Source: an uncultured Methanoregula sp. (GTDB lineage: Archaea; Halobacteriota; Methanomicrobia; Methanomicrobiales; Methanospirillaceae). Taken from it: a stretch of 64,000 bases of DNA. Positions 1-64,000 of the stretch are shown here, piece by piece. Numbering within the stretch: the first letter of the stretch is position 1; every line of letters starts with the position of its first letter. Under the pieces are notes generated by a model, which did not search any database, was not told the origin of the DNA, and saw nothing but the letters and a program-made list of their open reading frames with translations. The position numbers and the translations under genes are program-made. The stretch spans positions 2,514 through 66,513 of the forward strand of contig CAZQGG010000009.1 of the NCBI GenBank assembly GCA_964592875.1, written 5' to 3'.

Positions 1-468
1 CATCCCGGCCGGACCGTTCCCGGTGTGGATATCGCACGATCATTCTCCCTTGCCGGGCTCCATGAAGCGGTAGCAGAGGCCGACTACGTGATCCTCTGTA
101 TCAACTACACCCCGGACCGGTTCCATCTCTTCGGGACTGCGGAGATTGCTGCCATGAAACCGGGAGCGTTCATCGTAAACGTTGCCCGGGGCGGCCTCCT
201 TGACCCGGATGCCCTGCTCCTCGCTCTCGAAACCGGGCATGTCCGGGGTGCCGGGCTCGACGTCTTCTGGGACGAGCCCGTGGACATGACGCATCCCCTC
301 TTCTCTGCTAACGTCATCGCCACCCCCCACATTGCCGGGGTCACGGATGTCTCGTACGAAGGTATTGCCCGGGCATTTGCAGAGAACATACAGCGGTATG
401 CGGAAGGAAAGACGCCGCTGTATCTCGCCAATGCACCTTCACGGGTGCGGCGTACGTTCGGGAAATGA
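1..468 (+). CDS. D-isomer-specific 2-hydroxyacid dehydrogenase, NAD-binding C-terminal part (5'-truncated by window edge)
   Basis: Motifs MKPGAFIVNVARGGLLD, GAGLDVFWDEP, TPHIAG; frame is open from base 1. Confidence 0.9.
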   Translation, partial: HPGRTVPGVDIARSFSLAGLHEAVAEADYVILCINYTPDRFHLFGTAEIAAMKPGAFIVNVARGGLLDPDALLLALETGHVRGAGLDVFWDEPVDMTHPLFSANVIATPHIAGVTDVSYEGIARAFAENIQRYAEGKTPLYLANAPSRVRRTFGK

Positions 469-504
469 TGAGGACGGGAAATCCTCCCATCACGTGACAT
501 CCCC

Positions 505-1446
505 TCACGTGAAAAATCCGCTTACCGAGCCGACAACAAGGACCATGGGCGTGCAGCTGAGGACAACGAGCACCGCAAGAATGACCAGCCATGCAAGGAT
601 CTCCGGTATCCTGCCAAGGGAGGTTACACGCGAGAGGGCCCGGGCTCCCCGGTCCATCACCGTTGCTCTTCCTCCGGGAGCCATATCCTCATCGCAGAAA
701 TGCGCCATGAACCGTACGGTGAAGACAATCATGGGCGGCCAGAGCCCGAGGGCGATGATTCCCCCGATGTACGGCACAAATGAGACCGCGTGGAGACCAT
801 AGGAGTAGAGCAGACCAACGAGCGTGACGACAGCGAGCGCAATGAAGTAGTTCAGGATCCCGATGCGGCTCATGGTTCCTTTGATTGCCAGGACGTTAAA
901 CGCCTCCCGCACATATCCCGTCCGGGCGAACCGTATGGCCCCGACAATCACGTACTGTACTGCAATGAAGAGGATCAGGAGCTGGATCGCCAGAAGGAGG
1001 AGGATCACGATCAATCCGGAGGTAGTTCCCTTCAGGAGGCCGGGCAGGATTCCCCCCTCGGCAACCAGGTACTGGATGTATGCTAAGACTGATGGAACAA
1101 TGATCCAGACCAGCGGGATCACATGGACCTTGATTCCGTCAAGACAGAGGGAGAGCCCGTGGTCGAACTCCGGCGGGGCTGCATCGCCCTTCAGGAGCCG
1201 CACAACATATCCCGAGATCAGGAAATAGCACAGGAGCCCGGCAAGGATCAGACCCCCGGCCTCTCCCCACGGCATGAGCGTCCAGCGGATCCGGGTGCCT
1301 TCGATGAGATCCAGGCTGCCGGCAAGCGATGAGAGCGCCAGCCACGGCAGGGCGAGCAGGATGAGGATCAGCCACCGGGACCATCGCCCGAAAAGGGTTG
1401 CCCGGGTAAAGGCAGCAGACTCACGGAGAAAATGGTTGACATCCAT
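505..1446 (-). CDS. DUF4013-like multi-pass membrane protein
   Basis: Hydrophobic helices; GYVVRLLKGDAAPPEFD and GAIRFARTG...AFN motifs typical of DUF4013; start placed at MDVNHF. Confidence 0.7.
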   Translation of the reverse strand: MDVNHFLRESAAFTRATLFGRWSRWLILILLALPWLALSSLAGSLDLIEGTRIRWTLMPWGEAGGLILAGLLCYFLISGYVVRLLKGDAAPPEFDHGLSLCLDGIKVHVIPLVWIIVPSVLAYIQYLVAEGGILPGLLKGTTSGLIVILLLLAIQLLILFIAVQYVIVGAIRFARTGYVREAFNVLAIKGTMSRIGILNYFIALAVVTLVGLLYSYGLHAVSFVPYIGGIIALGLWPPMIVFTVRFMAHFCDEDMAPGGRATVMDRGARALSRVTSLGRIPEILAWLVILAVLVVLSCTPMVLVVGSVSGFFT

Positions 1447-1549
1447 AACGTATCTGTTCAATGGTTTGCCGGGAGGGTACAAAAGGAAGCCGGTTGGACG
1501 GCGGTTCCCGCCCGAACCAGGAAAAGACCGTGTAAAAAAAGACGGGAGT

Positions 1550-2638
1550 TTAATCCCTCTTGCTCATAATGACCAGCGCAGCACAGATACCGATGCCGGC
1601 CAGGGGGATGAAGACCGGCAGCGGGGACTTTGTGGGCTGTGGCGTGGGCTTGGAGGTTACGCTGCCCGGAACGAGCGTCCCGGATACCGCCTCATAGCCT
1701 CCCCCGGTCACCGCGACCGATGAGGTCCAGTCCTGGTATCCGTTCTGGCGCAGCACGATGGTGTGGCTCCCGGCTGCGATGTCGGTGAGCACCATCGGAG
1801 TAACGCCCCGGTACGTGGTGTCAAGGTAGACGCTGGCACCCGAGGGAACGGAGCCGACGGTCAGCTGGCCGGTCGTGTCGGGCGAGGGTCCCGGGGTTAC
1901 GGGGACCATGGGCGCCGTGACCGTCTTCACATTGTTTGCCTGGACCGCCACAGTCTCCGAGTAGGTCTGGTAGTCCGTCATGGAGAGGCTGACTATGTAG
2001 CTTCCCGGCAGCAGCTGGGTGACATGCACGGGATCATTCGGGTACGTGGTGCCCATATACTGGCCGTTCACGGTGACCGCTGCACCCGGGGGAACTGACT
2101 GGACCTGGAGGGCGCCGTAGGGAGACGACTGCGGGTAGGGCGTCATCCCGGGACCGAGAGTGGTGGTGCTGTCAGCGGTGATCGTGAAATATTCCTCGTG
2201 ATCGTAATAGCCGGCTTTCTTGAGGAGGAGGGTATGGCCACCCGGGGAGAGCGGCATCGTCTGGTCGCCGTTCCCATGGTAGATCCCATCTACGTAGATA
2301 TCCGCACCGAAGGAGGAGATGTCGAGGTAGCCGGACGATACCGGGGTTGGGTCGAGGTATGCGTTGACCACGGTCGTGCCGTAATCATCCAGGTAGACGC
2401 TGTCACTCCATGTCTGGTACCCGGGCAGGGAGACAACGATCGTGTGCCAGGAGTTGGGCGTGGCCGCGAAATCGTCGGGGGTTATGTAGCCGCAGTGATA
2501 GTCTACACAGAAGGAGGCTCCCGAGTGGTTCGAGTAAACACGGAACTGAGCGGTGTCGGCCGCAACCGGGGAGATCAGGACAACGAGACAGACAAGAATT
2601 AATCCCATGAACAGAAGGGATCGGCCATACAGGGTCAT
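1550..2638 (-). CDS. PEGA-domain cell-surface protein
   Basis: Signal peptide, repeated SVPxGAxVxxxGxYxGxTP PEGA units, C-terminal PTKSPLP + TM + basic tail; start placed at MTLYG. Confidence 0.85.
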   Translation of the reverse strand: MTLYGRSLLFMGLILVCLVVLISPVAADTAQFRVYSNHSGASFCVDYHCGYITPDDFAATPNSWHTIVVSLPGYQTWSDSVYLDDYGTTVVNAYLDPTPVSSGYLDISSFGADIYVDGIYHGNGDQTMPLSPGGHTLLLKKAGYYDHEEYFTITADSTTTLGPGMTPYPQSSPYGALQVQSVPPGAAVTVNGQYMGTTYPNDPVHVTQLLPGSYIVSLSMTDYQTYSETVAVQANNVKTVTAPMVPVTPGPSPDTTGQLTVGSVPSGASVYLDTTYRGVTPMVLTDIAAGSHTIVLRQNGYQDWTSSVAVTGGGYEAVSGTLVPGSVTSKPTPQPTKSPLPVFIPLAGIGICAALVIMSKRD

Positions 2639-2764
2639 AGTACCTGAATATCCGGCGATTGTATAAAAAAGAACAGGATTTGATCCAGAGGCTGCCGGAA
2701 AGAGATCCTCTGCGAAAGGAGTTGCACAACACACATACTAGATAGTGCGAAAACAGCTCTTGCG

Positions 2765-3667
2765 TTACAGCGCTACCGGATCGGTGGTGGGTTTTATCTC
2801 ATCCACCCGGGTGATCTGTACCCAGATATCCCCATAGAACTCCTCCTGCCGGAGGGAACACCGCCCGTCAAGGGCAAGGAAGAGGAGCGGGATAAATACC
2901 TCGGGAATGCCCCAGTCCATCCGTTTGCAGAGCTCGGCAAGCGTCATCTCCTCTTCGATCTCGAGCCCTTCGAGGTACTCCGCCAGCCGCTCCATCGTGG
3001 ATTCCTGGTACCCCTCATCGTGGGCGATGCTGACCACATCCTCGGCATCCATCAGGAAGTCCGTGTCATCCCGGGGTTCTGAGGCCATGCGCCGGCGCCT
3101 TCGATCCTCCTTCTCGATGTTCTTCAGTTCGGTGATCAGCTCGAAGAGCGTTGTCGGGCTCTTGCGCATATTCTTCCGGTCGAGCCGACGCTGGATCTCG
3201 TGCTCCAGCCGCTCCATGGGCCCGAGCCTGCCGTGATATTCGGTGTCGTCGGTCCCGCTCGCCCCGAATATGTCTCCGAAGAGATCGTCCTCCTCACCCT
3301 CGCCGCCGTCTTCGGGCTCATCCGGGACAATCAGCAGCTCGGACTTCATCCGCAGGAGCGTGGAGGCGTAAAAGAGGGTCCGTCCCGAGATCTGGAGGTT
3401 GAGTTCCCGGCGCCGTTCCAGTTCGGAGAGGAAGCGGTCCGTTACCTCGATGATGTTGATGTTCCACGGATCGATCTCCCCGCGTTCGGCAAGTCCCACC
3501 AAGATCTCGACCGGGTCCTCGACTACACCCTGAGGGGGTGCATACGCTGCCGGTGCATCCTCCTGCGGTTCGGGGGCCTCCGGGGCCGTGCCGTCCGGCA
3601 TAACCGGCTCTCCCGGAATGGTGACCGGGACGGCTGCCGGGTCCGGGACGGGCGGTTCTTCAGCCAT
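2765..3667 (-). CDS. scpA: Segregation and condensation protein A (kleisin)
   Basis: DPVEILVGLAERGEIDPWNINIIEVTDRFL, LLRMKSE, C-terminal FIPLLFLA..G...L.QEEFYGDI; overlaps the smc stop. Confidence 0.93.
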   Translation of the reverse strand: MAEEPPVPDPAAVPVTIPGEPVMPDGTAPEAPEPQEDAPAAYAPPQGVVEDPVEILVGLAERGEIDPWNINIIEVTDRFLSELERRRELNLQISGRTLFYASTLLRMKSELLIVPDEPEDGGEGEEDDLFGDIFGASGTDDTEYHGRLGPMERLEHEIQRRLDRKNMRKSPTTLFELITELKNIEKEDRRRRRMASEPRDDTDFLMDAEDVVSIAHDEGYQESTMERLAEYLEGLEIEEEMTLAELCKRMDWGIPEVFIPLLFLALDGRCSLRQEEFYGDIWVQITRVDEIKPTTDPVAL

Positions 3668-6600
3668 TGGCCTTTACCCCGGTAACAAGGGTGCTCTTAT
3701 CGGACCGGAGGGTCACTCCCATGATCCGCTGGGCTGCATCGATCATCGGCTTTCGTAAGGAGACGATGACGAACTGGGAGTTGGGGGCAAGGTCCGTGAC
3801 CATGGAAGCGATCCGCTCCACATTTGCCCCGTCGAGCGACATGTCCACTTCATCAAAGGCATAGAACGGTGCGGGGATGTAGTGCTGGATCGAAAAGATG
3901 AAGGCGAGCGTGGTGAGCGACTTCTCTCCGCCGGAGAGGGAGTTTAAGAGGTGCACCTTCTTGTCCCGGGGCTTCACGGCAAACGTCATCCCGCCGGCAA
4001 ACGGGTTCTCCTCGTTCTCCAGGACCAGGTTGCCACTCCCGCTCGTGAGACGGGCGAAGATCTGGCGGAAATTCGTATCGATAGCCTTGAAGGCGGTCGT
4101 GAAGGCCTCGAACTTCATCTTCTCGAACGTCTCGATCCGCTCGATTAAGGTCTCCCGCTCGGTGGAGAGGGTCTCTTTCCGCTCCGTCCGCTCGTTCACC
4201 TGCCGCTCCACCTTCTCATACTCCTCGATGGCGAGCATGTTGACGGCACCGATCTTGCGTAATGCCCCGTCCGCTTCCGCGATCTTCCCCTCGATCTCCG
4301 AGAGCGTCAGGGTCGTGTCCATCTCCCCGACCTGCTGCTTCAGCATCTCGATCTCGATACCGAGCGTTTTCGCCCGCTCCTCGATGGCGGTGAGCTGGTT
4401 CGTGATCCGCTCACGCTCGGCATCGAGCTTCATCAGTTTGAGTTCGGATTCCTGGATGTGCTTCGTCACTTCGCTGCGTTTTCCCCGCAGCTCGTCGAGT
4501 TCCCCGCTGAACTCCTTCTGCCGTTCCTCCAGCACTGCGATCTGGGCCTTGTGACCGGCAATCTGCTCGTTCGAACTGGCGATCTCCCCGTCGATCTGCC
4601 GGTTGCGCTCGTCCTGCCGGTTGCGTTCCTCGGCGAGTTCAGTGAGGCGGGCCGTGAAGTGCTGGCGTTCCCGCTGGGCATCGTTGACATCCGCTTCCTT
4701 GTTTCGAAGCCGGCGCTCGAACTCCTCGATCTCTTTCCTCTTCTTCTCCATCTGCTCGGTGAGGGCAGGGATGTTGGTGTCATCAAGGCGCTTCTTGATG
4801 GCATCCATCTCGCCGTTCAGCACGCCAATCTCAGCGGTGATCGCGTCGAGACCGGTCTCAAGGGAGGTCAGTTCCGAGGCGCCGTTCTTTGTCTCTTCCT
4901 GCTGGCGGGCGACCGCAGATTCGATGGTCTGCTTCTCGACCGTGATCGCATCGAAGCGCCGGGAGAACTCTTCGGTGAACATCCCGAACCGGGCCACCTT
5001 CTGGTCGATCTCGTTCCTTGCGCCCCGTTTCGCATCCACCTCTTCCGTGAGCCGCTGGACCGCAGCTTCGATGGTCGCAGCCTCACCCTGCAGCTCGCCG
5101 AGACGCGAACGGAGGCGGATGATCTCGTCATCCACGGCGGCACCAAACCCGCGGGGACCGGCCTGCTTCCGGGCCGAACCGCCGGTCATCGCCCCGCTCC
5201 GCTCGATCAGTTCGCCTTCGAGCGTCACCATGCGGTATTTCCCGATCAGTTTCCGTGCCCGTTCCAGCGTATCGACAACCACCGTGCCGCCCAGCACCAC
5301 CGAGAAGGCCCGGTCGTATTTCGGGTCGTAGTCGAGCAGGTTGACGGCATAGTCGATGACGCCCGGTTCTTTCAGGGGAGGCAGCTGCGGGGGTTTGAGC
5401 TTGTTTAAGGGGAGGAGGGTGACTCTCCCGAGCCGCTCCTCCTTCAGGTACCGGATCGCGTCGGCAGCGATCTGGTCGGTGTCGCAGACCACGAACTGGA
5501 GCTTGTTGCCGGCGGCAGTATTCAGGGCCACCGAGTACTCGGCCGGAGCCTTGGCAAGATCGGCGATGGTCCCGTGCACGCCTTCCATTGCGGCAACTGC
5601 CTCGATGGCCCGACCGCCGGACTCCCCCCGGGCCTGCTGGGCTGCTTCGAGCCGGAAGACGTCCTGCTCGGCAGAACGGATCTCCTTCTGGAGACGTTCC
5701 TGCGTAGTGCGCTGGGCAAAGAGGCTTCCTTCCAGTTCGGAGAGGTTCCGGTCAAGGGCCTTCTTCTCGGCTGCGAGATCCTCGATGCTCTTCCGGCTGT
5801 CGGAGAGCTGGGTCTGCTTTGCGGCATACTCCTCGTCCAGCTGACGGAGCAGGCCGGTGAGCCGTTCGAGCTCGGAGGTCCGCATCCGGCTCTTCTCGAT
5901 GAGGATGTCCTGCTGGTGGAGGATCTCCGACCGGCTGCCCTTCTTCACCTCGATCTCCTTGATGAGGTTGAAGAGCTTGTCGCGGGCGCCTTCCGTGTCC
6001 TCGCTGTGCTGCTTTAGCTCGGTCTCGACCTTTTCCAGCTGCGCCTTTGTGGTCGCGACCTCCATCGCGATATTTGTCCGGTCAATGGAGAGGGTCCGGA
6101 TCTGGTCGGTGCATTCCGTCACCCGGGCCTCGGCCCGTTTCGTATCCATGTAGACGCGGTTGATCGCCTCGAGATTCGTCTCCTTCTCCTTCTTCATCCG
6201 GACGATCGCCTGCTCGGCTACCTTGATCCCGCCCTTCGCCTCTTCGAGTTCAGCGATCAGCTTCAGGTAGTCGGCCCCGCTCTTCTTGTTGATCAGGTCG
6301 TCGATGTCGGTTAAGTCCGCCTTGAGGTACGAGAGTTCGTTCTCCTCGATGCCCCGGTCCGACGCGATCCGGGTGAGCTGGATACGGTGATCTTCGGTTG
6401 AGCGCTGGAGGGAGACGAACTCCTTCTCCCGCTCGTGGAGCTGGGCGGCGGAGCGGCAGTTCTGGTAGTACGTGAGCTCGTCCTGCCACTTCTTGTATTC
6501 GAGGGCATGGGTTCGCTCCCGTTTCAGCTCGCCCGCCCGCCGGGTCAGTTCGAGCAGGAGCAGTTCTTCCCGCTCGATCCGCTCCCGGACAATATCGAGT

Positions 6601-7106
6601 TCGGCCAGGGACTGCTGTTTCTTGGTGTCGAACTCGGAGACGCCCGCGATCTCATCGATGATCTTCCGGCGTTCGAAGTCGCTCATCTCCATGATGCGGG
6701 TGACATCGCCCTGCATCACGACATTGTAGCCGTGGGGGATGATCCCGGACTTTGCGAGATGGTCGACGATGTCGCTCTGCTTACAGAGCCGTTCGTTCAG
6801 GTAGTTGTAGCTGTAGTACCCGTTTGCAGTCCGCTTGATCCGGCGCCGGATCTTCGTGCCATCGGAAAATTCCAGCGCAACCTCGGCGGTGTTCCGGCCG
6901 GAGTTCAGGTTGATCAGGTCGGTGAGTTTCTCGGCCCGCAGGTTGCGGGAACTGGACAGGGCAAGGACAAAAAGAATGGAGTCGATGATATTGGATTTTC
7001 CGGACCCATTCGGTCCGGATATGACAGTGAAACCTTCAAGAAAGGGAATTTTTGTCTTTTTTGCAAAAGACTTGAAGTTATCGATCTCAAGCCCTGTGAT
7101 ATGCAA
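3660..7106 (-). CDS. smc: Chromosome segregation protein SMC
   Basis: Walker A GPNGSGKS, long coiled coils with hinge, signature LSGGEKS, Walker B FDEVD; 1148 aa. Confidence 0.98.
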   Translation of the reverse strand: MHITGLEIDNFKSFAKKTKIPFLEGFTVISGPNGSGKSNIIDSILFVLALSSSRNLRAEKLTDLINLNSGRNTAEVALEFSDGTKIRRRIKRTANGYYSYNYLNERLCKQSDIVDHLAKSGIIPHGYNVVMQGDVTRIMEMSDFERRKIIDEIAGVSEFDTKKQQSLAELDIVRERIEREELLLLELTRRAGELKRERTHALEYKKWQDELTYYQNCRSAAQLHEREKEFVSLQRSTEDHRIQLTRIASDRGIEENELSYLKADLTDIDDLINKKSGADYLKLIAELEEAKGGIKVAEQAIVRMKKEKETNLEAINRVYMDTKRAEARVTECTDQIRTLSIDRTNIAMEVATTKAQLEKVETELKQHSEDTEGARDKLFNLIKEIEVKKGSRSEILHQQDILIEKSRMRTSELERLTGLLRQLDEEYAAKQTQLSDSRKSIEDLAAEKKALDRNLSELEGSLFAQRTTQERLQKEIRSAEQDVFRLEAAQQARGESGGRAIEAVAAMEGVHGTIADLAKAPAEYSVALNTAAGNKLQFVVCDTDQIAADAIRYLKEERLGRVTLLPLNKLKPPQLPPLKEPGVIDYAVNLLDYDPKYDRAFSVVLGGTVVVDTLERARKLIGKYRMVTLEGELIERSGAMTGGSARKQAGPRGFGAAVDDEIIRLRSRLGELQGEAATIEAAVQRLTEEVDAKRGARNEIDQKVARFGMFTEEFSRRFDAITVEKQTIESAVARQQEETKNGASELTSLETGLDAITAEIGVLNGEMDAIKKRLDDTNIPALTEQMEKKRKEIEEFERRLRNKEADVNDAQRERQHFTARLTELAEERNRQDERNRQIDGEIASSNEQIAGHKAQIAVLEERQKEFSGELDELRGKRSEVTKHIQESELKLMKLDAERERITNQLTAIEERAKTLGIEIEMLKQQVGEMDTTLTLSEIEGKIAEADGALRKIGAVNMLAIEEYEKVERQVNERTERKETLSTERETLIERIETFEKMKFEAFTTAFKAIDTNFRQIFARLTSGSGNLVLENEENPFAGGMTFAVKPRDKKVHLLNSLSGGEKSLTTLAFIFSIQHYIPAPFYAFDEVDMSLDGANVERIASMVTDLAPNSQFVIVSLRKPMIDAAQRIMGVTLRSDKSTLVTGVKANG

Positions 7107-7120
7107 AGATCCCGCTCCTC

Positions 7121-7669
7121 TTACTTTGCAGAATCTTTCTTAGTGTCTTCGGCCGCGTAGATCAGATCGCTCTGTTTGGGCTGGCTGGACGAGCCTTTCT
7201 TGTTCCTGCCATAGCCGGCACGGGCAACAATGTAGTCCTTCTCCCCGCGCCGGGGTTCGAGCTTCATGGTGCCGTCGGGCTGCATGATCATCTCCATGGA
7301 GGGTTCCTCGGGGGCTTCGGGAACATCGGGCTGGTGGCTCTTGGGCCGGATGATTGTGCTGCCGGAGGTGGACTGGTACGAGGGGGCGGCTGCCGGTGCT
7401 GCTGCAGATCCCTGCTGGACGATCGGTCCCCGTTTCAGTTCCTGGCGGCTGCGCTCTTCGGTCTGCTTGGACATCTTGATCGCAATGGCCTTGAGGTCAA
7501 GCAGTTCCTGCGTCAGTCCCTTGACGAGCGCCTCTATCTCCCGTACCTTCTTTTCGAGGGTTGCAATGCGATCCTCGCTGGCTCCTGAACTTTCCATCAT
7601 CTGAATCAGTCTCTCCTGTTGATCGAGTTCGTGTTCAAGGTATTTGATCTTTGCATCGGGCTGCGTCAT
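7121..7669 (-). CDS. Conserved hypothetical protein with N-terminal coiled coil
   Basis: Coiled-coil segment LEKKVREIEALVKGLTQELLDLK, IMQPDGTMKLEPR motif; start placed at MTQPD; directly upstream of smc. Confidence 0.7.
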   Translation of the reverse strand: MTQPDAKIKYLEHELDQQERLIQMMESSGASEDRIATLEKKVREIEALVKGLTQELLDLKAIAIKMSKQTEERSRQELKRGPIVQQGSAAAPAAAPSYQSTSGSTIIRPKSHQPDVPEAPEEPSMEMIMQPDGTMKLEPRRGEKDYIVARAGYGRNKKGSSSQPKQSDLIYAAEDTKKDSAK

Positions 7670-7766
7670 ACGCATTACACTTACTGTAACTGGTGCGGCG
7701 CATTCCTTAATTAATATAGTAGTGATCGTCAGATGAATAGAAAAGCGTTTTGCTTGATATTTGCCC

Positions 7767-7995
7767 CTTATATCTGATATCAGGGAAGATGAGGAGCCGG
7801 CTTTAGAAAACAACGGCAATGCATCCGCGTAGTAACGGGCCGGAGGAGGGTCTTCTAGGGGACACAAGATGTCTTGGAACTCGAAGGTCAGCTGATGCCT
7901 CCCGTCTCCCCCTGCAATCCTGAGGACCCCGTAGGACGCTCGAAGAATTGCTATGCAATTCTTCTCGTCCTCAAGGTTCTTCGAACCTTTCGGAA
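7767..7995 (+). ncRNA. Candidate structured RNA or long leader upstream of glyA (unassigned family)
   Basis: TATA-like CTTATATCT at 7767-7775; hairpins 7933-7971 and 7973-7989; no credible ORF; no known family matched. Confidence 0.3.
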
Positions 7996-8034
7996 AGAAA
8001 AGGTATTACCCCTTAAGAACCAACTCTTCTGCAT

Positions 8035-9273
8035 ATGTCGTATCTGTCAAAAACGGATCCGGAAATCGCCAATATCATCGAAAATGAACGGCTCCGTCAG
8101 CTCAACGGTCTCGAAATGATCGCCTCCGAAAACCTTGTCTCGCGGGCAGTGCTCGAAGCGATGGGGTCCATCATGACCAACAAGTATGCCGAGGGATACC
8201 CGGGCAAGCGCTACTATGGCGGCTGCGAGTTCCACGACCAGGCAGAGAACCTGGCCCGCGACCGGCTGAAGAAGCTCTTCGGAGCCGAATATGCCAATGT
8301 CCAGCCCCACTCGGGCACCCAGGCCAACATGGCGGTCTATTTTGCGTACATGAAGCTGGGCGAGAAGATCCTCTCCATGAAGCTCAACCAGGGTGGCCAC
8401 CTCTCCCACGGTTCCCCGGTCAGCTTCACCGGTAAGTTCTACCAGGTGGCACAATACGGGGTTGACCCGAAGACCGAGATGCTCGACTACGGCGCAGTCG
8501 CGGAGATGGCAAAGAAGGAGAAGCCGCAGATCATCGTCTGCGGTGCCTCAGCCTACCCCCGTACCATCGATTTCAAGGCATTCCAGGAGATCGCTGACGA
8601 TGTCGGCGCCTACTGTATGGCAGATATCGCCCACATCGCCGGTCTCGTTGCCACCGGCCTCCACCCGACATCGGTCGGTGTCGTGAACTTCACCACAACG
8701 ACCACACACAAGACCCTCCGCGGACCCCGTGGCGGCGCCATCATGTGCAACGCAGATCTCGGCGTGGCTATCGATAAGGCCGTCTTCCCGGGCATGCAGG
8801 GTGGCCCCCTGATGCACACGATCACCGCAAAGGCGGTCTGTTTCGAAGAAGCACTCCAGCCCTCGTTCAAGGAATACAACAAGCAGATCATCAAGAACGC
8901 CAAGGTGCTCGCGGAGACCCTGATGGCAAACGGTCTCCGGCTCGTCTCCGGCGGCACCGACAACCACCTGATGCTCCTTGACTTAACAGAGCAGGGCATC
9001 ACCGGTCTTGAGGCCGAGACCGCACTCGGGAAGGCCGGGATCACGGTCAACAAGAACACCATCCCGAACGAGACCAAGAGCCCGTTTGTCACGAGCGGCC
9101 TGCGGATCGGCACCCCGGCCATCACCTCCCGCGGCATGAAAGAGGCCGAGATGCGCCTCATCGGGAACTGGATTGGAACCGTGGTCAAGGATATCCACAA
9201 CGAAGCGGCCATTAAGGATGTCCACGCCAAGGTCGAGGCAATGGCAAGCCGTTTCCCCCTCTACCCCGAATAA
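8035..9273 (+). CDS. glyA: Serine hydroxymethyltransferase
   Basis: [27 protein letters not shown]-lysine motif [14 protein letters not shown]. Confidence 0.98.
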
Positions 9274-9294
9274 CCTTTTTAGCCAGGAGTTGTC

Positions 9295-10143
9295 ATGAGC
9301 ACGATCCTCGACGGGAAAAAGACGTCCGAAAAGCGCCTTGAGATCCTCAAAGAGGAGATCGAAAAGGCAGATATCCATCCGCACCTTGCAACGGTGATCG
9401 TGGGTAATGACCCCGCGTCGCAGATGTACGTGCGGATGAAACACAAGGCCTGCGAGAAGGTCGGGATCGTATCGGTGGGTATTGAGCTCCCTGCCGATGC
9501 AACCACCCGCACGGTGGTCGACAGGGTCCGGGCACTGAACCGCGATGCCAAGATCGACGGTATTCTCGTCCAGCTTCCCCTGCCATCGCAGATCGATACC
9601 GAGCGGGTGATAGGCGCCATCGACCCGGAGAAGGACGTGGACGGTTATCACCCGGAGAATATGGGACGCCTCTTTTTGGGAAAGCCCCGCTTCTCCTCCT
9701 GCACACCGGCGGGAATCATGACGCTCCTTGCTGAATACCAGATACCCATTGCCGGGGCAAAGGCGGTGGTCGCCGGCCGGAGTATCGATGTGGGCCGCCC
9801 CATGGCAGCGCTGCTCTTAAACGCCGATGCAACCGTCACGATCTGCCACAGTAAGACGAAAGACCTTGCCGCCGAACTGCAGCGGGCGGACATCCTCGTC
9901 TCTGCCATCGGCAAACCGCATTTCATCACGGCAGAGATGGTGAAGGACGATGCCGTTGTCATCGATGTCGGCATCAACCAGTTATTTGGGAAACTGGTCG
10001 GGGACGTGGACTTTGAGGCCGTGCAGGAGAAGGTCTCGGCCATCACCCCGGTGCCGGGCGGTGTCGGCCCCATGACGATCGCAACCCTGATGGAGAACAC
10101 CTTCCGTTCGGCAAAGGAGAGGGCATGCGATCGTGTACTGTAA
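9295..10143 (+). CDS. folD: Bifunctional methylenetetrahydrofolate dehydrogenase/cyclohydrolase
   Basis: [43 protein letters not shown]. Confidence 0.97.
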
Positions 10144-10934
10144 ATAAACTCGTTATCGGCGGGGATGCCCCGCCCCGCGTGATGGGCGTTCTCAATGTCA
10201 GCCCGGAATCCTTCTACCACGACTCGTTTATCCCGACTCCGGAGATCCACAAGAAAGCGGTCGAGATGATCGAAGCGGGGGCAGACATGCTCGATGTCGG
10301 AGCACGGAGCACGGCCCCAAATGCACAGGCGATCAGCGGGTCCGAAGAGGCCAGCCGGATCGATGCTGCCTTGAAAGAACTGGACGGGACCGGCTTCACC
10401 ATCTCGGTGGATACGATGAACCCATGGGTGCTGGACGTCTGCCTGAAGCACGAGATCCATGCCGCCAACGATATTGCCGGGTTTGCATCGCCCGCATATG
10501 TCCAGCGCGTGGCACAGGCCGGTCTGCCGGCATTTGTGATGGCAACGGATTACATCCCGGGCGATGCGGTTGGTATTGAGGCAACCAGCGCCACGCTCGC
10601 AACCGTGATCGGGCGGTGCGAAGCCGCCGGGATCGACAACTATGTGCTCGACCCGGGCATCGGGATCTGGACGCCGTACCGCTCCTACGATGACAACTGG
10701 GAACTCTGCCGGCACTTCGAGGAGTTTGCCCGGTTCGACCGCCCGCTCCTCGCCGCGATTTCACGGAAGAGTTTCATCGGGGATCTGGTGAAACGGGAGC
10801 CGGAGGAGCGGCTCGCGGGAAGCCTAGCCGTGACCCACTTCCTTTTAGGGAAGAGGGCGTCGATCGTTCGCACGCACGATGTGAAGGAGACCGTGGACGC
10901 GATCAAGGTATACGGACGGATGGTGAGGCCGTGA
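10125..10934 (+). CDS. folP: Dihydropteroate synthase (archaeal type)
   Basis: [40 protein letters not shown]. Confidence 0.92.
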
Positions 10935-11707
10935 ACTCCTCGTTCGAGGTATTCGGGCTCTCGACCGGCATCATCAGAAGCGGCGACCCGATTGCGGAAC
11001 GGGTCATCGAGGCAGCGGAGAAGGCCTGCGGGGGATTTCTGGAAGGGGATGTGCTCGTCCTTGCCGAGACTGCCGTGGCCACATCGGAAGGCAATGTAAT
11101 CCGGCTGGACACCATCACCCCCTCTCCAAAAGCACAGGAAATGGCGGAGCGATACAGGATGGATCCCCGGACCGCCGAGGTCGTCATCCGGGAGAGCGAC
11201 GAAGTGGTCGGGGGCATCCCGGGCTTCCTGCTCTGCATGAAAGGCGGCACGCTCCTCCCGAATGCCGGGGTCGATGCCTCCAATGCACCGCCGGGCTGCG
11301 TTACGCCCCTGCCTGCCGATCCGGACCAGAGCGCTCTCTCGATCAAAGCGATAATCGAGAAGCGGGCGGGAGTCAGGATCGGCGTGATCGTCGCGGACAG
11401 CCGGACCCATGCTATGCGTCTTGGGTGCAGCGGGGTTGCCATCGGTTCCGCCGGCATCCCCTCGGTGATTGACGACCGGGGGAGGAACGACCTCTTCGGG
11501 AGGGAACTCGAAGTAACGAAACGGGCGGTTGCCGACAACATCGCCTCCGCTGCGGAACTCGTGATGGGCGAGGCCGACGAATGCACGCCCGCCGCAATCA
11601 TCCGGGGCCTCGGCCTTCCCATGGGAGACCATCTCGGTGTCGAGACTATCGATGCCACCGAATGCCTCTTCATGGGCGCATTTGCCAAGAACCGGACCCA
11701 GTGGTAA
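10931..11707 (+). CDS. cofE: CofE-family gamma-glutamyl ligase (F420-0:L-glutamate ligase fold; possibly acting on folate/pterin)
   Basis: NAGVDASN, GVIVADS, GVAIG, DLFGRELEVT..AVADNIASAAELVMGEADE; GTGA overlap with folP. Confidence 0.85.
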   Translation: MNSSFEVFGLSTGIIRSGDPIAERVIEAAEKACGGFLEGDVLVLAETAVATSEGNVIRLDTITPSPKAQEMAERYRMDPRTAEVVIRESDEVVGGIPGFLLCMKGGTLLPNAGVDASNAPPGCVTPLPADPDQSALSIKAIIEKRAGVRIGVIVADSRTHAMRLGCSGVAIGSAGIPSVIDDRGRNDLFGRELEVTKRAVADNIASAAELVMGEADECTPAAIIRGLGLPMGDHLGVETIDATECLFMGAFAKNRTQW

Positions 11708-11870
11708 GGTTCGCCACAGTATCTTTTTTTACCAGAAACTCCCGTTACTTTCCATAAGGATAGTAAGGGATGAACCGGACCGTATGCCTTATTCAAAGGA
11801 ATACTTCCAAAGCAGGTGAAGACAGGGAGCACGAGGTCCTTCGCAGTGCTCCCCTCAGTGAAAACAAACG

Positions 11871-13603
11871 GTGACACCCTTGGATACCGCCACACAACCG
11901 GGCAGCAGTGCCCCGGAGAATACCCCTCCCGAAAAAGGCCTCCCCTACAAGTGGGTGGCCCTGTCGAATACGACGATTGCCACGTTCATGGCAACGGTGA
12001 ACGGGAGTATCATCTTAATCTCCCTGCCGGCCATCTTCAACGGGATCAATATCAACCCGCTCACCTCCTTCCAGTACCTCCTCTGGATGCTGATGGGTTA
12101 CGGGGTGGTCACCGCAACCCTCCTGCTCAGTTTCGGCCGGCTCTCCGACATGTACGGCCGGGTCCGGCTCTACAACATCGGGTTTGCCATCTTCACAGCC
12201 GGCTCCCTCCTGCTCTTCCTGATACCGGGGATGCCGGCGCAATCGAGATGATATTCTTCCGGCTCCTGCAGGCCGTCGGGGCCGCATTCATCTTCTCCAA
12301 CAGTGCCGCGATCCTCACCGATGCATTCCCAACGGATGAACGCGGCAAGGCGCTGGGCCTGAACATGGTCGCCGCCCTCTCCGGCCAGTTCATCGGCCTG
12401 TTAATAGGGGGAATCCTTGCCACCTACCACTGGCGCTACGTCTTTTTGATAAGCGTCCCGTTCGGCGTGATCGGCACCATCTGGGCCTTCATGAAACTTA
12501 AGGAACCGTCGTACCCGAAGACCGCACGGAAGATCGATCTCTGGGGCAACATCACATTCATCGGGGGCCTGACCATCTTCCTCATTGGGATCACGTACGC
12601 GCTGATCCCGTACGGGAACGATGCCATGGGCTGGGCGAACCCGTGGGTCATGGCATCGATGATTGGCGGCCTCCTGCTGCTCATCGCGTTCCCCTTTGTC
12701 GAGAGCCGGGTGGAAGACCCGATGTTCTCCATCAGCCTCTTTAAAATCCCGAACTTTGCCTATGGGAATGCTGCCGGGTTCCTCTCGGCAATCGCCCGGG
12801 GCGGTGTGATGATCATCCTGATCATGCTGCTGCAGGGTATCTGGCTTCCCCTGCACGGCTATAGTTTTGAGTCCACTCCGTTCTGGGCCGGGGTGTACAT
12901 GCTCCCCCTTACCCTCGGTTTTGTAATCATGGGGCCGATCTCCGGGTTCTTCTCGGACCGGTACGGTGCCCGCTGGATCAGTACCGGAGGCATGCTCCTC
13001 GTGGCGCTCTCCTTTGTGATGCTCGCCCTCCTGCCGTATGACTTCGATTACCTGCCCTTTGCCATCGCCCTCTTCCTGATGGGGATCGGCAACGGCATGT
13101 TCGCCTCGCCGAACTCGGCAGCCATCATGAACTCCGTCCCCCCGGAGGATCGCGGGGTTGCCTCCGGCATGATGTCGACTTTGATGAACTCGGGATTTGT
13201 CATCAGCATGGGGATGTTCTTCACGATCATTGTCGTCGGCCTGACCAAGGAGTTCCCGGCGGCGCTCTCAGGAGCGCTGACCAGTGCCGGGGCACCCCAG
13301 CTGATCCCCGCCATGAGCAGCATCCCCCCGACCGGTGCCCTCTTTGCCGCGTTCCTCGGGTACAACCCGGTTGAGATGATCCTCACCGGCCTGCCGCTCT
13401 CGGTCACCGGGACGATTGCACCGGCCACTCTTGCTCTCCTGACCGGGGTCACGTGGTTCCCGACCACCCTTGCCCAGGCATTCATGCCCTCCCTTGCCAT
13501 GACCTTTTATATCGGGGCCGTGCTCTCGGTCATCGCTGCGATGCTGTGCGCCCGCGGGGGTGCAAAATACGTGCACGGGGATCACGACCATCCCCGCCGG
13601 TGA
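11871..13603 (+). pseudogene. DHA2/EmrB-QacA family MFS transporter split by a frameshift near 12220-12230
   Basis: N-terminal helices ([10 protein letters not shown]...[17 protein letters not shown]) are in ORF 11871..12251; the rest ([20 protein letters not shown]...) is in ORF 11816..13603 in a different frame. Confidence 0.8.
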
Positions 13604-13679
13604 GCGGATACCCGGTACTCCGTATCAGGTATTTATGCAAAGAGCCCACACATCGTAAACGAGAAAAAGGTGTATCACC

Positions 13680-14117
13680 ATGACCACAACGCCCTTGTAT
13701 GAAAAGATCCTGATTGCAGCGGATGGATCGGAGAAGAATATGGCCGCTGTCAGCGAGGCAATCCGTATCGCACGGGCCTGCGGGGCAGAGGTTGTGGCAG
13801 TCTACGTGCAGGATCTCGGCGCACTCGAATCCATTCCCCCGGGGGAGATGATGCTGAAGGATACCTGGAGTGTGATCCAGAAAGAGAGCGAATCCACCAT
13901 GTCCCGCATCCGGTCCATGGCGGAAGGCGTGAACCTGAAGACCATTGTGCTCGACGGGAAACCTGCGCCGGAGATCGTGCGGTATGCTACCGAGAACAAG
14001 ATCGACCTCATCGTGATCGGCACCCAGGGAAAACGCGGGCTGGAACGGCTGCTGCTCGGGAGCGTGGCGGAATCCGTCATCCGTTCGGCACCCTGCAAGG
14101 TGCTTATCGTAAAATAA
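13680..14117 (+). CDS. Universal stress protein (UspA family)
   Basis: YEKILIAADGS, DLIVIGTQGKRGLERLLLGSVAESV. Confidence 0.95.
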   Translation: MTTTPLYEKILIAADGSEKNMAAVSEAIRIARACGAEVVAVYVQDLGALESIPPGEMMLKDTWSVIQKESESTMSRIRSMAEGVNLKTIVLDGKPAPEIVRYATENKIDLIVIGTQGKRGLERLLLGSVAESVIRSAPCKVLIVK

Positions 14118-14125
14118 GTGCAGGA

Positions 14126-14563
14126 TTATCGTCTTCGCAGTTTCGCAAAGGCGATCTTCTGTTCAAGGGCTTTTCTCTTCTCCCGGATTATACCCGGGGC
14201 CGTCTTGTCCACGACAAGCGACTCGATCTCGGCAAAATCCCGGACCATATCGATATGTTCATCCGGAGTGAAATCCTCGTAATTGATCCTTTTTAAAAAC
14301 TCTGCTTCGCCTTCGACCGCTGTTTTCGGGGGGGCAAATGAGACCCGGCATTTCGTGTGACAGTACCGGCACCGCCAGTGATAGTCGCCCTCGGCACGCT
14401 CTTTCTGCGAAAGGATCCGGAAGTTCATTCCTTCACATTTCGGGCAGGACCATTCCAGCGTCAGGGCCTTGAGGATCCCATCGGCATTTTTCTCAAAGAA
14501 CGAATCGAACATTGCTGCATTCCGCTCAAGTATCGTATTATGCATTTTTTTTAGTCTGAGCAT
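14126..14563 (-). CDS. Hypothetical protein with zinc-ribbon-like CxxC pairs
   Basis: CPKC...CRYC; start uncertain (14563 or 14545). Confidence 0.6.
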   Translation of the reverse strand: MLRLKKMHNTILERNAAMFDSFFEKNADGILKALTLEWSCPKCEGMNFRILSQKERAEGDYHWRCRYCHTKCRVSFAPPKTAVEGEAEFLKRINYEDFTPDEHIDMVRDFAEIESLVVDKTAPGIIREKRKALEQKIAFAKLRRR

Positions 14564-14639
14564 ATTAATGCTCTGAAATGGGTTGTTGGGCAAGGATGCC
14601 CGGGTGCGAGGGGCATGCTGTGCGAATTGACAGGTCCCA

Positions 14640-14849
14640 TCAACTGCCATCCTGCCGACGCCATTCATTCATAATGCTCAGCAGGATCGCATGCTGGCAT
14701 GCTGATTCACGTTGTATATCGTTCATCAGATCGACCCTCAGGTCCCCGGGAGACCGGAGTTGCCGGGATTTCTTCGTGATTCGTTCCCCGGACCCTTCGG
14801 ATGTTCCGGATACAGGTGTGGTTACCTCCGGTGTCCTGTTACCGGTCAT
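14640..14849 (-). CDS. Small hypothetical protein (69 aa), translationally coupled to the GtrA gene
   Basis: ATG at 14849 overlaps the GtrA TGA (ATGA); product MTGNRTPEVTT...LLSIMNEWRRQDGS. Confidence 0.55.
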   Translation of the reverse strand: MTGNRTPEVTTPVSGTSEGSGERITKKSRQLRSPGDLRVDLMNDIQRESACQHAILLSIMNEWRRQDGS

Positions 14850-15253
14850 GCGGCACCTGCCCGGAACGTGAACCTGCTCTGCCCGTAATAATTCCAGAAA
14901 AATGCACAGATAGTTGCAAGTACCTTTGCAGCCAGGTAGTTGAACGAGGCCAGCTCCACGAGAATCCAGATGATCGTGACATTCACCATCAGGCAACTGA
15001 GGGAGATTGCCGCAAATGTGGTGAACTGGGAGAGATAGTTCCGGGTCCGGTCATGGAACGTGAGGAGCTTGTTGAGAGTATAGCTGACCAGTATTCCGCA
15101 GCAGTACGAGACACCTGCAGCCGGGATATACCACATGTTCGCATATTCGCAGAGAGCGTACAACAACCCGATGTCGATGAGCGAGGATATGACGCCCACG
15201 AAAAAGAACCAGAGGAAATGTTCGCGGCAGAATGCAGCAAACCAGCCCGTCAT
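14846..15253 (-). CDS. GtrA-family protein (putative lipid-linked sugar flippase)
   Basis: FLWFFFVGVISSLIDIGLL, SYTLNKLLTF, AKVLAT...FFWNY...RFTF; AAGGAG just before ATG 15253. Confidence 0.9.
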   Translation of the reverse strand: MTGWFAAFCREHFLWFFFVGVISSLIDIGLLYALCEYANMWYIPAAGVSYCCGILVSYTLNKLLTFHDRTRNYLSQFTTFAAISLSCLMVNVTIIWILVELASFNYLAAKVLATICAFFWNYYGQSRFTFRAGAA

Positions 15254-15302
15254 CTCCTTTTCCCCAAACAATAGCCCGCTGATCCCAGACATCCGGTTAC
15301 TC

Positions 15303-17585
15303 CTAGTACCCGGCGCAGTCATACAGGCTGTTCTGGGAACGGGAATCCGAGCCTGTGGTGCCTGATAAACCAGAGATGTCACGAGGTATACCGGAAGAGG
15401 TCCGGTTCGTAGTTCCATCCACGGAGAGCACAGCAGCGCGGGTATCCCCGGAAATATTACCGGTGCTGCCCCCCCATTCAGAGGACGGGATCGCGGTGCA
15501 ATGATCCGCTACCCAGCTGAAGATCTCTGAGTTGCCGGAGTTTCCCCCACCACCCTGTGCACCCGAGAGATAGAAGTACCGGATCTTCCCGGCACTCACC
15601 AGACTTGCCAGGGATTCCGTGGAAAGAACCTGGTCGCTGCCGGCGAACCCGCCCAGTGCCATGACGGGTTTCCCCGTCTCGATGATCAGTCCGGCAGCAC
15701 TCATGCTGCTTGGTTCGGCAACAATCCAGGTTTCGTTTGTTGTATGGGAGAGGAGGTACGTTGCAAGACCGGAAGTACTTCCTTCAGATATACCTCCAGG
15801 CAGGGAATTCATGCCTCCATGTACGCCACTGCCACCCATGTCACCGCCCTGCCCCGATTGCTTCGGGCCGGCGGTCGGCAGGTTTCCCGACCCGTACATG
15901 AGGGGAGTACAGGCCCAGACGAATGGTGCAATGAAGAGGAGGGCAATGGCCCCGATCGCCACGACCTTCGTGATCGTACCCGTACCCGCGAGGTGTCTGG
16001 CTTTCAGGTATAGCAGCACGATAGTCAGGATCACGGCACCGCACCCGATAACAACGGTGAGTAACCCTGACCATTCAGCAGTGTAAAGCAGGATGATCAC
16101 CTGAACGATGCCGGTGACAATGATCGCTATCGGAAGGATCCAGCCTCTTATCCCCCCACCCCGGTACGCCTCGTACATTGCCACGGCACCGATCCCCACC
16201 AGCCCTGCAAGCGGGGGGGCGATGGTGGCAAGGTAGTAGGTGTGCCAGAACCCGGTGGTGAAACTGAAATAGGCAAGGCCGGGCAGGAGCCAGAGGCACA
16301 GTGCCATGACCGTCAGACCTCTCTCGCTGAAGAGTCCTACATCTTCCAGCCCTTTGAGCGAGAGTGCGGCAGGCCGCCTCCAGAGGGTAAGGAGTCCGAT
16401 CAGGGCAAAAGGAAGCAGCCAGCTGATCTGGGCTGCCAGCCCTTCGCCAAAGAGGCGGGTGATCCCAGGCGATCCGGTCTCGTCTCCCATCCCTCCTCCA
16501 CGTCCGGTACCGGATCCTGGTGCATTACCTGCGGCGGCACTGGATCCTCCCGGCATTCCTTCGGGAGCATTCCCCGAAGGCCCGAAAGCCATGGCGGCGT
16601 CCTGCCCCGTGCCGGGCGGCTGCATCATATCCGCACTGCTTCGGTCCATGCTGCGCCCGGCCGTACGGTTCTGCATGCCTCCCGACTCCAAGGAAAGACC
16701 ACTCTCGCCACCCGGTGGGGCATCTGCTCCCGACCCCGGTGAGCCTTGTGTAAATTCACCCGTACTCCCGCCCGGCCCGGTTGAATCGCTCTCCAGCCGG
16801 TGAATTCCATTGTAATTGACAATGAGGCCCAGGACCGTGTTGTCCCCGCTGCCGCCGATATAGGGGCGCTGGTCTGCGGGGATTGAGTCAACAACAACCG
16901 CCCATGAGAGGGAGACGGCAGCGAGCACGGCAATGGCAAGGACGATATGAAGAACCCGTTTTTTAAAGGGGATCTCCCGTGCCCCCAGCAGGTAGATTGC
17001 AAGAATGGCGGGAACCGCAATGAACGCCTGGATCATCTTGACATTGAACCCGATACCGATGAGGATCACGGCAAGCAGGAGACAAAAAAACGATGATTCC
17101 CGGGCGGCTTTCAGGGCCACCCAGACCGCGAGAAGGAGGACAAAGATGAGGATCCCGTCCATGGTGCCGTTGCGCGAGACCGCAACGAAGATCGGGGTCA
17201 CCGCCAGCGCCAGCGCGGATACAAGACCCGCGGGTTTCCCGAATGCCCGTGAGACGATCAGGTAGATGAGGGCCACCGAACCGACACCGGCGAGTGCCTG
17301 CGGGAGAACGAGCGACCAGCCCGAGAACCCGAAGAGTGCGGCACTCGCTGCCTGCACCCAGAGGCCGACCGGAGGCTTGTCAACCGTGATAAATCCTGCG
17401 GCATCGAAGGAGTTGAAGAAGAGGACTGCCGGGTTTGCAAGCATGCTCTTTACCGCAGCCGCATAGTAGGCATTCGAAAAACCCTGATTCCAGACATTCC
17501 AGAAGTTCAGAAATGCAGAAATGATGAGAATACCGGCAAGGAGGATCTCATACCGGTACTGTTTTAACCGGATTGTATCCATCAT
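15303..17585 (-). CDS. GT-C glycosyltransferase, family 39/ArnT-like (YkcB/YycA type)
   Basis: NAYYAAAVKSM, FFNSFDAAGFITVDKPP, SRNGTMD, GFNVKMIQA, YIGGSGDNTVLGLIVNYNGIHRL, HTYYLATIAPP, GKPVMALGGFAGSD; Gly/Ser/Met-rich loops. Confidence 0.92.
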   Translation of the reverse strand: MMDTIRLKQYRYEILLAGILIISAFLNFWNVWNQGFSNAYYAAAVKSMLANPAVLFFNSFDAAGFITVDKPPVGLWVQAASAALFGFSGWSLVLPQALAGVGSVALIYLIVSRAFGKPAGLVSALALAVTPIFVAVSRNGTMDGILIFVLLLAVWVALKAARESSFFCLLLAVILIGIGFNVKMIQAFIAVPAILAIYLLGAREIPFKKRVLHIVLAIAVLAAVSLSWAVVVDSIPADQRPYIGGSGDNTVLGLIVNYNGIHRLESDSTGPGGSTGEFTQGSPGSGADAPPGGESGLSLESGGMQNRTAGRSMDRSSADMMQPPGTGQDAAMAFGPSGNAPEGMPGGSSAAAGNAPGSGTGRGGGMGDETGSPGITRLFGEGLAAQISWLLPFALIGLLTLWRRPAALSLKGLEDVGLFSERGLTVMALCLWLLPGLAYFSFTTGFWHTYYLATIAPPLAGLVGIGAVAMYEAYRGGGIRGWILPIAIIVTGIVQVIILLYTAEWSGLLTVVIGCGAVILTIVLLYLKARHLAGTGTITKVVAIGAIALLFIAPFVWACTPLMYGSGNLPTAGPKQSGQGGDMGGSGVHGGMNSLPGGISEGSTSGLATYLLSHTTNETWIVAEPSSMSAAGLIIETGKPVMALGGFAGSDQVLSTESLASLVSAGKIRYFYLSGAQGGGGNSGNSEIFSWVADHCTAIPSSEWGGSTGNISGDTRAAVLSVDGTTNRTSSGIPRDISGLSGTTGSDSRSQNSLYDCAGY

Positions 17586-17794
17586 GCAAGGCGATCCTGC
17601 ACGGTATCGAGGAGGAGAATAAGTTCCCAGATCCGGATTCTTCCCGCGCCCGATTCATGGTTCCCGATATCAAGGAGACTGTTTTTGATCTCTTCAACCT
17701 CTGCAGAGGTGATGAGGTACCATGCAGGTTTCCGTTGTGGGGACTTTTCACCAATATTTTCCAAAGAAACGATCCTGCCCGATGCGGTGCTCAT
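17582..17794 (-). CDS. Small hypothetical protein (70 aa), first gene of the glycosyltransferase operon
   Basis: TGA overlaps the GT ATG (ATGA); amphipathic helical product; start placed at MSTASG. Confidence 0.6.
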   Translation of the reverse strand: MSTASGRIVSLENIGEKSPQRKPAWYLITSAEVEEIKNSLLDIGNHESGAGRIRIWELILLLDTVQDRLA

Positions 17795-17844
17795 ACAACA
17801 GATCCTCCCGTTCAGATATTGATCTGTCTTATTCGATCGGATTG

Positions 17845-17915
17845 TAATATATTGATGATACGGCACCGGTGAAAGGAACTACCGTGAGGGAGATATATTG
17901 AACCCGAAAGGATCA
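17845..17915 (-). promoter_or_regulatory. Shared promoter, copy 1: GGTTCAAT box plus TATA-like TCAATATATTA
   Basis: + strand ATTGAACC at 17897-17904 and ATTGA at 17851-17855, offset 46 bp; same geometry at 21450-21521 and 25643-25714. Confidence 0.7.
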
Positions 17916-18048
17916 TGAATTGGGGGTGCCCGCAGCAATCCCCCATCATTATAAAAAAAATACCAACCTATTTTATCCCACACATGGATACTATGAATAC
18001 CATACCATTCCCGTAACCACGAGGAATGTGTTCCGGGTGATGCACATT

Positions 18049-18816
18049 ATGTCCGACAAACAGACCGTTACCGTTTCAACCGATCCGGCATTCTTAAAAG
18101 AACTGTCTGAATACTTAGAGGTCCTCTCAAACCCGGTCCGGCTGAAGATCCTAAAAGTGATCGAGAAAGAGCCAAAGGAGATCAGCGAGATCGCATCCCG
18201 CATCGATACCAGTTATGCCAATACCAAGAAGCACATCGACCAGCTGGTTGTAATCGGTCTTGTGAAGAAGGAGGCTGGGTACGGCAGGGAGACCGTCAAA
18301 GGAATCCACCCGGTCTGGAAATTCTCCCTCGTTGACGGGGGTATGGAGACCCTGATACGCAACATCGGGGTCTTTTCGAGCATCAACATCCCCATGGGAT
18401 ACGGTGATATCCAGTCACGTATCGAACCGTTGAAAATGGCCGTGCTCGCCGACTCCGGCTCGCAGTACCCCGCCCTGCATCTGGTGGAAGGACCCGCAGC
18501 AGGCAGGACATTTTTGTTGAAGAAGGACCGGGTCAGCCTCGGGAGGATCGACCCGGACTTCCCCGCATCGGCAAAAGAGGGGGACATTGTCCTTCCGGTG
18601 GAATATGCCTCGGTGACCCGGATCACGAAACCCCACGCGGTGATCTTCAGGGCGGAGAAGGAATGGTTCATTGAAGACCGGGGAAGTTCAAGCGGCACGT
18701 ATGTGAATTCAACCCTCATCCCCCCCATGAAAAAGACACCCGTGAAAAATGGCGATATCGTGGATCTGGCCATCGGGGATAGTTCAGCACGATTCCTGTT
18801 TGTTGTACATGAGTGA
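18049..18816 (+). CDS. ArsR-like winged-helix transcription regulator with C-terminal FHA domain
   Basis: N-terminal LEVLSNPVRLKILKVI...EISEIA...HIDQLVVIGLV (wHTH); C-terminal VSLGR...SVTR...PHA...WFIEDRGSSSGTYVN...LKNGD-like (FHA). Confidence 0.88.
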   Translation: MSDKQTVTVSTDPAFLKELSEYLEVLSNPVRLKILKVIEKEPKEISEIASRIDTSYANTKKHIDQLVVIGLVKKEAGYGRETVKGIHPVWKFSLVDGGMETLIRNIGVFSSINIPMGYGDIQSRIEPLKMAVLADSGSQYPALHLVEGPAAGRTFLLKKDRVSLGRIDPDFPASAKEGDIVLPVEYASVTRITKPHAVIFRAEKEWFIEDRGSSSGTYVNSTLIPPMKKTPVKNGDIVDLAIGDSSARFLFVVHE

Positions 18817-20866
18817 CCGACAGATGGTGGACTACGGCGATCCGAAACCGGGTTTATTAAGCATGCACATGAGACCTGCCGTAGTCGCGACCATGTTTCT
18901 TCTCGCTCTCCTCTTCTTCGTTATCCTGCCGGTCTCGGCAACCGTCTACATGTACAACGGGACCGAAGGAACGATCCAGGACCTGATCAACAGTACCAGC
19001 ACGGGAGATTCCATATTCCTCCCAACGGGAATCTATCACGAGAACCTCATCATCGAACATGCTATTGTCTTCGGTGCGCAGGATACGAACAACCCCCCGG
19101 CGGTCGTCACGTCCGGTAACGGTGCCGGGATCATCCTTGCAGCCGATGGGATCACGCTCAACGGGTTGAACCTCTCCGGTACTGCCAGGACCGGGCTTCT
19201 CGTACAGTCCAATAACAACCGGATCAGTGATATCACGGTGCAGGGTTTCAGCAGGGGAATCGAGCTGAATAATGCCGCAGACAATATTTTTTCAGGGAAT
19301 ACCGTTACGAACAACAGTGTGGGGGTCACCGTGGATCGCTCTTCCCGTTCCAATACCTTCTTCTTAAACCGGTTCGACAACCCGGTGAATGTGGCCGGCC
19401 AGTCCGCGGACTCCCAGTGGTCTTCATCCAGGCAGGACTACTCCTATAACGGGAGCAGTTTTACCGGACCACTTGGCAATTTCTGGAGTGCCTATACCGG
19501 GACTGACAGTGATGACAACGGGGTCGGGGACTCCGCCTACCCGGTGCTGGCGGATGCACCCGCTGCCCAATCATCCGGGACAACAGAGACGGGAGACCGG
19601 GCGCCACTCATCCGGTATCCTGTTGCGTATTCCCTGCTCGTGAAGACGACGGTAAGTCCAATGAATTCCACAGGGGGCAGGAGTATGGACAGGCCCGACA
19701 ACCTGCCTGCCCTAGGGGAAAACCTGCAACAGCAGCCCTCGTCCCAGAACCCATCCATCTCAGTGACACCCGGGGGGCAGGGACCGGTATCCAGCGGCAT
19801 TCCATCATCCATCCCGGGAAGGACAACCCCGCCCCCGGGGGGCATGTTCCTCGCCATCCTGCTTGACTTCTGGTGGGTGATTCTTATCGTGGTGATCATA
19901 TCCGTGGTTGTCGGGGTATGGTTCGAACGGAGCCGCAGAAAGGCGCAGCCTGCCACCCATATCGAATATGTGGAGGCCAGTACCACCGCCAATGCAACCG
20001 TAGTGAAGAGACCGGGGACTGGTGGACTGGCTGCCGGGGACTGGAAGGATCAATCGTATTTTGCCGCTCACCTCCCATCGGCTCTGGAGAAGAAATACCC
20101 TGACGCGGAGTATATGGGAGAGGGGGGCGTTGGCCGGGTATTCAGGGCATGGGACACGGGGGAGCAGCGCCCCGTTGCCGTGAAGATCCCGATCCGGTTT
20201 GACGAGATAACAGGTTCGCAGTTCACGAAAGAACTCCATATCTGGCAGGGGCTTCACCACAAAAATATCGTTGAGATGTATGCGGCAAATGTCTTCCCCA
20301 TGCCCTATATCGAGATGGAATATATCGAATCATCCCTTGCCGTCAAGAAATTCCCTCTCGAAACAGAGAGGGCGGTAAAGATAATAACGGGTGTTGCAGA
20401 GGGGCTCCGGTATGCCCATGAACAGGGTATTGTTCACCGGGACATCAAACCGGAGAATATCCTCATCACCGCGGAAGACCTCCCGAAGATCACGGACTGG
20501 GGGCTTGCAAAGGCACTGACGGATACAAAACAGACCGGTCTCATCAGTTTCTCACTGAATTATGCTGCACCGGAGCAGTTAGCCCCGAATATCTATGGCG
20601 AGGCCGGGAAATGGACCGACATCTACCAGCTCGGGGTCCTCTTTTACGAGATGGTGACCGGGAGACTCCCTTTCACGGGTGCCGGCATGGGGGAGATCAC
20701 GCAGGCAATCCTCCACAACACGCCGCTGCCACCGGAACCCGCCGGGAGGAATGCGGAAGCAATTACAGCGATCATTACCAAATGCCTGCAGAAGAAACCG
20801 CAGGACCGGTATACCTCCGTTGCCGACATTCTTAACGACCTCCATCACCTGAAGCCTGAAGAATAA
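18809..20866 (+). CDS. Receptor-type Hanks Ser/Thr protein kinase with extracellular NosD/CASH beta-helix domain
   Basis: Signal peptide; GIYHENLII, NNIFSGN..TNN, GNFWSAYTG.D.DDNGVGDSAY; TM WWVILIVVIISVVVGVWF; GEGGVGRV, VAVK, HRDIKPENIL, TDWGLAK, YAAPEQ, DIYQLG. Start 18809 (overlaps FHA gene) or 18863. Confidence 0.95.
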   Translation: MSDRQMVDYGDPKPGLLSMHMRPAVVATMFLLALLFFVILPVSATVYMYNGTEGTIQDLINSTSTGDSIFLPTGIYHENLIIEHAIVFGAQDTNNPPAVVTSGNGAGIILAADGITLNGLNLSGTARTGLLVQSNNNRISDITVQGFSRGIELNNAADNIFSGNTVTNNSVGVTVDRSSRSNTFFLNRFDNPVNVAGQSADSQWSSSRQDYSYNGSSFTGPLGNFWSAYTGTDSDDNGVGDSAYPVLADAPAAQSSGTTETGDRAPLIRYPVAYSLLVKTTVSPMNSTGGRSMDRPDNLPALGENLQQQPSSQNPSISVTPGGQGPVSSGIPSSIPGRTTPPPGGMFLAILLDFWWVILIVVIISVVVGVWFERSRRKAQPATHIEYVEASTTANATVVKRPGTGGLAAGDWKDQSYFAAHLPSALEKKYPDAEYMGEGGVGRVFRAWDTGEQRPVAVKIPIRFDEITGSQFTKELHIWQGLHHKNIVEMYAANVFPMPYIEMEYIESSLAVKKFPLETERAVKIITGVAEGLRYAHEQGIVHRDIKPENILITAEDLPKITDWGLAKALTDTKQTGLISFSLNYAAPEQLAPNIYGEAGKWTDIYQLGVLFYEMVTGRLPFTGAGMGEITQAILHNTPLPPEPAGRNAEAITAIITKCLQKKPQDRYTSVADILNDLHHLKPEE

Positions 20867-21004
20867 CCCGATCCACGAAAGTACCCCTCGCTGGGGGAGA
20901 TGTTCCGCCAGATTTTGTGGGGATAACCACTGATTTTTCTGAAGGGATCAGGAAATAAAAAAAGGTACTGGGAGTAGTGCCAGAATTTGTTATCAGTGTA
21001 CGGG

Positions 21005-21379
21005 TTATGTACTGCTTGGGGGGGTACCCGAGGGTTTCTCACCGGATGGTGCTGTGCCGTTACCCTGCATGCCACCCGGGGGAGTGCCCGAGGGGCGCGT
21101 ACCGTTCATCTCCATTCCCGCAGGTGGAGTGCCTGATGGCTGGGTACCGTTTGCCTGGAACCCTTCAGGATGTGTACCTGACGGTGTCACGGACTGTTCG
21201 GATGACCCGGTGGAGGCAGATGCCTGCGATGGCGTGTCCTGTGCCTGCACTGATGATGCAGGAGTCGATGCAGCAGATTGCGTGGAAGTACTTCCGGCAT
21301 CGGATGTGCAGCCGGCAACAAAAATTCCCGCAATGAGAATCACTGACGCGACTATTATGATACTGATACTTTTCTTCAT
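21005..21379 (-). CDS. Small Ser/Thr/Pro/Gly-rich lipoprotein with NGTxPSG repeats
   Basis: MKK + hydrophobic stretch + VAGC lipobox; three NGTxPSG units, each followed by a GTPP motif. Confidence 0.8.
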   Translation of the reverse strand: MKKSISIIIVASVILIAGIFVAGCTSDAGSTSTQSAASTPASSVQAQDTPSQASASTGSSEQSVTPSGTHPEGFQANGTQPSGTPPAGMEMNGTRPSGTPPGGMQGNGTAPSGEKPSGTPPSST

Positions 21380-21449
21380 GGAAAATCTCTCCTTTGATAA
21401 TGATCTCCCCGGTGAGGGGATCATCTGTCATCTGGATTGGTCACGGCCC

Positions 21450-21521
21450 ATATATATTCACCATATACAGCCAGTGAAATACTCGGCGGAGATGCGCAAT
21501 AATTGAACCAGCGGGTGTACA
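21450..21521 (-). promoter_or_regulatory. Shared promoter, copy 2
   Basis: + strand ATTGAACC at 21502-21509 and ATTCA at 21456-21460 (TGAATATATAT on - strand), offset 46 bp. Confidence 0.7.
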
Positions 21522-22294
21522 TAATCCGGCGCATTCTCCCGGGTGCCTGGATTAATAAAAAGTGCCTGCGCCGCTATCGGGGACTATCATTACCGTAAAA
21601 AAAGAGACTGACAGGAAACTGCGGATTGACCCGTTTCCTGCCGTGACATGTGCCGGGTATTGAGGGGGCGCTGTGGGCCCCACCCCGGTATTTCCGGCAC
21701 GGGATGAGATCATCAAAAACCCCGGTTGGTATGAGGGATATTGTTGTGCTGCTTTTTGCCTCATCGGGGTTTGTAGGTTGATGGATTGGATAGAATGTCC
21801 TTCTCGGGTTTTTGTACTTCTCCTGAATCCTTTTGCATCCTCATCTAGTCTGGCTGGAGACTATTATACGGGCCCATGGCATGACCATGTGTCCGGTTGC
21901 CCACAGGATACCAGTGACCTGGTGCCTTGCCCAAACCCCTCCTGTTCCAAGGGGAATGCAGATCCTGCAATGGGGTTGGCAAATCAGGTACTGCCACAGA
22001 GCAGATTACTCGATCTTTCAACCACCTCCCAGATCTGATGACTGCCCTCAAGGGTAATCATCCTGCATCACGATATCCGCCCCACCACTTATATTCGGCA
22101 CATGTACTGGGTGAAATATTGCACGATCACCGGGATACATTATACTGGCTGGTCAACATTATCACGGCAGGCCGTTTCCGTCGCAGAATTGAAGGGGGTA
22201 GATCAACCATGCTGGCATATCAGAAAAAAGATTCCGGGGATGGTTTATTATCCACGGGATTACGTGATCCGGTTTTTCGGGCAACCTTCCGGAG

Positions 22295-23530
22295 TTAGTC
22301 GCTCCTCAGCGCATCGATCGGGTCCATGTTCGATGCCTTCCATGCAGGGTAAAGCCCGGAGATCACACAGACCACCAGTCCCACGACCATTCCTGCGGGA
22401 ACGTAGATGATACTGGCCGGGAGGAAGAAGAACTCCGTGGTGCCCATCATCACATCCACGACAGAGTACCCGATGACAACGCTCATCAGTCCTCCTATCC
22501 CCGCCCCTATGATACCGAGAATGAACGCTTCGTAGAGGAACATCCGCCTCACCTCGCCGGTCTCCGTACCGATCGAGAGCAGGATACCGATCTCCTGAAT
22601 CCGCTCATTGACCGACATCATCATCACGTTGAAGATGCTGACGGCTGCAACGATCAGCGAGATCCCGCCGATCGCTAGGCAGAACAGTGTCAGGGTTTCG
22701 AGCGTTGACGAGATTGTATCAAGCTGCGAACTGGCATCGCTGATCCGGACTGCCGGTGTCTTCTCATCCGTATTGAGCTTGGCATCGATCGCCTCCTCGA
22801 TCTCCGTGATCATGTCGGTATCGTCAACGATCACGTTCACCTGATCGTAGACATCCTTACTGCCGTACTGGGCCACGTACCATTCCTTGGTGACCACGAT
22901 CCCGTTGTCGGTGCTCACGCTGTCTGCAACGGTGCCCCGCGTATCAATGATCCCGACCACCTTCACCGAAGCCCGGGATGCTGATGTGGAGCCGTCGGGA
23001 GGACCCTCTGATGCCGAACTGATCTTGATCTTGTCCCCGATCTTTACACCAAGGGATTCAGCAAGGGTATACCCGATGAGCGCTTCGTTGATACCCGCGA
23101 TATTGGTGCCGTTCCCGATGGTCAGAAACTCGGTCACATCATCCGGGTTCATCCCGTAGATCGTGCCCCGTGCCGGGACATTCCCGTACGTGAACTGCGT
23201 ACTGGACGAATAGATCGGGATCACCGTACCGTTCGTCCCCACGGCAGCTTTGATCTTGTTCAGCTGGGTCTTTTTGATGCCAGATTCTTCGGTTGAGGAT
23301 GACGATTGAGACCCGGGAGGTCCCATCCGGACGGCATCGGCAGTGATGACGATGGTGTTCGCGCTCGATGAAAGCTGGTCCTCGACCTGCAGGGACATGT
23401 TGGTCCCGAGCATCCCCATGCACGAGATGGCGACAACACCGATCACAATACCGATGGAGGCCAGGATCGAGCGCGTGAAGTTCAGTCTCACGCTCCGTAC
23501 CGAGAGCTGGAAGAAGATATCGCCAATCAT
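22295..23530 (-). CDS. ABC transporter permease (MacB/FtsX family)
   Basis: RSILASIGIVIGVVAI, MMMSVNERIQEIGILLSIG, SGLYPAWKASNMDPIDALR. Confidence 0.95.
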   Translation of the reverse strand: MIGDIFFQLSVRSVRLNFTRSILASIGIVIGVVAISCMGMLGTNMSLQVEDQLSSSANTIVITADAVRMGPPGSQSSSSTEESGIKKTQLNKIKAAVGTNGTVIPIYSSSTQFTYGNVPARGTIYGMNPDDVTEFLTIGNGTNIAGINEALIGYTLAESLGVKIGDKIKISSASEGPPDGSTSASRASVKVVGIIDTRGTVADSVSTDNGIVVTKEWYVAQYGSKDVYDQVNVIVDDTDMITEIEEAIDAKLNTDEKTPAVRISDASSQLDTISSTLETLTLFCLAIGGISLIVAAVSIFNVMMMSVNERIQEIGILLSIGTETGEVRRMFLYEAFILGIIGAGIGGLMSVVIGYSVVDVMMGTTEFFFLPASIIYVPAGMVVGLVVCVISGLYPAWKASNMDPIDALRSD

Positions 23531-24207
23531 GATTCCACGATCCTTCCGTCATCCAGATGTATCGTGCGCTGTGCATATTCTGCAACCTTCGGGTCGTGGG
23601 TGACAAGGATGACCGTCTTTCCTTCTTTTTGCAGGTTGCAGAGGATCTCCATGATCGCAAAACCAGTCTTGCGGTCAAGGTTGCCGGTCGGCTCATCGCA
23701 GAGGAGGATCTTCGGGTCGTTGACGAGAGCCCGGGCGATCGCGACCCGCTGCTGCTGGCCACCGGAGAGCTGGTTGGGACGGTGGAAGGCCATCTCCCGA
23801 TCGATTCCCACCGCATCGAGCAAGGCGGATGCCCGGCCGGTCGTATCGCGTTTCTTGTACTTCAGGATGAGCGGATACTCCACGTTCTCGTAGGCCGAGA
23901 GGAGGGGGATCAGATAGAACTTCTGGAAGATATACCCGATGGCATCGCGCCTGAGGTGTGTCCGCTCTAAATTGGTCATCTTTGCCACGTCTTTGCCATC
24001 GATATAGAGTTCCCCGGTCGTGGGGACATCGAGGATCCCCAGCTGGTTCATCATCGTTGATTTCCCGGAACCGGACGGTCCCATGATCGCAACGAAGTCG
24101 TTCTCCTTGATATCGAGAGAGACGTGGTTGAGCGCCGTGAAGTCCCCACTCTCGAGGTGGTAGGTCTTGGTGACATCCACCAGGCTGATAAGGGGGGTAT
24201 CGGTCAT
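23527..24207 (-). CDS. ABC transporter ATP-binding protein (LolD/MacB type)
   Basis: GPSGSGKST, LSGGQQQRVAIARAL, LCDEPTGNLD, VTHD; start MTDTPL. Confidence 0.96.
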   Translation of the reverse strand: MTDTPLISLVDVTKTYHLESGDFTALNHVSLDIKENDFVAIMGPSGSGKSTMMNQLGILDVPTTGELYIDGKDVAKMTNLERTHLRRDAIGYIFQKFYLIPLLSAYENVEYPLILKYKKRDTTGRASALLDAVGIDREMAFHRPNQLSGGQQQRVAIARALVNDPKILLCDEPTGNLDRKTGFAIMEILCNLQKEGKTVILVTHDPKVAEYAQRTIHLDDGRIVES

Positions 24208-24217
24208 GTTCGACCCC

Positions 24218-25549
24218 TCACTGCTTCTTGATCTTTGACATGATCCATTTCCGCTTGGTATACGCAACGGCGCCGACAATGATGAGGGCGAACATTGCGA
24301 TGACCGGGTAGAACGAACTGAGGCCACCCTTCGCGCTGGTGATGCTGGAGAGGACGCTGCTCGAAGATGACGACGATCCACCGGGTCCGCCGCTCATGTC
24401 CCCGCCGGGTCCGCCCGTACCGCTCGGGGCACCTGAGAAACTGCCGGAGGTCCTGGTGGAGCTGCCGGTCGTGCTGGCAGAAGGCATGCCCCCGGACTGG
24501 GAGTAGGTCGTCAGATCCACGGTCTTGGTCACCGAGTAGTCGGTACCGGCTGAGTCCTTCCAGTGGATGACCAGCGGGACTGAAGACAGGTCCGTGCAGG
24601 TGAAGGTGACCTCGAAACTGGACGAGTCATCGGAGGCGAGGCTGCCCACGGCATATTCCGGATAGGTACCCGTTCCCTTGGCGGGCAGACCCACCGAGAC
24701 CACAACACCGTTTGCATCCGTGACACCCGTATTGGTGATATCCCCGCTCAGGTCATAGGTAGAACCTGATGAGGTGAGTGCCATGTTATTGATGGTCGGT
24801 ACTGCGGCGTCCTTGGCATTGCCGGGGGTGATCGGCAGGTTTACTGATAATTCACGTTTGACATCCCCGTTCTGGTAGTTGATGTTGAACGTGATATTGG
24901 TCGCTTTGTGGGGTGTGACGGTGAAGGGGACCTCGGTCACACTGTTTGCCGGAATTTCACTGATGAAGGTCACCGAAGGGGTGATATCAGTGCCGCTGTC
25001 TGCGGTCGTGATATAGATACTCTTGAGTGCCCCGTCACGCGGGTTGATCAGGCTTAAGTTGACGGAGGCTGCGCTGTCAACGGTAAAGGTCTCTGGCCGT
25101 GAGGAGATGGCAGCGTGCAGGTCCTCCGAATCCACTTCGAAGGTGATCGGGTAATGGATATTCTTGCCGTCTTTTGTCTCTATGGAGAAGAGGGAGAAGT
25201 AATTGCCATCCATCCCGTTCACGGTTACATCGAATGTATAGGTGATCGAATTCGAGGACCCGAGATAGGAGAGGGTCTGCCACTTGTCCTGGTTCACGAT
25301 ACTGATCTCGTTATTGGCCGCAAGAAGATTCGGGTGGGTGACACCTACCGAGGTGTTGCCATCATTGGTCAGGGTTACACTCACTGATCCTGTCTCATAA
25401 GGATAGAATGTCTCAGGGTTCATGGTGACCGAGGATACATAGACATAGGAGGAGCCTCCATCATTCCGGTTCGTATCGGCACTGACTGGGACTACCGATA
25501 CCATCAGTACCAGCAGGATACAGCTGGTTAACAAATAGTTTAGTTTCAT
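24218..25549 (-). CDS. COG1361-like S-layer/Ig-fold secreted protein with C-terminal TM anchor
   Basis: Signal peptide, SGDITNTGVTDANGVVVS, YAVGSLASDDSSSFEVTF, Gly/Ser-rich linker, TM + KRK. Confidence 0.8.
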   Translation of the reverse strand: MKLNYLLTSCILLVLMVSVVPVSADTNRNDGGSSYVYVSSVTMNPETFYPYETGSVSVTLTNDGNTSVGVTHPNLLAANNEISIVNQDKWQTLSYLGSSNSITYTFDVTVNGMDGNYFSLFSIETKDGKNIHYPITFEVDSEDLHAAISSRPETFTVDSAASVNLSLINPRDGALKSIYITTADSGTDITPSVTFISEIPANSVTEVPFTVTPHKATNITFNINYQNGDVKRELSVNLPITPGNAKDAAVPTINNMALTSSGSTYDLSGDITNTGVTDANGVVVSVGLPAKGTGTYPEYAVGSLASDDSSSFEVTFTCTDLSSVPLVIHWKDSAGTDYSVTKTVDLTTYSQSGGMPSASTTGSSTRTSGSFSGAPSGTGGPGGDMSGGPGGSSSSSSSVLSSITSAKGGLSSFYPVIAMFALIIVGAVAYTKRKWIMSKIKKQ

Positions 25550-25642
25550 GATTTCACGTGTTCCTTTTCTCGGATGAGAGACAATGACCCGGACCGCCGG
25601 GTCTCCCTCGAAATTGTTTGGTAAACTTTACATGATGTCTCT

Positions 25643-25714
25643 CTTATATTGACATCACGGCAGGGGGCCAATTATTGTCAGAAACCGGGATTAATTGAAC
25701 CGGGTGGTTGAACA
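25643..25714 (-). promoter_or_regulatory. Shared promoter, copy 3
   Basis: + strand ATTGAACC at 25694-25701 and ATTGA at 25648-25652 (TCAATATAAG on - strand), offset 46 bp. Confidence 0.7.
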
Positions 25715-25801
25715 TATCATCCGGGCCAACACCGGGGGCGCCCGGTCAGATCGCGGGCTTTAAGCATTCACCCACGAGAACCTGAATAACGGGATTGTGC
25801 T

Positions 25802-26281
25802 ATGGCGTTTTTCTGCCAGCAGTGCGGGGAGTGCTGCAGCTCCATGGGGGATGTAATCGGCATCCGCGAACAGGCCGGCCCCGCCGAGTTTGTGATCTGG
25901 TTCAAGATCACCGGTGAGGAGCGAAGGGTCTGGATCGATCCCGACAAGCTGGGTCTCTTCTTCAACCAGGATATCCACCAGCACCGGCCCATGGCCTGCC
26001 CGTTCTTAAGAGAACGATCCACGGGTTCTGCGATCTGCACGGTCCACTACACCCGGCCCGATCTCTGCCGGCAGTATGGCTGTTTCCGGATCCTGGTGCT
26101 TGGGCCCGATGGCGCACGGCTCGGCCGGGTGGTCGAGGGCTCCCGGTATTTCACCACCATGGACCCGGGCCTCAAGGCCCTCTGGGACCGGGAGATTGGG
26201 GCGAAAGAGATCGCGGATGATCAGTGGGAAGAGTTCGTGGAGCAGGTCCTGGTGCGGGCCGGGTACCGGGTCATACGATAA
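25802..26281 (+). CDS. YkgJ-family cysteine cluster protein
   Basis: FFCQQCGECC...CPFL...CTVHYTRPDLCRQYGC. Confidence 0.88.
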   Translation: MAFFCQQCGECCSSMGDVIGIREQAGPAEFVIWFKITGEERRVWIDPDKLGLFFNQDIHQHRPMACPFLRERSTGSAICTVHYTRPDLCRQYGCFRILVLGPDGARLGRVVEGSRYFTTMDPGLKALWDREIGAKEIADDQWEEFVEQVLVRAGYRVIR

Positions 26282-26326
26282 AGAAGTGAGAAAGAAAAAC
26301 GAAACCGAAAACCGGTTCAGCGGCTT

Positions 26327-27046
26327 TTATAAAAAATTGTCCCGGTCCCGGATACGATCGAGCGCCACCCGGGCCGCTGCCTGCTGTGCCTGCCGGATGT
26401 TCTCCCCGCATCCTTCCCCGAGCACAACATCTCCGAAGAGAACCTCGTACGTAAATGCCGGCCGGTGATCGGGACCGGTACGGTTCTTCTCGCGGTATAG
26501 GGGCACCTTCATGGTTGTCTTCTGGAAATATTCCTGGAGGATGCCGATGGCATTCTCCTCCGGGTTGTACCGTCCCAGGGCTTCCCCCATGACGGTATTG
26601 ACAAAATACGCCACGTCATCGAGTCCGACCTCGCAGTACAGGGCCCCGATGAATGCCTCAAACGCCCCGCCCGTGATCCGTTCGCCATAGGTGTTCTGCT
26701 CCCCGATCACCAGAGGGATGAGGCGGGTGAACGTCTTCTCGTGCGGCTGCGTGAGGGCATCCAGCGCACGGTTCGAGACGAGGCTGGAAAGCATCCTTGT
26801 CATCTCACCCTCATTGAGTCCGCCGTTGTGCCCGGTAAAGAGCGACTGGGCAACGATCAGGTTCAGGACCCGGTCGCCCAAAAACTCGTACCGCTCCCAG
26901 TCCTCGATCGTGATGTCCCAGCGGTCCATGCCGGGGCTGCCGTAGGCTGCGTTGAAACGGGTGACAAAAGTGCTCACGATCCGGTCGATATCCGGATCGG
27001 AAGCGTGGAGGAGATCGATCAGCGACAGCCCGACGGGTCCGGTCAT
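26327..27046 (-). CDS. rnc: Ribonuclease III (bacterial type, nuclease domain + dsRBD)
   Basis: ERYEFLGDRVL signature, FEAFIGALY, dsRBD GPDHRPAFTYEV...GEGCGENIRQAQQAAARVAL. Confidence 0.88.
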   Translation of the reverse strand: MTGPVGLSLIDLLHASDPDIDRIVSTFVTRFNAAYGSPGMDRWDITIEDWERYEFLGDRVLNLIVAQSLFTGHNGGLNEGEMTRMLSSLVSNRALDALTQPHEKTFTRLIPLVIGEQNTYGERITGGAFEAFIGALYCEVGLDDVAYFVNTVMGEALGRYNPEENAIGILQEYFQKTTMKVPLYREKNRTGPDHRPAFTYEVLFGDVVLGEGCGENIRQAQQAAARVALDRIRDRDNFL

Positions 27047-27078
27047 ATAATTTCGTTCTGACGGATGTTATGATAATC

Positions 27079-27705
27079 CTATTGCTTTCGGGCCACGCGG
27101 ACCCGGCCGGTCTCGGTCTCCAGCGTAAAGCCGTGTGCCTCCAGAAACGCCCGGCTCTTACCGGTGCCGTGGAGCAGCAGTTCCACCAGGTCGTCGTCCT
27201 CATCGATATCCGTGTGGAGCCGGAACGAGTCGATCACGTCCACCGAGAGCCCTGCCTCTTTTGCGATCGCGAGGTGCTTTGAGAAACTCGCGCCATAGTA
27301 ATCAACGTGGAACTTCTTGGGATCCTTCACGAAGATCGCGTTCGTTCCGCCGCCCCGCCCGGGTACGATTGCCATATCGGAGCCGGTCGAGATGACCCGC
27401 CGGATCGCTGCGGCATCCGCCAGCGGGAGATCTGCCATGATGATGAGAATATTCTGCTCGGTTGAGGTCAGGATCTCGTTGAGGGCCCCGTTGAGATCTG
27501 CGTCCGTGACCGTGACCTGCACCAGCTCGGAGTCGAAGAGCTCGGTCCCGACAATCACCGGTGAGCAGTTCGCATCCTTCACCGCAGCAACCACATCCTC
27601 CAGCATTGCAAACGCAAACGCTTCCCGCTCTTCCTGCGAGAGGATCGCGGAGAGCCGGGTCTTCGGGTTCTTGGGCTTATAGGGGATCAGCGCGTGAGGA
27701 CACAT
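27079..27705 (-). CDS. cofC: 2-phospho-L-lactate/PEP guanylyltransferase
   Basis: PYKPKNPKTRLS, MLEDV, IMADLPL, PGRGGGTNA, DIDEDDDL. Confidence 0.93.
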   Translation of the reverse strand: MCPHALIPYKPKNPKTRLSAILSQEEREAFAFAMLEDVVAAVKDANCSPVIVGTELFDSELVQVTVTDADLNGALNEILTSTEQNILIIMADLPLADAAAIRRVISTGSDMAIVPGRGGGTNAIFVKDPKKFHVDYYGASFSKHLAIAKEAGLSVDVIDSFRLHTDIDEDDDLVELLLHGTGKSRAFLEAHGFTLETETGRVRVARKQ

Positions 27706-27794
27706 TTCACTAGTTTCTGTGCGGGGCGACAAAAAAAGGTGCTGATGTGGATTTATACCGGATTTATCAGGCCGGCCGTACTACATTCCTGAAT

Positions 27795-28286
27795 ATGGAA
27801 GAGATGAAATTCACGATCAAGAAACTACCGGCCCGGACGGTGGTTGGCATTGCCCGCCGCACCTCCAACGCGGAGGCGGCCGGTGTGATCCCGGGCTGCT
27901 GGCAGGAATTTTTCTCCCAGAATGCTGCAGCAAAGATCCCGAACCGGGCAGTCCCCCCGGTCATGTATGCCGTGTACTCGGATTACGAGAAGGACTGGAC
28001 AAAACCGTACTCCTACCTGCTCGGGTGCGGAGTGACAAAGGCAGTGACGGTTCCCGAGGGCATGGAGGTCCGCCAGATCCCGGCGCAGACCTACGCGATC
28101 TTCCGGGCCAGAGGGAAGATGCCGGACGAGATCGTCGGGGTCTGGGCCAACATCTGGGCATCCAATCTCCCGCGGACGTACACCTACGACTTCGAGCTGT
28201 ACGACCAGCGGTTTACGCGGCCGCAGAATAAGGAGGCCGACATCTACGTGGCGATCGAGCCCAAGGACGACATGGTGCCGATCTGA
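27795..28286 (+). CDS. GyrI-like small-molecule-binding (effector) domain protein
   Basis: VVGIARRTSN, YAVYSDYE, YLLGCGV, IPAQTYAIF, YTYDFELYD; start uncertain. Confidence 0.85.
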   Translation: MEEMKFTIKKLPARTVVGIARRTSNAEAAGVIPGCWQEFFSQNAAAKIPNRAVPPVMYAVYSDYEKDWTKPYSYLLGCGVTKAVTVPEGMEVRQIPAQTYAIFRARGKMPDEIVGVWANIWASNLPRTYTYDFELYDQRFTRPQNKEADIYVAIEPKDDMVPI

Positions 28287-28304
28287 TCGGCCCCTTTTTT
28301 TATA

Positions 28305-28326
28305 AATAACACATTGTTAACTGTGA
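28305..28326 (-). repeat. 22-bp boundary site TCACAGTTAACAATGTGTTATT (21/22 identical to 38539-38560)
   Basis: Reverse complement of 28305-28326 compared base by base with 38539-38560. Confidence 0.85.
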
Positions 28327-28384
28327 TTTTTCTAAAAATTAAATTTAGAAATGGACTTGATTCACAATTTAAAATAATAGATAA

Positions 28385-29251
28385 TTATTGATCTTTAAAC
28401 ATCGCGATGTTAATAGAGAATTGTTTTTTCTCCATTTGCTTACCGATGGAATTTTGGAATTGAAGGGCAACTTGAAATTCTGGGATGTTATCCGGATGAA
28501 AAAATCGTTCTACGTGTCCAACAAGCAATTCCGCATCACAAATTTTGATACTAACTTTCTGTTTTGGACCAAGTATAGAAATTCCCTTTTGAACAATTGA
28601 GTGGGAATCGAACATTCCACTAATGATTGGAAAATCACTTGGATTAGAGTTAATTTTAATGTTCTGAGCAATTCCAAAACCAATATTTTCAATAATTAGG
28701 TCAATAATTGCAGGATTGTCAGTTTTATCGATTTGTAAATATGCAATAAGGTCGGGTTTCGTTTGAGCATCAAATAGAGCTTGATTTGTTCTAACCAAAT
28801 CTTGGGTTAGCAAAACATATAGGAATGTTATAACTGCAACTAAAAGACTCGGAATTGCCATAATTGCAGTAGTTATGTACTGAGTATCATTGGAATGTTG
28901 AGCAAAAATCCATACAAACCAAAAAATATACCCAAATGTCGCAATACCAAATCCCAAATTTACTAAAATTCTTCCAAAATTTGAAGAATTAAAGAGATAT
29001 TGGATTTTACTTTTTGTAATGTTTTCAAATGATGGTGATTGTGAATCACTTGGGTTAGAATTAGAGTCATTATATTCAGATCTGCTAATCAGAAAAACAA
29101 CCAATGCACCCATTAGAAGGCAGATTACGTATATAGTTACATATTTTGTCCAATTCTGAAAATCTGTTAATACACCGTACATAATTGGGTAAAACAAACT
29201 AGCTAATGCTAAAACAACGGTGTACGATGTAAGACGATTGATGTGTACCAT
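28385..29251 (-). CDS. AT-rich hypothetical membrane protein (likely horizontally acquired)
   Basis: 288-aa ORF, four TM-like helices then a soluble beta-rich domain; base composition visibly far more AT-rich than the flanks. Confidence 0.75.
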   Translation of the reverse strand: MVHINRLTSYTVVLALASLFYPIMYGVLTDFQNWTKYVTIYVICLLMGALVVFLISRSEYNDSNSNPSDSQSPSFENITKSKIQYLFNSSNFGRILVNLGFGIATFGYIFWFVWIFAQHSNDTQYITTAIMAIPSLLVAVITFLYVLLTQDLVRTNQALFDAQTKPDLIAYLQIDKTDNPAIIDLIIENIGFGIAQNIKINSNPSDFPIISGMFDSHSIVQKGISILGPKQKVSIKICDAELLVGHVERFFHPDNIPEFQVALQFQNSIGKQMEKKQFSINIAMFKDQ

Positions 29252-29274
29252 AAAAGGGTTACATCATTTACAAG

Positions 29275-29850
29275 TTATGAAAGTATGGATTTTGTTAAAA
29301 ATCCCGGCACCAGCGCCAGTACCACGCAGACGGCAACCGGGATGACGAGGTTGTCATCAACCGGGGAGAGGAGCTCGATCACCCCGGCCACAACCGCAAT
29401 GGCAACAGCGCCCGGCAGCGTGAGGAACGGGAGCAGGACGAGGATTGTTACGAGGATGCCGGCGATCGTTCCCTCCCATGACTTGCCGTTATGGATCCGG
29501 GTCCGGCCGAACCGCACCCCCACGATCGTGGTCACGCTGTCAAGTACCGCAAGGGTGACGAGGGCCGGTACAGAGATCGTGACGGGGAAGAGGATCACGC
29601 AGGCCAGCGCACTGACCGCAAAATAGAGCGCTCCCCGGCCGGGCAGGCGATCGCCCCGGTCGAAGGCCTCGACAAGCGGCGAGAAGAGGGGGAGCCGGTG
29701 ACCGCGGAGGATCAGATCAACCATCACGATCCCGATGAAGAGGCCCCCGGCAAGGATCGCGACCGCAGCCGACTGGCCTGCCACAAGAACCATGCCCGCA
29801 ACAGCAAGGCCGAAGAGGAGGTGCACCAGCTGGCGGACGAGTTCCTTCAT
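29275..29850 (-). CDS. SEC59/DGK1/VTE5-family (cytidylyltransferase-like) membrane kinase
   Basis: MKELVRQLVHLLFG, LDSVTTIVGVRFG, GKSWEGT, ELLSPVDDNLVIP. Confidence 0.85.
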   Translation of the reverse strand: MKELVRQLVHLLFGLAVAGMVLVAGQSAAVAILAGGLFIGIVMVDLILRGHRLPLFSPLVEAFDRGDRLPGRGALYFAVSALACVILFPVTISVPALVTLAVLDSVTTIVGVRFGRTRIHNGKSWEGTIAGILVTILVLLPFLTLPGAVAIAVVAGVIELLSPVDDNLVIPVAVCVVLALVPGFLTKSILS

Positions 29851-29970
29851 GGAAGAAGTGTACGCTGAACCGGGGATAATAACCTGCGGTATGAGATCCG
29901 ACGCGGACCCGGGGCATCCACATGCAGAATCCTCAACACATATCTGGGATGAAATACGAGAGACTATCAT

Positions 29971-30702
29971 ATGAACCGCCAGCAGATCCGCACGACAATT
30001 CTTCTCCTCTCGTTGTTGCTCATGTCGGTAACGTTTGTGTACATCTCCCCGTACATCATGATGACGGGACTCACGAACGGCGTCATTGCCGCAGGACTCA
30101 TCTTCTGGATCATCGCGTTTTTGCTCACCCTCGTCATCGGCCGGGCATTCTGCGGGTACCTCTGCCCCATGGGTGCCGAACAGGAGATCATTGACAGGGC
30201 GCTGAAGATCCCGCTCCGTACCGTCCCATACCTCAGGTACCTCAAGTACCTTCTCGCGGTCTTCTGGGTTGGCGGGGCCGTCTTCCTTGCCGCCGCAGCC
30301 GGGACGCTTGTTCTGAACCCGCTCTTCGGCATCGGCAGCGGGCTTCCCCCGTGGCAGGCCGGTGCATACCTCTTCCTCTATGCCATGACCCTCGGGGTCT
30401 TTGTCCTCGTCCTCATCCTCGGGCGGCGGGGCATGTGCAATTATCTCTGCCCGATGTCCGTGGTCTTCATCGTAATCACGAAACTGAAAAACGCTCTGAA
30501 GATCCCTTCGCTTCACCTGGTGGCCGAGCCGGATGAGTGTATTAAATGCAAAAAGTGTACCGCATCCTGCCCCATGAGCCTGCCCGTGCAGGAGATGGCA
30601 GGCGCAAAGGAGATGCAGAACCCGGAGTGTATCCTCTGCGGCAACTGCGTGGATGCCTGCACCAAAAACGTGATCCGGTTCGCGTGGCGCTGGAACCGCT
30701 GA
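29971..30702 (+). CDS. Membrane 4Fe-4S binding protein (NapH/MauN-like polyferredoxin)
   Basis: GRAFCGYLCPMG, CNYLCP, CIKCKKCTASCP, CILCGNCVDAC. Confidence 0.9.
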   Translation: MNRQQIRTTILLLSLLLMSVTFVYISPYIMMTGLTNGVIAAGLIFWIIAFLLTLVIGRAFCGYLCPMGAEQEIIDRALKIPLRTVPYLRYLKYLLAVFWVGGAVFLAAAAGTLVLNPLFGIGSGLPPWQAGAYLFLYAMTLGVFVLVLILGRRGMCNYLCPMSVVFIVITKLKNALKIPSLHLVAEPDECIKCKKCTASCPMSLPVQEMAGAKEMQNPECILCGNCVDACTKNVIRFAWRWNR

Positions 30703-30732
30703 AATTTTTTTTATTTTTTTACAATACCGTGG

Positions 30733-31491
30733 TTACAGTACCGAGGACTCTTTCCCGGTCTCCTGGAACGTTCCTGCCGGCAGCGTGATGACGAAGCGGG
30801 CACCTTTCTCCGGTTCCCCGTTCTCGATGATGGAAAGGCCCGTGATGCCGAGGATCTCGCGGGCAAGGAAGAGTCCCCAGCCCACGCCCTTCCCGAATCC
30901 CCGCTCGAAGATCCGTTCCTTGTCCTTTACCGGGATACCGACACCGTCGTCCTCAATGATCATCTCGGCATGCGGCCCGACAATGGTTGCGGTGATCCGG
31001 ATCTCCGAGGGTTTCCCGGCATGCTGGCGGGTATTTTCAAAGATATACTGCAATGCCCGGTCAAAATGGGGATCGGCAAGGATGATCATCTGCCCGGCCG
31101 GTTCGGCAATGCGGAGGCTTGTGCCACTGCAGGCTTCGCGGGCCCGGTTCGTGGCATTGGTCAGGTTCTGCCACCGGGGGGGTTCAACGGCAAGGTTCTG
31201 GTAATCCTTGGCAAACTGGAAGAGCCGCCGGATCTTGTCGGCCGCCTGCTTCTCCCGGTCAAGGAATACTTTTGTTTTTTCATCCTCAAGGGTCATCGAG
31301 AGGAGCTCGTTGTACCCGACTATCGCGGTGAGCTGGTTCAGGACATCGTGCCGGGTCACGCTCCCGACTAGCTGGAGTTTCTTTTCCAGAAATGCGATCT
31401 TTTCGTTGAGCCGGGCGATCTCCTCTTCGGGATTGGCGGGGGCGGCACTGCCGGGTATTTCCTGTGATCGTTCGTTGTTTTCCATCGACAT
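30733..31491 (-). CDS. Sensor histidine kinase (cytoplasmic; HisKA + HATPase)
   Basis: VTRHDVLNQLT, IFENTRQH, DDGVGIP, IFERGFGKGVGWGLFL, GARF. Confidence 0.92.
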   Translation of the reverse strand: MSMENNERSQEIPGSAAPANPEEEIARLNEKIAFLEKKLQLVGSVTRHDVLNQLTAIVGYNELLSMTLEDEKTKVFLDREKQAADKIRRLFQFAKDYQNLAVEPPRWQNLTNATNRAREACSGTSLRIAEPAGQMIILADPHFDRALQYIFENTRQHAGKPSEIRITATIVGPHAEMIIEDDGVGIPVKDKERIFERGFGKGVGWGLFLAREILGITGLSIIENGEPEKGARFVITLPAGTFQETGKESSVL

Positions 31492-31634
31492 CCCCCCCTG
31501 CCCGTCCCGCGAGACCGGTGCGGGACGCTCAAAACAAGTTAAGAAATCTATATCCGGTCTGGTTATTGAGGGTTGTTATTTCTCGGCACTGTGCACCACG
31601 TTAAAAAACTTCAAACACCTAACTCCATTTTGAT

Positions 31635-32624
31635 ATGCAGCACCGCACGCTCACGTTTTCCCGGAACGTCTTTTTGCCCCTGACAACCGTGTGCCGGAAC
31701 CGGTGCGGGTACTGCTGCTTCCGGACGCCCGTGCAGGAGGGATGTGTCATGGCGCAGGCCGACGTTGAGAAGACCCTGCGCGACGGGGCCGCGCTCGGCT
31801 GCACGGAAGCACTCTTCACGTTCGGTGAACGGCCGGAGAACGAGCCGGGCTTTTCTGAGATGCTCGCCCCGCTCGGCTACGCCACGATCCTCGATTACTG
31901 TACGGCGATGTGCAAAGCGGCAATTGCCTGTGGCATCCTCCCGCACACGAATGCCGGCATCCTCACGTACGAAGAGATGGAACGGCTCCGGCCCGTGAAC
32001 GCGAGCATGGGCCTGATGCTCGAAACAACAGCAGAGATCCCGGCGCACGCGACTTCTGTTGGGAAATCCCCGGATGTCCGGCTCGCGATGATGGAGGACG
32101 CGGGAAAACTGAAGATCCCGTTCACGACCGGCCTTTTGCTCGGGATCGGCGAGACCATGGCCGACCGCGAGGACTCGCTCTTTGCGATCCGCGACCTCCA
32201 CAAACGCTACGGCCACATCCAGGAGATCATCATCCAGAACTTCTGCCCAAAGCCCGGCACCCCGCTTGGCGCGAGCGCGGTCCCGACAACGGACGAGGTT
32301 GCGGCCACGATCCGGATGGCGAAAGATATTCTCCAGCCGGACATTTCTGTCCAGATCCCACCCAACCTGATCGATGCGAGCCTGCTTATCGCGTGCGGCG
32401 TGGACGATCTCGGCGGCATCTCCCCGCTCACCATCGATTACGTGAACCCCGAGCACCCGTGGCCGGCGTTCGATGAGCTCCAGCGCATTGCCGGGAACGC
32501 CCATTTAGTCGAGCGGCTCTGCATCTACCCGCAGTACATTGAACGCGGGTGGTTCGACCCCGGCATGCAACCCCTGATAAACCGGCTCGCACAAACAGTA
32601 CAGACAAGGAGCGAAGACCTGTGA
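31635..32624 (+). CDS. cofG: FO synthase subunit 1 (radical SAM)
   Basis: TFSRNVFLPLTTVCRNRCGYCCF, PHTNAG, FTTGLLLGIGE, HIQEIIIQNF, DYVNPEHPWP. Confidence 0.95.
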   Translation: MQHRTLTFSRNVFLPLTTVCRNRCGYCCFRTPVQEGCVMAQADVEKTLRDGAALGCTEALFTFGERPENEPGFSEMLAPLGYATILDYCTAMCKAAIACGILPHTNAGILTYEEMERLRPVNASMGLMLETTAEIPAHATSVGKSPDVRLAMMEDAGKLKIPFTTGLLLGIGETMADREDSLFAIRDLHKRYGHIQEIIIQNFCPKPGTPLGASAVPTTDEVAATIRMAKDILQPDISVQIPPNLIDASLLIACGVDDLGGISPLTIDYVNPEHPWPAFDELQRIAGNAHLVERLCIYPQYIERGWFDPGMQPLINRLAQTVQTRSEDL

Positions 32625-33586
32625 AACAGAAAGCCCTGCTCTATACCGGCAAAGCCAAGTCCGTGTTCCGCACGGATGTGAAGGGACAGTTCATCGTGGA
32701 GTTCCGCGACGACATCACCGCGTTCGATGGTGGAAAGAAAGATGTCCTGAAAAACAAGGGCAGCTACAACGCGGAAGTCTCGGCATTTCTCTTCGAGTAT
32801 CTCGAAAAGAACGGCGTTGCGACCCATTTTGTGAAGATGCTCGACCCGCGCCGGATGGTGGTGCGGGAACTCTCGATGATCCCGCTCGAAGTGATCGTGA
32901 GAAACGTTGCCGCCGGGTCCATTGTGCGGAACTACCCGTTCAAGGAAGGAACGAAGCTCAGCCCGCCCATCATCGTGATCGATTACAAGGATGATTCACG
33001 GCACGACCCGATGCTCAACGACGAGCTGATCGTGGCGCTGAAGCTCGCGACCGCAAAGGAACTTGCGGAGATCAAGAAGATCGCCCTGAAGATCAATGCG
33101 CTGCTTGTCAAGCTCATGGCTGCGCAGGGCATCACGCTCGTGGACTTCAAGATCGAGTTCGGCCGAAGCGGGAAAAAGATCTGCCTTGGCGACGAGATCA
33201 GCATGGACTCGATGCGCCTCTGGGACAAAAAGACGAACGAGTCGCTCGACAAGGATGTGTACCGGTTCGAGAAGGGCGATGTGATGGCCACCTACAACCG
33301 GGTGGCGAAGAGGATCACAACGAAAGCCGCCGCTGCATCCGCAAAGAAGGCTGCGGCAAAAGTCCCGGCTAAACCTGTGAAGAAACCGATGAAGAAAGCA
33401 CCGGTAAAGGCCAAAGTCCCGGTGAAAAAACCGGCGAAGAAAGTTCCGGCCAAGAAACCAGTAAGCAAGGTTCCGGTCAGGAAACCCGTTACAGCAAAAG
33501 CGGCTGCAAAGAAGGCGCCCGTAAACATTGTTGCCAGAAAACCGGTGAAGAAACCGGCCAAAAAATCTTCTGCAAAAACCCGCTGA
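32621..33586 (+). CDS. purC: SAICAR synthetase with C-terminal Lys/Ala/Pro-rich extension
   Basis: LYTGKAKSVF, EFRDDITAFDG, IPLEVIVRN, LVDFKIEFG, GDEISMDSMRLWD, DKDVYR; GTG start overlaps the cofG TGA. Confidence 0.96.
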   Translation: MKQKALLYTGKAKSVFRTDVKGQFIVEFRDDITAFDGGKKDVLKNKGSYNAEVSAFLFEYLEKNGVATHFVKMLDPRRMVVRELSMIPLEVIVRNVAAGSIVRNYPFKEGTKLSPPIIVIDYKDDSRHDPMLNDELIVALKLATAKELAEIKKIALKINALLVKLMAAQGITLVDFKIEFGRSGKKICLGDEISMDSMRLWDKKTNESLDKDVYRFEKGDVMATYNRVAKRITTKAAAASAKKAAAKVPAKPVKKPMKKAPVKAKVPVKKPAKKVPAKKPVSKVPVRKPVTAKAAAKKAPVNIVARKPVKKPAKKSSAKTR

Positions 33587-33646
33587 TCACAAAAACTATT
33601 GTGCCTGATGTACAATGTATCCAAAACTACGGGGCAGACACTGATC

Positions 33647-33928
33647 ATGACCGACTCAGCAATGGACGAAGCAGAGATGCTCAAATGGGCAAAGGGGTAC
33701 GCACACAAGCAGGGCTGGGACCTCAATCCGGATGAGACGCAACTGGGGACCGTGATCCGGGGCCTGGTGCGCAACAAGACCAAGTTCGGCCACCCCTACT
33801 GCCCCTGCCGGCTCCGGAGCGGGGATGAGGAGAAGGACCGGGCCATCGAATGCCCGTGCGTATACCACAAGGAAGAGGTGGCAAACCAGGGATTCTGCCA
33901 CTGTCACCTGTATTTCAAGAAGCCCTGA
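33647..33928 (+). CDS. Ferredoxin:thioredoxin reductase catalytic subunit-like protein
   Basis: YCPCR, ECPC, CHCHLY (CPC/CPC/CHC pattern). Confidence 0.9.
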   Translation: MTDSAMDEAEMLKWAKGYAHKQGWDLNPDETQLGTVIRGLVRNKTKFGHPYCPCRLRSGDEEKDRAIECPCVYHKEEVANQGFCHCHLYFKKP

Positions 33929-33938
33929 TCTTTTTTTT

Positions 33939-34448
33939 ATGTCCAATGTTCTGCCGCAGCCGGACCTGTGCGGTCTTGCGCCGGTCACCGGGCCGGACCC
34001 GCGTGTGCTGATTCTCGGGAGTTACCCCAGTGTTCTCTCACTGGCGCACCGGGAATATTACGGCAACCCGAAGAACCGGTTCTGGGCCGTGATGGAAACA
34101 ATTCTTGGGGTCCCGGCCGATCTGCCGTACGCTGATCGGACCCTGCGGCTCACAAACAACAATATTGCGCTCTGGGACGTTGTCGCACGCTGCGAGCGGC
34201 CGGGCAGTGCGGACAGCCGGATAAAAGATCCGGTGCCAAACGATCTTGCCGGATTTTTTTATGAGCACCCGACCCTCCGGCTCGTTGCGCTGAACGGTGG
34301 CACGGCCGGCCGGCTCTATCACAAACTCGCTGAAGTCCCGGGCCTCGCTTCTGTTACGCTGCCGTCAACGAGCCCAGCGTACGCGGCGATGAGGTTTGAG
34401 GAGAAAGTCCGGGCGTGGCGGATCATTGCCGGGCACCTGAAGACCTGA
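33939..34448 (+). CDS. UDG-superfamily DNA glycosylase (Mug-like/DNA-deoxyinosine glycosylase)
   Basis: LILGSYPSVLSL...YYGNPKNRFW, IALWDV, ALNG, LPSTSPA. Confidence 0.88.
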   Translation: MSNVLPQPDLCGLAPVTGPDPRVLILGSYPSVLSLAHREYYGNPKNRFWAVMETILGVPADLPYADRTLRLTNNNIALWDVVARCERPGSADSRIKDPVPNDLAGFFYEHPTLRLVALNGGTAGRLYHKLAEVPGLASVTLPSTSPAYAAMRFEEKVRAWRIIAGHLKT

Positions 34449-34984
34449 ACAGCCCGGCCTCAGGAACGCGAAGATCCGGATGAGCAGAACCTCCGGGGAA
34501 CGAGGTGCTGCAAAACGCTCGATTCCGGGGATTCCCCTGAATTCTCCGACGTGCGAGTGGTTCATCAGAACCACGAGGATGAGAAGAATCCGAAGGATTC
34601 TTCGACGTAAAACCCGATCACACCCATAAACGGCCACCAGACCCCGCCGGTCCGATCCGGACCCCCTGCCATGAACTGGAACCCGTTTTTGCCACCGTTC
34701 GGCCAAAAGAATGTGGCTAAATATGACCTCTCATCTCCGGCGTAAAAACAGGGATTTTACCCGGATTATTCCCCCGTTTTCCGGAATTATTCCCTCTGGT
34801 TCCGGAAAAGTGGTACAACGGAGCCCGCAGGAGGCCCGGATTAGTGTATCCCCAAAATGAAGGGGTGCTCCGACGTGCGACAGGTCATCAGACCTGGAGC
34901 AGGAGAGGAAACCGACAGGTTTCTTCGATTGCGGAGATAATCGGGGAACAACCCATACAGAGAGATGAGTGCCCCGACATCCCC

Positions 34985-35368
34985 TCACACCGTCACCGGC
35001 CCGGAGACCGCACTTCCCTTATCAGCAAGCACCTGCCCGTGCCGGTCGATCTCAACAATCCCGTCCGCAGTTACGCAAAAGAACCGCCACGTGCCGTGCT
35101 TGGACCGAAGCCAGAGCTCGCGGGTGAGGGCCACATCCCGCATGATCGCCCGGAGCTTTCTGATATCCTCACAGAACTCATACGCGATATCGGCCAGCGA
35201 CGCGAGGATCCGTGGCGTGAACCTCACGCGGACGAACGCACCCGTGGTTGTGGCATCGATGGTGAAATGATAATAGGTCTCCGGGCCCAGAACCGCCACC
35301 TGGACCTTCCCCCGCTGTCGTGCAATCGCGATCGCATCCGGCAGCGCCCGGTGCGGACGCGGGGTCAC
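34985..35368 (-). CDS. Methanomicrobiales-type small basic hypothetical protein, possible PD-(D/E)XK-like fold
   Basis: AIAIARQRG, FVRVRFT, RELWLRSKHGTWRFF; start uncertain (GTG 35368 or TTG 35383). Confidence 0.55.
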   Translation of the reverse strand: MTPRPHRALPDAIAIARQRGKVQVAVLGPETYYHFTIDATTTGAFVRVRFTPRILASLADIAYEFCEDIRKLRAIMRDVALTRELWLRSKHGTWRFFCVTADGIVEIDRHGQVLADKGSAVSGPVTV

Positions 35369-35403
35369 CGCACCGCCCCGCAATAAAAAAAATCCGGTCG
35401 CCG

Positions 35404-35534
35404 CCGGGAGGTTTTGCGATCGGGCCTTCCGGATTCTGCTGTCATGTAAAAACGAAAGATATTTTGTATTAAATATTGGAATGATGCCTCTGGATCAATG
35501 ACAGAACCACGGGGTTGCAGGATCTAAAAAAGAC
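35404..35534. repeat. ~130-bp structured direct repeat, copy A
   Basis: Aligns over its whole length with 36230-36354 (e.g. GGATCAATGACAGAACCACGGGGTT identical). Confidence 0.9.
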
Positions 35535-35549
35535 CCTCGATGCTCCCGC

Positions 35550-35900
35550 TTAGTTCCGGGCCTCTTCGCTCTTGAGGATCTCCCGGATCTCATTTTTCAG
35601 GCCGGGCAGCTTGGCGGTGGCGTTGTCCCAGAGGATCGTATCCTTGATGTTAAAATACCCGTGAGTGAGGACATCGCGGAACCCGGCAACCTTCTTCCAG
35701 TCCGTGCCGGGGTACCGTGCCTTGAGTTCGTCCGGCAGTTTCTTGATGGCTTCGCCAATCACCTGGAAATTCCGGATCACGGCATCCCTGCGCCTTCGAT
35801 CCTTTGAAAATTCCTCGATCGTGATCCCGGCAATGTCCTCTTCGATGTTGCCGATGGACTCAAGGATATCTTCAAGGTACTGGAGTTGCGTCCTACGCAT
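35550..35900 (-). CDS. hepT: HepT-like HEPN RNase toxin (DUF86)
   Basis: DAVIRNFQVIGEA, RX4HXY motif RDVLTHGY. Confidence 0.92.
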   Translation of the reverse strand: MRRTQLQYLEDILESIGNIEEDIAGITIEEFSKDRRRRDAVIRNFQVIGEAIKKLPDELKARYPGTDWKKVAGFRDVLTHGYFNIKDTILWDNATAKLPGLKNEIREILKSEEARN

Positions 35901-36177
35901 ACACGACCTCTCTCATGATGTACGGCTTCAGCCGTTTCTTGATTGCACCTTCCATGATGAGATCAACCCGGCGCCCGAAGAGGTCTTCAAGATAAAACTT
36001 GCAGTCCATATAGTTGTCGAACGTCTCCTGTCCTTCGCGGAACGAGACGAGAACGTCCACATCGCTGTCCGCCCGCTCCTCTCCCCGTACGAACGAGCCG
36101 AAGATGCCGATGGTTGCAATGCCGAACCGTTTCTTTAAGGCCGGTTCGTGCTGCCGGAGGAGACTGAGCGGATCCAT
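35893..36177 (-). CDS. mntA: Minimal nucleotidyltransferase antitoxin
   Basis: GIFGSFVRGEERADSDVD (GSX10DXD), LEDLFGRRVDL; 8-bp overlap with the toxin. Confidence 0.92.
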   Translation of the reverse strand: MDPLSLLRQHEPALKKRFGIATIGIFGSFVRGEERADSDVDVLVSFREGQETFDNYMDCKFYLEDLFGRRVDLIMEGAIKKRLKPYIMREVVYA

Positions 36178-36229
36178 ACGATCAGTACGTGAATTTGTAT
36201 GTTCATTACTATTAATCCATTGACCACAG

Positions 36230-36354
36230 CCGGAAGGTTTTGCATACGGGCCTTCCGGATCCTGCTGTCATGGAAAAAAGATATTTTGTCTTAAATAGTG
36301 GCGTGATGCCTCGGGATCAATGACAGAACCACGGGGTTACAGGATCCAAAAGAC
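36230..36354. repeat. ~125-bp structured direct repeat, copy B
   Basis: Internal inverted repeats CCGGAAGG/CCTTCCGG, GGATCCTG/CAGGATCC, CTGTCAT/ATGACAG. Confidence 0.9.
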
Positions 36355-36409
36355 TATCGGAGTGCCGAACCGGTGAAGGGACATTTCATCGTAGCGGGAA
36401 GCCGGTAGC

Positions 36410-36530
36410 ACAAAAAATATTAAAAAAATCAAAAATTTTGAAAATAATTTTGTAAGAAAATTTCCGGCACTATCGGTTCACAAAAAATTTTTCAAAAAAA
36501 ATTTAGAAAAAACGGATTCGCTAATAAAAA
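36410..36530. other. Phased A/T-tract region (probable intrinsically bent DNA)
   Basis: A4-A8 tracts at about 36412, 36422, 36431, 36441, 36457, 36482, 36494, 36507, 36526. Confidence 0.6.
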
Positions 36531-36597
36531 CCAGGACCAGACCCATGTATATTAACAACATTTAAAATAAATCGGGTAGTACGGGGGATTTCTGACA

Positions 36598-38466
36598 ATG
36601 CCATCTTCTGATGCTGTTATTCCGGTTGCTCTTGCCATGTATCATTCACCAAGACGGTATGCTTTACTAGTTGGATCTGGTATATCACGGGATACACGTA
36701 TTTTTACAGCTGGAGAAATTACCGATGATCTCATCCGAAAGATTGCTGGTAAAACTTTTAAAGGCAATCAGAAACCGCAAGATTGGTACAATGAAACCAA
36801 GGGTCACTCACCCACATTTACGGGGCTCCTTAAAGAATTTGCACACACTCCTGATGATCGCACAGCAATACTCCGTCCCTATTTCGAACCGATTGAGAAC
36901 GGAAAACCGGTGAAAGTTGAGCCAACACAAGCACATGTAAGCATTGCCCGTTTGGTGAGAGATGGCATTATCTCAATGATTCTTACGACAAATTTTGATC
37001 CTCTTCTCGAAGAAGCAATCAGAAAAGAAACTGGAAAAGCCCCTGTAGTCATTACGCGTGATAGTGATCCGCGATTAATGGAAATCGCAGGAGATCATTG
37101 TCGTATCGTGATGATAAATGGTCGATATCCTAATACAGATTTAAAATTGACCCCTGAGGACCTTGCGGAGTATGTTGACAAGGATGCTGAAATTGCAAGT
37201 TATCTTGATCGAATCTTTTCAGAATATGGGCTTCTCATCTGTGGATGGTCTGGGGAGCATGATTTGGGATTGGTAAAAATTTTAGTTGCCGAACGACCTA
37301 CCCGAAGATTTTCCATTTTCTGGTGTAACCGTGATAGTCCTGAAAAGATTCCGGTTGAGATAAGGTCCAAACTTGCCATATCAATTATCAGAATAGAATC
37401 TGCCAATGAATTTTTTAGCGATTTGGAATCTAGGATTGAACTTTTGAAACGCCATGAAAGAATTTCTCCGCTCACCGTGGAAAGCGCTGTCAAAAAGGTC
37501 AAGGAGGCTTTAAGAGAGCCAAGGCCAGAATTGACTCTTTCAGATCTTGTTCACGAAGAAACTGAACGTGTTTTAACAGAAATTAATCGTTCCGATATTT
37601 TTCCGGAAGGGAATATTGATGGGAAAGCTTGTTTTAAAAGCAGGATAGAAGAGTTAGAGCGTGTAGCCTCACCACTTGCGGCAATGGTAGCAACTATTGC
37701 GTACTACGATGATGGGAATTATACAGATTTGATTACAGAAACTATTGATCGGTTAATCAATCTCCCCGTTATTGGGATTATTTTAACTGAAACACATATT
37801 TCAAACAGACGCTCTGAAATAAACCAATACGTAGACTATTTCCAGCGCTTAAGGCTGTATCCAGCTCTACTCACAGTATATGCATCAGGTATTGCAGCAG
37901 TGCATAAAGGAAATTTTACTAATCTATCAGTAATTCTGGAAAAACCCCGAATGCGGCCGTCCGCCTATAATTCAATTGAACCTGTCGCTTTTTTCGAAAG
38001 AGTGAATATGTGGTACGTTACTGAGACTTATGAGCAATGGATAGTTGATTTTAGCCTCGAACGTTTTGGGAAACGCGGGGATGCTTATTATTATATTACT
38101 AAGGTAATCCAAGGAATTGTCAATCCTCTTATCCCTCATGAGCATTATTATAATGCATCATTTGATATTTTCGAATGCCTCTTTGGTATTTGTTATGTCT
38201 CACAATCACCTATTGATGATCTCAGACGTTCGTATGTTTTATTATCGAGAGTGAAGGTTCTGACAGCAGGATTAGATCAGACAAGGCAAATGCGATTGCC
38301 CTCATCGGTTCTTGAATATTTCCAAGGAATCTCCCCAAAGATATCAAAATCTACGTTCTTTGGGGGAAGTCCTATACAATTCCAAAAGACTCTTGTAAAA
38401 TATTCTGAAAATCAAGGCATTACACCTCCTGAAACGGGAATTTCAGTTCCTAAGGGGGTACTATGA
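36598..38466 (+). CDS. SIR2-like (SIR2_2) domain protein, AT-rich, candidate defence effector
   Basis: YALLVGSGIS, EPTQAHVSIARLV, ILTTNFDPLLEEA, GLLICGWSG; long helical C-terminal region. Confidence 0.85.
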   Translation: MPSSDAVIPVALAMYHSPRRYALLVGSGISRDTRIFTAGEITDDLIRKIAGKTFKGNQKPQDWYNETKGHSPTFTGLLKEFAHTPDDRTAILRPYFEPIENGKPVKVEPTQAHVSIARLVRDGIISMILTTNFDPLLEEAIRKETGKAPVVITRDSDPRLMEIAGDHCRIVMINGRYPNTDLKLTPEDLAEYVDKDAEIASYLDRIFSEYGLLICGWSGEHDLGLVKILVAERPTRRFSIFWCNRDSPEKIPVEIRSKLAISIIRIESANEFFSDLESRIELLKRHERISPLTVESAVKKVKEALREPRPELTLSDLVHEETERVLTEINRSDIFPEGNIDGKACFKSRIEELERVASPLAAMVATIAYYDDGNYTDLITETIDRLINLPVIGIILTETHISNRRSEINQYVDYFQRLRLYPALLTVYASGIAAVHKGNFTNLSVILEKPRMRPSAYNSIEPVAFFERVNMWYVTETYEQWIVDFSLERFGKRGDAYYYITKVIQGIVNPLIPHEHYYNASFDIFECLFGICYVSQSPIDDLRRSYVLLSRVKVLTAGLDQTRQMRLPSSVLEYFQGISPKISKSTFFGGSPIQFQKTLVKYSENQGITPPETGISVPKGVL

Positions 38467-38538
38467 GAAGTGTCAAATCCGCGGAATTATGACATTGCTA
38501 TGTCGGGATTGATTTTAATTATAATCTCTTTTGTCTTT

Positions 38539-38560
38539 TCACAGTCAACAATGTGTTATT
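38539..38560 (+). repeat. 22-bp boundary site TCACAGTCAACAATGTGTTATT
   Basis: 21/22 identical to the reverse complement of 28305-28326. Confidence 0.85.
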
Positions 38561-38568
38561 AAAAAAAT

Positions 38569-40236
38569 TTACCGGTCCCTCCGGAACTTCAAAAAGATCA
38601 CGTGATAGATCGCATAGAACCCGCAGAGCACGGCCGCGGTGTACCCGGCAATCGCCAGCCACGTGATCTGGGGCGGCAGCGTGATCGCGGAGACCTGCAG
38701 TACGAGCGACGACCCGACCACGAGCGAGGCAACCACGATCCCCATCATCATCTTGTCGGCCGCCGAATCCAGCGCCATCGTCAGTTTCTGGAGATCGTTC
38801 TCCACGATCTCCAGCTTGAAGGACCCGGTCGAGAGCCGGCGCAGCATCAGGTTGAGATTCCGCGGCATATCTAAGAGGGCATCCGCACCCTCAAGGAGTG
38901 CCATCGAAGCCCGCTTGACATAGCCCGCGGAGAACGTGTTGGTATCCGCGAGTTTGGTTAAGTACGGCGTCACTTCCTCGCCGAAATTGAACTTCGGATC
39001 GAGCCGGACACCAACATCGAGCACCATCATGAAGACTTTTAAGAGCAGCATCAGGTTCAGCGGCACCTTCAGGTTATAGCGCCGCATCGAGTCCGTGAGC
39101 TCGGAGACCACGAGCCCGAAATCCATCTGCGCAACCCCGCCTCCGCCTCCCGAGAAGTCGTGCATCATGACGTACAGGTCGTCCCTGAGCGCCTCGCGAT
39201 CCTCTTCCTTGATCTCGATGCCAAAGCCCTCGAGCGAGCGGATCATCAGCTCGATGTTGTCCGTGGAGAGCGCAAAGAGCAGGTTGATGAAGTTCTGGCG
39301 CTTCTCAGGCCTGAGGATGCCCACGATGCCAAAGTCTAAAAAGACGATGTCGCCTTCTTTTGTCACGAGCAGGTTGCCCGGGTGCGGGTCGCCGTGGAAG
39401 AACCCGTCCTCGAAGATCATCTTGAGATACGCGTGGAACCCGCGGATACCAATCGCGTGCGGTTCGACCCCCATCTCCGTGATCGCTTCGACCGCATCGA
39501 TCCGGACCCCCTCGACAAATTCCATGACCAGGAAGTGGGGGGTCGTGTACTCCCAGTAGATCTTCGGGAAGCGGATGCCCGGGACGTTCTGGAAGTTTCT
39601 CGCCATGCGGTCAGCGTTCCGGGCTTCACGGGTGAAGTCGAGCTCTTTTAGGATCTGGTGGGCGAAATCGTCCACCATGCCGGCCGGGTTGTAGATCCGG
39701 CTCTCGGGAAACATCGTCTCGATGCGCTCGGCCATGGACTGGAGGATGCCGATATCCAGCTCGATGATCTCAGGAATGCCCGGGCGCTGGATCTTGAGGG
39801 CAACCTTGGTCCCGTCCTTGAGGTAGGCCCGGTGCACCTGGCCGATCGATGCGGCTGCAACGGGCGTCTCCTCGATATCGCAGATGAAATCTTCCCAGTT
39901 CGGACAGTTCTCTTCGATCACCGCCATGACTTCTGAGAAGGGGACAGGTTTGGCATGGTCCTGTAATTTTTTGAGCTGCTCGATCATCTCGGGCGGCAAA
40001 AGTTCGGTCCTTGTACTCGCGATCTGCCCGAACTTCACAAAGGTGGGCCCGAGTTCCTCCATCGCGAGCCGTATCCGTTCGTAGGTGCTGGCACCTTCCG
40101 CGGCCTGACCAGAGCCGGGAAGTTTGAACCGTACCGATCCGGGAAAGAGCTTCTCAAGGCCTATACTCAATCCATACTTGCTCAGGATGTCCAGAATCTG
40201 AGCGTACCGCACGATACGGGTGACCATGGGGTACAT
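38569..40236 (-). CDS. ABC1/AarF/UbiB-family atypical kinase
   Basis: LGPTFVKFGQ, AAASIGQVHRA, VALKIQRP, FFHGDPHPGN, DFGIVG. Confidence 0.95.
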   Translation of the reverse strand: MYPMVTRIVRYAQILDILSKYGLSIGLEKLFPGSVRFKLPGSGQAAEGASTYERIRLAMEELGPTFVKFGQIASTRTELLPPEMIEQLKKLQDHAKPVPFSEVMAVIEENCPNWEDFICDIEETPVAAASIGQVHRAYLKDGTKVALKIQRPGIPEIIELDIGILQSMAERIETMFPESRIYNPAGMVDDFAHQILKELDFTREARNADRMARNFQNVPGIRFPKIYWEYTTPHFLVMEFVEGVRIDAVEAITEMGVEPHAIGIRGFHAYLKMIFEDGFFHGDPHPGNLLVTKEGDIVFLDFGIVGILRPEKRQNFINLLFALSTDNIELMIRSLEGFGIEIKEEDREALRDDLYVMMHDFSGGGGGVAQMDFGLVVSELTDSMRRYNLKVPLNLMLLLKVFMMVLDVGVRLDPKFNFGEEVTPYLTKLADTNTFSAGYVKRASMALLEGADALLDMPRNLNLMLRRLSTGSFKLEIVENDLQKLTMALDSAADKMMMGIVVASLVVGSSLVLQVSAITLPPQITWLAIAGYTAAVLCGFYAIYHVIFLKFRRDR

Positions 40237-40312
40237 TTTGTTGTGGGGATACTTAATGCGTGCTTTTTACCCGTGACCCGTCAGCCGGGGAATATCAAAA
40301 GAGCGTGCGAGA

Positions 40313-40786
40313 TCAGGGTACGATGCTGCCGGGGTCATCGTCCAGGTTCACGCTGAGGCTGAAGGCCGGGGGGATCGCGGTGACCGATGCATTGCTGCTG
40401 CCAGAGGTTTCGGCAACGGGAATCACCGAACAGCAGCTGAACGTGTCGGATGCGGCAAGCCACGGGCCGGTGCACGTATACCCGGGCGTTACAATGGTCC
40501 CGCCAATCTGCGTGCAGGTGCCGGACGAGACCGCAAGGGTGCCCGGGGAGGTGGCCGGGGAGATTGTTGCGGGAACAGAAGTTTTCGCAAGGGCCGGTGT
40601 CGGCGTGACCACCGGGGTCTTGGCCACGGTGGTTTTTACTACGTGGGGAATGGTGGTTGGCCGGGTGACCACCGGGTATTTCTTGCCGTCTTCGGGTCCC
40701 GGGACCGTGAGGCAGCCGGCAACGAGGGGCGTAAGTACGAGCAGGAGTACGGCAACGAGGGCAAATGCGGAGATCTTCATCTTCAT
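40313..40786 (-). CDS. Lipoprotein-like secreted protein with Thr/Pro linker and small Cys-rich domain
   Basis: LVAGC lipobox; CTQIGG...C...SCCS; ATGA overlap with the upstream gene. Confidence 0.7.
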   Translation of the reverse strand: MKMKISAFALVAVLLLVLTPLVAGCLTVPGPEDGKKYPVVTRPTTIPHVVKTTVAKTPVVTPTPALAKTSVPATISPATSPGTLAVSSGTCTQIGGTIVTPGYTCTGPWLAASDTFSCCSVIPVAETSGSSNASVTAIPPAFSLSVNLDDDPGSIVP

Positions 40787-41898
40787 AACGCAGCCCCCAT
40801 CTCGCCTGCGGCATCATCCAGCCGGAGCGCCATGGTGTTCAGTTCCGTTGAGAGATTGCCGGGGAGGGCGGCGCTGTTCCGGATATCCCGGTACGCAAGT
40901 GCCAGGTCCGTGAAATCTTTCTGGACAAGGCGCAGCGGGACCTTTGTTGCTTCGAGATTACCGGAGCCAAGCAGTACCCGTGCCGTATTCAGATCGGTCT
41001 TGGTTTTGGCGAGCACGGGTTCCGCGTCACCGATGTCGAGGATGACCGGGATGAGCGCGACATTGATCCGGTCGGCTTCGGCCACCACCCGGTCGCCCTG
41101 CTGGATGAAATGATTCCACCGCCCGCTGTCCGGGACCTGCGTATCAAGGGCAAGGAGTTGATCGATGAACGCTTCCGAGAGCGGGACCGTTGCCAGATTC
41201 ACCGATTCGATCGCGGGGTCCGATCGTGCGTTGAGCGCTGATGCCACATCGGGACGTTTTGATGAGAAGACATCGAGCGCCCGTTGCGCGGGGGTGATGT
41301 CATAGCCCTGTGCCTTCTTTGAGTCCAGAGTCTGCTGTCCTTCCAGGACCCAGGTATCGAAATCCGCCAGCTGGTTTGCTTTACGGACAGTCCAGTACGC
41401 ATCTTTCTTTGCCTGGATGTACGGGTTGTTGAGTTTGGCAGCCGCAATATCGCGGTTGAGATCCGCCCATGTGCCCTGTTTGGTGGAGATGATGGTATCG
41501 AGTTCTGTCCGGAACTGCGCAGTCGTGTTGCGCATCTCCGCGATCAGGGTGTTGAGATCGGCCCGCGTTGCCGCAGACGGGATCCGTGCCTCTTCAGCCC
41601 GGAATTCGGAGAGCAGGTGGTTGAGCCCGGAGGTATCGGTACCATAGAGCGTCTCGCAGTACGGGATCGCTGCGGTCATCTCCACGTCCCGGTCAAGGGC
41701 AGTCCAGGCAAGGTGGGCCTGTCGGATCTCAACCGTATGCTGGAGGGTTGTCGTCTCATCGGCGGCGACCGGCAGGCAGATGACAGCTGCAAGGACAAGA
41801 ATCGCACACGCGATCAGGAACGGGAATTTCCGGCATTGCAGGCGACCACCGGTACTGCTTCGAGCGGGCCGGTCCTGCACCCGGGGTTGTCCTGACAT
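40783..41898 (-). CDS. Secreted alpha-helical hypothetical protein
   Basis: Signal peptide FLIACAILVLAAVICLPVAA; amphipathic helical repeats; start uncertain. Confidence 0.7.
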   Translation of the reverse strand: MSGQPRVQDRPARSSTGGRLQCRKFPFLIACAILVLAAVICLPVAADETTTLQHTVEIRQAHLAWTALDRDVEMTAAIPYCETLYGTDTSGLNHLLSEFRAEEARIPSAATRADLNTLIAEMRNTTAQFRTELDTIISTKQGTWADLNRDIAAAKLNNPYIQAKKDAYWTVRKANQLADFDTWVLEGQQTLDSKKAQGYDITPAQRALDVFSSKRPDVASALNARSDPAIESVNLATVPLSEAFIDQLLALDTQVPDSGRWNHFIQQGDRVVAEADRINVALIPVILDIGDAEPVLAKTKTDLNTARVLLGSGNLEATKVPLRLVQKDFTDLALAYRDIRNSAALPGNLSTELNTMALRLDDAAGEMGAAL

Positions 41899-41989
41899 TT
41901 CAGACAGAAGATATGATTGTTCACCTATCAAAATTTGCCGCTTCCGTGTGCAGATGAAGCGGGGCGGGTCTGCGCCCGGAAAAAATGTA

Positions 41990-43234
41990 TCAAAATTTCC
42001 GGAACACGACAATCCGGTTGGTATTGGTCCCGCCGGTATTGTTGTTGACGCCCCAGATGTTGGAGGTCTTGGTGAAGTCCTGCTGGTTGATCATGATGCA
42101 GGTGCACGAGAAACCGGCCTCTGTGCCAAGGGGGACAACCTGCTCTTCGAGCCGGATCGTCCGCTTGCGCACCTCCCCGACTTCGAATGCCACGTACCCG
42201 CCCGGCCGGGTGATCCGGTAGAGTTCAGAGAAGACGTTCCCCATCACCGCGGTCCAGTCTTCAAGCGTCCGGGCCATGGTGATCGTCTTTCCAATCGCTT
42301 GTTCATCCAGACCATTGAACCAGCACCGGAGCCAGTTGTCATCCCGGTACTGCACGATATCCAGGAACGGGGGCGATGTCACGGTGAGCTGGACTGAGGC
42401 ATCCGGGATTCCAGAAGTTTTTCGGGCATCGCCCGAGATGAACACGGCATTCTCACCGGCCCTTGCGAGATTGCAATGCTCATCATCGGTCAATGTGCGA
42501 AGCAGGCTCTTCGTCTTCCGGGCAATGACCGCCCGGGTATCCCGGTACTCCGGGACCTGACTGCGCTTCTCATTGATCTTCCGCTGGCTCTGCTGCGAGA
42601 CCGCCTGGTTGGGGGGAAGCGTATACACGGAGAAGAATCCTTTCGAGTGGCCGGTGAGGCGGTTCGTTGCCACCATCGCGATCCAGCGATCGATAGCATC
42701 ATCGGTGCCATCCTCCCGCTTCTCCCGCAGGTACTCCCGCAGCGCCACGATCTCCTGCTCGGTCGTTGGATGATAAAACATCGAGAGATCGATATCCGCA
42801 CGGTTGCCCTCCAGCGGAATTGCCTTGAGCCGCGTCTCAACGGCGGCCATCGCCGGGGGGGTGAGGCGCGGTTCCGAGAGGATCCGTGAGAGCGGGTTGG
42901 CATCGTTCGCGATCACGTTTCTTCCGAGCAGGCCGGCTTCGAGAATCGTGGTTCCCCGCCCGCTGAAGGGATCGTAGACCACATCCTCTTCCTTTGTCAG
43001 GAGGCTGATGAAGAAGCGGGGCAGCTCCGGCTTGAAACACGCCCGGTACGAGACCTCGTGAATCGATCCTCCCTGCCGCTGCCGGGAGGTCCAGAACTCT
43101 CCTGTGTACTTCCTGACTTTTTCGTCCCCGATGGTGACAAGCCCGCTCTGCACCGGGATGCCCGCGGGGGACCGGCAGGTACGCAGGAACTCTGTCAGCA
43201 TATCGCCAGAAGATTTGCGGGAACCAGCTGCCAT
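41990..43234 (-). CDS. Site-specific DNA methyltransferase (N4-C/N6-A type), orphan
   Basis: YRACFKP, motif I YDPFSGRGTT, motif IV VTSPPF. Confidence 0.85.
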   Translation of the reverse strand: MAAGSRKSSGDMLTEFLRTCRSPAGIPVQSGLVTIGDEKVRKYTGEFWTSRQRQGGSIHEVSYRACFKPELPRFFISLLTKEEDVVYDPFSGRGTTILEAGLLGRNVIANDANPLSRILSEPRLTPPAMAAVETRLKAIPLEGNRADIDLSMFYHPTTEQEIVALREYLREKREDGTDDAIDRWIAMVATNRLTGHSKGFFSVYTLPPNQAVSQQSQRKINEKRSQVPEYRDTRAVIARKTKSLLRTLTDDEHCNLARAGENAVFISGDARKTSGIPDASVQLTVTSPPFLDIVQYRDDNWLRCWFNGLDEQAIGKTITMARTLEDWTAVMGNVFSELYRITRPGGYVAFEVGEVRKRTIRLEEQVVPLGTEAGFSCTCIMINQQDFTKTSNIWGVNNNTGGTNTNRIVVFRKF

Positions 43235-43306
43235 CTCGTAAAAAGAGCTTGGTGAGGCAAGGGTATAATGCTGCCCGGTTGGATGTGCCCGCACCGATCC
43301 GGCCGA

Positions 43307-43843
43307 TCAGGAGGTGTGGGCGCCGACCCGGTCGAACGCCAGCGGGTAGTGGACCGTGCCGGAGACCCCGTCCAGTGCACCCTCTTCCAGGCCGAGTGCC
43401 ATGAACGCGTCATCCGGGCAGGGGAAGGGGGCGTGGATGCCCCAGTCGCAGGCTTTGGTGAACCCGAACCGGGGATAATAACCGGGATGGCCGACCACGA
43501 TCACGATCTGCTGGCCTAACCGCCGGCATTCATCGAGGCCTTCCTGGACGAGCGCAGCACCGATGCCCCGGCACTGGTAATCCTGGTGAACGGCGAGCGG
43601 GGCAAGCGCTGTTGCGGGAACCATGGCGTCTTCAGAATTAATAGAGATCGGGCAGAAGAGAATGTGGCCGATGATGGTGTTGTCATGCACGGCAACAAGG
43701 GAGAGATTGGGATTGATTTTTCCGTCTTCGCGCAGGGCATTGACGAGCCGGGCCTCGCCATCCTGGGCAAACGCCTGGCAATGCACGTCGAAGATCGCAC
43801 GAACCTCACCGGGAGATTCCGGGCGGATAAAAAATGAATCCAT
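43307..43843 (-). CDS. GNAT acetyltransferase (YhbS-like)
   Basis: LAPLAVHQDYQCRGIGAAL, VVGHPGYYPRFGF. Confidence 0.92.
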   Translation of the reverse strand: MDSFFIRPESPGEVRAIFDVHCQAFAQDGEARLVNALREDGKINPNLSLVAVHDNTIIGHILFCPISINSEDAMVPATALAPLAVHQDYQCRGIGAALVQEGLDECRRLGQQIVIVVGHPGYYPRFGFTKACDWGIHAPFPCPDDAFMALGLEEGALDGVSGTVHYPLAFDRVGAHTS

Positions 43844-43934
43844 CTCTACATGTTGGATGCGGGATCAGATAAGGGAATGTGCCGTGCCATCCGGCCGGCA
43901 TCCGGCCCGGGGGGAGCCGATCCCGACAGGAGTG

Positions 43935-44312
43935 TTATAAAAACGCCTCGTCAATTATCCCGAACAGATCTTCCCGTGAAAAGGGTTTCGTGAGACTGTT
44001 CCGCAGGGTCCCGGATGGCGGGATCAGCTCCTTATCCACATTCCCGGAGATGAAGATGATGGGAAGCGTGAACCGTTCCCGGATCCACCGGGCGGCTTCC
44101 AGCCCGTCCATCTTCCCGTCAAGCCGGATGTCCATAAGGATGAGATCGGGGAGGGGGGCATGATCCAGGTATGCGATCACTTCCTCGCCGGACGCAAAGA
44201 TTTCGGGCACCTCGAACCCCCGGCTCTCCAGCATTTCCTGCATGTGCATGGCGATCAGCCCGTCATCTTCGACAACAAGGATCTGCCGGGGCCTGCCGGG
44301 GGGCAGGGTCAT
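43935..44312 (-). CDS. Single-domain response regulator receiver
   Basis: ILVVEDD, PDLILMDI, PIIFISG, KPF. Confidence 0.93.
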   Translation of the reverse strand: MTLPPGRPRQILVVEDDGLIAMHMQEMLESRGFEVPEIFASGEEVIAYLDHAPLPDLILMDIRLDGKMDGLEAARWIRERFTLPIIFISGNVDKELIPPSGTLRNSLTKPFSREDLFGIIDEAFL

Positions 44313-45775
44313 TCCGAGGACACCCGGGGGTTCACGAACCGGAACGAGAACCCGGTTCCATCCGTATCGCGGATCTCTGTCTCCGCACGGAGCTGGTGCT
44401 TTGCAAGGAATTTCACCAGACTCAGGCCAAGGGATTTCGCATCGCGGGGATTTACCTCCCCCGGCATACCGATCCCATTATCGCTGACCGAGAGGGTGCA
44501 GATCCCCTCCACCTCCTGAAGGCTGACGTTGATCGTGCAGGGCCGGCCCCGCACCTTCATGCAGTCAAACGTGGCCGGGAACGCATACTTGAAGGAGTTC
44601 GTGATCAGCTCGTTGATGATCAGGCCGCAGGGTGTGGCACGGGCAATATCGAGCACCACACCACCGGCATCGACCTTGACCTGCACGGAGTCCGCCATGC
44701 TGTACGACGTTGCGATCTGCCCGACCAGCGTGGTCAGGTACACATCCATGTCCACGCTCGAGAATTTCTTGGTCCGGTACAGGGTCTCGTGGATCAGCGC
44801 CATGCTCTGGGCCCGGTTTATGAGATCGGTTTTGAGGCGCTGTCCTTCGGGAGTGTCTTCATGGCTGCCCTTGAGGCTCAAAAGCGAAATGAATGCACTC
44901 AGGTTATTCTTGACCCGGTGGTTGACTTCATCGAGCAGCGCCTCCGTCTCAGCCAGGGACTGTTCCAGGGTATCCTGCTTACACCGCAGGTCTACGCCTG
45001 CCTCTTCCAGTTTCCGGTTCAGGGAGGTGAGTTCTTCGTTCCGGCTGATGATGTCCCGCTCGGCACTCCTCTGATCGGTGATATCGATGAGAGCGGCACG
45101 GCAGGCCAGGGTTTTCTCCGGCTTCTGTTCGGTAAGGATACCCTCGATACGGACGATGGCGAGTGACTGCCCGTCCCGTTCGAGCTGCACCTCGCACTTC
45201 GTCTTTATCCCGTTCCGGAAGACCCGCAGGAGAAAATCATTGAATACGGGAATGTCCCGCTGGGCGATGAAGAGCTGGAACCGGGAGTTGACGATCCGGT
45301 TGCGTGGCTCGCCTACCATCTCCGCCCCGGCGAGATTGATATCGGCGACCTGCCCCTGGATGGTAAAGCCGGCATATCCGATCGGCGCGAGATCGTAGAG
45401 GGCGAAATATTTCGCCTGCATCCGCTCTGCCTCGTCCCGGGCCTCCATCAGTTCCTGGTTCTGGAGCTCAAGCTCCACCTGGTGGACCGAGAGCTCATGG
45501 AGCAGTGTCTTTGCATCGATCGATGCCTGGTCTTCCGTCCCCGTACTGCCCCTTTTGAGGAACGTCTCGGCCTTCTTCCGAAGCTCGAGGGAGTTGCCGG
45601 TGATACTTCCCTTCTTCACCGGGCCATGGTTACTATCCTGCGTATAATCCCCCCTTATACGTTTCCTGATATTTGCAAAAATCCGACCTTCTGTCGAGAA
45701 CTCTCTTTCTCCAAACAATATACTTTGTGTTCGTACCAAGTGGGTACGCAGGATGAGAGAGGGAGGTCCATGCAA
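44309..45775 (-). CDS. PAS-domain histidine kinase (HisKA_2 type)
   Basis: LYDLAPIGY (PAS), EVNHRVKNNL, NELITNSFKYAF, SDNGIG, SLGLSLV; true start probably downstream of the ORF start. Confidence 0.9.
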   Translation of the reverse strand: MHGPPSLILRTHLVRTQSILFGEREFSTEGRIFANIRKRIRGDYTQDSNHGPVKKGSITGNSLELRKKAETFLKRGSTGTEDQASIDAKTLLHELSVHQVELELQNQELMEARDEAERMQAKYFALYDLAPIGYAGFTIQGQVADINLAGAEMVGEPRNRIVNSRFQLFIAQRDIPVFNDFLLRVFRNGIKTKCEVQLERDGQSLAIVRIEGILTEQKPEKTLACRAALIDITDQRSAERDIISRNEELTSLNRKLEEAGVDLRCKQDTLEQSLAETEALLDEVNHRVKNNLSAFISLLSLKGSHEDTPEGQRLKTDLINRAQSMALIHETLYRTKKFSSVDMDVYLTTLVGQIATSYSMADSVQVKVDAGGVVLDIARATPCGLIINELITNSFKYAFPATFDCMKVRGRPCTINVSLQEVEGICTLSVSDNGIGMPGEVNPRDAKSLGLSLVKFLAKHQLRAETEIRDTDGTGFSFRFVNPRVSSE

Positions 45776-45800
45776 GGGAGCGGGGCGGATCCCTGCCCCA

Positions 45801-48800
45801 TCAGGTCTTCGCTTTCAGTGATTGCTTCTTCCCCGTTACCCGCTCCGTGGTCGCGATCGCGATCTCCTTCCCTTTCTCGTTCAGGTGCGTCACCGTACAA
45901 TTTACTGCAACGATCCCGCCATTCTTCACCAGCCGTTCGGTAGGGAAACTGTGAGCCGGATCCCCGGAACGGATCCGCTCCATCACCGCATCGTACTCCG
46001 GCCGGGCCCGCTTTGCGATAAAATCATGTGCGTTCTTTCCCAGTACCTCGGACTCCGTCCAGCCATAGAGATGCTCCGCCCCCTTGTTCCAGACCCGGAT
46101 GATGCCTGCCTTATCCTGGACGATGACCGGATCATCGAGCTCCCGGGTGACACCGGCGAGGAGGCAGAGCCGGTCGTGCTCCCCGAGCACCTGCTCAAGG
46201 GTCTTTAAGTCCGTGATATTGGAGAAGGTGAGAACCACGCCATCGATGAGATTCTCTATGGTCCGGTAGGGCATGATGCGCATGATGAACCACTGGCCGT
46301 CCTTTGACTGGACCTGCGTCTCCCGGAAGATCAGGGTATCGAGCACGCCACGCACATCCTTGACCAGGTCATGGTACTTCAGCCGGGACGCGATGTCGGT
46401 GATCGGCCGGCCCACGTCGCCCGGGATGAGGGTGAAGATGGCCGTTGCCGGTGGGGTGTAGCGCTTGATCTTAAGATTGTTGTCGAGGAAGAGCGTGGGA
46501 ATCTGCGTGCTGTTCAACAGGTTCCGCATGTCGTTGTTCACGAGCGACAGTTCGTCATTCTTTGCCTGCAGCTCGGTGTTGACGGTCATCATCTCCTCGT
46601 TCAAGGACTGGAGTTCCTCTTTGGAGGTGGTCATCTCCTCGTTCGTGCTCTGGAGTTCTTCGTTCGTGCTCTCCAGCTCCTCGTTCGTGGACTTCAGTTC
46701 CTCCTGCGAGGTCTCCATCTCTTCGATCGTGGACTGGAGGTGCTCTTTTGTGTACTGGAGGTCTTTTTCCAGTTCCGCGATGGCGGCGGATCGGTCTTCC
46801 TGGTGCCCGGCCCGGCCCGGCCGACGTCGCCGCTCGTGCGGAGTCTCATCGAAGACCACCATGAGCAGATCGTTTAAGTTCCCGGCATCCCCGGGGAGCG
46901 GCCGGACCGTGAGGGTGACCGGCTCGCTCGTGCCGTTCGTTCTGACCATCACGTCTTCCACCCGCACCTCGTGATCCTGGTTGATCGCCTCCCTCACCGC
47001 GATGGCGAGCTCGATCTTCAGCCCCTCGCGGGCCATCTCGACGACGTTGAGGCTGGCGGTTCCCACGGCGGGTTCAAGGTACTTCCCGGTACGCCGGGTC
47101 GAGTAGAGGAGGTCGCCCGTCCGGTTGATGATCAGGACCGGGGGCGTGATCGTCTCGATGATGATGCGCTGGACAACATCCTCGAAGACCGGGACCGGGG
47201 GGGTTTTCTTCGGGAGTTGCTGCTGCCACTCAAGGGTTCCCTGCCGGACGGGGAACGAGGGCAGGGCCATAAGCGCATGCAGCGACTCGTGGCGCTGGAA
47301 GATCTTCCACTTCGGGTCAACCGGCGTGAAGAGGTCGTTGTACCCGCTCACCGATTCGGAAGACCCGAGGAAGAGGTACCCGCCCGGGAGGAGGGAGTAG
47401 TGGAAGAGGGGAAGGATCCGCTTCTGGACCTCCGCGGTGAGGTAGATCAGGAGGTTCCGGCAGGAGATCAGGTCGAGCCTGGTGAAGGGCGGGTCCCCGA
47501 TCAGGTTCTGGGGGGCAAAGACCACCATATCCCGGATCTCTTTTCTTATCCGGTAGTTCGTTTCTTCCTTGGTGAAGAAGCGCTGGAGACGATCCGGCGA
47601 GACATCAGCGGTAATGCTTGCCGGGTAGATTCCCTGCCGTGCGGTGGTGATCGCATCCTGGTCAAGATCCGTGCCGTACATCTGGATCTTGGTGGTGAGG
47701 CCCGGCTCCTGCTCCATACATTCCCGGAAGAGGATCGCGAGGCTGTAAACTTCCTCGCCGCTCGAACAGCCCGGCACCCAGACACGAATGGTGCCGGTGC
47801 CGTCCCGCGCCCGCAGGAGTGGCAGGATCACACGCTCCCTGACAAGCTCGAACGCTGACGGGTCCCGGAAGAAGTTGGTGACATTGATCAGGAGTTCCTT
47901 GAAGATGAGCTCGATCTCATGGGGGTTCTCCTGCAGGAAACTGGCATAGTTTGCCATGTTTTGGATCTGGTGGAGGCCCATCCGCCGGTCAATGCGACGG
48001 AGGAGGGTGGTCTTCTTGTACAGGGAGAAGTCGGTGCCGGTCTTTGACCGGAGGAGGAGGAGGATTCTCTGGAACGCGGAGGAGGTCTTCTTATCGACCG
48101 GTGCGGGTGCTGCCCGGGCCGTTGTGTAGCGGGCCACGTATCCGAGAAGTTTTGCCGGGAGTTCTTCAACGGGAGCAACAATGTCTGCAACACCGGTGGC
48201 GATCGCGCTTCTTGGCATACTGTCGTACTTCGCGTTCCCCGGATCCTGTACCATCACCATCCCCAGCTGCTCCTTGATCGCCCGAAGGCCAGTCGTACCG
48301 TCCGATCCCATGCCGGAGAGGATGACTGCGATGCTCCGCTCCTTCTGGTCCTCGGCGAGGTGCTGGAAGAAGAAATCGATCGGGAGGCGAAGACCCCGGG
48401 GGGCGGACGGCTCCATCAGCTGGAGCTTGCCATGGAGGATTGCCATGTCCCTGTTGGGCGGGATGATATAGACGGTATCAGGCCGGACCTTCATGCCGTT
48501 CTTCACCTGCAGGACCTTCATCGCGGTGACCCGCTGGATGAGTTCGGGCATAACGCCCTTGTGGGTCGGGTCGAGATGGGTGACGAGGATGTAGGCAAGG
48601 CCGGTATCAGCGGGAAGATTGTGAAAGAACTGCCCGAGAGCTTCCAGAGAGCCTGCCGATCCCCCGATCCCCACAACGAAGGGTACTTCAGAGGAGGCCG
48701 CTTTTGCGGTTCCGGGTTCCGTAACGGCAGGGGTGGAGGACGTAGCCCCTGCGGCCGGTGCCGGTAGTTTCTTCCTCTCTGTTGCTGTCTTCCTGCTCTT

Positions 48801-48863
48801 GCGGGGCGCTGCTGCCGGCTTCCGGCCCTTCCCCCCTTCCGCTGGTTTTTTCTTCGCTGCCAT
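45801..48863 (-). CDS. CheB-CheR fusion protein with coiled coil and PAS domains
   Basis: CheB GIGGSAG, HLDP, GMGSDG; CheR INVTNFFRD, WVPGCSSGEE, SCRNLLIY; EELxSxNEE heptads; C-terminal PAS. Confidence 0.95.
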   Translation of the reverse strand: MAAKKKPAEGGKGRKPAAAPRKSRKTATERKKLPAPAAGATSSTPAVTEPGTAKAASSEVPFVVGIGGSAGSLEALGQFFHNLPADTGLAYILVTHLDPTHKGVMPELIQRVTAMKVLQVKNGMKVRPDTVYIIPPNRDMAILHGKLQLMEPSAPRGLRLPIDFFFQHLAEDQKERSIAVILSGMGSDGTTGLRAIKEQLGMVMVQDPGNAKYDSMPRSAIATGVADIVAPVEELPAKLLGYVARYTTARAAPAPVDKKTSSAFQRILLLLRSKTGTDFSLYKKTTLLRRIDRRMGLHQIQNMANYASFLQENPHEIELIFKELLINVTNFFRDPSAFELVRERVILPLLRARDGTGTIRVWVPGCSSGEEVYSLAILFRECMEQEPGLTTKIQMYGTDLDQDAITTARQGIYPASITADVSPDRLQRFFTKEETNYRIRKEIRDMVVFAPQNLIGDPPFTRLDLISCRNLLIYLTAEVQKRILPLFHYSLLPGGYLFLGSSESVSGYNDLFTPVDPKWKIFQRHESLHALMALPSFPVRQGTLEWQQQLPKKTPPVPVFEDVVQRIIIETITPPVLIINRTGDLLYSTRRTGKYLEPAVGTASLNVVEMAREGLKIELAIAVREAINQDHEVRVEDVMVRTNGTSEPVTLTVRPLPGDAGNLNDLLMVVFDETPHERRRRPGRAGHQEDRSAAIAELEKDLQYTKEHLQSTIEEMETSQEELKSTNEELESTNEELQSTNEEMTTSKEELQSLNEEMMTVNTELQAKNDELSLVNNDMRNLLNSTQIPTLFLDNNLKIKRYTPPATAIFTLIPGDVGRPITDIASRLKYHDLVKDVRGVLDTLIFRETQVQSKDGQWFIMRIMPYRTIENLIDGVVLTFSNITDLKTLEQVLGEHDRLCLLAGVTRELDDPVIVQDKAGIIRVWNKGAEHLYGWTESEVLGKNAHDFIAKRARPEYDAVMERIRSGDPAHSFPTERLVKNGGIVAVNCTVTHLNEKGKEIAIATTERVTGKKQSLKAKT

Positions 48864-49106
48864 GTACCGATCCCGCCTGCGGGCTGCAGGTCCCGGCCGG
48901 GCAGAGATACCCGGAGATCGTGGCGTGCAACCGTATATTGTACGAGTTACTATACCGTGGATTAGTATATATTCCCGATGAAGCCGGTTGCCATTGTCAC
49001 CCCGCCGGTCCTCAGGTCTTGAGGGGGATTTCCTTACGCGCCGGGCAGGGGCACGTCGTCCGGCTCATAACAAACCTTTTCCAGTCCCGGCCCGTACCCG
49101 GAGCAT

Positions 49107-49544
49107 ATGGACTGCGACATAAGTGCAGATACGGACCGCCTCCAAATCGAGGAGATCCGTAAGATGCTTGCAGAAACCTACTGGAGTCCGGGCATAACAA
49201 AGAACGAGATTGAGAAAGGCATCCGGAACTCAGCACTCGTGGTCGGGGCATACGACACGAGCGGACGACAGGTCGGGTTCTGCCGGGTCATCTCGGACAG
49301 GACCCGGTTTGCCTATCTCCTTGATGTGGTCATTGCTCCCGACGCCCGCCATAACGGGATCGGGCAGGCGATGGTCCGGTTCGCGGTAACGCACCCGGAC
49401 TTACAGGATGTGTACCAGTGGCTGCTGAAGACGAGCGATGCACACGGGGTGTACGGGAAGTGCGGGTTTGAGCCGATCAGTGATCCAGAGAAGTGGATGG
49501 GACGGATGATGCCGCGGCCGGACCGGTCCGAATTCCCAGGTTAG
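49107..49544 (+). CDS. GNAT acetyltransferase
   Basis: QVGFCRVISD...FAYLLDVVI...GIGQ, DAHGVYGKCGF. Confidence 0.9.
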   Translation: MDCDISADTDRLQIEEIRKMLAETYWSPGITKNEIEKGIRNSALVVGAYDTSGRQVGFCRVISDRTRFAYLLDVVIAPDARHNGIGQAMVRFAVTHPDLQDVYQWLLKTSDAHGVYGKCGFEPISDPEKWMGRMMPRPDRSEFPG

Positions 49545-49545
49545 C

Positions 49546-50217
49546 TCATATCCTCATCAGCCGCTCGTTCTCGCGCAGCCACTGCCGCCGGCTCTCGTAG
49601 TCCGGCATCAGCTCCTGCACCTTTGCCCAGAATTTTTTTGAATGATCGTGCTGCTTAAGGTGGACGAGCTCGTGGACGATCACGTAATCCACGATCGAAA
49701 GCGGCGCCTGGATGAGCCGCCAGCTGAAGTTCAGGCTGCCCCGGGTCGAACACGAACCCCAGCGCTTCTGGGCACCGGAGATGGAGAGTGATTTCGGGGA
49801 ATAACCGGTCATCATCGAGAAGTACATGCACCGGGCATTGATCTCCTTTCGGGCCTCGGCAATGTACCAGCGCTGAATTGCTTCGGGGATGTCGGGCCGG
49901 ACATTCCGGGAGACCACGAGCCGGTCGGTGCGCTCGATCACGCCCCTGCCATCGTCAATGATGTGCAGCGGATACGGGCGCCCGAGGAACCAGAAGATCT
50001 CACCCTCCTCGTAGGCATGGGCCACTGCCTGCGGCCGCTTTTTTATCTCGGCCATCTTCTTCCGGATCCATCCCGCTTTCTCCCGGACCGCTTCATCGAT
50101 CAGCGATGCCGGGGCACGCAGGGGCGCCCGGACGATCAGCCGGGCTTCGTGCGTGATGATGAGCGCAATCGTTCGCCGGCGCGAGCGGACAATGGAATCA
50201 ATGCGGATCTCGTCCAT
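49546..50217 (-). CDS. M48/YgjP (DUF45)-family zinc metalloprotease-like protein
   Basis: RSRRRTI, KRWGSCS, LNFSWRL, DYVIVHELVH...HSKKFW. Confidence 0.92.
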   Translation of the reverse strand: MDEIRIDSIVRSRRRTIALIITHEARLIVRAPLRAPASLIDEAVREKAGWIRKKMAEIKKRPQAVAHAYEEGEIFWFLGRPYPLHIIDDGRGVIERTDRLVVSRNVRPDIPEAIQRWYIAEARKEINARCMYFSMMTGYSPKSLSISGAQKRWGSCSTRGSLNFSWRLIQAPLSIVDYVIVHELVHLKQHDHSKKFWAKVQELMPDYESRRQWLRENERLMRI

Positions 50218-50298
50218 GTGTGATGACACCCGGTTCTTCTGTACCGTTGGCGGCTTGCGGGAAAAAAGGGAACTGGTGCCGGCACGGGCATCGTGCGA

Positions 50299-50994
50299 TC
50301 AGGATGATGCCGGGATCTTCGAATCGTCGCTCACGACCTTGCCGTCCCGGAGCCGGACAATGCGGTGGAAGTAATCCTTGTGCCAGTCCTCGTGGGAGAC
50401 CATCACGATCGTCTGCTGCATCTCCTCGTTGATCTCGCGGAAGAGGTCGAGCACCAGCCGGGAGTTCTCGGAGTCAAGGTTCGCACACGGCTCGTCGGCA
50501 AAGAGGATGTCGGGCTTGTTCACCATGGCCCGGGCAATCGAGACACGCTGCTGCTGGCCTCCCGAGAGCTCCCGGGGCAGGTGGTCCTGCCGGTCCAGAA
50601 GGCCGATCTTCGTCAGGATATCGATACTCGCCTCATGGTACTGGTGTTCGGTCCGGTCCTTCCTCAGCATCGCGGTCAGGGAGACGTTCTCCATCACGGT
50701 GAGATCCGGAACCAGCGCATAGTCCTGGAATACGTACCCGAGCTTGTAGAGCCGGAACATGGACTTCTCGTAATCACTCAGGGTGGAGATGTCTGTCCCG
50801 TCTATCACGATCCCGCCGGATGTGGGGATGTCCAATAGACCCAGCATGTGCAGAAGCGTGGTCTTGCCGCTGCCGCTCGCCCCCATGATACCGAGGAATT
50901 CCCCCTTGATAATATCAAGGGTGACGCCATCGAGCGCCCGGACTTCAACATCCCCCATCCGGTAAATCTTCGTAAGGTCGGTAATCTCGATCAT
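50299..50994 (-). CDS. ABC transporter ATP-binding protein
   Basis: GASGSGKTT, LSGGQQQRVSIARAM, FADEPCANLD, VSHE. Confidence 0.96.
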   Translation of the reverse strand: MIEITDLTKIYRMGDVEVRALDGVTLDIIKGEFLGIMGASGSGKTTLLHMLGLLDIPTSGGIVIDGTDISTLSDYEKSMFRLYKLGYVFQDYALVPDLTVMENVSLTAMLRKDRTEHQYHEASIDILTKIGLLDRQDHLPRELSGGQQQRVSIARAMVNKPDILFADEPCANLDSENSRLVLDLFREINEEMQQTIVMVSHEDWHKDYFHRIVRLRDGKVVSDDSKIPASS

Positions 50995-50995
50995 A

Positions 50996-52210
50996 TCAGG
51001 CCCTCATGGCGCTCTGGATATCCTCGCGCGATACCTGGTACGCGGGGACGTACCCCGCGACAATCGATGCGGCAAAGAGGATCAGGGAGTTCTGGATGAG
51101 ATCCATCGGGGTCAGGTACAGGGTTGCCGACCATTCGGGTGTGACGATGGGGTTGGCTGCCAGGTATGCGGCCATCAGGAGGGTGAGCACGAGACCGAAG
51201 ATGATCCCGAGCACCGCCATGATGATCACCTGGAACCCGTAACTGTGCATGATGACCTCCTTGTCCACGCCGATGGCCTTGAGGATCCCGATCTGGCGCC
51301 GGCTGTTGATGGTCTTGATGGTGATCACGATGAAGAGCACGACCGTGGTGATGATGATGCCCACGATGAGTGAGACCATGTTGATGATCGCAAAGCTCTG
51401 GAGCGCCCGGCCCATGCTCTTTGCCAGCAGGTCGGCCGTGGTCTGGACCTTCTGCGATACCCCGTACTGGATCAGCTCGTCCTTGACAAACTTCTCGGAA
51501 TACCCGGGCCGGGTCTTGACGGTGACGTAATCTGCATTATCAATCGCCTTGGGATCTGCGAGCGCCATGTCCGTATAACTCACATACACGGCGCTGTCCG
51601 CCGAGCTCCAGCCGGTGTAATAGATCCCCTTCACCCGGTAGTCCTTGACGTACCCGTTGCCGTAATCGATCGTGATCGAGTCGCCGACCCGGACCCCCCC
51701 AAGCGAAGACTGGAACTCATCCTCTTCCTTCACCGAGGCATCGCCTGCCACAGGCTTGCCAATGATTACTTCACCGGTATCGTCCTCACCGAGATAACTC
51801 CCGGCCACCATCTTGGTGTAGAGCGGGGAGACCAGCTTCTCGTCATTGGGTTTGATGGCCCGCACCGTGACGCCAAGCATCCGCTGCCGGTACTTGAGGG
51901 TTGCTCCCTTGCTGAAGTGGGGGGTCGCCCGTTCCACGCCAGGCATACCGTTGATCAGGTCGAGCGTGGCTCCAAGATCACTGACGTACTGGTCGCCCGT
52001 CTTGGCGCTGACGAGCACGTTGCCGATCTCGTAGTCCACGACCTGCTTGGTGATGCTCTGCCCGATCCCATTGAAGAGACCCGGCAGGAAGATCATGTTG
52101 GTGAAGCACATCCCGATGATCAGGATCGTCAGAAGCACGCTCGACCTGCTGCCCCGCTGGAGCGAGCGGAGGGCAAGCAGGAAGGCGACCTTTAGTTCTT
52201 TCTTTCCCAT
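50996..52210 (-). CDS. ABC transporter permease (LolE/FtsX family)
   Basis: RRQIGILKAIG, GYVPAYQVSR; TM pattern. Confidence 0.92.
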   Translation of the reverse strand: MGKKELKVAFLLALRSLQRGSRSSVLLTILIIGMCFTNMIFLPGLFNGIGQSITKQVVDYEIGNVLVSAKTGDQYVSDLGATLDLINGMPGVERATPHFSKGATLKYRQRMLGVTVRAIKPNDEKLVSPLYTKMVAGSYLGEDDTGEVIIGKPVAGDASVKEEDEFQSSLGGVRVGDSITIDYGNGYVKDYRVKGIYYTGWSSADSAVYVSYTDMALADPKAIDNADYVTVKTRPGYSEKFVKDELIQYGVSQKVQTTADLLAKSMGRALQSFAIINMVSLIVGIIITTVVLFIVITIKTINSRRQIGILKAIGVDKEVIMHSYGFQVIIMAVLGIIFGLVLTLLMAAYLAANPIVTPEWSATLYLTPMDLIQNSLILFAASIVAGYVPAYQVSREDIQSAMRA

Positions 52211-53490
52211 GGGAAGGTTCCATCACCGTTCTTCTTCGGCAGGTACCAGTACCGGTAGGCAAGGAATGCCAGGATCGCCAGGATGATGACGAGGAAGATC
52301 AGGCTCCCGGTAGAGTCAACGGGCGAGACCCGCAGGTTCATCTGCCGGGTCAGGGTGTGCTCGCCCATGTCATCGGTATACGTGATGGTCAGGTTGTATG
52401 GGTACGTGCCTCCTTTCATACTCTCAAGGAGGAAGATCGCCGGTGCATCGTTGCCGGGCTTGATCTTGCCGATGAAGGCCTCTTTCTTGCCTTCCGCCGG
52501 CATGTCAACCGTTGCCGAGACTTTCTTGGCCTCGCCGGTACCGGTATTCTCGATCCGGATCGTGAGGTCAAACGGTGTGCCTTCGGCCAGCCGCGAGGGG
52601 TTGGTATCCACCGAGACGAACCCCAGTTCCGCGGTGCCCTTCATCATGACATCGATCCCGGTCGTCTTTGTTATGGGCGTACCGTCAATCGAGGTGTACC
52701 GGAGGGTTACCGGGACACGGACAAGGCCGGAGCCGGCATCCTTGTCGGAGAGCATCACGAGCGAGAGCGATTTTTGTTCGCCGGCCGCGATCCTGCCAAG
52801 GGTGTAGAGGTCCGCACCCTTCGGTGCGATGACCCCGCTGACGTTGGTGATGGTCAGGGTCACATCATCTGCAAGCAGCGATCCTGCATTGCTTACGGCG
52901 AGGGAGATCGGGATCTCTTCACCCGGGATGACACTGCCCGTGAGGGTGCTGTTCACCACCAGGATCGCTTCCTTCTGGATGCCGATCGCGGTATTGACAT
53001 TGACCGGCACCGGGTACTTTACACTCCGGCCACCGCTCGTGTCGATCCAGACCTCCGGGTAGTACATGCCGCTCTTATCGGGGGCAGTGATGGTAAAGGT
53101 GACTGCTATGGACTGGCCGGGCCCGATCTCACCGATACTGGTAAAATCCTTCGAAAGGACAGAAATCCCGTTACCTTCGAGATGGATGTCCTCGATATTG
53201 ACGTTGATATCCTCGGTCCTGACAACGGAATAGTCATTGATATCCAGTTTGCCGCTCTTCTCGACAACCGAGGCGCTTGACGCGGTATTCTTGATGACAA
53301 TGGTGATCGTCCCAAGCGCATCGGGCATGAGGACCGGGGGCGACACAGTGTAATTTGATACCGTTACGGTCGGGCTGCTGGCGGCCTGTGCCGGGGAGAC
53401 CAGCATGACTCCCACACCAAACAGGACCATCAATGCGATGATCGTTCCTGCAATTCTCATAAGTTCATTCCGGTTTCCATATACGTTCAT
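52192..53490 (-). CDS. COG1361-like S-layer domain protein
   Basis: Signal peptide, IGEIGPGQS, IENTGTGEAKKV, FIGKIKPGNDAP, C-terminal TM; ATGA overlap with the upstream gene. Confidence 0.85.
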   Translation of the reverse strand: MNVYGNRNELMRIAGTIIALMVLFGVGVMLVSPAQAASSPTVTVSNYTVSPPVLMPDALGTITIVIKNTASSASVVEKSGKLDINDYSVVRTEDINVNIEDIHLEGNGISVLSKDFTSIGEIGPGQSIAVTFTITAPDKSGMYYPEVWIDTSGGRSVKYPVPVNVNTAIGIQKEAILVVNSTLTGSVIPGEEIPISLAVSNAGSLLADDVTLTITNVSGVIAPKGADLYTLGRIAAGEQKSLSLVMLSDKDAGSGLVRVPVTLRYTSIDGTPITKTTGIDVMMKGTAELGFVSVDTNPSRLAEGTPFDLTIRIENTGTGEAKKVSATVDMPAEGKKEAFIGKIKPGNDAPAIFLLESMKGGTYPYNLTITYTDDMGEHTLTRQMNLRVSPVDSTGSLIFLVIILAILAFLAYRYWYLPKKNGDGTFPWERKN

Positions 53491-54332
53491 ACTGTTTCCA
53501 ACGTGATTGAACCAACACCCTGGTTCAGGGTGATCTGATTGACCGCGATCGATGTATTGAACCCAGGCGTAACAAAGGTATCGTCATGCCGGATGAATCC
53601 GTTTTCGGTGATGTCACCGATTCCCTGGTGCACCTGGATACGCGTGTTACTGGTCCGGGGAATACGCAGCGTGAGGTCCCCGACCCCGGTCTTGATGGTC
53701 CCATCGAATCGTCCGCCATGGTACCCGCTGAGATCGACGGTCGTATCGCCCGCACCGGTGTGGACCGCCAGCGTTTCCAGGTTGAGCGTTCCAAGGCTCA
53801 AGGAGTTGTCCCCGGCCCCGACATTTTCTTCGAGACGGATCGGGATAGTGTCACTGAGGCGGATCTCCCACCGGTTGGGGGAGTCCACGGCAAACCATGC
53901 CTTGCCCGCGTGTCCTTTCTCGGTGATCACCACGGACTTTTGGGAAGCATTGGCCCCCAGTGCCAGGTTAGGCTGCCAGATACCGGCTTCGGTAAAGACC
54001 GTTGCCTCCATCAGCGCGGCATCGGGCGCACCACCCTGCAGGGTGAGATCCCCGGCGCCGAGGGTGAGCCGCACATCGCCGGACGTGGCGCCATCCAGCG
54101 GAATGATGGTCGTATTGGGGGTGAGGAGGGCGTTGTTCCGGAACGGCGTGAGCGGATGGTCTGTTGAGGGAGGAAATCCTCCCGCGAGCGCCAGAATGCC
54201 AAACCCGATGACAAACGATACGATGGTGATCGCAACCAGCCAGAGGATGATCCGGGTCGCACTGATCCCCCGTATGTTCACATGACAGGAGATGCACGAG
54301 GATCGCTTTCTTTGTTCTTCATCAGTACTCAT
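53487..54332 (-). CDS. Toastrack-family (LiaF/LiaG-like) beta-strand repeat protein
   Basis: TM helix then LGAGDLTL, VGAGDNSL, TGAGDTTV, TGVGDLTL, QGIGDI repeats. Confidence 0.8.
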   Translation of the reverse strand: MSTDEEQRKRSSCISCHVNIRGISATRIILWLVAITIVSFVIGFGILALAGGFPPSTDHPLTPFRNNALLTPNTTIIPLDGATSGDVRLTLGAGDLTLQGGAPDAALMEATVFTEAGIWQPNLALGANASQKSVVITEKGHAGKAWFAVDSPNRWEIRLSDTIPIRLEENVGAGDNSLSLGTLNLETLAVHTGAGDTTVDLSGYHGGRFDGTIKTGVGDLTLRIPRTSNTRIQVHQGIGDITENGFIRHDDTFVTPGFNTSIAVNQITLNQGVGSITLETV

Positions 54333-54922
54333 GCAACACACTCCGTTCCCTTGATCACACCAATGTTCCATTTCAGGTACCGGATACCGACATGGTAGAA
54401 GAATCGTGCAAGGAAGTAATCCCCGATCACGAGCAGGAGGCCAAACGTGGTGATCCCCATTGAGAAGAATATTCCTGCAACCGGAGACTGCCAGATCGCG
54501 AACGCCGGAATGCCCAGGATCTGCAGGATCGCGTAGATACCTGCAGCAGGCCCGAAGACCGTAAACAGGATCCCGAATATGAAGACCACGAGCAGCAGGA
54601 CGACGAGCAGGATGAACGGCACGAGAACAAAGACCAGGTTAAAGAGCCCGAGCCCAAGGGTTGCACCAATGGCATGGAGTAAATTGCCGCAGCTCTTGTT
54701 TGATTCCGCCTTGTTCACAAAGTGGGTTGCACGGATCTCCCGTGCCACGTCCTCGGGTGAGCCGAGCGAGCGGAACAGTTCCTCTTCCACCCGGCCGTTC
54801 GCCTTCCCCATCCGGAAATGTTCGGCATAATCGGAGAGGATATCCGCCAGTTCGTCCGCCGGGAGGGTTCCCTCAAGGCGGCTCTTCAGTATCCGCATGT
54901 ATTCCGCTTCAGTCTGCAGCAT
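54329..54922 (-). CDS. HAAS/DUF1700 membrane protein
   Basis: EYMRIL...[14 protein letters not shown]...[17 protein letters not shown] followed by TM helices. Confidence 0.9.
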
Positions 54923-55235
54923 CGTTTGTTCCTTCCAGGAGCGCATTTACCGATGCGACAAAACGCATCCATTCTTCTCTCTGTTCATGTTCTACATTCC
55001 TTCCCGTGTCGGTGAGACGATAATATTTCCGTGGGGGGCCTTCTGCCGATTCCTGGAGATACGTGGTGACATACCCCTCATCCTTGAGGCGGCGCAGGAG
55101 CGGGTAGATGGTACCTTCGGATATGTCGATCCGTTTTGAGATCTCGGCCACCAGCTCGTACCCGTAACAATCCTTGTGGGCAAGGACCGTGAGGACGCAG
55201 ATCTCAAGCACTCCCTTTTTGAACTGGATATTCAT
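54909..55235 (-). CDS. PadR-family transcriptional regulator
   Basis: [38 protein letters not shown]. Confidence 0.95.
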
Positions 55236-55351
55236 GAAAACCTCCCTGGCCCGGTGCATGCCCGTTTCCCGGTACCGCGCAAAGGTTCACCACTGGGGGA
55301 ATATTCTGACGATACCGGGAATGTGTGCAGAGGGTAGATTGACGGGCCTGC

Positions 55352-55421
55352 GTGTTAAGAACTTAACACAGTATCTTGCTATGCAAGGTACTTACTATTG
55401 TTGAGAGAGGCAGGTATATAA
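55352..55421 (-). promoter_or_regulatory. PadR operon promoter with two adjacent palindromic operators
   Basis: TATA TTATATA (- strand, 55415-55421); AGTATCTTGC-TAT-GCAAGGTACT at 55370-55392; GTGTTAAG-AA-CTTAACAC at 55352-55369. Confidence 0.65.
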
Positions 55422-55506
55422 TTCAATCGTTTGCAGGGTTACCCCGCAGGGTCATCCAACTCCTCTCGCTTGATCTCGTCCCCGCAAGGGAATTAAAAAA
55501 AAAGTT

Positions 55507-56418
55507 TCAGTCCTGGCTTAAAACAACCGAGACGACACTTCCTGCGATCTTCACTTCCAGGGCCCGTTTCAGGGAAGTTGCAAAGTCCTGGACATCTCCC
55601 ATCCGCTGCTCCGGGTCAAACCCGAGGAAGATCTCGATGTAGATCCGGCTCCCGGACCGGCGCGAGCGGACACCGTGGAACTCACTGTACTTGTCGAACG
55701 AGGAGGCGAGTTCGTTGAGGATGACGATCTGGAGTTCCTCGTCAAGGGTCTTGTCAAAGAGGTCCGGCAGCGAGGAGGAGAACTCGCGGTACCCGGCAAA
55801 GATGAGGAAGCCGATGATGATGAACGAGACGATCGGGTCGATATAATGCGCCCAGTCGTACTGGATGCAGAGAACCGAGAGCGACAGCGCAAAGAGGAGA
55901 AGAAGATTGGAGAAGGTCTTGGCCCTCCGCAGGCGCCACTGCGACTCCATGATCGGCGATGGATCCTGTTTTGAACGGTGCTGGTAGGTATGCCAGTGGT
56001 GGTAATCGGTAATGCTTGCGATGATCATGAGCGGGATACCGATATATGCGGCCATCATGTCGAACTTCTCGGGATGCATAAGCCGCTGGATAGTAAAAAG
56101 GACAAGGATAGCGATGGAGACCACCATCACGCTGCCGGTGATGACTCTTGTGAGGGTCTCGAACTTGCCCATGCCGTAATCGTAGGTGAACTTCCCGCCG
56201 GCTTTCATCCGCCGTATGATCATGAGCGCAAAGAGGGTGGCCAAGACCTCATTTGCATACTTGAAGACATCGGACAGGAGCGCAGCAGATCCGGAGAGGA
56301 TGACCGCAATGGTCTCCGGGATCAGGATGAGAAAATCCACGCAGAGACCGTGAAAGACGAGCTTCTCGCGGGACTCTTTGGCACCCTCTGCACCGTTCAC
56401 GATCTCATTGCCTGCCAT
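55507..56418 (-). CDS. Cation diffusion facilitator family transporter
   Basis: SGSAALLSD, YDYGMGKFETL, DPIVSFII, RSRRSGSRIYIEI. Confidence 0.88.
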   Translation of the reverse strand: MAGNEIVNGAEGAKESREKLVFHGLCVDFLILIPETIAVILSGSAALLSDVFKYANEVLATLFALMIIRRMKAGGKFTYDYGMGKFETLTRVITGSVMVVSIAILVLFTIQRLMHPEKFDMMAAYIGIPLMIIASITDYHHWHTYQHRSKQDPSPIMESQWRLRRAKTFSNLLLLFALSLSVLCIQYDWAHYIDPIVSFIIIGFLIFAGYREFSSSLPDLFDKTLDEELQIVILNELASSFDKYSEFHGVRSRRSGSRIYIEIFLGFDPEQRMGDVQDFATSLKRALEVKIAGSVVSVVLSQD

Positions 56419-56517
56419 AGTTGTGTATACATAGAGAGCAGGAATACTACTAAAAACCTGACATAAAAGACCAGCCGTCTCCAGAAGAGCCGGTGTTTGA
56501 AAAAAAAATGTGACGGG

Positions 56518-58209
56518 TTATTTGTGCGTGAAGTACGCCAGTATCCCGTCAGCGCCAACCGTATCGATCTTCACAAAGCCGACCCGCTCGAACTGGACAA
56601 CCTTGCCGAGTTCGGTCTTTACGGCAGGCTCGCATGCCCCTTTCATCTCCCCTTCCTGCGTGAGGAGCGTGCAGGCCACGGTTGCCTGTGCCGGCAGCCA
56701 CTGGACGATGTGAGCCTTTACTGCCCGGGCATCGGCCAGCGAGTCCCCGCCGTACGAGAATGAGGGGGTGTCGCCGTTCCACGCGATCTTCACGTTGAAG
56801 AGATCTTTTAACCGGAGCATCGGGGTGCCGGGCACCAGTTCAGCCTTCGGGATGAGGACAGAACCGGTGAACTCCAGTGTCCGCGACCCGCGGGCTGCAT
56901 CGCTCGGGTGGAGGAGGGCATGGGCCGTATGCGCCGGTGCACCCTCAATCACTGCCTCAACCGGGTCCGGCACGAAGAAGTACCGGTTCGCGGTCGGGTC
57001 CACGAGTTTCTTGTTCTCCGCATAGAGGTTATCCCACGAAAAGGAGATATCGACGTCGCCGATACCGATCGCGATCATCGCGTTCTTCACGGCCTCAGGC
57101 ATGATGCCGCGGCGGGCAAGGGCACGGAGCGTGCCGAGACGGATATCATCCCAGCCGGTGTAGGTGCCTTCCTTGATCCCGGCCCGCATCTGCGATGTAG
57201 AGAGGACAACGCCTTCGATTCCCATCCGGCCGTAGTGCCGGTACACCGGCACCTTCCAGCCGAAGTGATCGAAGATGTAGCGCTGCCGGCGGGTATTGGC
57301 GATATGGTCCTTGCCTCGGATCACGTGCGTGACACCGAGCAGGTGGTCGTCGGCCACCACCGAGAAGTTCATCAGCGGGTACACGTGTGCCTTCACCCGC
57401 GGGTGGGGAGGGGCATCGAGAATCCGGAACGCGGGGAAGTCCCGCATGGCCGGGTCGGGATGGTTGAGATCGGTCCTGATCCGGACCGAGGCCTCGCCTT
57501 CCTTGAACCCGTGGGTTAGCATCTTCTGCCAGAGTTCAAGGCTCTTTTCCACGGGCTGGTCACGGCACGGGCAGGCAATCTTCTTATTTTTGAGCTCCTT
57601 GAACTGCTCGTTATCGCAGGTGCAGACATACGCCCCGCCCCGCTCAATCAGCTGCTTGCAGAGATCATAGTAGATCGGGAGACGCTCGCTCTGGGTGACA
57701 ACCTCCGTGATGTCGAGGCCGAGCCATTTGATGTCCTCCATCACGGTCCCGTAGGCATCGGGATCCACACGTTTCGGGTCGGTGTCCTCGATCCGGAGGA
57801 TATACCGGCCGCCGCACTGCTTCACATAGGCATCGTTGAGGGCGGAGGCCCGGGCATGGCCGATGTGGAGCGGGCCCGAAGGATTCGGGGCAAACCGCAT
57901 CACGACCCCGTTCTCCGATCCCTCAAGATCGGGAAGCCCCGTCTTCTTCTCGTGCTTCTCGGAAAGGGCGGTGATCATCTCAGGTGCACGGGACTGGAGC
58001 GTTGCGACCCGCTCTTCCGGGGAAAGTTTTGCCACATCGGCGATTGCTTCCTTTGCAAGGGCCGAGACCTCTTTTGCCCGGGCACGGAGTTCCGGGTGGG
58101 CTCCCATCACCATGCCGATGACCGCTCCTGCCTGCGGCACCCCGCCGTGCTTCACGGCATTCTGGAGTGCGCACAAAAAGAGGAGTTCCTTTGGATCGTC
58201 CCCTGCCAT
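56518..58209 (-). CDS. gltX: Glutamate--tRNA ligase
   Basis: RFAPNPSGPLHIGH, LRIEDTDP, DDHLLGVTHVIRGKDH, LSTS, QFERVGF. Confidence 0.98.
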   Translation of the reverse strand: MAGDDPKELLFLCALQNAVKHGGVPQAGAVIGMVMGAHPELRARAKEVSALAKEAIADVAKLSPEERVATLQSRAPEMITALSEKHEKKTGLPDLEGSENGVVMRFAPNPSGPLHIGHARASALNDAYVKQCGGRYILRIEDTDPKRVDPDAYGTVMEDIKWLGLDITEVVTQSERLPIYYDLCKQLIERGGAYVCTCDNEQFKELKNKKIACPCRDQPVEKSLELWQKMLTHGFKEGEASVRIRTDLNHPDPAMRDFPAFRILDAPPHPRVKAHVYPLMNFSVVADDHLLGVTHVIRGKDHIANTRRQRYIFDHFGWKVPVYRHYGRMGIEGVVLSTSQMRAGIKEGTYTGWDDIRLGTLRALARRGIMPEAVKNAMIAIGIGDVDISFSWDNLYAENKKLVDPTANRYFFVPDPVEAVIEGAPAHTAHALLHPSDAARGSRTLEFTGSVLIPKAELVPGTPMLRLKDLFNVKIAWNGDTPSFSYGGDSLADARAVKAHIVQWLPAQATVACTLLTQEGEMKGACEPAVKTELGKVVQFERVGFVKIDTVGADGILAYFTHK

Positions 58210-58210
58210 T

Positions 58211-59176
58211 CTAATGACTCCGGGTAACGAAGAACTCGCCAACGTCCATTAAGAGCTGGCGTTCCTTTGAGGGAGGGAGGATCGAGAGATGTTTGTTGCT
58301 GTCAGCAACAAGGTCTGACGCGATCTTCTTCACGTCCGCGAGCACGCCCGCATCGGTGAGTTCCTGTATTGCCATCTGGATATCTGCGGCCTTGAGTTCC
58401 CGCTTATACTTCAGCAGGTCGAGACCCTTCTTTTGGGCCTTGATCATGATGATCGTCTGCTTGCCCTCGCGGAGGTCCGAGGCCTGGTCCTTCCCACTCT
58501 TCTCGGATGGGGTGAGGAGATCGATGAGATCGTCCTGGATCTGGAACGCGATACCGGTGTTCTGGCCGAAGGTGTAGAGTGCCTTCACCTGTGCTTCCGT
58601 ACCACCGGCAAGTGTTGCCCCGATTCCGGCGGCTGCGGCATAGAGGACACCGGTCTTCATCCGCACCATCTCCATGTACTCCGCTTCCGTCACATCGGTG
58701 CGGTGCTCAAAGGACATATCCATGTGCTGGCCCTCGCAGATGTCGGCACAGGCTTTGGCAAGCATCAGGATGGCCCGAACCTTGGCATCGTCCTTTGCCT
58801 TCACGGACGAGATGTGCTCGAAGGCACGGGAGTACAGGACATCCCCGGCAAGGATGCCGGTGGGCATGTCCCACTTCGTATGTACGGTCGGGACGCCCCG
58901 GCGCAGGCAGTCATCGTCCATGATATCGTCATGGATCAGCGTGAAGGTGTGGGTCACTTCAAGGGCAAGGGCGGCTTCCATCAGTCCGCCTGAGCTGCCG
59001 GCCTTCACCGCATCTGCCGCAAGCATCACGACAGCGGGACGGAGGCGCTTGCCTCCCGCCGTAAGGAGGTGGGCGGAGGCCTTGTTCAGTTCACCAGCCT
59101 TACCGACATAGAGGGTATCGATCATACGATCGATCTGCTGGGCAACGGACTTGAGATACGGTGATAATTCTGACAT
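58211..59176 (-). CDS. Geranylgeranyl diphosphate synthase (polyprenyl synthetase)
   Basis: GGKRLRP, HDDIMD, MKTG, FQIQDD, DLREGKQT. Confidence 0.95.
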   Translation of the reverse strand: MSELSPYLKSVAQQIDRMIDTLYVGKAGELNKASAHLLTAGGKRLRPAVVMLAADAVKAGSSGGLMEAALALEVTHTFTLIHDDIMDDDCLRRGVPTVHTKWDMPTGILAGDVLYSRAFEHISSVKAKDDAKVRAILMLAKACADICEGQHMDMSFEHRTDVTEAEYMEMVRMKTGVLYAAAAGIGATLAGGTEAQVKALYTFGQNTGIAFQIQDDLIDLLTPSEKSGKDQASDLREGKQTIIMIKAQKKGLDLLKYKRELKAADIQMAIQELTDAGVLADVKKIASDLVADSNKHLSILPPSKERQLLMDVGEFFVTRSH

Positions 59177-59188
59177 GGGGGTTCCTCG

Positions 59189-60526
59189 TTAGTTGATCCT
59201 GAGACGCTCGCCGTTCCTTATCACGTGAACGGTGGAATGCGGGGTGTATCCCAGTTCACCGGCGAACTGGGAGTAGGCGGCAGTCATCTTCATGCTCCCG
59301 TGGGCAGGCACGATGTGCTGGGGGCTCAGGAGCTGAACCAGCTCGTAGTGGTCCTCGCGGTAGGCGTGGCCGCTCACGTGCAGGTCCTCGAAGATCCTGA
59401 CACCGGCAAGGCCGAGCCGGGCCTCCACCAGGTAACGCTGGCCGTGGTTTAACGGGTTCGGGATGATATTTGCGGAGAAGATCACCTTGTCGCCAGGGGT
59501 CAGCTGGTACGGGGTGTCCCCGATGGCCATGCGGGTGAGGATCGACCCTGGTTCTCCCTGGTGCCCGGTGACGATCGGCAGGAACTTGTCCTTCCCCATC
59601 TTCATCATCCGGCGCAGGGTGCGGTCGACCGTTCTCCGGTTCCCAAACACGCTCGTGGTCTCGGGGAACGAGACGAGTTTCATCTGCTCGGCCGTGACCG
59701 AGTACTTCTCCATGGACCGGCCCAGGAGCACGGGTTTCCTGCCGATCTCGTGGGCACACTCCGCGATCGTCTTGATGCGGGCGATGTGCGACGAGAAGGT
59801 CGAGACGATAAGGGCGTTCTTGTCATCCTCGTAGCTCGTGATCGAATCCCGCACAAGGTCGCGGGCGATCCGTTCGCTCGGGCATCTTCCGCGGCGTTCG
59901 ATATTCGTGCTCTCCACGATCAGGGCGAGGACGCCTTCCTTACCGATCTGGCGGAGGCGGGCAAAGTCCGGGGATTCCCCAATGACCGGGGTCCGGTCGA
60001 ACTTGAAATCCAGCGCATACACGATGGCCCCGTTCGGGGTGTGAAGCACCGGAGTGACCGTATCGATGATCGAGTGCTGCGTCCGGACAAATTCGAGGAC
60101 GAGGTTTGAAGAGAGCGTGTACCGCTGCCCGGCCTTGAGCGCCAGAAGCTGGTTGTTCACACCGCACTTCTGGTCCGCAACGATCTCCTGCCGGATCAGT
60201 TCGGTGGTGTACGGGGTGGAGATGATCGGTGCATTGTAGCGCTGGGCCAGTTTCGGGATCGCCCCGATATGGTCGAGGTGCCCGTGAGAACAGACGATCG
60301 CAATGACTGTCCCGTCGTTCGGATTCAGTACCGTGTCATCGGGGATTGCCTTGATCTTGATCAGATCGGAGGCATTCATCGTCTCGATCTCTGCATCCTC
60401 GTGGATCGATATCTGATCGAGGCGGAGCCCCATATCGAATATGACAATTTCTTTTCCGCAGCGGACCGCGGTCATGTTCCGCCCGACCTCGTCGTATCCT
60501 CCCACTGCGATAATTTCTATATCCAT
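59189..60526 (-). CDS. rnj: Ribonuclease J (beta-CASP)
   Basis: GGYDEVGRNM, SHGHLDHIGA, HSII, LHVSGHA, PAHG. Confidence 0.95.
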   Translation of the reverse strand: MDIEIIAVGGYDEVGRNMTAVRCGKEIVIFDMGLRLDQISIHEDAEIETMNASDLIKIKAIPDDTVLNPNDGTVIAIVCSHGHLDHIGAIPKLAQRYNAPIISTPYTTELIRQEIVADQKCGVNNQLLALKAGQRYTLSSNLVLEFVRTQHSIIDTVTPVLHTPNGAIVYALDFKFDRTPVIGESPDFARLRQIGKEGVLALIVESTNIERRGRCPSERIARDLVRDSITSYEDDKNALIVSTFSSHIARIKTIAECAHEIGRKPVLLGRSMEKYSVTAEQMKLVSFPETTSVFGNRRTVDRTLRRMMKMGKDKFLPIVTGHQGEPGSILTRMAIGDTPYQLTPGDKVIFSANIIPNPLNHGQRYLVEARLGLAGVRIFEDLHVSGHAYREDHYELVQLLSPQHIVPAHGSMKMTAAYSQFAGELGYTPHSTVHVIRNGERLRIN

Positions 60527-60590
60527 TTTGTATCTCCTGTATCAAATCTGACGGGTATTTTTTTAAAAATCCCGTTGAATAATGGCCCGG

Positions 60591-61682
60591 TTACCGCCGG
60601 ATCCGTGCGGGGTTGTCCTTATCGATCATCTGCCGGGTGCGCCCGGTGAGGTACACCGGTGCCGACCGGAGGTCAACGGTCGCCGCTGACCCGGTCAGGA
60701 ACATCGCAGCCGTCAGTTCCCGGTGCATTGCCTCGATTGTGCCGGCAAGCGCCTCGTCGCTCTCCATCGCGGGCTTCAGGAGCGGGAGTGCCATACCACA
60801 GAGGTCAGCGCCGAACGCCAGCCCCTTTGCGATGTCAAGGCCGCTCCGGATTCCACCGGAGGCGATGACCGGCCCACCCGTTGCGAGCACCTCCGCGAGG
60901 CTGACCACGGTGGGGATTCCCCAGTTGGCGAAGTCCTGCCCAAGGCTCTTGAGCGCCCGGTCCTGTGCGCTCGTGCCGGTGCCGGCCCGGACCGCCTCAA
61001 CTGCGGCCCAAGACGTCCCGCCCCAGCCGCCGATGTCGATGGCCCGGACGCCCGCACCCCAGCACTTCCGTGCCGTGGCGGCCGAGATCCCGCACCCGGT
61101 CTCCTTGACGATGACCGGGGTCTTGAAGTCGCGGCAGAGTTCCTCGATGGCCGCAAAACACCCGGTCGCGTTGTGGTCCCCTTCCGGCTGGATGGCCTCC
61201 TGCAGGAAGTTCAAGTGAACCGCCAGGGCATCGGCTTTTATCATCCCGACTGCCTGTTCCGCCCATTCGATGCCGTGATCGCGGAGCTGGACGGCCCCGA
61301 TGTTGGCCACAAGGAACGCATGCGGTGCCTCGTCTCGCACCACGGCGAACGTGTCCGCCAGCTTCGGGTTCTCAAGGGCAGCCCGCTGGGAGCCAACCCC
61401 CATCCCAAGACCAAACCGTTCGGCAGCACGGGCGAGCCGGGCGTTCACGTCTTTCGTACCGGGGTGACCCCCGGTCATCGCGGATATGAAGAGGGGTGAC
61501 GAGAGAGTGTGGCCAAGGAAACGGGCAGAGAGGCTGATTGCGCCCATGTCGCACTCCGGCAGGGCATTGTGCACAAACCGGATATCGTTAAAGCCAGCAT
61601 CCCCGCACTCGACCGGTTCCTCAGCGCAGATGCGCAGGTGTTCCAGTTTCCGCGATGATGTGAACCGAACCTTGTCTCCCAT
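60591..61682 (-). CDS. fni: Type 2 isopentenyl-diphosphate delta-isomerase
   Basis: RKLEHL, ISAMTGG, VGSQR, HLNFLQEAIQPEGD, VKETGCG, ASGGIR. Confidence 0.97.
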   Translation of the reverse strand: MGDKVRFTSSRKLEHLRICAEEPVECGDAGFNDIRFVHNALPECDMGAISLSARFLGHTLSSPLFISAMTGGHPGTKDVNARLARAAERFGLGMGVGSQRAALENPKLADTFAVVRDEAPHAFLVANIGAVQLRDHGIEWAEQAVGMIKADALAVHLNFLQEAIQPEGDHNATGCFAAIEELCRDFKTPVIVKETGCGISAATARKCWGAGVRAIDIGGWGGTSWAAVEAVRAGTGTSAQDRALKSLGQDFANWGIPTVVSLAEVLATGGPVIASGGIRSGLDIAKGLAFGADLCGMALPLLKPAMESDEALAGTIEAMHRELTAAMFLTGSAATVDLRSAPVYLTGRTRQMIDKDNPARIRR

Positions 61683-61693
61683 AATTGTCCCTC

Positions 61694-62452
61694 TTAATCG
61701 TTCCTTACGCTCGTCCCGCCGTGTGCGGACCCTGCGAGGAAGTCCGCCACCCGCGAGACGTGAAAGATGTCCGACCCGATCCCCGCATCAGCGAGGCCGA
61801 GCAGCTCATCGATCTTCCCCCTCATGCCACCGGTAACATCGGTATGTTTCGAGTCGCCGATATGGATCGATGAGACGGTGTGCCGGGTGATCACCGGCAC
61901 CACACACCCGTCTCCATCCAGCACTCCCGGTACATCGGTGGCGAGCCCCACGCAACGGATCTGAAGGGAGGCCGCGAGATACCGCACGAGCTGGTCGCCC
62001 GAGACGATACAGGCACCCCGGGTAAGGTCCATCACCACGTCACCGTGGATCACGGGGACCATGCCGAGAGCGAGCATCTTCTCCAGGTGCCGGCACTCGA
62101 ACCCGATGAGCCTGCCGTTCTCTGCCACCGCCACGTGGAACGGATGGACACCGGCAGCCGCAACGCCCTTCTCGCGAAGGGCGGTGACCACCGCGTCATT
62201 GAGCCCGCTGACTGCCCGGTGCGTGACATAGATACCATCGGTCTTCCCGGAGACCGCCCCCACATCAAGGTGGTAGCGTTTGGCCTCAGGATGCCCGCAG
62301 GAACCGGCACCATGAATGATGACGATCCCGTCCGCCTTCGCCTCCGCGACGGCCGCGGCAATGGTGGCAAGGCTCTCCCGGTTGATTGCGCAGTCGGCGC
62401 TCTTATCAGTAAGTATGCTGCCGCCGAGTTTTAATATTACCCCTTCAGACAT
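61694..62452 (-). CDS. ipk: Isopentenyl phosphate kinase
   Basis: ILKLGGSILTDK, IHGAGSCGH, PVIHGDV, SGDQL, DVTGGMRGK. Confidence 0.95.
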   Translation of the reverse strand: MSEGVILKLGGSILTDKSADCAINRESLATIAAAVAEAKADGIVIIHGAGSCGHPEAKRYHLDVGAVSGKTDGIYVTHRAVSGLNDAVVTALREKGVAAAGVHPFHVAVAENGRLIGFECRHLEKMLALGMVPVIHGDVVMDLTRGACIVSGDQLVRYLAASLQIRCVGLATDVPGVLDGDGCVVPVITRHTVSSIHIGDSKHTDVTGGMRGKIDELLGLADAGIGSDIFHVSRVADFLAGSAHGGTSVRND

Positions 62453-63314
62453 TCTTCTCCTTCCGCACGCCTTCCGTGTCGATGCCGGTGACGATCGCCC
62501 GGGCATCGCAGGCCTCGATCGCCTTTGCCACCCGGTGCTTCAGCGGCTTGGGGCAGAGGGCAATCATGCTCCCACCCCCGCCGGCTCCCGTGATCTTGGC
62601 ACCGAATGCTCCTGCCGACCGGGCCGCAAGCACCATCTTTCCCAGTTGCGGGTGCCCGACCCCGAGCACTTCCAGGAGGGCATGGTTCATGTTCATGTAC
62701 CGCCCGAGTTCACGCGGATCGTGGAGACGGTGGATCGCGGCGAGGCTGACCCCCTCGATCGCATCCAGCACCGGGTCCACAATCGCGGGGTTGGTCTTCT
62801 TCAGGTTGGCCACCTGCTCGACCATCTTTGAGGTACTGTGCGAGACCATAGAATCCCCGACAACGAGGTGCATGTTCTGCGGGGGCAGTATCCGCCGGGA
62901 TCCCCCGGTGATCAGGACAATGCCCCCGTAGGTCGCAACCGTGGTGTCCGTGGGACTCGCCCTGCCCTTCTGCACCGCCTTCTCGATCTCAAAGGCCATG
63001 TTGGCGATGTCCTCGCGGGTCTTGTGGAGCGAGAACTCGTCATTGATGGCAGAGAGTGTTGCAACCGTCACCGCAGCGGACGACCCGAGTCCCGAGGAAC
63101 TCGGGATCTGCGAGTTGATGTACACGCTGCCGACAACGCCCATCTGCTCAAAACAGCTGTCGATATAGGGGGATTTTGCCCGGGCTGCCCGTTTGGTGTT
63201 CCGCACCGTGACATACACGCGGGGCTTGATCGCCATCGCGATACCGGGCTTGCCATAGACCACGGCATGCTCCCCGAAGAGGAAGACCTTGCCCGGCGCA
63301 CTCCACGTTGCCAA
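62445..63314 (-). CDS. mvk: Mevalonate kinase
   Basis: SAPGKVFLFGEHAVVYG, PSSSGLGSSAA, GAKITGAGGGG; TTG start. Confidence 0.96.
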   Translation of the reverse strand: MATWSAPGKVFLFGEHAVVYGKPGIAMAIKPRVYVTVRNTKRAARAKSPYIDSCFEQMGVVGSVYINSQIPSSSGLGSSAAVTVATLSAINDEFSLHKTREDIANMAFEIEKAVQKGRASPTDTTVATYGGIVLITGGSRRILPPQNMHLVVGDSMVSHSTSKMVEQVANLKKTNPAIVDPVLDAIEGVSLAAIHRLHDPRELGRYMNMNHALLEVLGVGHPQLGKMVLAARSAGAFGAKITGAGGGGSMIALCPKPLKHRVAKAIEACDARAIVTGIDTEGVRKEKNV

Positions 63315-63315
63315 C

Positions 63316-64000
63316 CTAGATCACCGCAATACCGGCATAGCCGACAACGTTCGCATAATCGCCGGTCATGTCACCGCTGGTCATGTACCTGAGGAGGGTC
63401 CCTTGTGTTGCCCCGAGCCCGGCACAGGCAATCACCATCGCCGTGATCGGCCCGTAGCCGCAGGCAGTAACCCGCCGTTTTGCAATCCTTCGGTAGAACT
63501 CTTTTGTGTCAAGGTGCTCTAATGGTTCGATCGCCCAGAGATCGTCGGCCTTTGCTTTCGCTTCCGGCACATAGTGCGAGAAGTCGCTGGAGGCAACAAT
63601 CCGGACATCGCGACGGGTCTTCTTGATCGCAGAAAGGATACGCTCACCAACCTCGATTGCCGACGCGTAACTCTGGTCGCCCATCATCACCGGCGCGATT
63701 CGGGCCCGGGGGAAGCGGTACTTGATGAACGGTACCTGCACCTCGATCGAGTGCTCGTCCTCGTGCGAGGGCTCATCGATCCCGATTGCAAGGGCATGGA
63801 CAAACTCCGCATCCGTATCGACCACGCCAAGCGGGGTCTCCCACGGGATCGCAGAAGTACTGGTGACATACCCGTGATGGGACGGCCCGATCACGACAAA
63901 GGTGCCATCAAAGTCAGGTGTGATCGTTCCAAAAGAACAGGCAGCAACCGGTCCCGAATAGATATACCCGGCGTGAGGGGCAACAATCCCGAGCGGGTTT
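63316..64000 (-). CDS. MEMO1-family protein (AmmeMemoRadiSam protein B), truncated by window edge
   Basis: Reading beyond the listed ORF gives VAPHAGYIYSG; GPSHHG, EHSIEVQVPF, ASSDFSHY, CGYGPI, YMTSGD. Confidence 0.93.
   Translation of the reverse strand, partial: NPLGIVAPHAGYIYSGPVAACSFGTITPDFDGTFVVIGPSHHGYVTSTSAIPWETPLGVVDTDAEFVHALAIGIDEPSHEDEHSIEVQVPFIKYRFPRARIAPVMMGDQSYASAIEVGERILSAIKKTRRDVRIVASSDFSHYVPEAKAKADDLWAIEPLEHLDTKEFYRRIAKRRVTACGYGPITAMVIACAGLGATQGTLLRYMTSGDMTGDYANVVGYAGIAVI

Follow-up and report, generated by a model that had tools for sequence, protein, structure and literature searches.

A fixed-spacing dyad module conserved in Methanoregula marks envelope-gene promoters around a wHTH-FHA protein and its neighbouring kinase

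Introduction

In the EmbR/PknH/embCAB system of Mycobacterium tuberculosis, DNA-binding and FHA domains are joined in one polypeptide (PMC9239209, PMC8636726), and in the Sulfolobales the FHA proteins of the ArnA/ArnB and ST0829 systems couple Ser/Thr phosphorylation to transcription of surface-structure genes (PMC6509490, PMC10470591, PMC5007285). In the 64-kb stretch of Methanoregula DNA analysed here (the window), Pfam matches (FHA 7.4e-12, HTH_20 1.4e-8) likewise assign a DNA-binding domain and an FHA domain to a single protein, wHTH-FHA#1. To our knowledge, next to nothing is known of how eukaryote-like Ser/Thr kinases of Euryarchaeota act on transcription, and those archaeal FHA regulators that we know to have been studied, ArnA and ST0829, are crenarchaeal and not of the wHTH type. 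Methanoregula is a major peatland methane producer; the literature that we searched held no link between this genus and FHA regulators, and no curated family names wHTH-FHA#1.

Archaeal upstream activating sequences, such as those of Ptr2 of M. jannaschii, the GvpE-UAS of haloarchaea and the EarA boxes, lie upstream of the BRE/TATA region of weak promoters; they are thought to aid TBP/TFB recruitment and usually abut the BRE, next to which most characterised archaeal activators bind. Like these sites, the element that we describe, a dyad, always lies upstream and on the strand of the gene, with an AATATA 51 ± 1 nt further on.

Results

An identical box lies at one fixed distance from AATATA

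On the minus strand of the window, GGTTCAAT occurs at three intergenic sites, belonging to what we call modules 1, 2 and 3 (17904–17897, 21509–21502 and 25701–25694, respectively), and at each of them an AATATA (17853–17848, 21458–21453 and 25650–25645) starts exactly 51 nt past the first G of the box. The preliminary description of this DNA had reported an identical box 46 bp from a TATA-like box at three promoters; the fixed spacing stands in three of three, and the 46-bp count is the same distance measured between different reference points. A fourth box at 22146, AGTATAAT, is degenerate (a 5/8 match) and also has an AATATA at an offset of 51 nt. The remaining five copies of GGTTCAAT in the window (17050, 37982, 42321, 53513 and 53563) all lie within ORFs without an AATATA partner, as had been said of the copies then listed, although the one at 37975–37982 had been overlooked.

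In total, the 64-kb window holds 8 copies of GGTTCAAT against 2.4 expected, a number reached in 0 of 100 shuffles. The whole genome contains 121 copies, 27 of them intergenic. An exact box is paired with AATATA at offset 51 three times in the genome and at offset 52 twice, and a genome search found no one-mismatch box at either offset. Based on the 315 intergenic AATATA in the genome (in 380 kb, both strands counted), we estimate that ~0.02 box and AATATA pairs would be expected at two fixed offsets, confirming that the fixed-spacing pairing is far beyond chance.

The box belongs to a 30-bp dyad within a larger module

The box had been taken for a lone octamer. Instead, GGTTCAAT makes up the well-conserved half, on the promoter side, of a dyad of ~30 bp, GATwwtGTnAACC-N4-GGTTCAATwATC, which opens a ~75-bp module; the dyad is followed by 18–19 variable bp, ATTnnACC, C(A/G)T and a TATA box, [C/G]AATATAT, that starts 51 (±1) nt past the first G of GGTTCAAT. 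The half-site centres of the dyad are ~12 bp apart, a distance that would suit a wHTH dimer of the kind that ArsR/SmtB-family proteins place on inverted repeats. The dyad centre lies ~55 bp upstream of the TATA box, and the gap between the dyad and the [C/G]AA-TATA region measures ~35 bp, with only the half-site-like ATTnnACC near the BRE position. ATTnnACC, 10–15 bp upstream of the TATA box, is the third half-site-like element of the module; a second full dyad formed by ATTnnACC and a partner 4 nt further downstream was unsupported, the partner columns reading CCAT. The motifs TTTCACYGG and TGCCGT, noticed earlier at matching positions, are real and form parts of the ATTnnACC and C(A/G)T elements conserved in the genus. 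An ATGWWC half-site that had been placed 6–8 bp upstream of the box was mis-registered, as the left arm aligns without gaps in the fixed register GAT-N8-(A/C)CC-N4-GGTTCAAT.

The tRNA promoters of this genome carry TTTTTAW-type boxes after purine runs, from which the module TATA box differs, and AATATA was rejected as a genome-wide general TATA consensus. The three promoters had been described as weak ones without a purine-rich BRE: the TATA-like box is indeed atypical for the genome, but a minimal [C/G]AA is kept at the BRE position. An origin of GGTTCAA as a tRNA T-arm remnant was also rejected, since ARAGORN called no tRNA at any of 12 sites and the sequence of the box is GGTTCAAT instead of GGTTCAAAT.

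Four modules and their genes in the window

All four modules lie on the minus strand, and at modules 1, 2 and 3 the start codon follows AATATA by 60, 79 and 101 nt, respectively. Module 1 (c1) precedes the GT39 operon. Its dyad (17892..17921) reads AATTCATGATCC-tttcg-GGTTCAAT-ATATC, scores 30.1 bits with a position weight matrix (PWM) of the dyad, and is kept in 24 Methanoregula c1 promoters with the consensus tGATatATGATCC-N5-gGTTCAATAtATccc. The proximal part (17847..17875) consists of CTTTCACC (17875–17868), CGT (17862–17860) and the TATA-like CAATATAT (17854–17847). The first gene behind it is a 70-aa ORF (17582..17794, ATG 17794–17792), after which the operon continues with GT39/PMT_2 (17585–15303) and GtrA (15418–14846).

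Divergent from module 1, on the plus strand, lie the promoter of wHTH-FHA#1 (17951..17979, AAAAATACCAACC-TATTTTAT), which has a generic-type TATA box and is conserved in 6 species, the wHTH-FHA#1 gene itself (protein 18040..18816, ORF 17920–18816), which encodes the candidate binder with ArsR-like HTH_20/HTH_5 and FHA domains, and a receptor Ser/Thr kinase gene (18749..20866) that specifies a NosD/beta-helix ectodomain, a transmembrane segment and a Pkinase domain (Pkinase 1e-45, NosD 1.5e-21). The dyad keeps a fixed distance to the GT39 TATA box, whereas its distance to the wHTH-FHA#1 promoter varies by tens of bp.

Module 2 (c2) has its dyad at 21497..21526 (GATTATGTACACC-cgct-GGTTCAAT-TATTG, 36.4 bits) and a proximal part (21451..21480) made up of ATTTCACT (21480–21473), TAT (21467–21465) and GAATATATA (21459–21451); the gene behind it encodes a sequon-rich lipoprotein (21379–21005, ATG 21379–21377). 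A leader hairpin (21400..21425, GATGATCCCC-tcacc-GGGGAGATCAT) stands ahead of the SD and the lipoprotein ATG. Such a hairpin is present in nearly all c2-type leaders, with a covarying inner stem and conserved outer arms; RNAalifold gave it a weak consensus energy only, owing to the alignment register.

Module 4, which is new and contains the degenerate box, has its dyad at 22134..22163 (GATAATGTTGACC-agcc-AGTATAAT-GTATC, 15.1 bits), and its proximal part (22037..22117) comprises ATTTCACC (22117–22110), CAT (22104–22102), AATATA (22095–22090) and a leader hairpin (22062–22037). Downstream of it there is only a doubtful 58-aa ORF starting with TTG (22021–21845). Tandem c2-like promoters ~600 bp apart occur in two other loci as well (L071 and L081).

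Module 3 (c3) precedes the COG1361/CARDB-ABC-FtsX operon (ATG 25549–25547). Its dyad (25689..25718) reads GATATGTTCAACC-accc-GGTTCAAT-TAATC and scores 32.2 bits (19.1 on the other strand); in the orthologue of genome G004 the symmetry is perfect (TGAACC-gccc-GGTTCA). The proximal part (25645..25672) contains ATTGGCC (25672–25666), CGT (25659–25657) and CAATATAA, which includes the AATATA.

This arrangement bears on whether the GGTTCAAT-WAWT region might itself be a second, upstream TATA-like core promoter element of tandem or divergent promoters, a reading that we regard as very improbable. In c1 promoters the distal box TTCAATATATCC and the proximal TCAATATATCC do form a 10-nt direct repeat, and modules c1, c3 and C1a (elsewhere in the genome) lie in divergent intergenic regions. 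However, in c2 and c3 the distal boxes are CAATTATTG and CAATTAATC, a TATA box has neither dyad symmetry nor a conserved left arm (GAT...ACC-N4), the element always points the same way as the gene behind it, and wHTH-FHA#1 is served by a conserved TATA box of its own, whose distance varies. Because the spacing from the dyad to the regulator promoter varies, and because no gene diverges from c2 or from module 4, we also rejected the box as part of a divergent promoter.

The module is conserved across the genus

Of 40 Methanoregula loci that carry an orthologue of the wHTH-FHA gene, 33 contained matches to GTTCAAT-N42-44-AATATA. All 55 matches lie on the strand opposite the regulator and in the orientation of the downstream gene, and they fall at three recurrent promoters (GT39 operon, lipoprotein and COG1361-ABC) with diverged spacer sequences, so that the conservation in relatives that had been proposed as a check was found. 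The same pattern had 0 matches in 16 loci of more distant wHTH-FHA homologues (39–46%). In whole genomes, GTTCAAT-N43-45-AATATA gave 27 matches in 14 of 25 genomes of the genus and 3 in 16 genomes of other genera, and a reversed control pattern gave 0 in all 41 genomes of the order.

The spacer, over 58 sequences, is 43 nt long in 46, 42 nt in 8 and 44 nt in 4. Outside the search pattern, the C of (A)CC and the T of C(A/G)T are invariant in 58/58 sequences and the AC of ATTnnAC is invariant or almost so; GAT, AAT and ATTnnAC are near-invariant, and the intervening spacers are near random. One could propose that the similarity is a functionless remnant of promoter duplication, given that the units adjoin and that c2-like promoters are found as tandem pairs. 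We find this scarcely credible: judging from the alignment, it is already contradicted by the footprint pattern, that is, by invariant islands between near-random spacers at three non-orthologous promoter classes, with the spacing held to ±1 nt. A fixed-distance cis-regulatory element near a TATA-like box, common to separate envelope transcription units, is what the comparison bears out.

Dyads elsewhere in the genome suggest a larger regulon

The dyad PWM, whose training set came in part from this same genome, scored 13 genome matches at 16 bits or more and none when the genome was reversed. There are ~10 such dyads in the genome, mostly ahead of secreted, sequon-rich proteins; the newly found ones include a site in front of a PKD surface protein (C8) and another in front of a sequon-rich secreted protein (C1a). 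No more than 8 kb separates three or four of these ~10 sites from wHTH-FHA#1. The three sites of the supposed three-promoter regulon are thus real, but the set is not limited to three, as the window holds the degenerate fourth and ~6 dyads lie elsewhere, far from both wHTH-FHA paralogues. AATATA is 20, 27 or 31 nt away from other dyads in the genome, so the promoters may not all work in the same way. To judge by the predicted genes, the regulon most likely covers surface glycosylation and the envelope: the GT39-GtrA operon, one or more sequon-rich lipoproteins, the COG1361-ABC exporter and other secreted or PKD-domain proteins.

wHTH-FHA proteins are candidate binders of the dyad

wHTH-FHA#1 passes the Pfam cut-offs for HTH_20 (35 bits, cut-off 27) and HTH_5 (26 bits, cut-off 22). 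It matches no curated NCBIfam family at cut-off (ArsR subfamily 29.5 against 55), and its only match in a sequence search of the PDB is the FHA protein 1uht (E 0.0014). The Pkinase gene lies directly downstream, and the same regulator/kinase pairing is seen for a paralogue, wHTH-FHA#2/kinase#2 (C2:423667–426631). Dyads cluster at this second locus too: two tandem AACC-N4-GGTT dyads lie 11 nt before the AAATATAAA box of the wHTH-FHA#2 promoter, and they are conserved in G014, G001 and G019 (four species in all). Both paralogues have the nearly identical recognition helix TSYxNTKKHxDxL.

Orthologues of wHTH-FHA#1 with 68–72% identity are present in 8 genus genomes of the panel, and in one such genus locus (L082, which is genome G015) the c1 module is upstream too. 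Of 19 genus genomes whose wHTH-FHA gene is intact, 14 have modules, as against 0 of 6 in which the gene is missing or split, a phyletic pattern that is confounded by MAG incompleteness. In G010 and G014, c2-type modules are intact despite deletion of wHTH-FHA#1 and most of its kinase gene, so wHTH-FHA#1 is not strictly needed for module persistence. The G010 deletion was also considered as a natural knock-out that might separate activation from repression; it was uninformative, as the c1 promoter itself is deleted as well.

Binding of the dyad by wHTH-FHA#1 is plausible on circumstantial grounds, namely the clustering, the dyads at the paralogue's own promoter and the phyletic pattern. Because lipoprotein-type promoters persist in G010 and G014 without copy #1, the widespread paralogue #2 or another factor could be the binder. 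The broader alternative is that a transcription factor outside the wHTH-FHA family binds the module and that the regulator/kinase adjacency reflects envelope-cluster synteny. The circumstantial nature of the link to DNA, the persistence of modules in species lacking wHTH-FHA#1 and the ~6 dyads distant from either paralogue are consistent with this alternative, as is the lack of the dyad in 11 of 12 Methanoculleus homologue loci examined. However, we think it somewhat unlikely, given that same-core dyads abut the TATA box of the wHTH-FHA#2 promoter in four species, that wHTH-FHA is the sole DNA-binding gene of the conserved cluster, that modules follow the intact gene in the phyletic pattern, and that one Methanoculleus homologue, that of Methanoculleus frigidifontis, has ATAACC-gggc-GGTTCAAT-g-ATTGAACC ~100 bp upstream. 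Three Methanoculleus genomes also show an excess of ACC-N4-GGTTCAA (12–18 against 0–2 in the control); we did not accept this excess as evidence of regulation, the matches being mostly coding (for example T-A-G-F-K), with only 2–3 dyads in intergenic DNA.

Discussion

Our working model is that a wHTH-FHA dimer, of the local copy #1 or of paralogue #2 with the same recognition helix, would occupy the 30-bp dyad of this genus-conserved module, with the dyad centre at roughly −85 from the expected TSS, and, perhaps together with the proximal ATTnnACC, would help TBP/TFB to work at a weak promoter. The adjacent receptor Ser/Thr kinase, with its extracellular beta-helix domain, would control the activity of the regulator through phospho-threonine signalling. 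We regard the model as a whole as modestly probable. TSSs would be expected near 17825, 21428 and 25620, ~25–30 nt after AATATA, and the 70-aa ORF start codon 60 nt after AATATA fits the first of these. At all three modules, the distance from AATATA to the start codon is compatible with a TATA box in this position.

From the position of the dyad, we infer activation rather than repression. Alternatively, wHTH-FHA may bind to repress, or to anchor a loop that bridges the distal dyad and the ATTnnACC/TATA region. ArsR-family proteins are mostly repressors, the half-site-like element close to the TATA box could serve such a bridge, and at the paralogue promoter and at C8:66651 the dyads are 11–20 nt from TATA, where BRE occlusion is possible. 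Nevertheless, repression or looping seems quite unlikely to us: a dyad ~55 bp upstream of TATA cannot alone block TBP/TFB, no operator lies across the TSS in c1 or c3, and the atypical TATA box and minimal BRE-like sequence suggest a need for help.

These findings supply a candidate operator, a target promoter set and two candidate regulators, and the rigid 51-nt geometry with its 30-bp dyad offers a handle on how an archaeal factor may influence a TBP/TFB promoter from far upstream. With GT39/GtrA, sequon-rich lipoproteins and COG1361-ABC among them, the targets point to regulated cell-surface remodelling. Only tentatively do we propose the full circuit, in which a Hanks kinase would act through an FHA-wHTH activator at a far-upstream dyad (~−85) and a proximal half-site to turn on a surface glycosylation and envelope regulon. 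If true, it would be the first euryarchaeal pathway from kinase to transcription factor to regulon with a defined operator, and its activator geometry would be unlike the BRE-adjacent sites known in archaea.

Compared with archaeal upstream activating sequences, the dyad ends ~35 bp upstream of the BRE position, its spacing is rigid and a separate proximal half-site-like element lies between. Unlike ArsR/SmtB proteins, wHTH-FHA#1 has a C-terminal FHA domain instead of a metal site, and its putative operator is far upstream, clear of the promoter. ArnA, which is crenarchaeal, has a zinc finger instead of a wHTH and forms a repression module with the vWA protein ArnB; the proteins scanned with Pfam from 14.8–26.3 kb of the window gave no zinc-finger or vWA match. 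EmbR has a SARP/OmpR-type wHTH and a BTA domain, whereas Pfam assigns wHTH-FHA#1 ArsR-type HTH_20/HTH_5 only, with neither a SARP/OmpR-type wHTH nor BTA. The likeness to EmbR lies in its partner, a receptor Hanks-type Ser/Thr kinase, matched here by a linked kinase gene whose product is the candidate signalling partner, and in its targets, which include GT-C-type envelope glycosyltransferases, as here the PMT_2/GT39 operon (PMC9239209, PMC8636726). The sequence relation to EmbR is limited to the FHA domain, and the host in the present case is an archaeal methanogen, where the promoter is of the TBP/TFB type.

A box at a fixed distance from AATATA

The box GGTTCAAT occurs on the − strand in the promoters of a GT39 operon (module 1, 17904-17897), a lipoprotein gene (module 2, 21509-21502) and a COG1361-ABC operon (module 3, 25701-25694). 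All three copies are intergenic, and at each site AATATA (from 17853, 21458 and 25650, respectively) starts exactly 51 nt past the first G of the box. The upstream sequences quoted in a preliminary description matched on re-reading the DNA, and its constant box-to-TATA distance of "46" is the same spacing counted from other reference points. It had also listed four genic copies without a partner; the five further copies in the window do all lie within ORFs and lack AATATA, but the list had overlooked one at 37975-37982, the eighth copy, inside a + strand ORF (36598-38466).

Pfam matches agree with the earlier gene annotation. On the − strand the locus encodes a 70-aa ORF (17794-17582), a PMT_2/YkcB_C GT39 protein (17585-15303), GtrA (15418-14846), the lipoprotein, which is rich in N-G-T sequons (21379-21005), a CARDB/COG1361 protein (25549-24218), an ABC ATPase (ORF 24381-23527, the likely start being the Met of MTDTPLIS) and a MacB_PCD/FtsX permease (23530-22295). 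On the + strand are the HTH_20/ArsR-like and FHA protein wHTH-FHA#1 (18040-18816) and a kinase with NosD/beta-helix, TM and Pkinase segments (18749-20866).

The window contains 8 copies of the box versus 2.4 expected, and the 2.87-Mb genome (54% G+C) contains 121, 27 of them intergenic by the crude ORF calls used in our genome-wide scans. Box and AATATA are paired three times at offset 51 and twice at offset 52 (contig C1, 365960 and 491883), compared with a chance expectation that we estimate at ~0.02 from 315 intergenic AATATA in 380 kb; one-mismatch boxes at these two offsets are absent from the genome. Chance is thus excluded as the source of the spacing. AATATA is unremarkable among upstream hexamers. 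It was also considered, and rejected, as this genome's standard TATA box, since the tRNA promoters here have TTTTTAW-type boxes preceded by purine runs.

Conservation and architecture of the module

The source organism is a Methanoregula. When we scanned 41 genomes of the order for GTTCAAT-N43-45-AATATA, we obtained 27 matches, in 14 of the 25 genomes of the genus, and 3 matches in the 16 genomes of other genera; the reversed pattern, used as a control, gave 0 matches in all 41. The conservation in relatives implied by the preliminary description was also found in 40 Methanoregula loci around wHTH-FHA orthologues (66-86% identity), where the pattern with N42-44 gave 55 matches in 33 loci, all on the strand opposite the regulator (~0.05 expected by our estimate under a uniform model). 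Matches at the GT39 operon (class c1) lie ~250 bp upstream of the regulator, those at the lipoprotein gene (c2) ~3.5 kb downstream, some as a tandem pair, and those at the COG1361-ABC operon (c3) ~6-9 kb downstream. At c1 loci failing the strict pattern, the box is frequently 1-2 substitutions off (AGTCCAAT, GGTTCACC, AGTTGAAT). No module match was found in the 16 loci whose homologues, from Methanoculleus and others, are only 39-46% identical.

In alignments across the genus, GGTTCAAT proved to be one arm, the right, of a ~30-bp dyad, GATwwtGTnAACC-N4-GGTTCAATwATC, whose left arm is in fixed register but more degenerate; the G004 orthologue of copy 3 is a perfect TGAACC-gccc-GGTTCA. This left arm, read out of register, accounts for the separate ATGWWC half-site previously proposed at 6-8 bp. 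The dyad is followed by 18-19 variable bp, ATTnnAC(C), which is shaped like a third half-site oriented as the left arm, another 6 variable bp, C(A/G)T, 5 bp and [C/G]AATATAT. In 58 aligned sequences selected solely for GTTCAAT and AATATA, every sequence has the C of (A)CC and the T of C(A/G)T; conservation exceeds 90% at GAT, at the AAT that follows the box and at the T and C of ATTnnAC; and the base preceding AATATA is nearly always C or G (always in a 21-sequence alignment). The spacer columns carry next to no information; GTTCAAT and AATATA are separated by 43 nt in 46 sequences, by 42 nt in 8 and by 44 nt in 4. Judged from these alignments, the kept and free positions form a classical phylogenetic footprint, which rules out an unconstrained leftover of duplication, and the module is a new, genus-wide cis-regulatory element.

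Further sites in the genome

A dyad PWM gave 13 genome matches at >=16 bits versus none in the reversed genome, some sites being counted twice, once per strand, because they are dyads, and the training set having included five of this genome's own sites. The three promoters do share the module, but the regulon extends beyond them, contrary to the earlier proposal of a three-promoter regulon. A fourth module in the window (22163-22090, −, dyad to AATATA) has the 51-nt offset, a degenerate box, AGTATAAT, and ATTTCACC, CAT and AATATA at canonical places; with a c2-like leader hairpin (22062-22037, −) the element spans 22163-22037, and nothing but a doubtful 58-aa TTG ORF (22021-21845) lies beyond it. 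In two other loci (L071 and L081), c2-like promoters again stand in tandem, ~600 bp apart.

Elsewhere, a near-perfect dyad at C8:66651, with CCAATATAT just 27 nt past the box, precedes a PKD-repeat surface protein gene, and one at C1:365943 precedes a gene for a secreted protein dense in N-x-T sequons and adjoins a second COG1361-FtsX-ABC operon. Additional matches are at C1:491866, C7:17301 and C5:100827, the last a composite palindrome, GGTTCAATGATTGAACC. Distances from dyad to AATATA-type box in the genome are 20, 27, 31, 51 and 52 nt. The composite (C5:100827-100860, GTATAACC-cgga-GGTTCAAT-g-ATTGAACC-gcgg) lies in ~1 kb without a convincing ORF, and also occurs upstream of the Methanoculleus frigidifontis wHTH-FHA homologue (L103, ~8885-8915).

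A candidate binder

Circumstantial evidence favours the wHTH-FHA family as candidate binder of the dyad, whose half-site centres, ~12 bp apart, would suit a wHTH dimer. Three to four of ~10 dyad sites lie <8 kb from wHTH-FHA#1, an arrangement kept across the genus. A second wHTH-FHA/NosD-kinase pair (C2:423667-426631; with upstream region, C2:423540-426631) is preceded by GTAACC-gcaa-GGTTATAC-c-GTATAACC-atac-GGTTGAAC. This sequence contains two AACC-N4-GGTT dyads in tandem, which end 11 nt upstream of a AAATATAAA box; they are also kept in three other genomes (G014, G001 and G019), and the whole genome has only ~24 intergenic AACC-N4-GGTT sites. The presumed recognition helix, TSYxNTKKHxDxL, is near-identical in the two paralogues. 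Beyond the genus, the M. frigidifontis homologue is preceded, at ~100 bp, by ATAACC-gggc-GGTTCAAT-g-ATTGAACC. An intact wHTH-FHA is present in 19 genus genomes, 14 of which have modules, and of the 6 genomes in which it is missing or split, 0 have them (hypergeometric p ~0.003 by our estimate, with MAG completeness as a confounder).

Against this assignment, the dyad is absent from 11 of 12 Methanoculleus homologue loci examined, and several dyads lie far from both regulator genes. Most of the dyad-less loci carry, after the TATA box, a perfect palindrome, GATCCGG-gg-CCGGATC, a different candidate operator; in L102-L117 (~8800-8850) it directly follows a conserved upstream GTATAAAA box. In G010 and G014, c2-type promoters are retained although a deletion has removed wHTH-FHA#1 together with most of the kinase; the likeness of the two recognition helices could explain this. 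In G010, where the junction was read, the c1 promoter is lost as well. The G010 deletion (L058, 7330-7760) joins the mid-kinase gene to the GT39 start, with loss of the kinase N-terminus, wHTH-FHA#1, c1 promoter and 70-aa ORF, and GT39 there is broken into two overlapping frames. On balance, the module probably serves as operator for a wHTH-FHA/Ser-Thr-kinase system that is still uncharacterised.

Possible modes of action

Some 55 bp separate the dyad centre from the TATA box downstream of it, which is too far for the site to occlude TBP/TFB. Its distance is fixed to the GT39 TATA box and varies by tens of bp among species to the promoter of wHTH-FHA#1 (AAAAATACCAACC-TATTTTAT, 17951-17979, +, a generic type conserved in six species), which argues that the dyad acts on the promoter downstream of it, the simplest role being that of an activator site. 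Repression by bridging, or a tandem promoter in place of an activator site, is possible. The proximal ATTnnACC might offer an additional, weak contact close to the BRE, and its occupation would follow naturally from FHA-mediated, phosphorylation-dependent oligomerisation. The suggestion of weak promoters lacking a purine-rich BRE holds in that the core promoter is atypical, but the BRE position does keep a minimal [C/G]AA. An ACCAACC directly 5' of the wHTH-FHA#1 TATA box resembles a dyad half-site and hints at autoregulation; GGTTGGT also occurs upstream of wHTH-FHA#2.

A hairpin, GATGAYnnCC...GGnnRTCATC, is conserved just 5' of the Shine-Dalgarno AAGGAGGTGAT (21425-21400 and 22062-22037, −, and in c2-type leaders in L062-L116). 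Its inner stem covaries (CCCC/GGGG, TGCC/GGCA, TTCC/GGAA), and its 5' arm is frequently GATCACCTCC, which presumably matches the 3' end of 16S rRNA. The c2-type leader hairpin may be a translational control element.

Relation to known systems

Our analysis confirms and extends the observation in the preliminary description and partly supports its interpretation, and we judge the cis-regulatory module worthy of experimental follow-up. No NCBIfam model matched wHTH-FHA#1 at cut-off, its single PDB sequence match is to an FHA domain, and our literature search found no paper linking Methanoregula to an FHA regulator. The studied archaeal FHA regulators, ArnA and ST0829, are Sulfolobales zinc-finger proteins (PMC5007285, PMC6509490, PMC10470591). 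The nearest functional analogue of the wHTH-FHA/kinase/GT39 system is EmbR/PknH/embCAB of M. tuberculosis, whose parts are a transcription factor that bears an FHA domain, a Hanks-type receptor kinase and, as targets, GT-C glycosyltransferases (PMC9239209). However, the DNA-binding domain of EmbR is of another class than that of wHTH-FHA#1, and so, by analogy, the system described here would be one that works like EmbR rather than a member of its kind.

Follow-up and report, generated by a model that had tools for sequence, protein, structure and literature searches.

A receptor kinase and a wHTH-FHA regulator encoded as a pair in Methanoregula: a candidate phospho-Thr switch for envelope glycoprotein genes

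Introduction

Can two overlapping genes of a methanogen connect the cell surface with a set of promoters? This question is raised by a locus of a Methanoregula, where the gene of a winged helix-turn-helix (wHTH) protein with an FHA domain is followed by the gene of a receptor Ser/Thr kinase. The window analyzed here is the whole 64,000-nt stretch of DNA around this locus, and all positions refer to it. What is known of Ser/Thr phosphorylation signaling in archaea comes almost entirely from Sulfolobales, and no surface-sensor-to-promoter pathway of a methanogen is described in the literature searched. The constant adjacency of the kinase gene, together with a setting amid surface-glycoprotein genes that have a promoter site in common, makes the pair look like an unstudied archaeal envelope-sensing switch. 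Judging from comparative sequence analysis, it is probably a phospho-Thr (pThr)-based sensor/regulator pair, specific to the Methanomicrobiales, that controls envelope glycoprotein genes. An earlier note on this DNA had proposed a similar interpretation, which as a whole is partly supported by the results below.

Gene Organization and Distribution

The domains, motifs and 8-nt overlap described in the earlier note, as well as the signal peptide, beta-helix, linker and transmembrane helix of the kinase, are all present in the sequence (Table 1). The overlap results from ATGAGTGA, inside which both the ATG at 18809 and the stop codon at 18814-18816 are located. Use of an in-frame ATG further downstream (MHMRPAVV) would leave a short gap instead, and in relatives kinase similarity sets in anywhere between an overlap with the end of the FHA gene and ~150 nt past that end. 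Alignment of 30 upstream regions showed that the promoter and leader of the FHA-kinase operon are kept even at loci without the GT-C operon.

Table 1. Features of the gene pair and its surroundings in the window.
Feature	Position	Strand	Basis or remark
Divergent operon, GT-C/GtrA	14640-17794	-	Pfam PMT_2 8.8e-35, YkcB_C 2.7e-28, GtrA 1.9e-26
69-aa ORF of the divergent operon	14640-14849	-	
GtrA	14846-15418	-	
GT-C PMT_2/YkcB glycosyltransferase	15303-17585	-	
70-aa ORF of the divergent operon	17582-17794	-	
Operator-like site 1, ATTGAACC-N5-GGATCAT on the + strand	17897-17916	-	Precedes the GT-C operon
FHA-kinase operon, conserved promoter and leader (AAAAATACCAACCTATTTTATC ... ATGATAGTATG-like)	17949-18010	+	Alignment of 30 upstream regions
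wHTH-FHA regulator gene (gene 1), 255 aa	18049-18816	+	Pfam FHA (PF00498) 5.7e-12, residues 165-240, 46.3 bits (cut-off 20.7); HTH_20 1.1e-8, residues 26-74, 35.3 bits (cut-off 27); HTH_5/ArsR 6.7e-6, residues 26-74, 26.3 bits (cut-off 22)
Disordered N-terminal tail with Thr6 in T-[VIL]-x-[LIV]	18049-18084 (Thr6 codon 18064-18066)	+	
ArsR-like winged helix-turn-helix	18124-18270	+	HTH_20, residues 26-74
Recognition helix TSYANTKKH	18208-18234	+	Within the wHTH
FHA domain, residues 142-252	18472-18804	+	AF2 strands
Receptor Ser/Thr kinase gene (gene 2), 685 aa	18809-20866	+	Pfam Pkinase (PF00069) 9.7e-46, residues 433-675, 156.7 bits; NosD 1.4e-21, residues 80-231, 77.4 bits; Beta_helix, residues 46-188
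N-terminal signal peptide or anchor, residues 22-44 (...LPVSA)	18872-18940	+	Hydropathy windows >1.8 starting 20-31
NosD-type right-handed beta-helix ectodomain	19046-19501	+	Pfam NosD
Ser/Pro/Thr-rich extracellular linker	19655-19843	+	Read from the translation
Single transmembrane helix, residues 346-372	19844-19924	+	Hydropathy windows >1.8 starting 343-358
Juxtamembrane motif N-A-T-V-V-K with T397	19991-20008	+	'T.V' in at least 90% of orthologous kinases
Hanks-type kinase catalytic domain	20105-20833	+	Catalytic motifs kept family-wide
Small lipoprotein-like S/T/P-rich protein (MKKSISIIIVASVILIAGIFVAGC...), four N-G-T sequons	21005-21379	-	Downstream of site 2
Operator-like site 2, with a TATA 43 nt downstream	21502-21521	-	Precedes the small lipoprotein gene
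COG1361/CARDB surface protein, ABC ATPase and MacB/FtsX permease operon	22295-25549	-	Site 3; Pfam CARDB, ABC_tran, MacB_PCD, FtsX
Operator-like site 3, near-palindrome ATTGAACC-GGGT-GGTTGAAC	25694-25713	-	

The kinase gene is located directly downstream of the wHTH-FHA gene, on the same strand, at all 63 evaluable loci (33/33 orthologous and 30/30 of other groups). Among 151 Methanomicrobiales genomes, 105 carry both genes and 40 lack both, four have the kinase without the FHA gene, and two have the FHA gene without the kinase. Outside this order the family is almost absent; the 242 homologs of the wHTH-FHA protein belong, where named, to Methanoregula or Methanomicrobiales, and a distant homolog in Methanobrevibacter is divergent to an FHA-Pkinase-Metallophos operon. 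A paralogous pair is established elsewhere in the same Methanoregula genome, i.e., the pair has been duplicated as a unit. Both wHTH-FHA proteins, each with a receptor kinase gene next to its own, are the only two FHA proteins of this genome, which also encodes two PP2C phosphatases. Adjacency, co-occurrence across the order and joint duplication mark the two genes as a conserved functional unit, which supports the earlier note in treating them as one system.

The Regulator

The product of gene 1 exceeds the Pfam cut-offs for an ArsR-like wHTH and an FHA domain. It does not qualify for the metalloregulator subfamily, NCBIfam HTH_metalloreg scoring 29.5 bits against a cut-off of 55, and neither BTAD nor Trans_reg_C gave a match in Pfam or NCBIfam. 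Likewise, Pfam found no zinc-finger or vWA domain in the regulator or its neighbors. In the recognition helix, T54, S55, Y56, N58, T59, K60, K61 and H62 are invariant among 35 sequences sharing 42-86% identity with the window protein. The AF2 model (mean pLDDT 79) consists of a disordered N-terminal tail, the wHTH and the FHA domain. By Foldseek, the latter matched many solved FHA domains with a probability of 1.00 and target-normalized TM-scores up to 0.87; the top matches were the FHA domains of DgcB, GarA and OdhI (6hc0/6hc1, 6i2p, 4qcj, 2kb3), followed by EmbR (2ff4, E = 5e-6) and ArnA (5a8i, E = 1.8e-5).

FHA residues were assigned by alignment to the solved FHA domain 1uht and by comparison across 65 family members. 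The canonical Ser-x-x-His corresponds to T193-K-P-H196 (ITKPH), with Thr at position 193 in 35 members and Ser in 30, and the 'VTR for VSR' deviation reported earlier proved to be a misalignment. G165, R166, H196, S213 and N220 are invariant, which bears out the earlier remark that the GR and the His are kept, and the phosphate-contacting set (R166, S/T193, K/R194, S213, S/T214) is retained throughout. The loss of the Asn of the S-x-N-G turn, the residue that contacts the peptide backbone, was also confirmed: position 215 is Gly in 57 members, Ser in eight and Asn in none of the 65, and pThr-peptide binding may consequently be weakened or altered. The N-terminal tail (pLDDT < 50 over residues 1-9) carries Thr6 in 65/65 members, followed by V/I/L at +1 and L/I/V at +3, and Thr6 is a candidate phospho-acceptor and FHA ligand.

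The Receptor Kinase

Gene 2 encodes the full Hanks motif set, including the alphaC Glu: GEGGVG (437-442), VAVK (456-459), HRDIKPEN (543-550), DWG in place of DFG (563-565) and APE (587-589). DWG and APE are each present in 65/65 members, and the Gly loop, the VAVK Lys and HRDxKPxN are also conserved family-wide. The juxtamembrane T397 is a candidate site of autophosphorylation and FHA docking; T-V/R-V motifs resembling it are present in kinases of other groups. Concerning the ectodomain, the score for NosD_copper_fam (NCBIfam TIGR04247) was 73.6 bits, with a cut-off of 300; the kinase is therefore not a NosD ortholog, and what it has in common with NosD is the parallel beta-helix repeat domain only. 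Depending on the family member, this part of the protein is of NosD type, of PEGA type or a short S/T/P-rich stretch, so that one common ligand cannot be deduced for the family, and the glycan sensing suggested in the earlier note is conjectural.

Candidate Operator and Neighboring Surface Genes

The promoters of the GT-C/GtrA operon, the sequon-rich lipoprotein gene and the COG1361/ABC operon have a GGTTCAAT box in common, 43 nt upstream of TATA, and this common site strengthens the link to surface genes drawn in the earlier note. The box is the better-conserved half of a 20-bp palindrome, RTWKAACC-N4-GGTTMWAY. At site 1 it reads on the - strand, ahead of the TATA AATATATT (17846-17853); a box with at most one mismatch is found ~170-220 nt before the FHA start in ~24 orthologous loci, and in the window site 1 stands nearly midway between two divergent TATA boxes, an arrangement peculiar to this DNA and not conserved among the 30 aligned upstream regions. 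Site 2 is kept in ~16 orthologous loci, where it separates the kinase gene from the FtsX gene, and site 3 is established between the COG1361/ABC operon (-) and a CxxCxxCC gene (+).

In the window GGTTCAAT occurs eight times against 2.4 expected. Of the 121 boxes in the genome, no more than six are followed by a TATA at 41-45 nt, and three of these six flank the pair. This box-TATA composite is kept at the orthologous loci of many Methanoregula MAGs, and in other genomes its distance from the orthologous FHA gene does not exceed ~10 kb. Strict palindromes number only eight in the 2.87-Mb genome, site 3 among them, several being far from either pair; the paralogous FHA gene is preceded by two tandem sites, 117 and 138 nt before its start. 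At other-group loci strict palindromes reach 0.37 per 10 kb, against 0.028 per 10 kb in this genome (~13-fold), and cluster ~100 nt before the FHA start or just past the kinase gene, with a strict site at only 14/41 loci. An unbiased k-mer enrichment upstream of the other-group FHA genes did not return the palindrome as a top hit. Sites of the orthologous group have one good half only, the left halves being degenerate (GTACACC, ATGATCC) and the spacing N4 or N5.

The predicted box-driven genes are GT-C/GtrA, S/T/P-rich lipoproteins with NGT sequons, and PKD-type and COG1361 surface proteins. The small protein behind site 2 is a candidate glycoprotein, and orthologs with MNGTxPSGTPP repeats stand behind the same promoter at L005, L009, L012, L016, L027 and L031. 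A second sequon-rich secreted protein with a box was located at C1:365948. The GT-C connection is weaker than the earlier note proposed: a box precedes the operon and may put it under common control, but GT-C is a neighbor of the pair in only 17/30 orthologous Methanoregula loci and in none of the other groups (0/32). Within the orthologous group, GtrA accompanies the pair at 23/30 loci and the COG1361/ABC operon, a steadier neighbor than GT-C, at 25/26; at other-group loci the ABC operon is absent (0/23). An AglB gene near the paralogous pair is not conserved.

Comparison with Known Systems

In PknH-EmbR the receptor kinase gene stands beside the regulator gene. The Methanoregula pair has the same layout, a single-pass receptor Hanks kinase gene adjoining the gene of a regulator with N-terminal winged helix and C-terminal FHA domain, and in this respect the parallel drawn in the earlier note is upheld. 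In Mycobacterium tuberculosis, the FHA domain of EmbR mediates docking on and phosphorylation by the kinase, and the output includes the envelope GT-C glycosyltransferases embCAB (PMC2877116). The parallel does not extend to the SARP architecture: EmbR combines an OmpR-type wHTH with a bacterial transcriptional activation domain, whereas the Methanoregula regulator has an ArsR-like wHTH and no BTAD. PknH has its own sensor fold instead of a NosD-type beta-helix, and the archaeal pair differs further in its transcription machinery, with a site upstream of a TATA box, and in a GT-C link confined to part of one genus. The likeness is convergent and does not reflect homology of the whole systems.

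Sulfolobales ArnA/ArnB with ArnC/ArnD and ST0829/ST1565 are characterized archaeal FHA-regulator/kinase systems (PMC5007285, PMC5300886, PMC10470591), in which FHA regulators under Hanks-type kinases control the archaellum and the FHA domain binds phosphorylated partners (PMC5007285, PMC5300886, PMC12852372, PMC10470591). The earlier note knew of no characterized archaeal receptor-kinase/FHA transcription factor regulon; the concept does have this archaeal precedent, and what stands is that the wHTH-FHA/kinase architecture and its lineage are unstudied in the literature searched. An FHA-containing regulator with a Hanks-type kinase is the common element. However, ArnA is a zinc-finger and FHA protein without wHTH that works with the vWA protein ArnB, its gene is not beside those of its kinases, these are not beta-helix receptor kinases, and both lineage (Thermoproteota) and targets differ. 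The Methanoregula pair resembles PknH-EmbR and ArnA without being a member of either family.

As in GarA/OdhI and Bdellovibrio DgcB, the N-terminal tail of the regulator family is disordered and has an invariant Thr with hydrophobic residues after it. The FHA domains of GarA/OdhI and DgcB are switched by their own phosphorylated tails, a step that the Methanoregula regulator may share, and act on enzymes (inhibition of 2-oxoglutarate dehydrogenase, diguanylate cyclase) rather than on a DNA-binding domain. Mycobacterial EspM also unites FHA and HTH in one prokaryotic transcription factor (PMC11005418), but in reverse order (N-terminal FHA, two C-terminal HTH); it is bacterial, has no adjacent receptor kinase and regulates ESX-1.

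Alternative Explanations

The module could be real and the GGTTCAAT palindrome still belong to another, unlinked transcription factor, with the targets of the pair elsewhere (e.g., its own promoter only) and the closeness of glycosylation genes incidental or due to another regulon. This would fit the unrelated neighborhoods of the other-group and paralogous pairs, which lack GT-C and ABC operon, the unconserved AglB gene, the incomplete coverage of other-group loci by strict palindromes, the scatter of such sites over the genome at a distance from both pairs, and the own, different promoter and leader of the FHA operon. We consider it unlikely: the wHTH-FHA protein is the sole DNA-binding protein common to all site-enriched loci, its invariant recognition helix matches the invariant half-site, the palindrome precedes the FHA start by ~100 nt in five loci of other Methanoregulaceae lineages and also stands ahead of the paralog, and the pair is flanked by half of the box-TATA composites in the genome.

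Phosphate is not always needed for an FHA surface to bind a partner, an example being GarA with metabolic enzymes. With its Asn lost in every member, the present domain might therefore be a phosphorylation-independent module for constitutive protein-protein contact or dimerization, the wHTH not being switched by pThr and the kinase acting mainly on other substrates, e.g., envelope biogenesis proteins. The invariant or conservatively varied phosphate-contacting set, the strict pairing with a kinase, and the tail Thr6 and juxtamembrane Thr as plausible pThr ligands make this improbable, more so than an unlinked factor. A role of the kinase in anti-phage defense (as a PD-T4-6 or MADS-like Ser/Thr kinase) instead of envelope sensing is brought up by matches to the PADLOC models PD-T4-6 (2.6e-56) and mad6 (1e-53) and to NCBIfam MAD6 (5.5e-40). 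Only residues 425-683, the generic catalytic domain, are covered by these matches, and MAD6 scores 137 bits, far under its cut-off of 460. Moreover, the kinase has a secreted ectodomain and a transmembrane helix, its gene is a conserved chromosomal core gene across the order with stable synteny and no sign of mobile or patchy inheritance, and Pfam detected no defense-island neighbors among the flanking genes, so that this explanation is very improbable.

Proposed Mechanism and Significance

From the domains, the conserved catalytic and phosphate-contacting residues, the pairing and co-occurrence, and the conservation and clustering of the cis-element around the pairs, we infer the biochemical steps, the site-binding protein, the direction of regulation and the sensed signal of an envelope-responsive pThr switch. 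The kinase would be a single-pass membrane Ser/Thr kinase exposing its beta-helix ectodomain at the surface, with the wHTH-FHA protein as its cognate cytoplasmic regulator. A change in the envelope would alter kinase activity and lead to autophosphorylation, with the activation loop and Thr397 as candidate sites. The FHA domain would dock on a phospho-Thr of the kinase and the regulator would in turn be phosphorylated, most plausibly at Thr6. Contacts between pThr and FHA, in cis or between subunits, could then change the occupancy of the palindrome by the wHTH dimer. The distance of 43 nt from TATA is an activator-like position, and it recurs at the three promoters around the pair predicted to drive the GT-C/GtrA glycosylation operon, the sequon-rich lipoprotein and the COG1361/ABC-exporter operon; the output would be remodeling of envelope glycoproteins.

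A wider reading, which we put forward only tentatively, would see an order-wide pThr system private to Methanomicrobiales and resembling two-component systems, where each modular receptor kinase is hard-wired to its own GarA-like, Thr-tail-switched wHTH-FHA factor, which would bind a family-wide ATTGAACC-N4-GGTTCAAT palindrome and so control envelope glycoprotein and glycosylation genes. If true, no pThr pathway of a methanogen would have been defined from sensor to promoter before this one.

The module is a compact and complete candidate: a sensor kinase and its cognate DNA-binding FHA protein come together with a predicted 20-bp operator and a small regulon, predicted to comprise genes for envelope glycoproteins, a glycosyltransferase and an exporter. 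It occurs in the majority of Methanomicrobiales, an order of major methane producers in peat, sediments and digesters. It would also mean that the logic of PknH-EmbR has been reinvented independently, by an archaeal wHTH at a TATA/TFB-type promoter.

The wHTH-FHA regulator

The earlier note had described a wHTH-FHA gene running into a receptor Ser/Thr kinase gene, and all of the domains, the motifs and the overlap on which that description stood were found again (see the table); the ATG of the kinase gene at 18,809 overlaps the stop of the regulator gene within ATGAGTGA. Profile searches matched residues 26-74 of the regulator to HTH_20 (1.1e-8) and HTH_5 (6.7e-6), and its C-terminal part to FHA (5.7e-12). 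Across 35 sequences with 42-86% identity to the protein of the window, the recognition helix T54-S-Y-x-N-T-K-K-H62 does not vary. Two departures from the FHA consensus had been noted. The "VTR" motif is not one of them, as alignment to the solved FHA domain 1uht and 65 relatives places the canonical Ser-x-x-His at T193-K-P-H196, and position 193 is Ser in roughly half of the 65-member family. The canonical Asn is truly missing, position 215 being Gly or Ser in 65/65 members. Since G165-R166, S/T193, K/R194, H196, S213, S/T214 and N220 are kept throughout this alignment, the phosphate-contacting set is intact despite the absent Asn.

The best Foldseek matches of the regulator were the FHA domains of Bdellovibrio DgcB, GarA and OdhI, each of which binds the phosphorylated N-terminal tail of its own protein; those of EmbR and ArnA came next. 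The tail-plus-FHA layout of the regulator recalls that of GarA, OdhI and DgcB. Thr6 of the disordered tail is present in 65/65 members, with V/I/L at +1 and L/I/V at +3. A typical ligand of FHA domains is pT-x-x-[ILV], which the tail sequence fits; Thr6 is a candidate phosphorylation site.

Features of the locus, with protein parts given in residues; those of the regulator are from its AF2 model (mean pLDDT 79)
Feature	Position	Strand	Description
Divergent upstream unit			70-aa ORF, GT-C glycosyltransferase (PMT_2 8.8e-35, YkcB_C 2.7e-28), GtrA, 69-aa ORF
Operator-like site 1	17897-17916	-	before GT-C operon
wHTH-FHA regulator gene	18049-18816	+	co-directional with kinase gene; 255 aa; ArsR-like wHTH, C-terminal FHA
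Regulator, tail	residues 1-9		disordered
Regulator, wHTH	residues 13-94		wHTH
Regulator, middle	between wHTH and FHA		two helices, joined by low-confidence linker
Regulator, FHA	residues 142-252		FHA sandwich
Receptor kinase gene	18809-20866	+	685 aa
Kinase, signal	residues 22-44		hydrophobic signal, first part in order
Kinase, beta-helix	residues 80-231		NosD-type right-handed beta-helix (Pfam NosD 1.4e-21)
Kinase, linker	between beta-helix and TM		S/P/T-rich
Kinase, TM	residues 346-372		one TM helix
Kinase, catalytic domain	residues 433-675		Hanks kinase (Pkinase 9.7e-46); GEGGVG, VAVK, HRDIKPEN, DWG, APE
Small lipoprotein gene	21005-21379	-	unannotated, easily missed; lipobox signal …IAGIFVAGC, then S/T/P-rich region, four N-G-T sequons
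Operator-like site 2	21502-21521	-	before small lipoprotein gene
COG1361/CARDB, ABC ATPase, MacB/FtsX operon	22295-25549	opposite to the pair	downstream of the pair
Operator-like site 3	25694-25713	-	before COG1361/ABC operon

The receptor kinase

The catalytic motifs, including the unusual DWG, are invariant in 65 kinases. Orthologues share a juxtamembrane motif R-N-x-T-[VIL]-V-K, in which T397 of the window kinase is a candidate docking pThr, and kinases of the other groups (pairs outside the orthologous Methanoregula group) carry T-V/R-V motifs resembling it. The ectodomains vary by group, comprising NosD beta-helices, PEGA domains or short S/T/P-rich stretches, always behind a signal peptide; the kinase family therefore consists of surface sensors whose sensing parts are interchangeable. 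In the window kinase, the beta-helix might sense glycan, as had been proposed.

A reading of the kinase as part of a defence system (PD-T4-6/MADS) was rejected, as was its identification with the "signature Ser/Thr kinase" of the Methanomicrobiales (PMC2686161), a term that refers to anti-sigma-type regulators. Elsewhere in the window, ORF 38569-40236 (minus strand) has a weak Pkinase-like match at about 39301-39558.

Pairing and distribution

Homologues of the regulator are named Methanoregula, Methanoregulaceae or Methanomicrobiales, and CofC and CofE are also encoded in the window. The wHTH-FHA protein is present in 107 of 151 sampled Methanomicrobiales genomes and 28/33 genera, in 1-4 copies each. 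Outside the order, a sample of 401 genomes of the phylum gave a match in one genome only, on a small contig. A profile search of 1.84 billion representative proteins returned only 56 proteins at E<=1e-30, fragments counted, the weaker matches being mostly FHA domains within other architectures. We fetched 80 loci from species-representative genomes and scored them where enough DNA was present: a kinase catalytic domain follows directly downstream on the same strand in 33/33 orthologous Methanoregula loci and in 30/30 loci of the other groups. Among the 151 genomes, 105 have both genes, four the kinase only, two the FHA gene only and 40 neither. An exception to this otherwise strict pairing is another Methanoregula genome (G076) with four kinases of the family, one of them in a 1116-aa open frame, and no wHTH-FHA gene. 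The correlation between FHA and kinase pairwise identities (r=0.95) was judged uninformative as evidence of pairing, because shared species phylogeny explains it.

The genome that carries the window (G000) holds exactly two FHA domains, both in wHTH-FHA genes, each followed by a NosD-TM-kinase gene. The second pair (G000:C2:423677-426632; L001 9668-12632) is 45% and 50% identical to that of the window. AglB (STT3) is encoded 4 kb upstream of it, but none of the neighbours of this second pair recurs in any of the other fetched loci, and a family-wide link to N-glycosylation was not retained. Two PP2C phosphatase genes (G000:C6:188619-190037 and G000:C1:266655-268186) each adjoin a further Pkinase-like gene, which raises the number of kinase-type genes in G000 to at least four, beside two PP2Cs. 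The window has no tRNA and the locus no compositional anomaly, so there is no sign of a mobile island. A distant full-length relative was found outside the Methanomicrobiales, in the isolate Methanobrevibacter sp. DSM 116169 (L084, CP166990.1 1666194-1678985), divergent to an operon for a second FHA protein, a cytoplasmic Pkinase and a Metallophos phosphatase.

The surface genes predicted to accompany the pair do so in one genus-level group of orthologues (GT-C in 17/30, GtrA in 23/30 and the ABC operon in 25/26 loci) and not elsewhere, none of the three adjoining a pair of the other groups. Other Methanoregula loci also encode the small lipoprotein, there with MNGTxPSGTPP repeats, and it is likely a heavily glycosylated surface protein.

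Promoter boxes and the palindrome

The box GGTTCAAT occurs eight times in the window against 2.4 expected. Its minus-strand copies at 17904, 21509 and 25701 lie each exactly 43 nt upstream of AATATA and precede the GT-C operon, the small lipoprotein gene and the COG1361/ABC operon, respectively. Of the 121 boxes in the genome, only six are followed by such a TATA at a distance of 41-45 nt, these three sites among them. The arrangement is kept in the orthologous loci of many MAGs, where it stands ahead of the GT-C operon and of genes for COG1361 proteins, PKD-type surface proteins and S/T/P-rich lipoproteins with MNGTxPSGTPP repeats. In other Methanoregula genomes, ~10 kb or less separates the exact composite from the orthologous FHA gene, and the composite is mostly absent where a genome is without that orthologue. 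A fourth composite, of palindrome and TATA at C1:365960 (region G000:C1:365948-370200; L082 7949-12889), drives a secreted Gly/Ser/Pro-rich protein of ~237-244 aa with many N-x-T sequons, downstream of which are a TetR gene and a second COG1361/FtsX/ABC cluster. Another box-TATA composite (G000:C1:491875; L083 ~3876) follows a PAN-like AAA ATPase gene and has no downstream ORF on its strand; it could be the promoter of a small RNA, or a fortuitous match.

Site 1 is about midway between two TATA boxes, and the idea of one bound factor governing both divergent promoters was dropped because the distance from the site to the FHA promoter varies among loci. The promoter/leader of the FHA-kinase operon itself (17949-18010, plus strand), AAAAATACCAAC[CT]TATTTTATC … ATGATAGTATGGTAAAGCATAC, is strongly conserved, also where a locus lacks the GT-C operon, and it differs from the palindrome. 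A second promoter-like element at ~22090-22150 (minus strand), …TATTTCACC…CATG…GAATATAAG, resembles the site 2 promoter without the GGTTCAAT box, and the ~500 nt after it (within 21600-22150, minus strand) have no convincing ORF; this region may encode a non-coding RNA or hold the remains of a gene.

The box forms one half of a family-wide palindrome, RTWKAACC-N4-GGTTMWAY, with a degenerate inverted copy lying upstream of it; the perfect form is ATTGAACCACATGGTTCAAT and site 3 reads in full ATTGAACC-GGGT-GGTTGAAC. Sites of the orthologous group keep only one good half, and near-perfect palindromes occur in loci of other groups and genera, e.g., ATTGAACC-ACAT-GGTTCAAT in L045. Counting as strict an AACC-N4-GGTT core with at least 7/8 flank matches to RTWK/MWAY, we found 19 sites in 511 kb of other-group loci (0.37 per 10 kb) versus eight in the 2.87-Mb genome (0.028 per 10 kb), two of the eight adjoining the two pairs; only 14/41 other-group loci have a strict site. 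The palindrome was recognized only by inspection: an unbiased search for 7-mers enriched before the FHA genes of the other groups did not rank it high, yielding mostly AT-rich promoter words (TTGAATC only p=1e-5). No AACC-N4-GGTT site was found in the AT-rich intergenic region of the Methanobrevibacter homologue.

Two positions recur. In L062, L066, L076, L077 and L080 the palindrome stands 97-101 nt before the FHA start, and the paralogous FHA gene of G000 has two tandem AACC-N4-GGTT sites at -117 and -138. Elsewhere it lies just after the kinase gene and before the next gene, which in L052, L053, L055, L057 and L073 (Methanolinea, Methanoregulaceae) encodes a receiver-domain, response-regulator-like protein. 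In these five loci the arrangement stands ~0.5-1.3 kb past the kinase gene, and it is a hint that pThr and His-Asp signalling may be connected. The palindrome also stands twice between a secreted/COG1361-type gene and a divergent CxxCxxCC (PF03692-like) gene (window 25694-26281 and G000:C2:473816), whose products begin MAFFCQQCGECC… and MTEFVCNGCGKCC…, and this recurrence at two genome places suggests that these small Cys-rich proteins are part of the regulon. The wHTH-FHA protein is the only DNA-binding protein shared by all the pair loci in which the palindrome is enriched, and its recognition helix is invariant; it is therefore the best candidate for binding the palindrome.

Relation to known systems and proposed mechanism

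The pair resembles PknH-EmbR in its adjacent receptor kinase, in the order of wHTH then FHA and in its predicted GT-C targets. However, the regulator lacks SARP/BTAD and its wHTH is ArsR-like, so the pair is not a member of that system. The ArnA/ArnB-ArnC/ArnD and ST0829/ST1565 systems of Sulfolobales are also similar (PMC5007285, PMC5300886, PMC10470591, PMC12852372), but their zinc finger and vWA partner are absent here. In EspM, also an FHA-HTH factor, the domains come in the reverse order (PMC11005418). No description of a wHTH-FHA/receptor-kinase module was found in the literature searched.

From the observed anatomy, conservation, pairing and cis-element statistics we infer the following biochemistry. 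An envelope signal would alter the activity and autophosphorylation of the kinase, the FHA domain would dock on it, and the regulator would be phosphorylated, possibly at Thr6. The location of the site ~43 nt upstream of TATA suggests activation rather than occlusion, a reading based on archaeal promoters in general. Occupancy of the palindrome would change, and with it the transcription of the GT-C/GtrA, sequon-lipoprotein and COG1361/ABC genes.

Follow-up and report, generated by a model that had tools for sequence, protein, structure and literature searches.

Two AT-rich genes within the 64-kb stretch of Methanoregula DNA analysed here (the window) are each followed by what looks like the same short site, and we asked whether this site marks genes that arrive one at a time and, if so, what kind of element moves them. 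The 22-mer reads TCACAGTTAACAATGTGTTATT at 28326-28305 on the minus strand, 58 nt after the stop codon of an ORF for a 288-aa membrane protein, and TCACAGTCAACAATGTGTTATT at 38539-38560 on the plus strand, 72 nt after the stop codon of an ORF for a 622-aa SIR2 protein. The shared site is real: its two copies are identical at 21/22 positions and are the only 2 matches in the window at up to 3 mismatches, compared with 0 in 100 dinucleotide shuffles. Both copies also lie where the original prediction had placed them, between convergent genes and at the exact step in GC content from 31-40% to about 57-60%, and the two cargo proteins are indeed unrelated to each other. It was likewise correct that no recombinase is encoded in the window: tyrosine recombinases (PF00589) are absent from it and the three present in the genome are on contigs C4, C5 and C19.

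To see what these genes brought with them, we compared the window with a syntenic relative (genome G034) that has neither AT-rich island and in which the corresponding spacers are very short. The relatives used for such empty sites are only 65-83% identical, and therefore the junctions are not placed to the base. Island 1 (28295-29298, minus strand, approximately 1.0 kb, 31% GC) separates flanks whose last aligned bases are 1,048 bp apart here and 84 bp apart in G034. Its left junction (29275-29298, minus strand) changed the adjacent host gene at 29275-30516, which takes a new six-codon tail and stop codon from the island DNA; in translation, LVPGFL is followed here by TKSILS and a stop, whereas in G034 FVPAFL is followed by SFAA and a stop. 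Island 2 (36412-38568, plus strand, approximately 2.15 kb, 39% GC, with an approximate left edge) is part of a longer stretch, 34,449-38,568, all of which is extra relative to G034. Strain-level empty sites, sought through identical flanking proteins, were not on record, and the two metagenome matches to the joined flanks of island 1 were set aside as unrelated GC-rich bacterial sequences.

The island 1 ORF (28385-29251, minus strand, 33% GC) encodes the 288-aa membrane protein, which gave weak MFS/TctB-like transmembrane matches only and no PADLOC match, and which has homologues in only 5 of 108 Methanoregula genomes. The SIR2 ORF of island 2 (36598-38466, plus strand) had been regarded as an orphan, a description that does not hold: its product has a Pfam SIR2_2 domain (1e-9), is a full-length PADLOC match to the defence candidate PDC-S65 (9e-123), and has homologues at 34-61% identity in 8/108 genomes. 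Cargo of other cassettes matched PDC-S15 and PD-T7-4, and on these similarities several cassettes carry candidate anti-virus genes.

Alignment of further copies revealed a rigid block of approximately 42 bp, here called E, that has the 22-mer at its core and takes the form TTTTT-N5-wTTCA-CAGTYAACARTGTGTTATT-(T)AAAAAAA. Conservation is confined to positions -15 to +27 and includes an invariant core of 19 bp, a T-run at -15 to -11 (48-57 of 68 copies), and an A-run at +20 to +25 (51-61 of 68), which the convergent gene reads as a T-run. The first window copy (28295-28338, minus strand) consists of T5 at 28338-28334, the core TCA-CAGTTAACAATGTGTTATT at 28326-28305 and then TATAAAAAAA, with the AT-to-GC transition immediately after the block. 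The second (38527-38568, plus strand) has a T-rich tract, TCA-CAGTCAACAATGTGTTATT at 38539-38560 and AAAAAAA at 38561-38567, and the stop codon of the convergent ABC1-kinase gene follows directly at 38569. Some of these tracts may be of host origin: TTTTATT is found at the empty site in G034, so the plus-strand T-run at the first copy may belong to the host gene as its terminator, and the A-run of E may similarly come from the host.

E was found in 77/108 Methanoregula genomes, with about 250 matches compared with about 50 for the control, and in 0/24 genomes from other genera of the order. The present genome has 5-7 copies (0-3 for a reversed-pattern control), within a range of only 0-10 per genome. 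Across GTDB (596 Gb), about 44 of 67 exact matches were from Methanoregula(ceae), and the remainder were at chance level and lacked the extended flanks; as judged from these searches, E appears essentially restricted to Methanoregula. A viral origin was considered and rejected, since 5 of the 6 IMG/VR matches were chance-like; the remaining entry, L103, is DNA of Methanoregula type that carries two E copies tail to tail, together with the core of the terminal inverted repeats described below. Neither the motif nor its element is described in the literature that we searched.

GC averages 0.395 before E and 0.503 after it (n=87), and two thirds of the copies close a low-GC island (upstream GC below 42% in 58/87). 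Where a low-GC ORF is on the same strand, the median distance from its end to E is 30 nt; cargo is oriented with E in about 28 cases and against it in 12, and the usual position of E is between convergent 3' ends. The concern that the site might chiefly accompany core genes was borne out in part, as about 20/87 copies (~23%) follow normal-GC DNA and the genes read beside them are of host type (e.g., PAS kinase, ProC, archaellin).

The expectation that the site would mark variable genes was supported across the genus. E ends discrete units that are found at unrelated loci: in four cassette families, examined in five pairwise comparisons, the cassette and its E are common to unrelated flanks in different species, and in 5/5 comparisons the shared homology stops at +24 to +28, just after E. 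Units are also stacked, with tandems of the form cargo-E-cargo-E and, between G104 and G025, an 804-bp cassette indel between two E copies. Furthermore, cargo between E and a second motif, LE, is exchanged at a fixed locus. On contig C7 of the present genome (G000) and in G108, both flanks are syntenic and LE and E are kept, yet the intervening cargo is wholly different, one being 0.38 kb long and the other 2.0 kb. At another locus, in G010, G071 and G073, E is on the same right flank beside variable regions of 6.6, 1.4 and 1.1 kb that differ from one another and are of mixed content; retention of E at one locus across three species indicates that turnover can be slow. As had been proposed, single-gene cassettes acquired horizontally have the site at their 3' boundary, and E is a genus-wide family that ends mobile, exchangeable units.

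We found LE, cTAGGCTCATATAGAATAAGTCACAG, 40 times in 32 genomes, compared with 0 matches for the control. It lies upstream of E on the same strand for about 24/93 copies and on the opposite strand for 1, and about 75% of E copies have no LE; units with LE and E and no cargo also exist. In full elements LE adjoins the stop codon of a gene for a Rep-like protein, and the order is left terminal inverted repeat (TIR-L), tyrosine integrase, Y2-HUH Rep-like protein, LE, cargo, E, TIR-R. One full element is present in this genome, on contig C4, and the order from integrase to E recurs in G106, G018, L171 and L177-L179. The C4 integrase (305080-306342) matches PF00589 at 6e-15 and has homologues in G106, L171 and L177-L179. 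The proposed involvement of a tyrosine recombinase thus stands insofar as full elements bearing the same site encode one, and fails for the window islands, which do not.

The Rep-like protein, of about 330 aa and with no helicase, had no Pfam match. Its motifs H160xH162 and Y215xxxY219xxK222 do not vary among 24 homologues, the AlphaFold2 (AF2) model has a pLDDT of 81, and the best Foldseek matches are HUH Reps, none of them at E<=1e-3; from motifs and model we class it as a putative HUH endonuclease with catalytic tyrosines. We found 47 homologues, all unnamed. The gene is in 15/108 genomes whereas E is in 77/108, and so most cassettes have no resident mobiliser; the missing mobiliser could be episomal and unbinned. 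LE and E have the hexamer TCACAG in common, although the units that moved extend outside it, so that nicking at the hexamer does not explain their boundaries.

The TIRs of the full element are significant inverted repeats (score 45-51, compared with 23±4 for shuffles) of about 50 bp, whose ends finish in TT-Y-AAAAAAA, as E does. Variant forms include a TIR-to-TIR derivative of ~500 bp in L171 and a TIR-L to E unit with cargo and neither int nor rep in L080. Inverted repeats of the kind that define a TIR transposon or MITE are thus present in the full element and the L171 derivative and not in the window cassettes; the TIR core is absent from the window and from beside its E copies, and a weak GTAAATG match at the left end of island 1 was not used as a TIR-L. 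The integrase of a tyrosine-recombinase element is likewise confined to full elements, with no att direct repeats or tRNA target: the element ends have no tRNA genes or Rfam families, and a search for a repeat of the E region up to 16 kb upstream, to the left of the integrase, returned only chance 10-11-mers. The window islands are cargo-plus-E units, without integrase or LE, in very short convergent spacers.

We put at roughly 0.58 the probability that E is the right-hand end of small mobile cargo cassettes, themselves part of a family of small integrating plasmid-like elements or derived from it. Insertion would be into spacers with T-run/A-run terminators and would use as its joint the outer edge of E (ending in GTGTTATT beside the A-run); the enzyme would most likely be the integrase of the element, supplied in trans. 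E, which carries oligo-T on both strands, would also act as an insulator between the inserted gene and its convergent neighbours. Against this reading, E has no inverted-arm core of the type typical of tyrosine-recombinase sites, homologues of both window cargo genes in other species sit in low-GC islands without E, and ~23% of copies follow normal-GC DNA, with host-type genes wherever the neighbour was read. No excision product was seen. A fused LE/E empty site (GAATAAGTCACAGTYAACA...) was not found, and an exact-match search of metagenomes for the predicted circular TIR-R/TIR-L junction gave 0 matches, a weak negative.

The original prediction invoked a Xer- or IntI-type recombinase acting on TYAACAA repeats that flank each gene, as in an integron or dif module. 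TTAACAA does occur before both ATGs (29298-29292 and 36552-36558, 40 and 39 nt upstream); the former falls exactly at the left junction of island 1, and the latter is about 140 nt inside AT-rich DNA, off the boundary of island 2. An upstream TYAACAA was present in 4/21 non-redundant cassettes, above the 0.57 expected, yet two of the four are those of the window, a third comes from the preceding E where two cassettes are in tandem, and the fourth falls within TIR-L-like sequence. The other four cassettes of this genome, like most cassettes overall, lack the upstream core, and so flanking direct repeats are not a feature of the family. At their left ends, cassettes had neither a further recombination site nor a direct repeat of att type, and scores for a degenerate E at the 5' edges equalled those of the opposite-strand control. 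The dyad TAACA-RTG-TGTTA is present as 5+5 bp (4+4 in the C variant), but its positions 7 and 13 do not covary, and a direct reading of the E consensus shows no pair of 11-bp inverted arms with a 6-bp spacer between them (4/11 outer-arm positions match), contrary to the suggested likeness to dif. As attC sites are defined by an imperfect single-stranded hairpin (R''-L''...L'-R', 57-141 nt), we folded ten E regions (-60 to +30) as single-stranded DNA; z-scores of -1.24 to +1.01 and a stem of only 4 bp (CACA/TGTG) argue against an attC-like site. Tandem cassettes and the 28:12 orientation bias would suit an integron array, but a second E lies upstream of only about 7/93 copies, which leaves few genes bracketed by site pairs, and cassettes are scattered singly instead of at one platform. 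Moreover, the arrays have no adjoining intI-type gene, and the 6.6-kb variable region of G010 has no recombinase. This model is largely refuted, and we consider it very improbable.

A different possibility is that E is only an expression module, either a bidirectional archaeal terminator/insulator or a site bound by a regulator or silencer, that it travels with foreign genes and is not itself a recombination joint, and that cassettes swap by homologous recombination between LE and E, as with the boundary sequences of lambdoid phages. E has the five or more T residues shortly after the stop codon that are expected of an archaeal oligo-T terminator (T5 before the core, and A7, or T7 on the other strand, after it), and it is common between convergent 3' ends, those of host-type genes included. 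The locus conserved in three species is also in keeping with this reading, and the LE/E cargo swap and E-to-E indel fit homologous recombination. Such a module leaves the 19-bp core, which far exceeds the needs of an oligo-T terminator, unexplained, however, as well as the merely 0-10 copies per genome, the absence from other genera, and the arrival of the window islands together with E where relatives have none. Cassettes at unrelated loci that end after E in 5/5 comparisons additionally require an insertion step using that end, and we judge this explanation unlikely, though worth keeping in view. More doubtful still is that E-ended islands are remnants of decay, in which the full element, from TIR to TIR, inserted once and deletions left the cargo end. 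The excess of E copies over integrase and Rep genes, the frequent absence of LE, the truncated Rep fragments that adjoin LE, and the mixed content of variable regions would all follow. Yet TIR-R would have to be deleted repeatedly and exactly up to E, island 1 fills a gap of a few tens of bp (stop to stop in G034) and re-tails one gene, and the cargo-less LE-E and TIR-L to E units resemble defined variants instead of random remnants.

If E is the end of a mobile cassette, the system resembles several known ones in part. Archaeal integrons with attC gene cassettes have been described (Ghaly et al. 2022, PMC9668308). Like integron cassettes, E units mostly consist of one low-GC ORF, unrelated from unit to unit, with a conserved site specific to the lineage behind it, and they show an orientation bias, possible tandems, and cargo rich in defence or accessory genes; unlike them, they have a 42-bp site with no hairpin, are scattered in intergenic spacers without an attI/intI platform, have a separate left-end motif, and belong with an integrase that travels with a Rep-like gene in a TIR-bounded element. 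In common with IS91/ISCR elements and Helitrons, the full element encodes a predicted Y2-type HUH protein (HxH, YxxxYxxK), and the cargo unit has two different ends with no target duplication seen; the protein is, however, small and without a helicase, and TIRs and a tyrosine integrase are present. Among small archaeal integrative plasmids, those that encode a tyrosine integrase include the pRN/pSSVi/pXZ1 and pT26-2 types. They too are small and chromosomally integrated, with an integrase, a replication protein, and variable cargo, but the present elements have no tRNA target or att direct repeats, end in inverted repeats of about 50 bp, and have an LE/E-delimited cargo slot that is also found alone at many loci. 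The pdif/Xer modules of Acinetobacter plasmids, and IMEX, are similar in having single-gene modules, short sites, and a tyrosine recombinase, host or foreign, in trans, whereas E has no pair of 11-bp arms with a 6-bp spacer and the modules are not bracketed by site pairs. Finally, phage morons and lambdoid boundary sequences share self-contained promoter-gene-terminator units between genes and conserved junction linkers, though here the units are chromosomal, scattered, and genus-wide, with a fixed 42-bp block whose outer edge falls at the insertion boundary.

Little is known about how single accessory or defence genes are moved in archaea, and reports of archaeal integrons are recent. The E family provides a concrete, sequence-defined system, with LE and E, a tyrosine integrase, TIRs, and natural examples of gain, stacking, and exchange, in a previously undescribed family of small integrating elements from an abundant genus of peat and wetland methanogens. 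The Rep-like protein adds a new, putatively HUH-type family with no Pfam model, and together with E, LE, the TIRs, and the integrase it offers testable substrates for archaeal recombination biochemistry, while E may serve as a marker for new single-gene defence candidates among the unknown ORFs just upstream. We tentatively suggest, as a possibility that goes beyond the reading of E as a cassette end, that Methanoregula has a non-integron cassette system of its own, in which the TIR-bounded integrase/HUH-Rep element acts in trans to insert, stack, and swap LE/E-delimited single-gene cassettes, many of them anti-virus, in convergent terminator spacers. If true, this would be an archaeal shuttle for defence genes that operates across the genus.

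Both 22-bp sites of the original prediction were found in the window, differing at one position (21/22 identical). Each forms the core of a block of about 42 bp that we call E: TCACAGTTAACAATGTGTTATT at 28326-28305 on the minus strand, 58 nt past the stop of a 288-aa membrane-protein ORF (island 1), and TCACAGTCAACAATGTGTTATT at 38539-38560 on the plus strand, 72 nt past the stop of a 622-aa SIR2_2 ORF (island 2). Dinucleotide shuffles of the window gave zero matches to the 22-mer at three or fewer mismatches. The setting is also as predicted, in that both sites lie between convergent genes where GC content steps up from 31-40% to some 57-60%. The convergent neighbour of island 1 (27747-28286, plus strand) matches the Pfam family Cass2, "Integron-associated effector binding protein" (GyrI-like); we rejected this match as evidence for an integron, since the family just happens to carry this name.

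The original prediction had proposed a search for empty sites in sister strains; a syntenic relative shows both spacers empty of the islands. This relative, G034, is syntenic with window positions 27.1-40 kb and lacks both islands, with 84 bp at the island 1 site versus 1,048 bp in the window, and 39 bp at the island 2 site versus 4.15 kb. By this comparison both window islands are insertions; other relatives have different fillers in the same two spacers. The host gene beside island 1 ends ...LVPGFL|TKSILS* in the window and ...FVPAFL|SFAA* in G034, so that island 1 starts within the last codons and provides a new tail; the predicted TTAACAA sits exactly at this start. A TTTTATT run is kept in the empty spacer of G034 where the A-run of E meets the flank, and the A-run may therefore derive from the target rather than from the element. 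With identities of only 65-83% to the relatives compared, these junctions are not base-exact. At island 2 the SIR2 cassette proper occupies about 36,412-38,568, and the extra DNA also holds unknown normal-GC sequence and a toxin-antitoxin pair identified by domain matches, HepT (PF01934) and the nucleotidyltransferase MNT (PF01909), at 35553-36177 on the minus strand. This pair is bracketed by direct repeats of about 125 bp (35403-35529 and 36229-36351, 87% identity), a third copy of which is on contig C6 (74%); the whole stretch is missing from G034.

A scan of the host genome (2.87 Mb, 54% GC) and its relatives, as the original prediction had suggested, revealed that E is a family spanning Methanoregula. 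In the host genome, whose contig C9 contains the window, five copies are clear and one is degenerate, and a looser pattern recovered one more on contig C7. In the six copies examined closely, E closes a low-GC island of 0.6-2.2 kb, with the exception of the copy on contig C4, which closes a longer lower-GC region of about 3.4 kb; the six cassette proteins are mutually unrelated. E occurs in 77 of 108 Methanoregula genomes (about 250 matches, versus about 50 for a reversed-pattern control) and in none of 24 genomes from other genera of the order. Among the GTDB genomes (596 Gb) there were 67 exact matches, about 44 of them in Methanoregula(ceae); the remainder fit chance (roughly 35 estimated), and in them the extended flanks are absent. 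When 68 copies were profiled for information content, a rigid block emerged between -15 and +27, TTTTT-N5-wTTCA-CAGTYAACARTGTGTTATT-(T)AAAAAAA, with no conservation outside it. In a sub-variant (L013, L021, L089, L116, L163, L166, L179 and, on the minus strand, L171), CCGGAAAAA replaces the A-run directly past ...GTGTTATT, which suggests that the true element edge falls directly after TTATT.

E forms the right-hand boundary of discrete units. These turn up at unrelated loci, and they are gained, stacked and exchanged. In five pairwise between-species comparisons covering four cassette families, cassette and E are 85-92% identical with unrelated flanks; the homology always ends at +24 to +28 and has a sharp start 147-443 nt upstream. 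At a locus common to G025 and G104 (87-89% identity), G104 carries one extra unit of 804 bp, a methyltransferase ORF between two E copies. G010, G071 and G073 have both flanking genes in common, and in all three E adjoins the right flank, with different content between the flanks (6.6, 1.4 and 1.1 kb, respectively). A further motif, which we call LE (cTAGG-CTCATATAGAATAAGTCACAG), sits where GC-rich DNA gives way to AT-rich DNA; it has 40 matches in 32 genomes, versus none for the control. Of 93 E copies, about 24 have LE upstream on their own strand and one has it on the opposite strand. C7 and G108 retain LE and E within a locus whose flanks are syntenic left and right; the cargo in between is unrelated, 0.38 kb in one versus 2.0 kb with AAA_21 and DUF4276 in the other. 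LE-E units of about 80 bp without cargo were also found.

E is, moreover, part of an integrase/HUH-Rep element with terminal inverted repeats (TIRs). On C4, LE adjoins the stop of a 329-aa ORF, which is itself downstream of a 420-aa Phage_integrase-family gene; G106, whose integrase is 85% identical, shows the same order of integrase, Rep-like gene, LE, cargo and E, and partial or related versions are present in G018, in L171 and in three metagenome contigs that were retrieved by way of Rep homologues. The left end of the element and a block immediately to the right of E form a significant pair of inverted repeats, giving the full organization TIR-L, int, rep, LE, cargo, E, TIR-R. The sole full TIR-bounded element in the host genome, about 3.45 kb, lies at C4 305,006-308,456 (L176 6007-9457) and comprises the tyrosine integrase (305080-306342), a 135-aa ORF, the Y2-HUH Rep-like gene (306917-307906), LE (from 307906), a basic 63-aa ORF in the opposite orientation, E (308346-308364) and TIR-R (about 308380-308456). 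The Rep-like protein has no Pfam match but has invariant HxH and YxxxYxxK motifs, and a structure search with its AF2 model (pLDDT 81) ranked HUH endonucleases first (SIRV1 ORF119, Helitron transposase and CRESS-virus Reps; none at E<=1e-3). Of 108 genomes, 15 have Rep-like genes; 13 of these also have E (at about 4.1 copies, compared with about 2.0 in genomes that lack Rep). None of the three tyrosine recombinases of the host genome is in the window, as had been noted.

Units that lack the integrase were seen as well. In L080, TIR-L...cargo...E occurs with neither int nor rep, and L171 holds, at about 1400-1930, an integrase-less unit of about 500 bp, enclosed by the same TIR cores (ACTTTGTCTTTTT ... 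AAAAAGACAAAGT), that looks like a MITE-like derivative of the element family. L103 (IMGVR_UViG_3300050014_001317), filed as viral, has two tail-to-tail E copies at 4333-4391 with a common A/T run and a TIR core at 11808, some 7 kb from them. The contig consists of Methanoregula-type DNA and is a provirus or else a chromosomal island filed under the wrong heading. The short low-GC contigs binned with the host genome (C12, C14, C18-C24, C27 and C28; 1.3-3.5 kb, 25-40% GC), of which C19 has a strong Phage_integrase match (4e-39), may be pieces of further mobile DNA not assembled into the chromosome.

Several observations are at odds with a simple cassette system. Normal-GC DNA precedes about 23% of E copies, and the neighbouring genes that we read there are ordinary host-type genes; cargo orientation is only biased (about 28:12); and most cassettes have no recognisable left-end site. 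TTAACAA does precede the two window ATGs, by 40 and 39 nt, but an upstream TYAACAA core is not general across the cassettes examined. The integron-like and dif-like specifics found no support. The small dyad of E lacks covariation, ten copies gave no folding signal (z -1.2 to +1.0), and searches for a fused empty site, a circle junction or an att repeat found none. Homologues of both window cargo genes reside elsewhere in low-GC islands without E. Those of the membrane protein (L189, L190/L191 and L192, from G103, G083, G094 and G009) are in islands of about 1 kb and 27-38% GC, between normal-GC genes and without E, LE or TIR; small AT-rich single-gene islands of Methanoregula are thus not all E-associated. 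The main rival explanation is that E is an expression or insulation module only, with exchange occurring through homologous recombination.

Under the element reading, T-run/A-run terminator spacers would be the insertion targets, with the outer edge of E as the joint. The integrase acting in trans would be the likely enzyme, because the TIRs terminate in the same TT-Y-AAAAAAA, and the oligo-T tracts of E on both strands would insulate the inserted DNA. The cargo genes are not orphans, as they had been called: the window SIR2 protein matches PDC-S65 over its full length (9e-123), an FRG cassette matches PDC-S15 and a DUF4145 cassette matches PD-T7-4. Cassettes also carry genes for small membrane proteins, a basic protein of 62 aa and a methyltransferase. 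Judged by these matches, the theme of the cargo is single-gene defence candidates.
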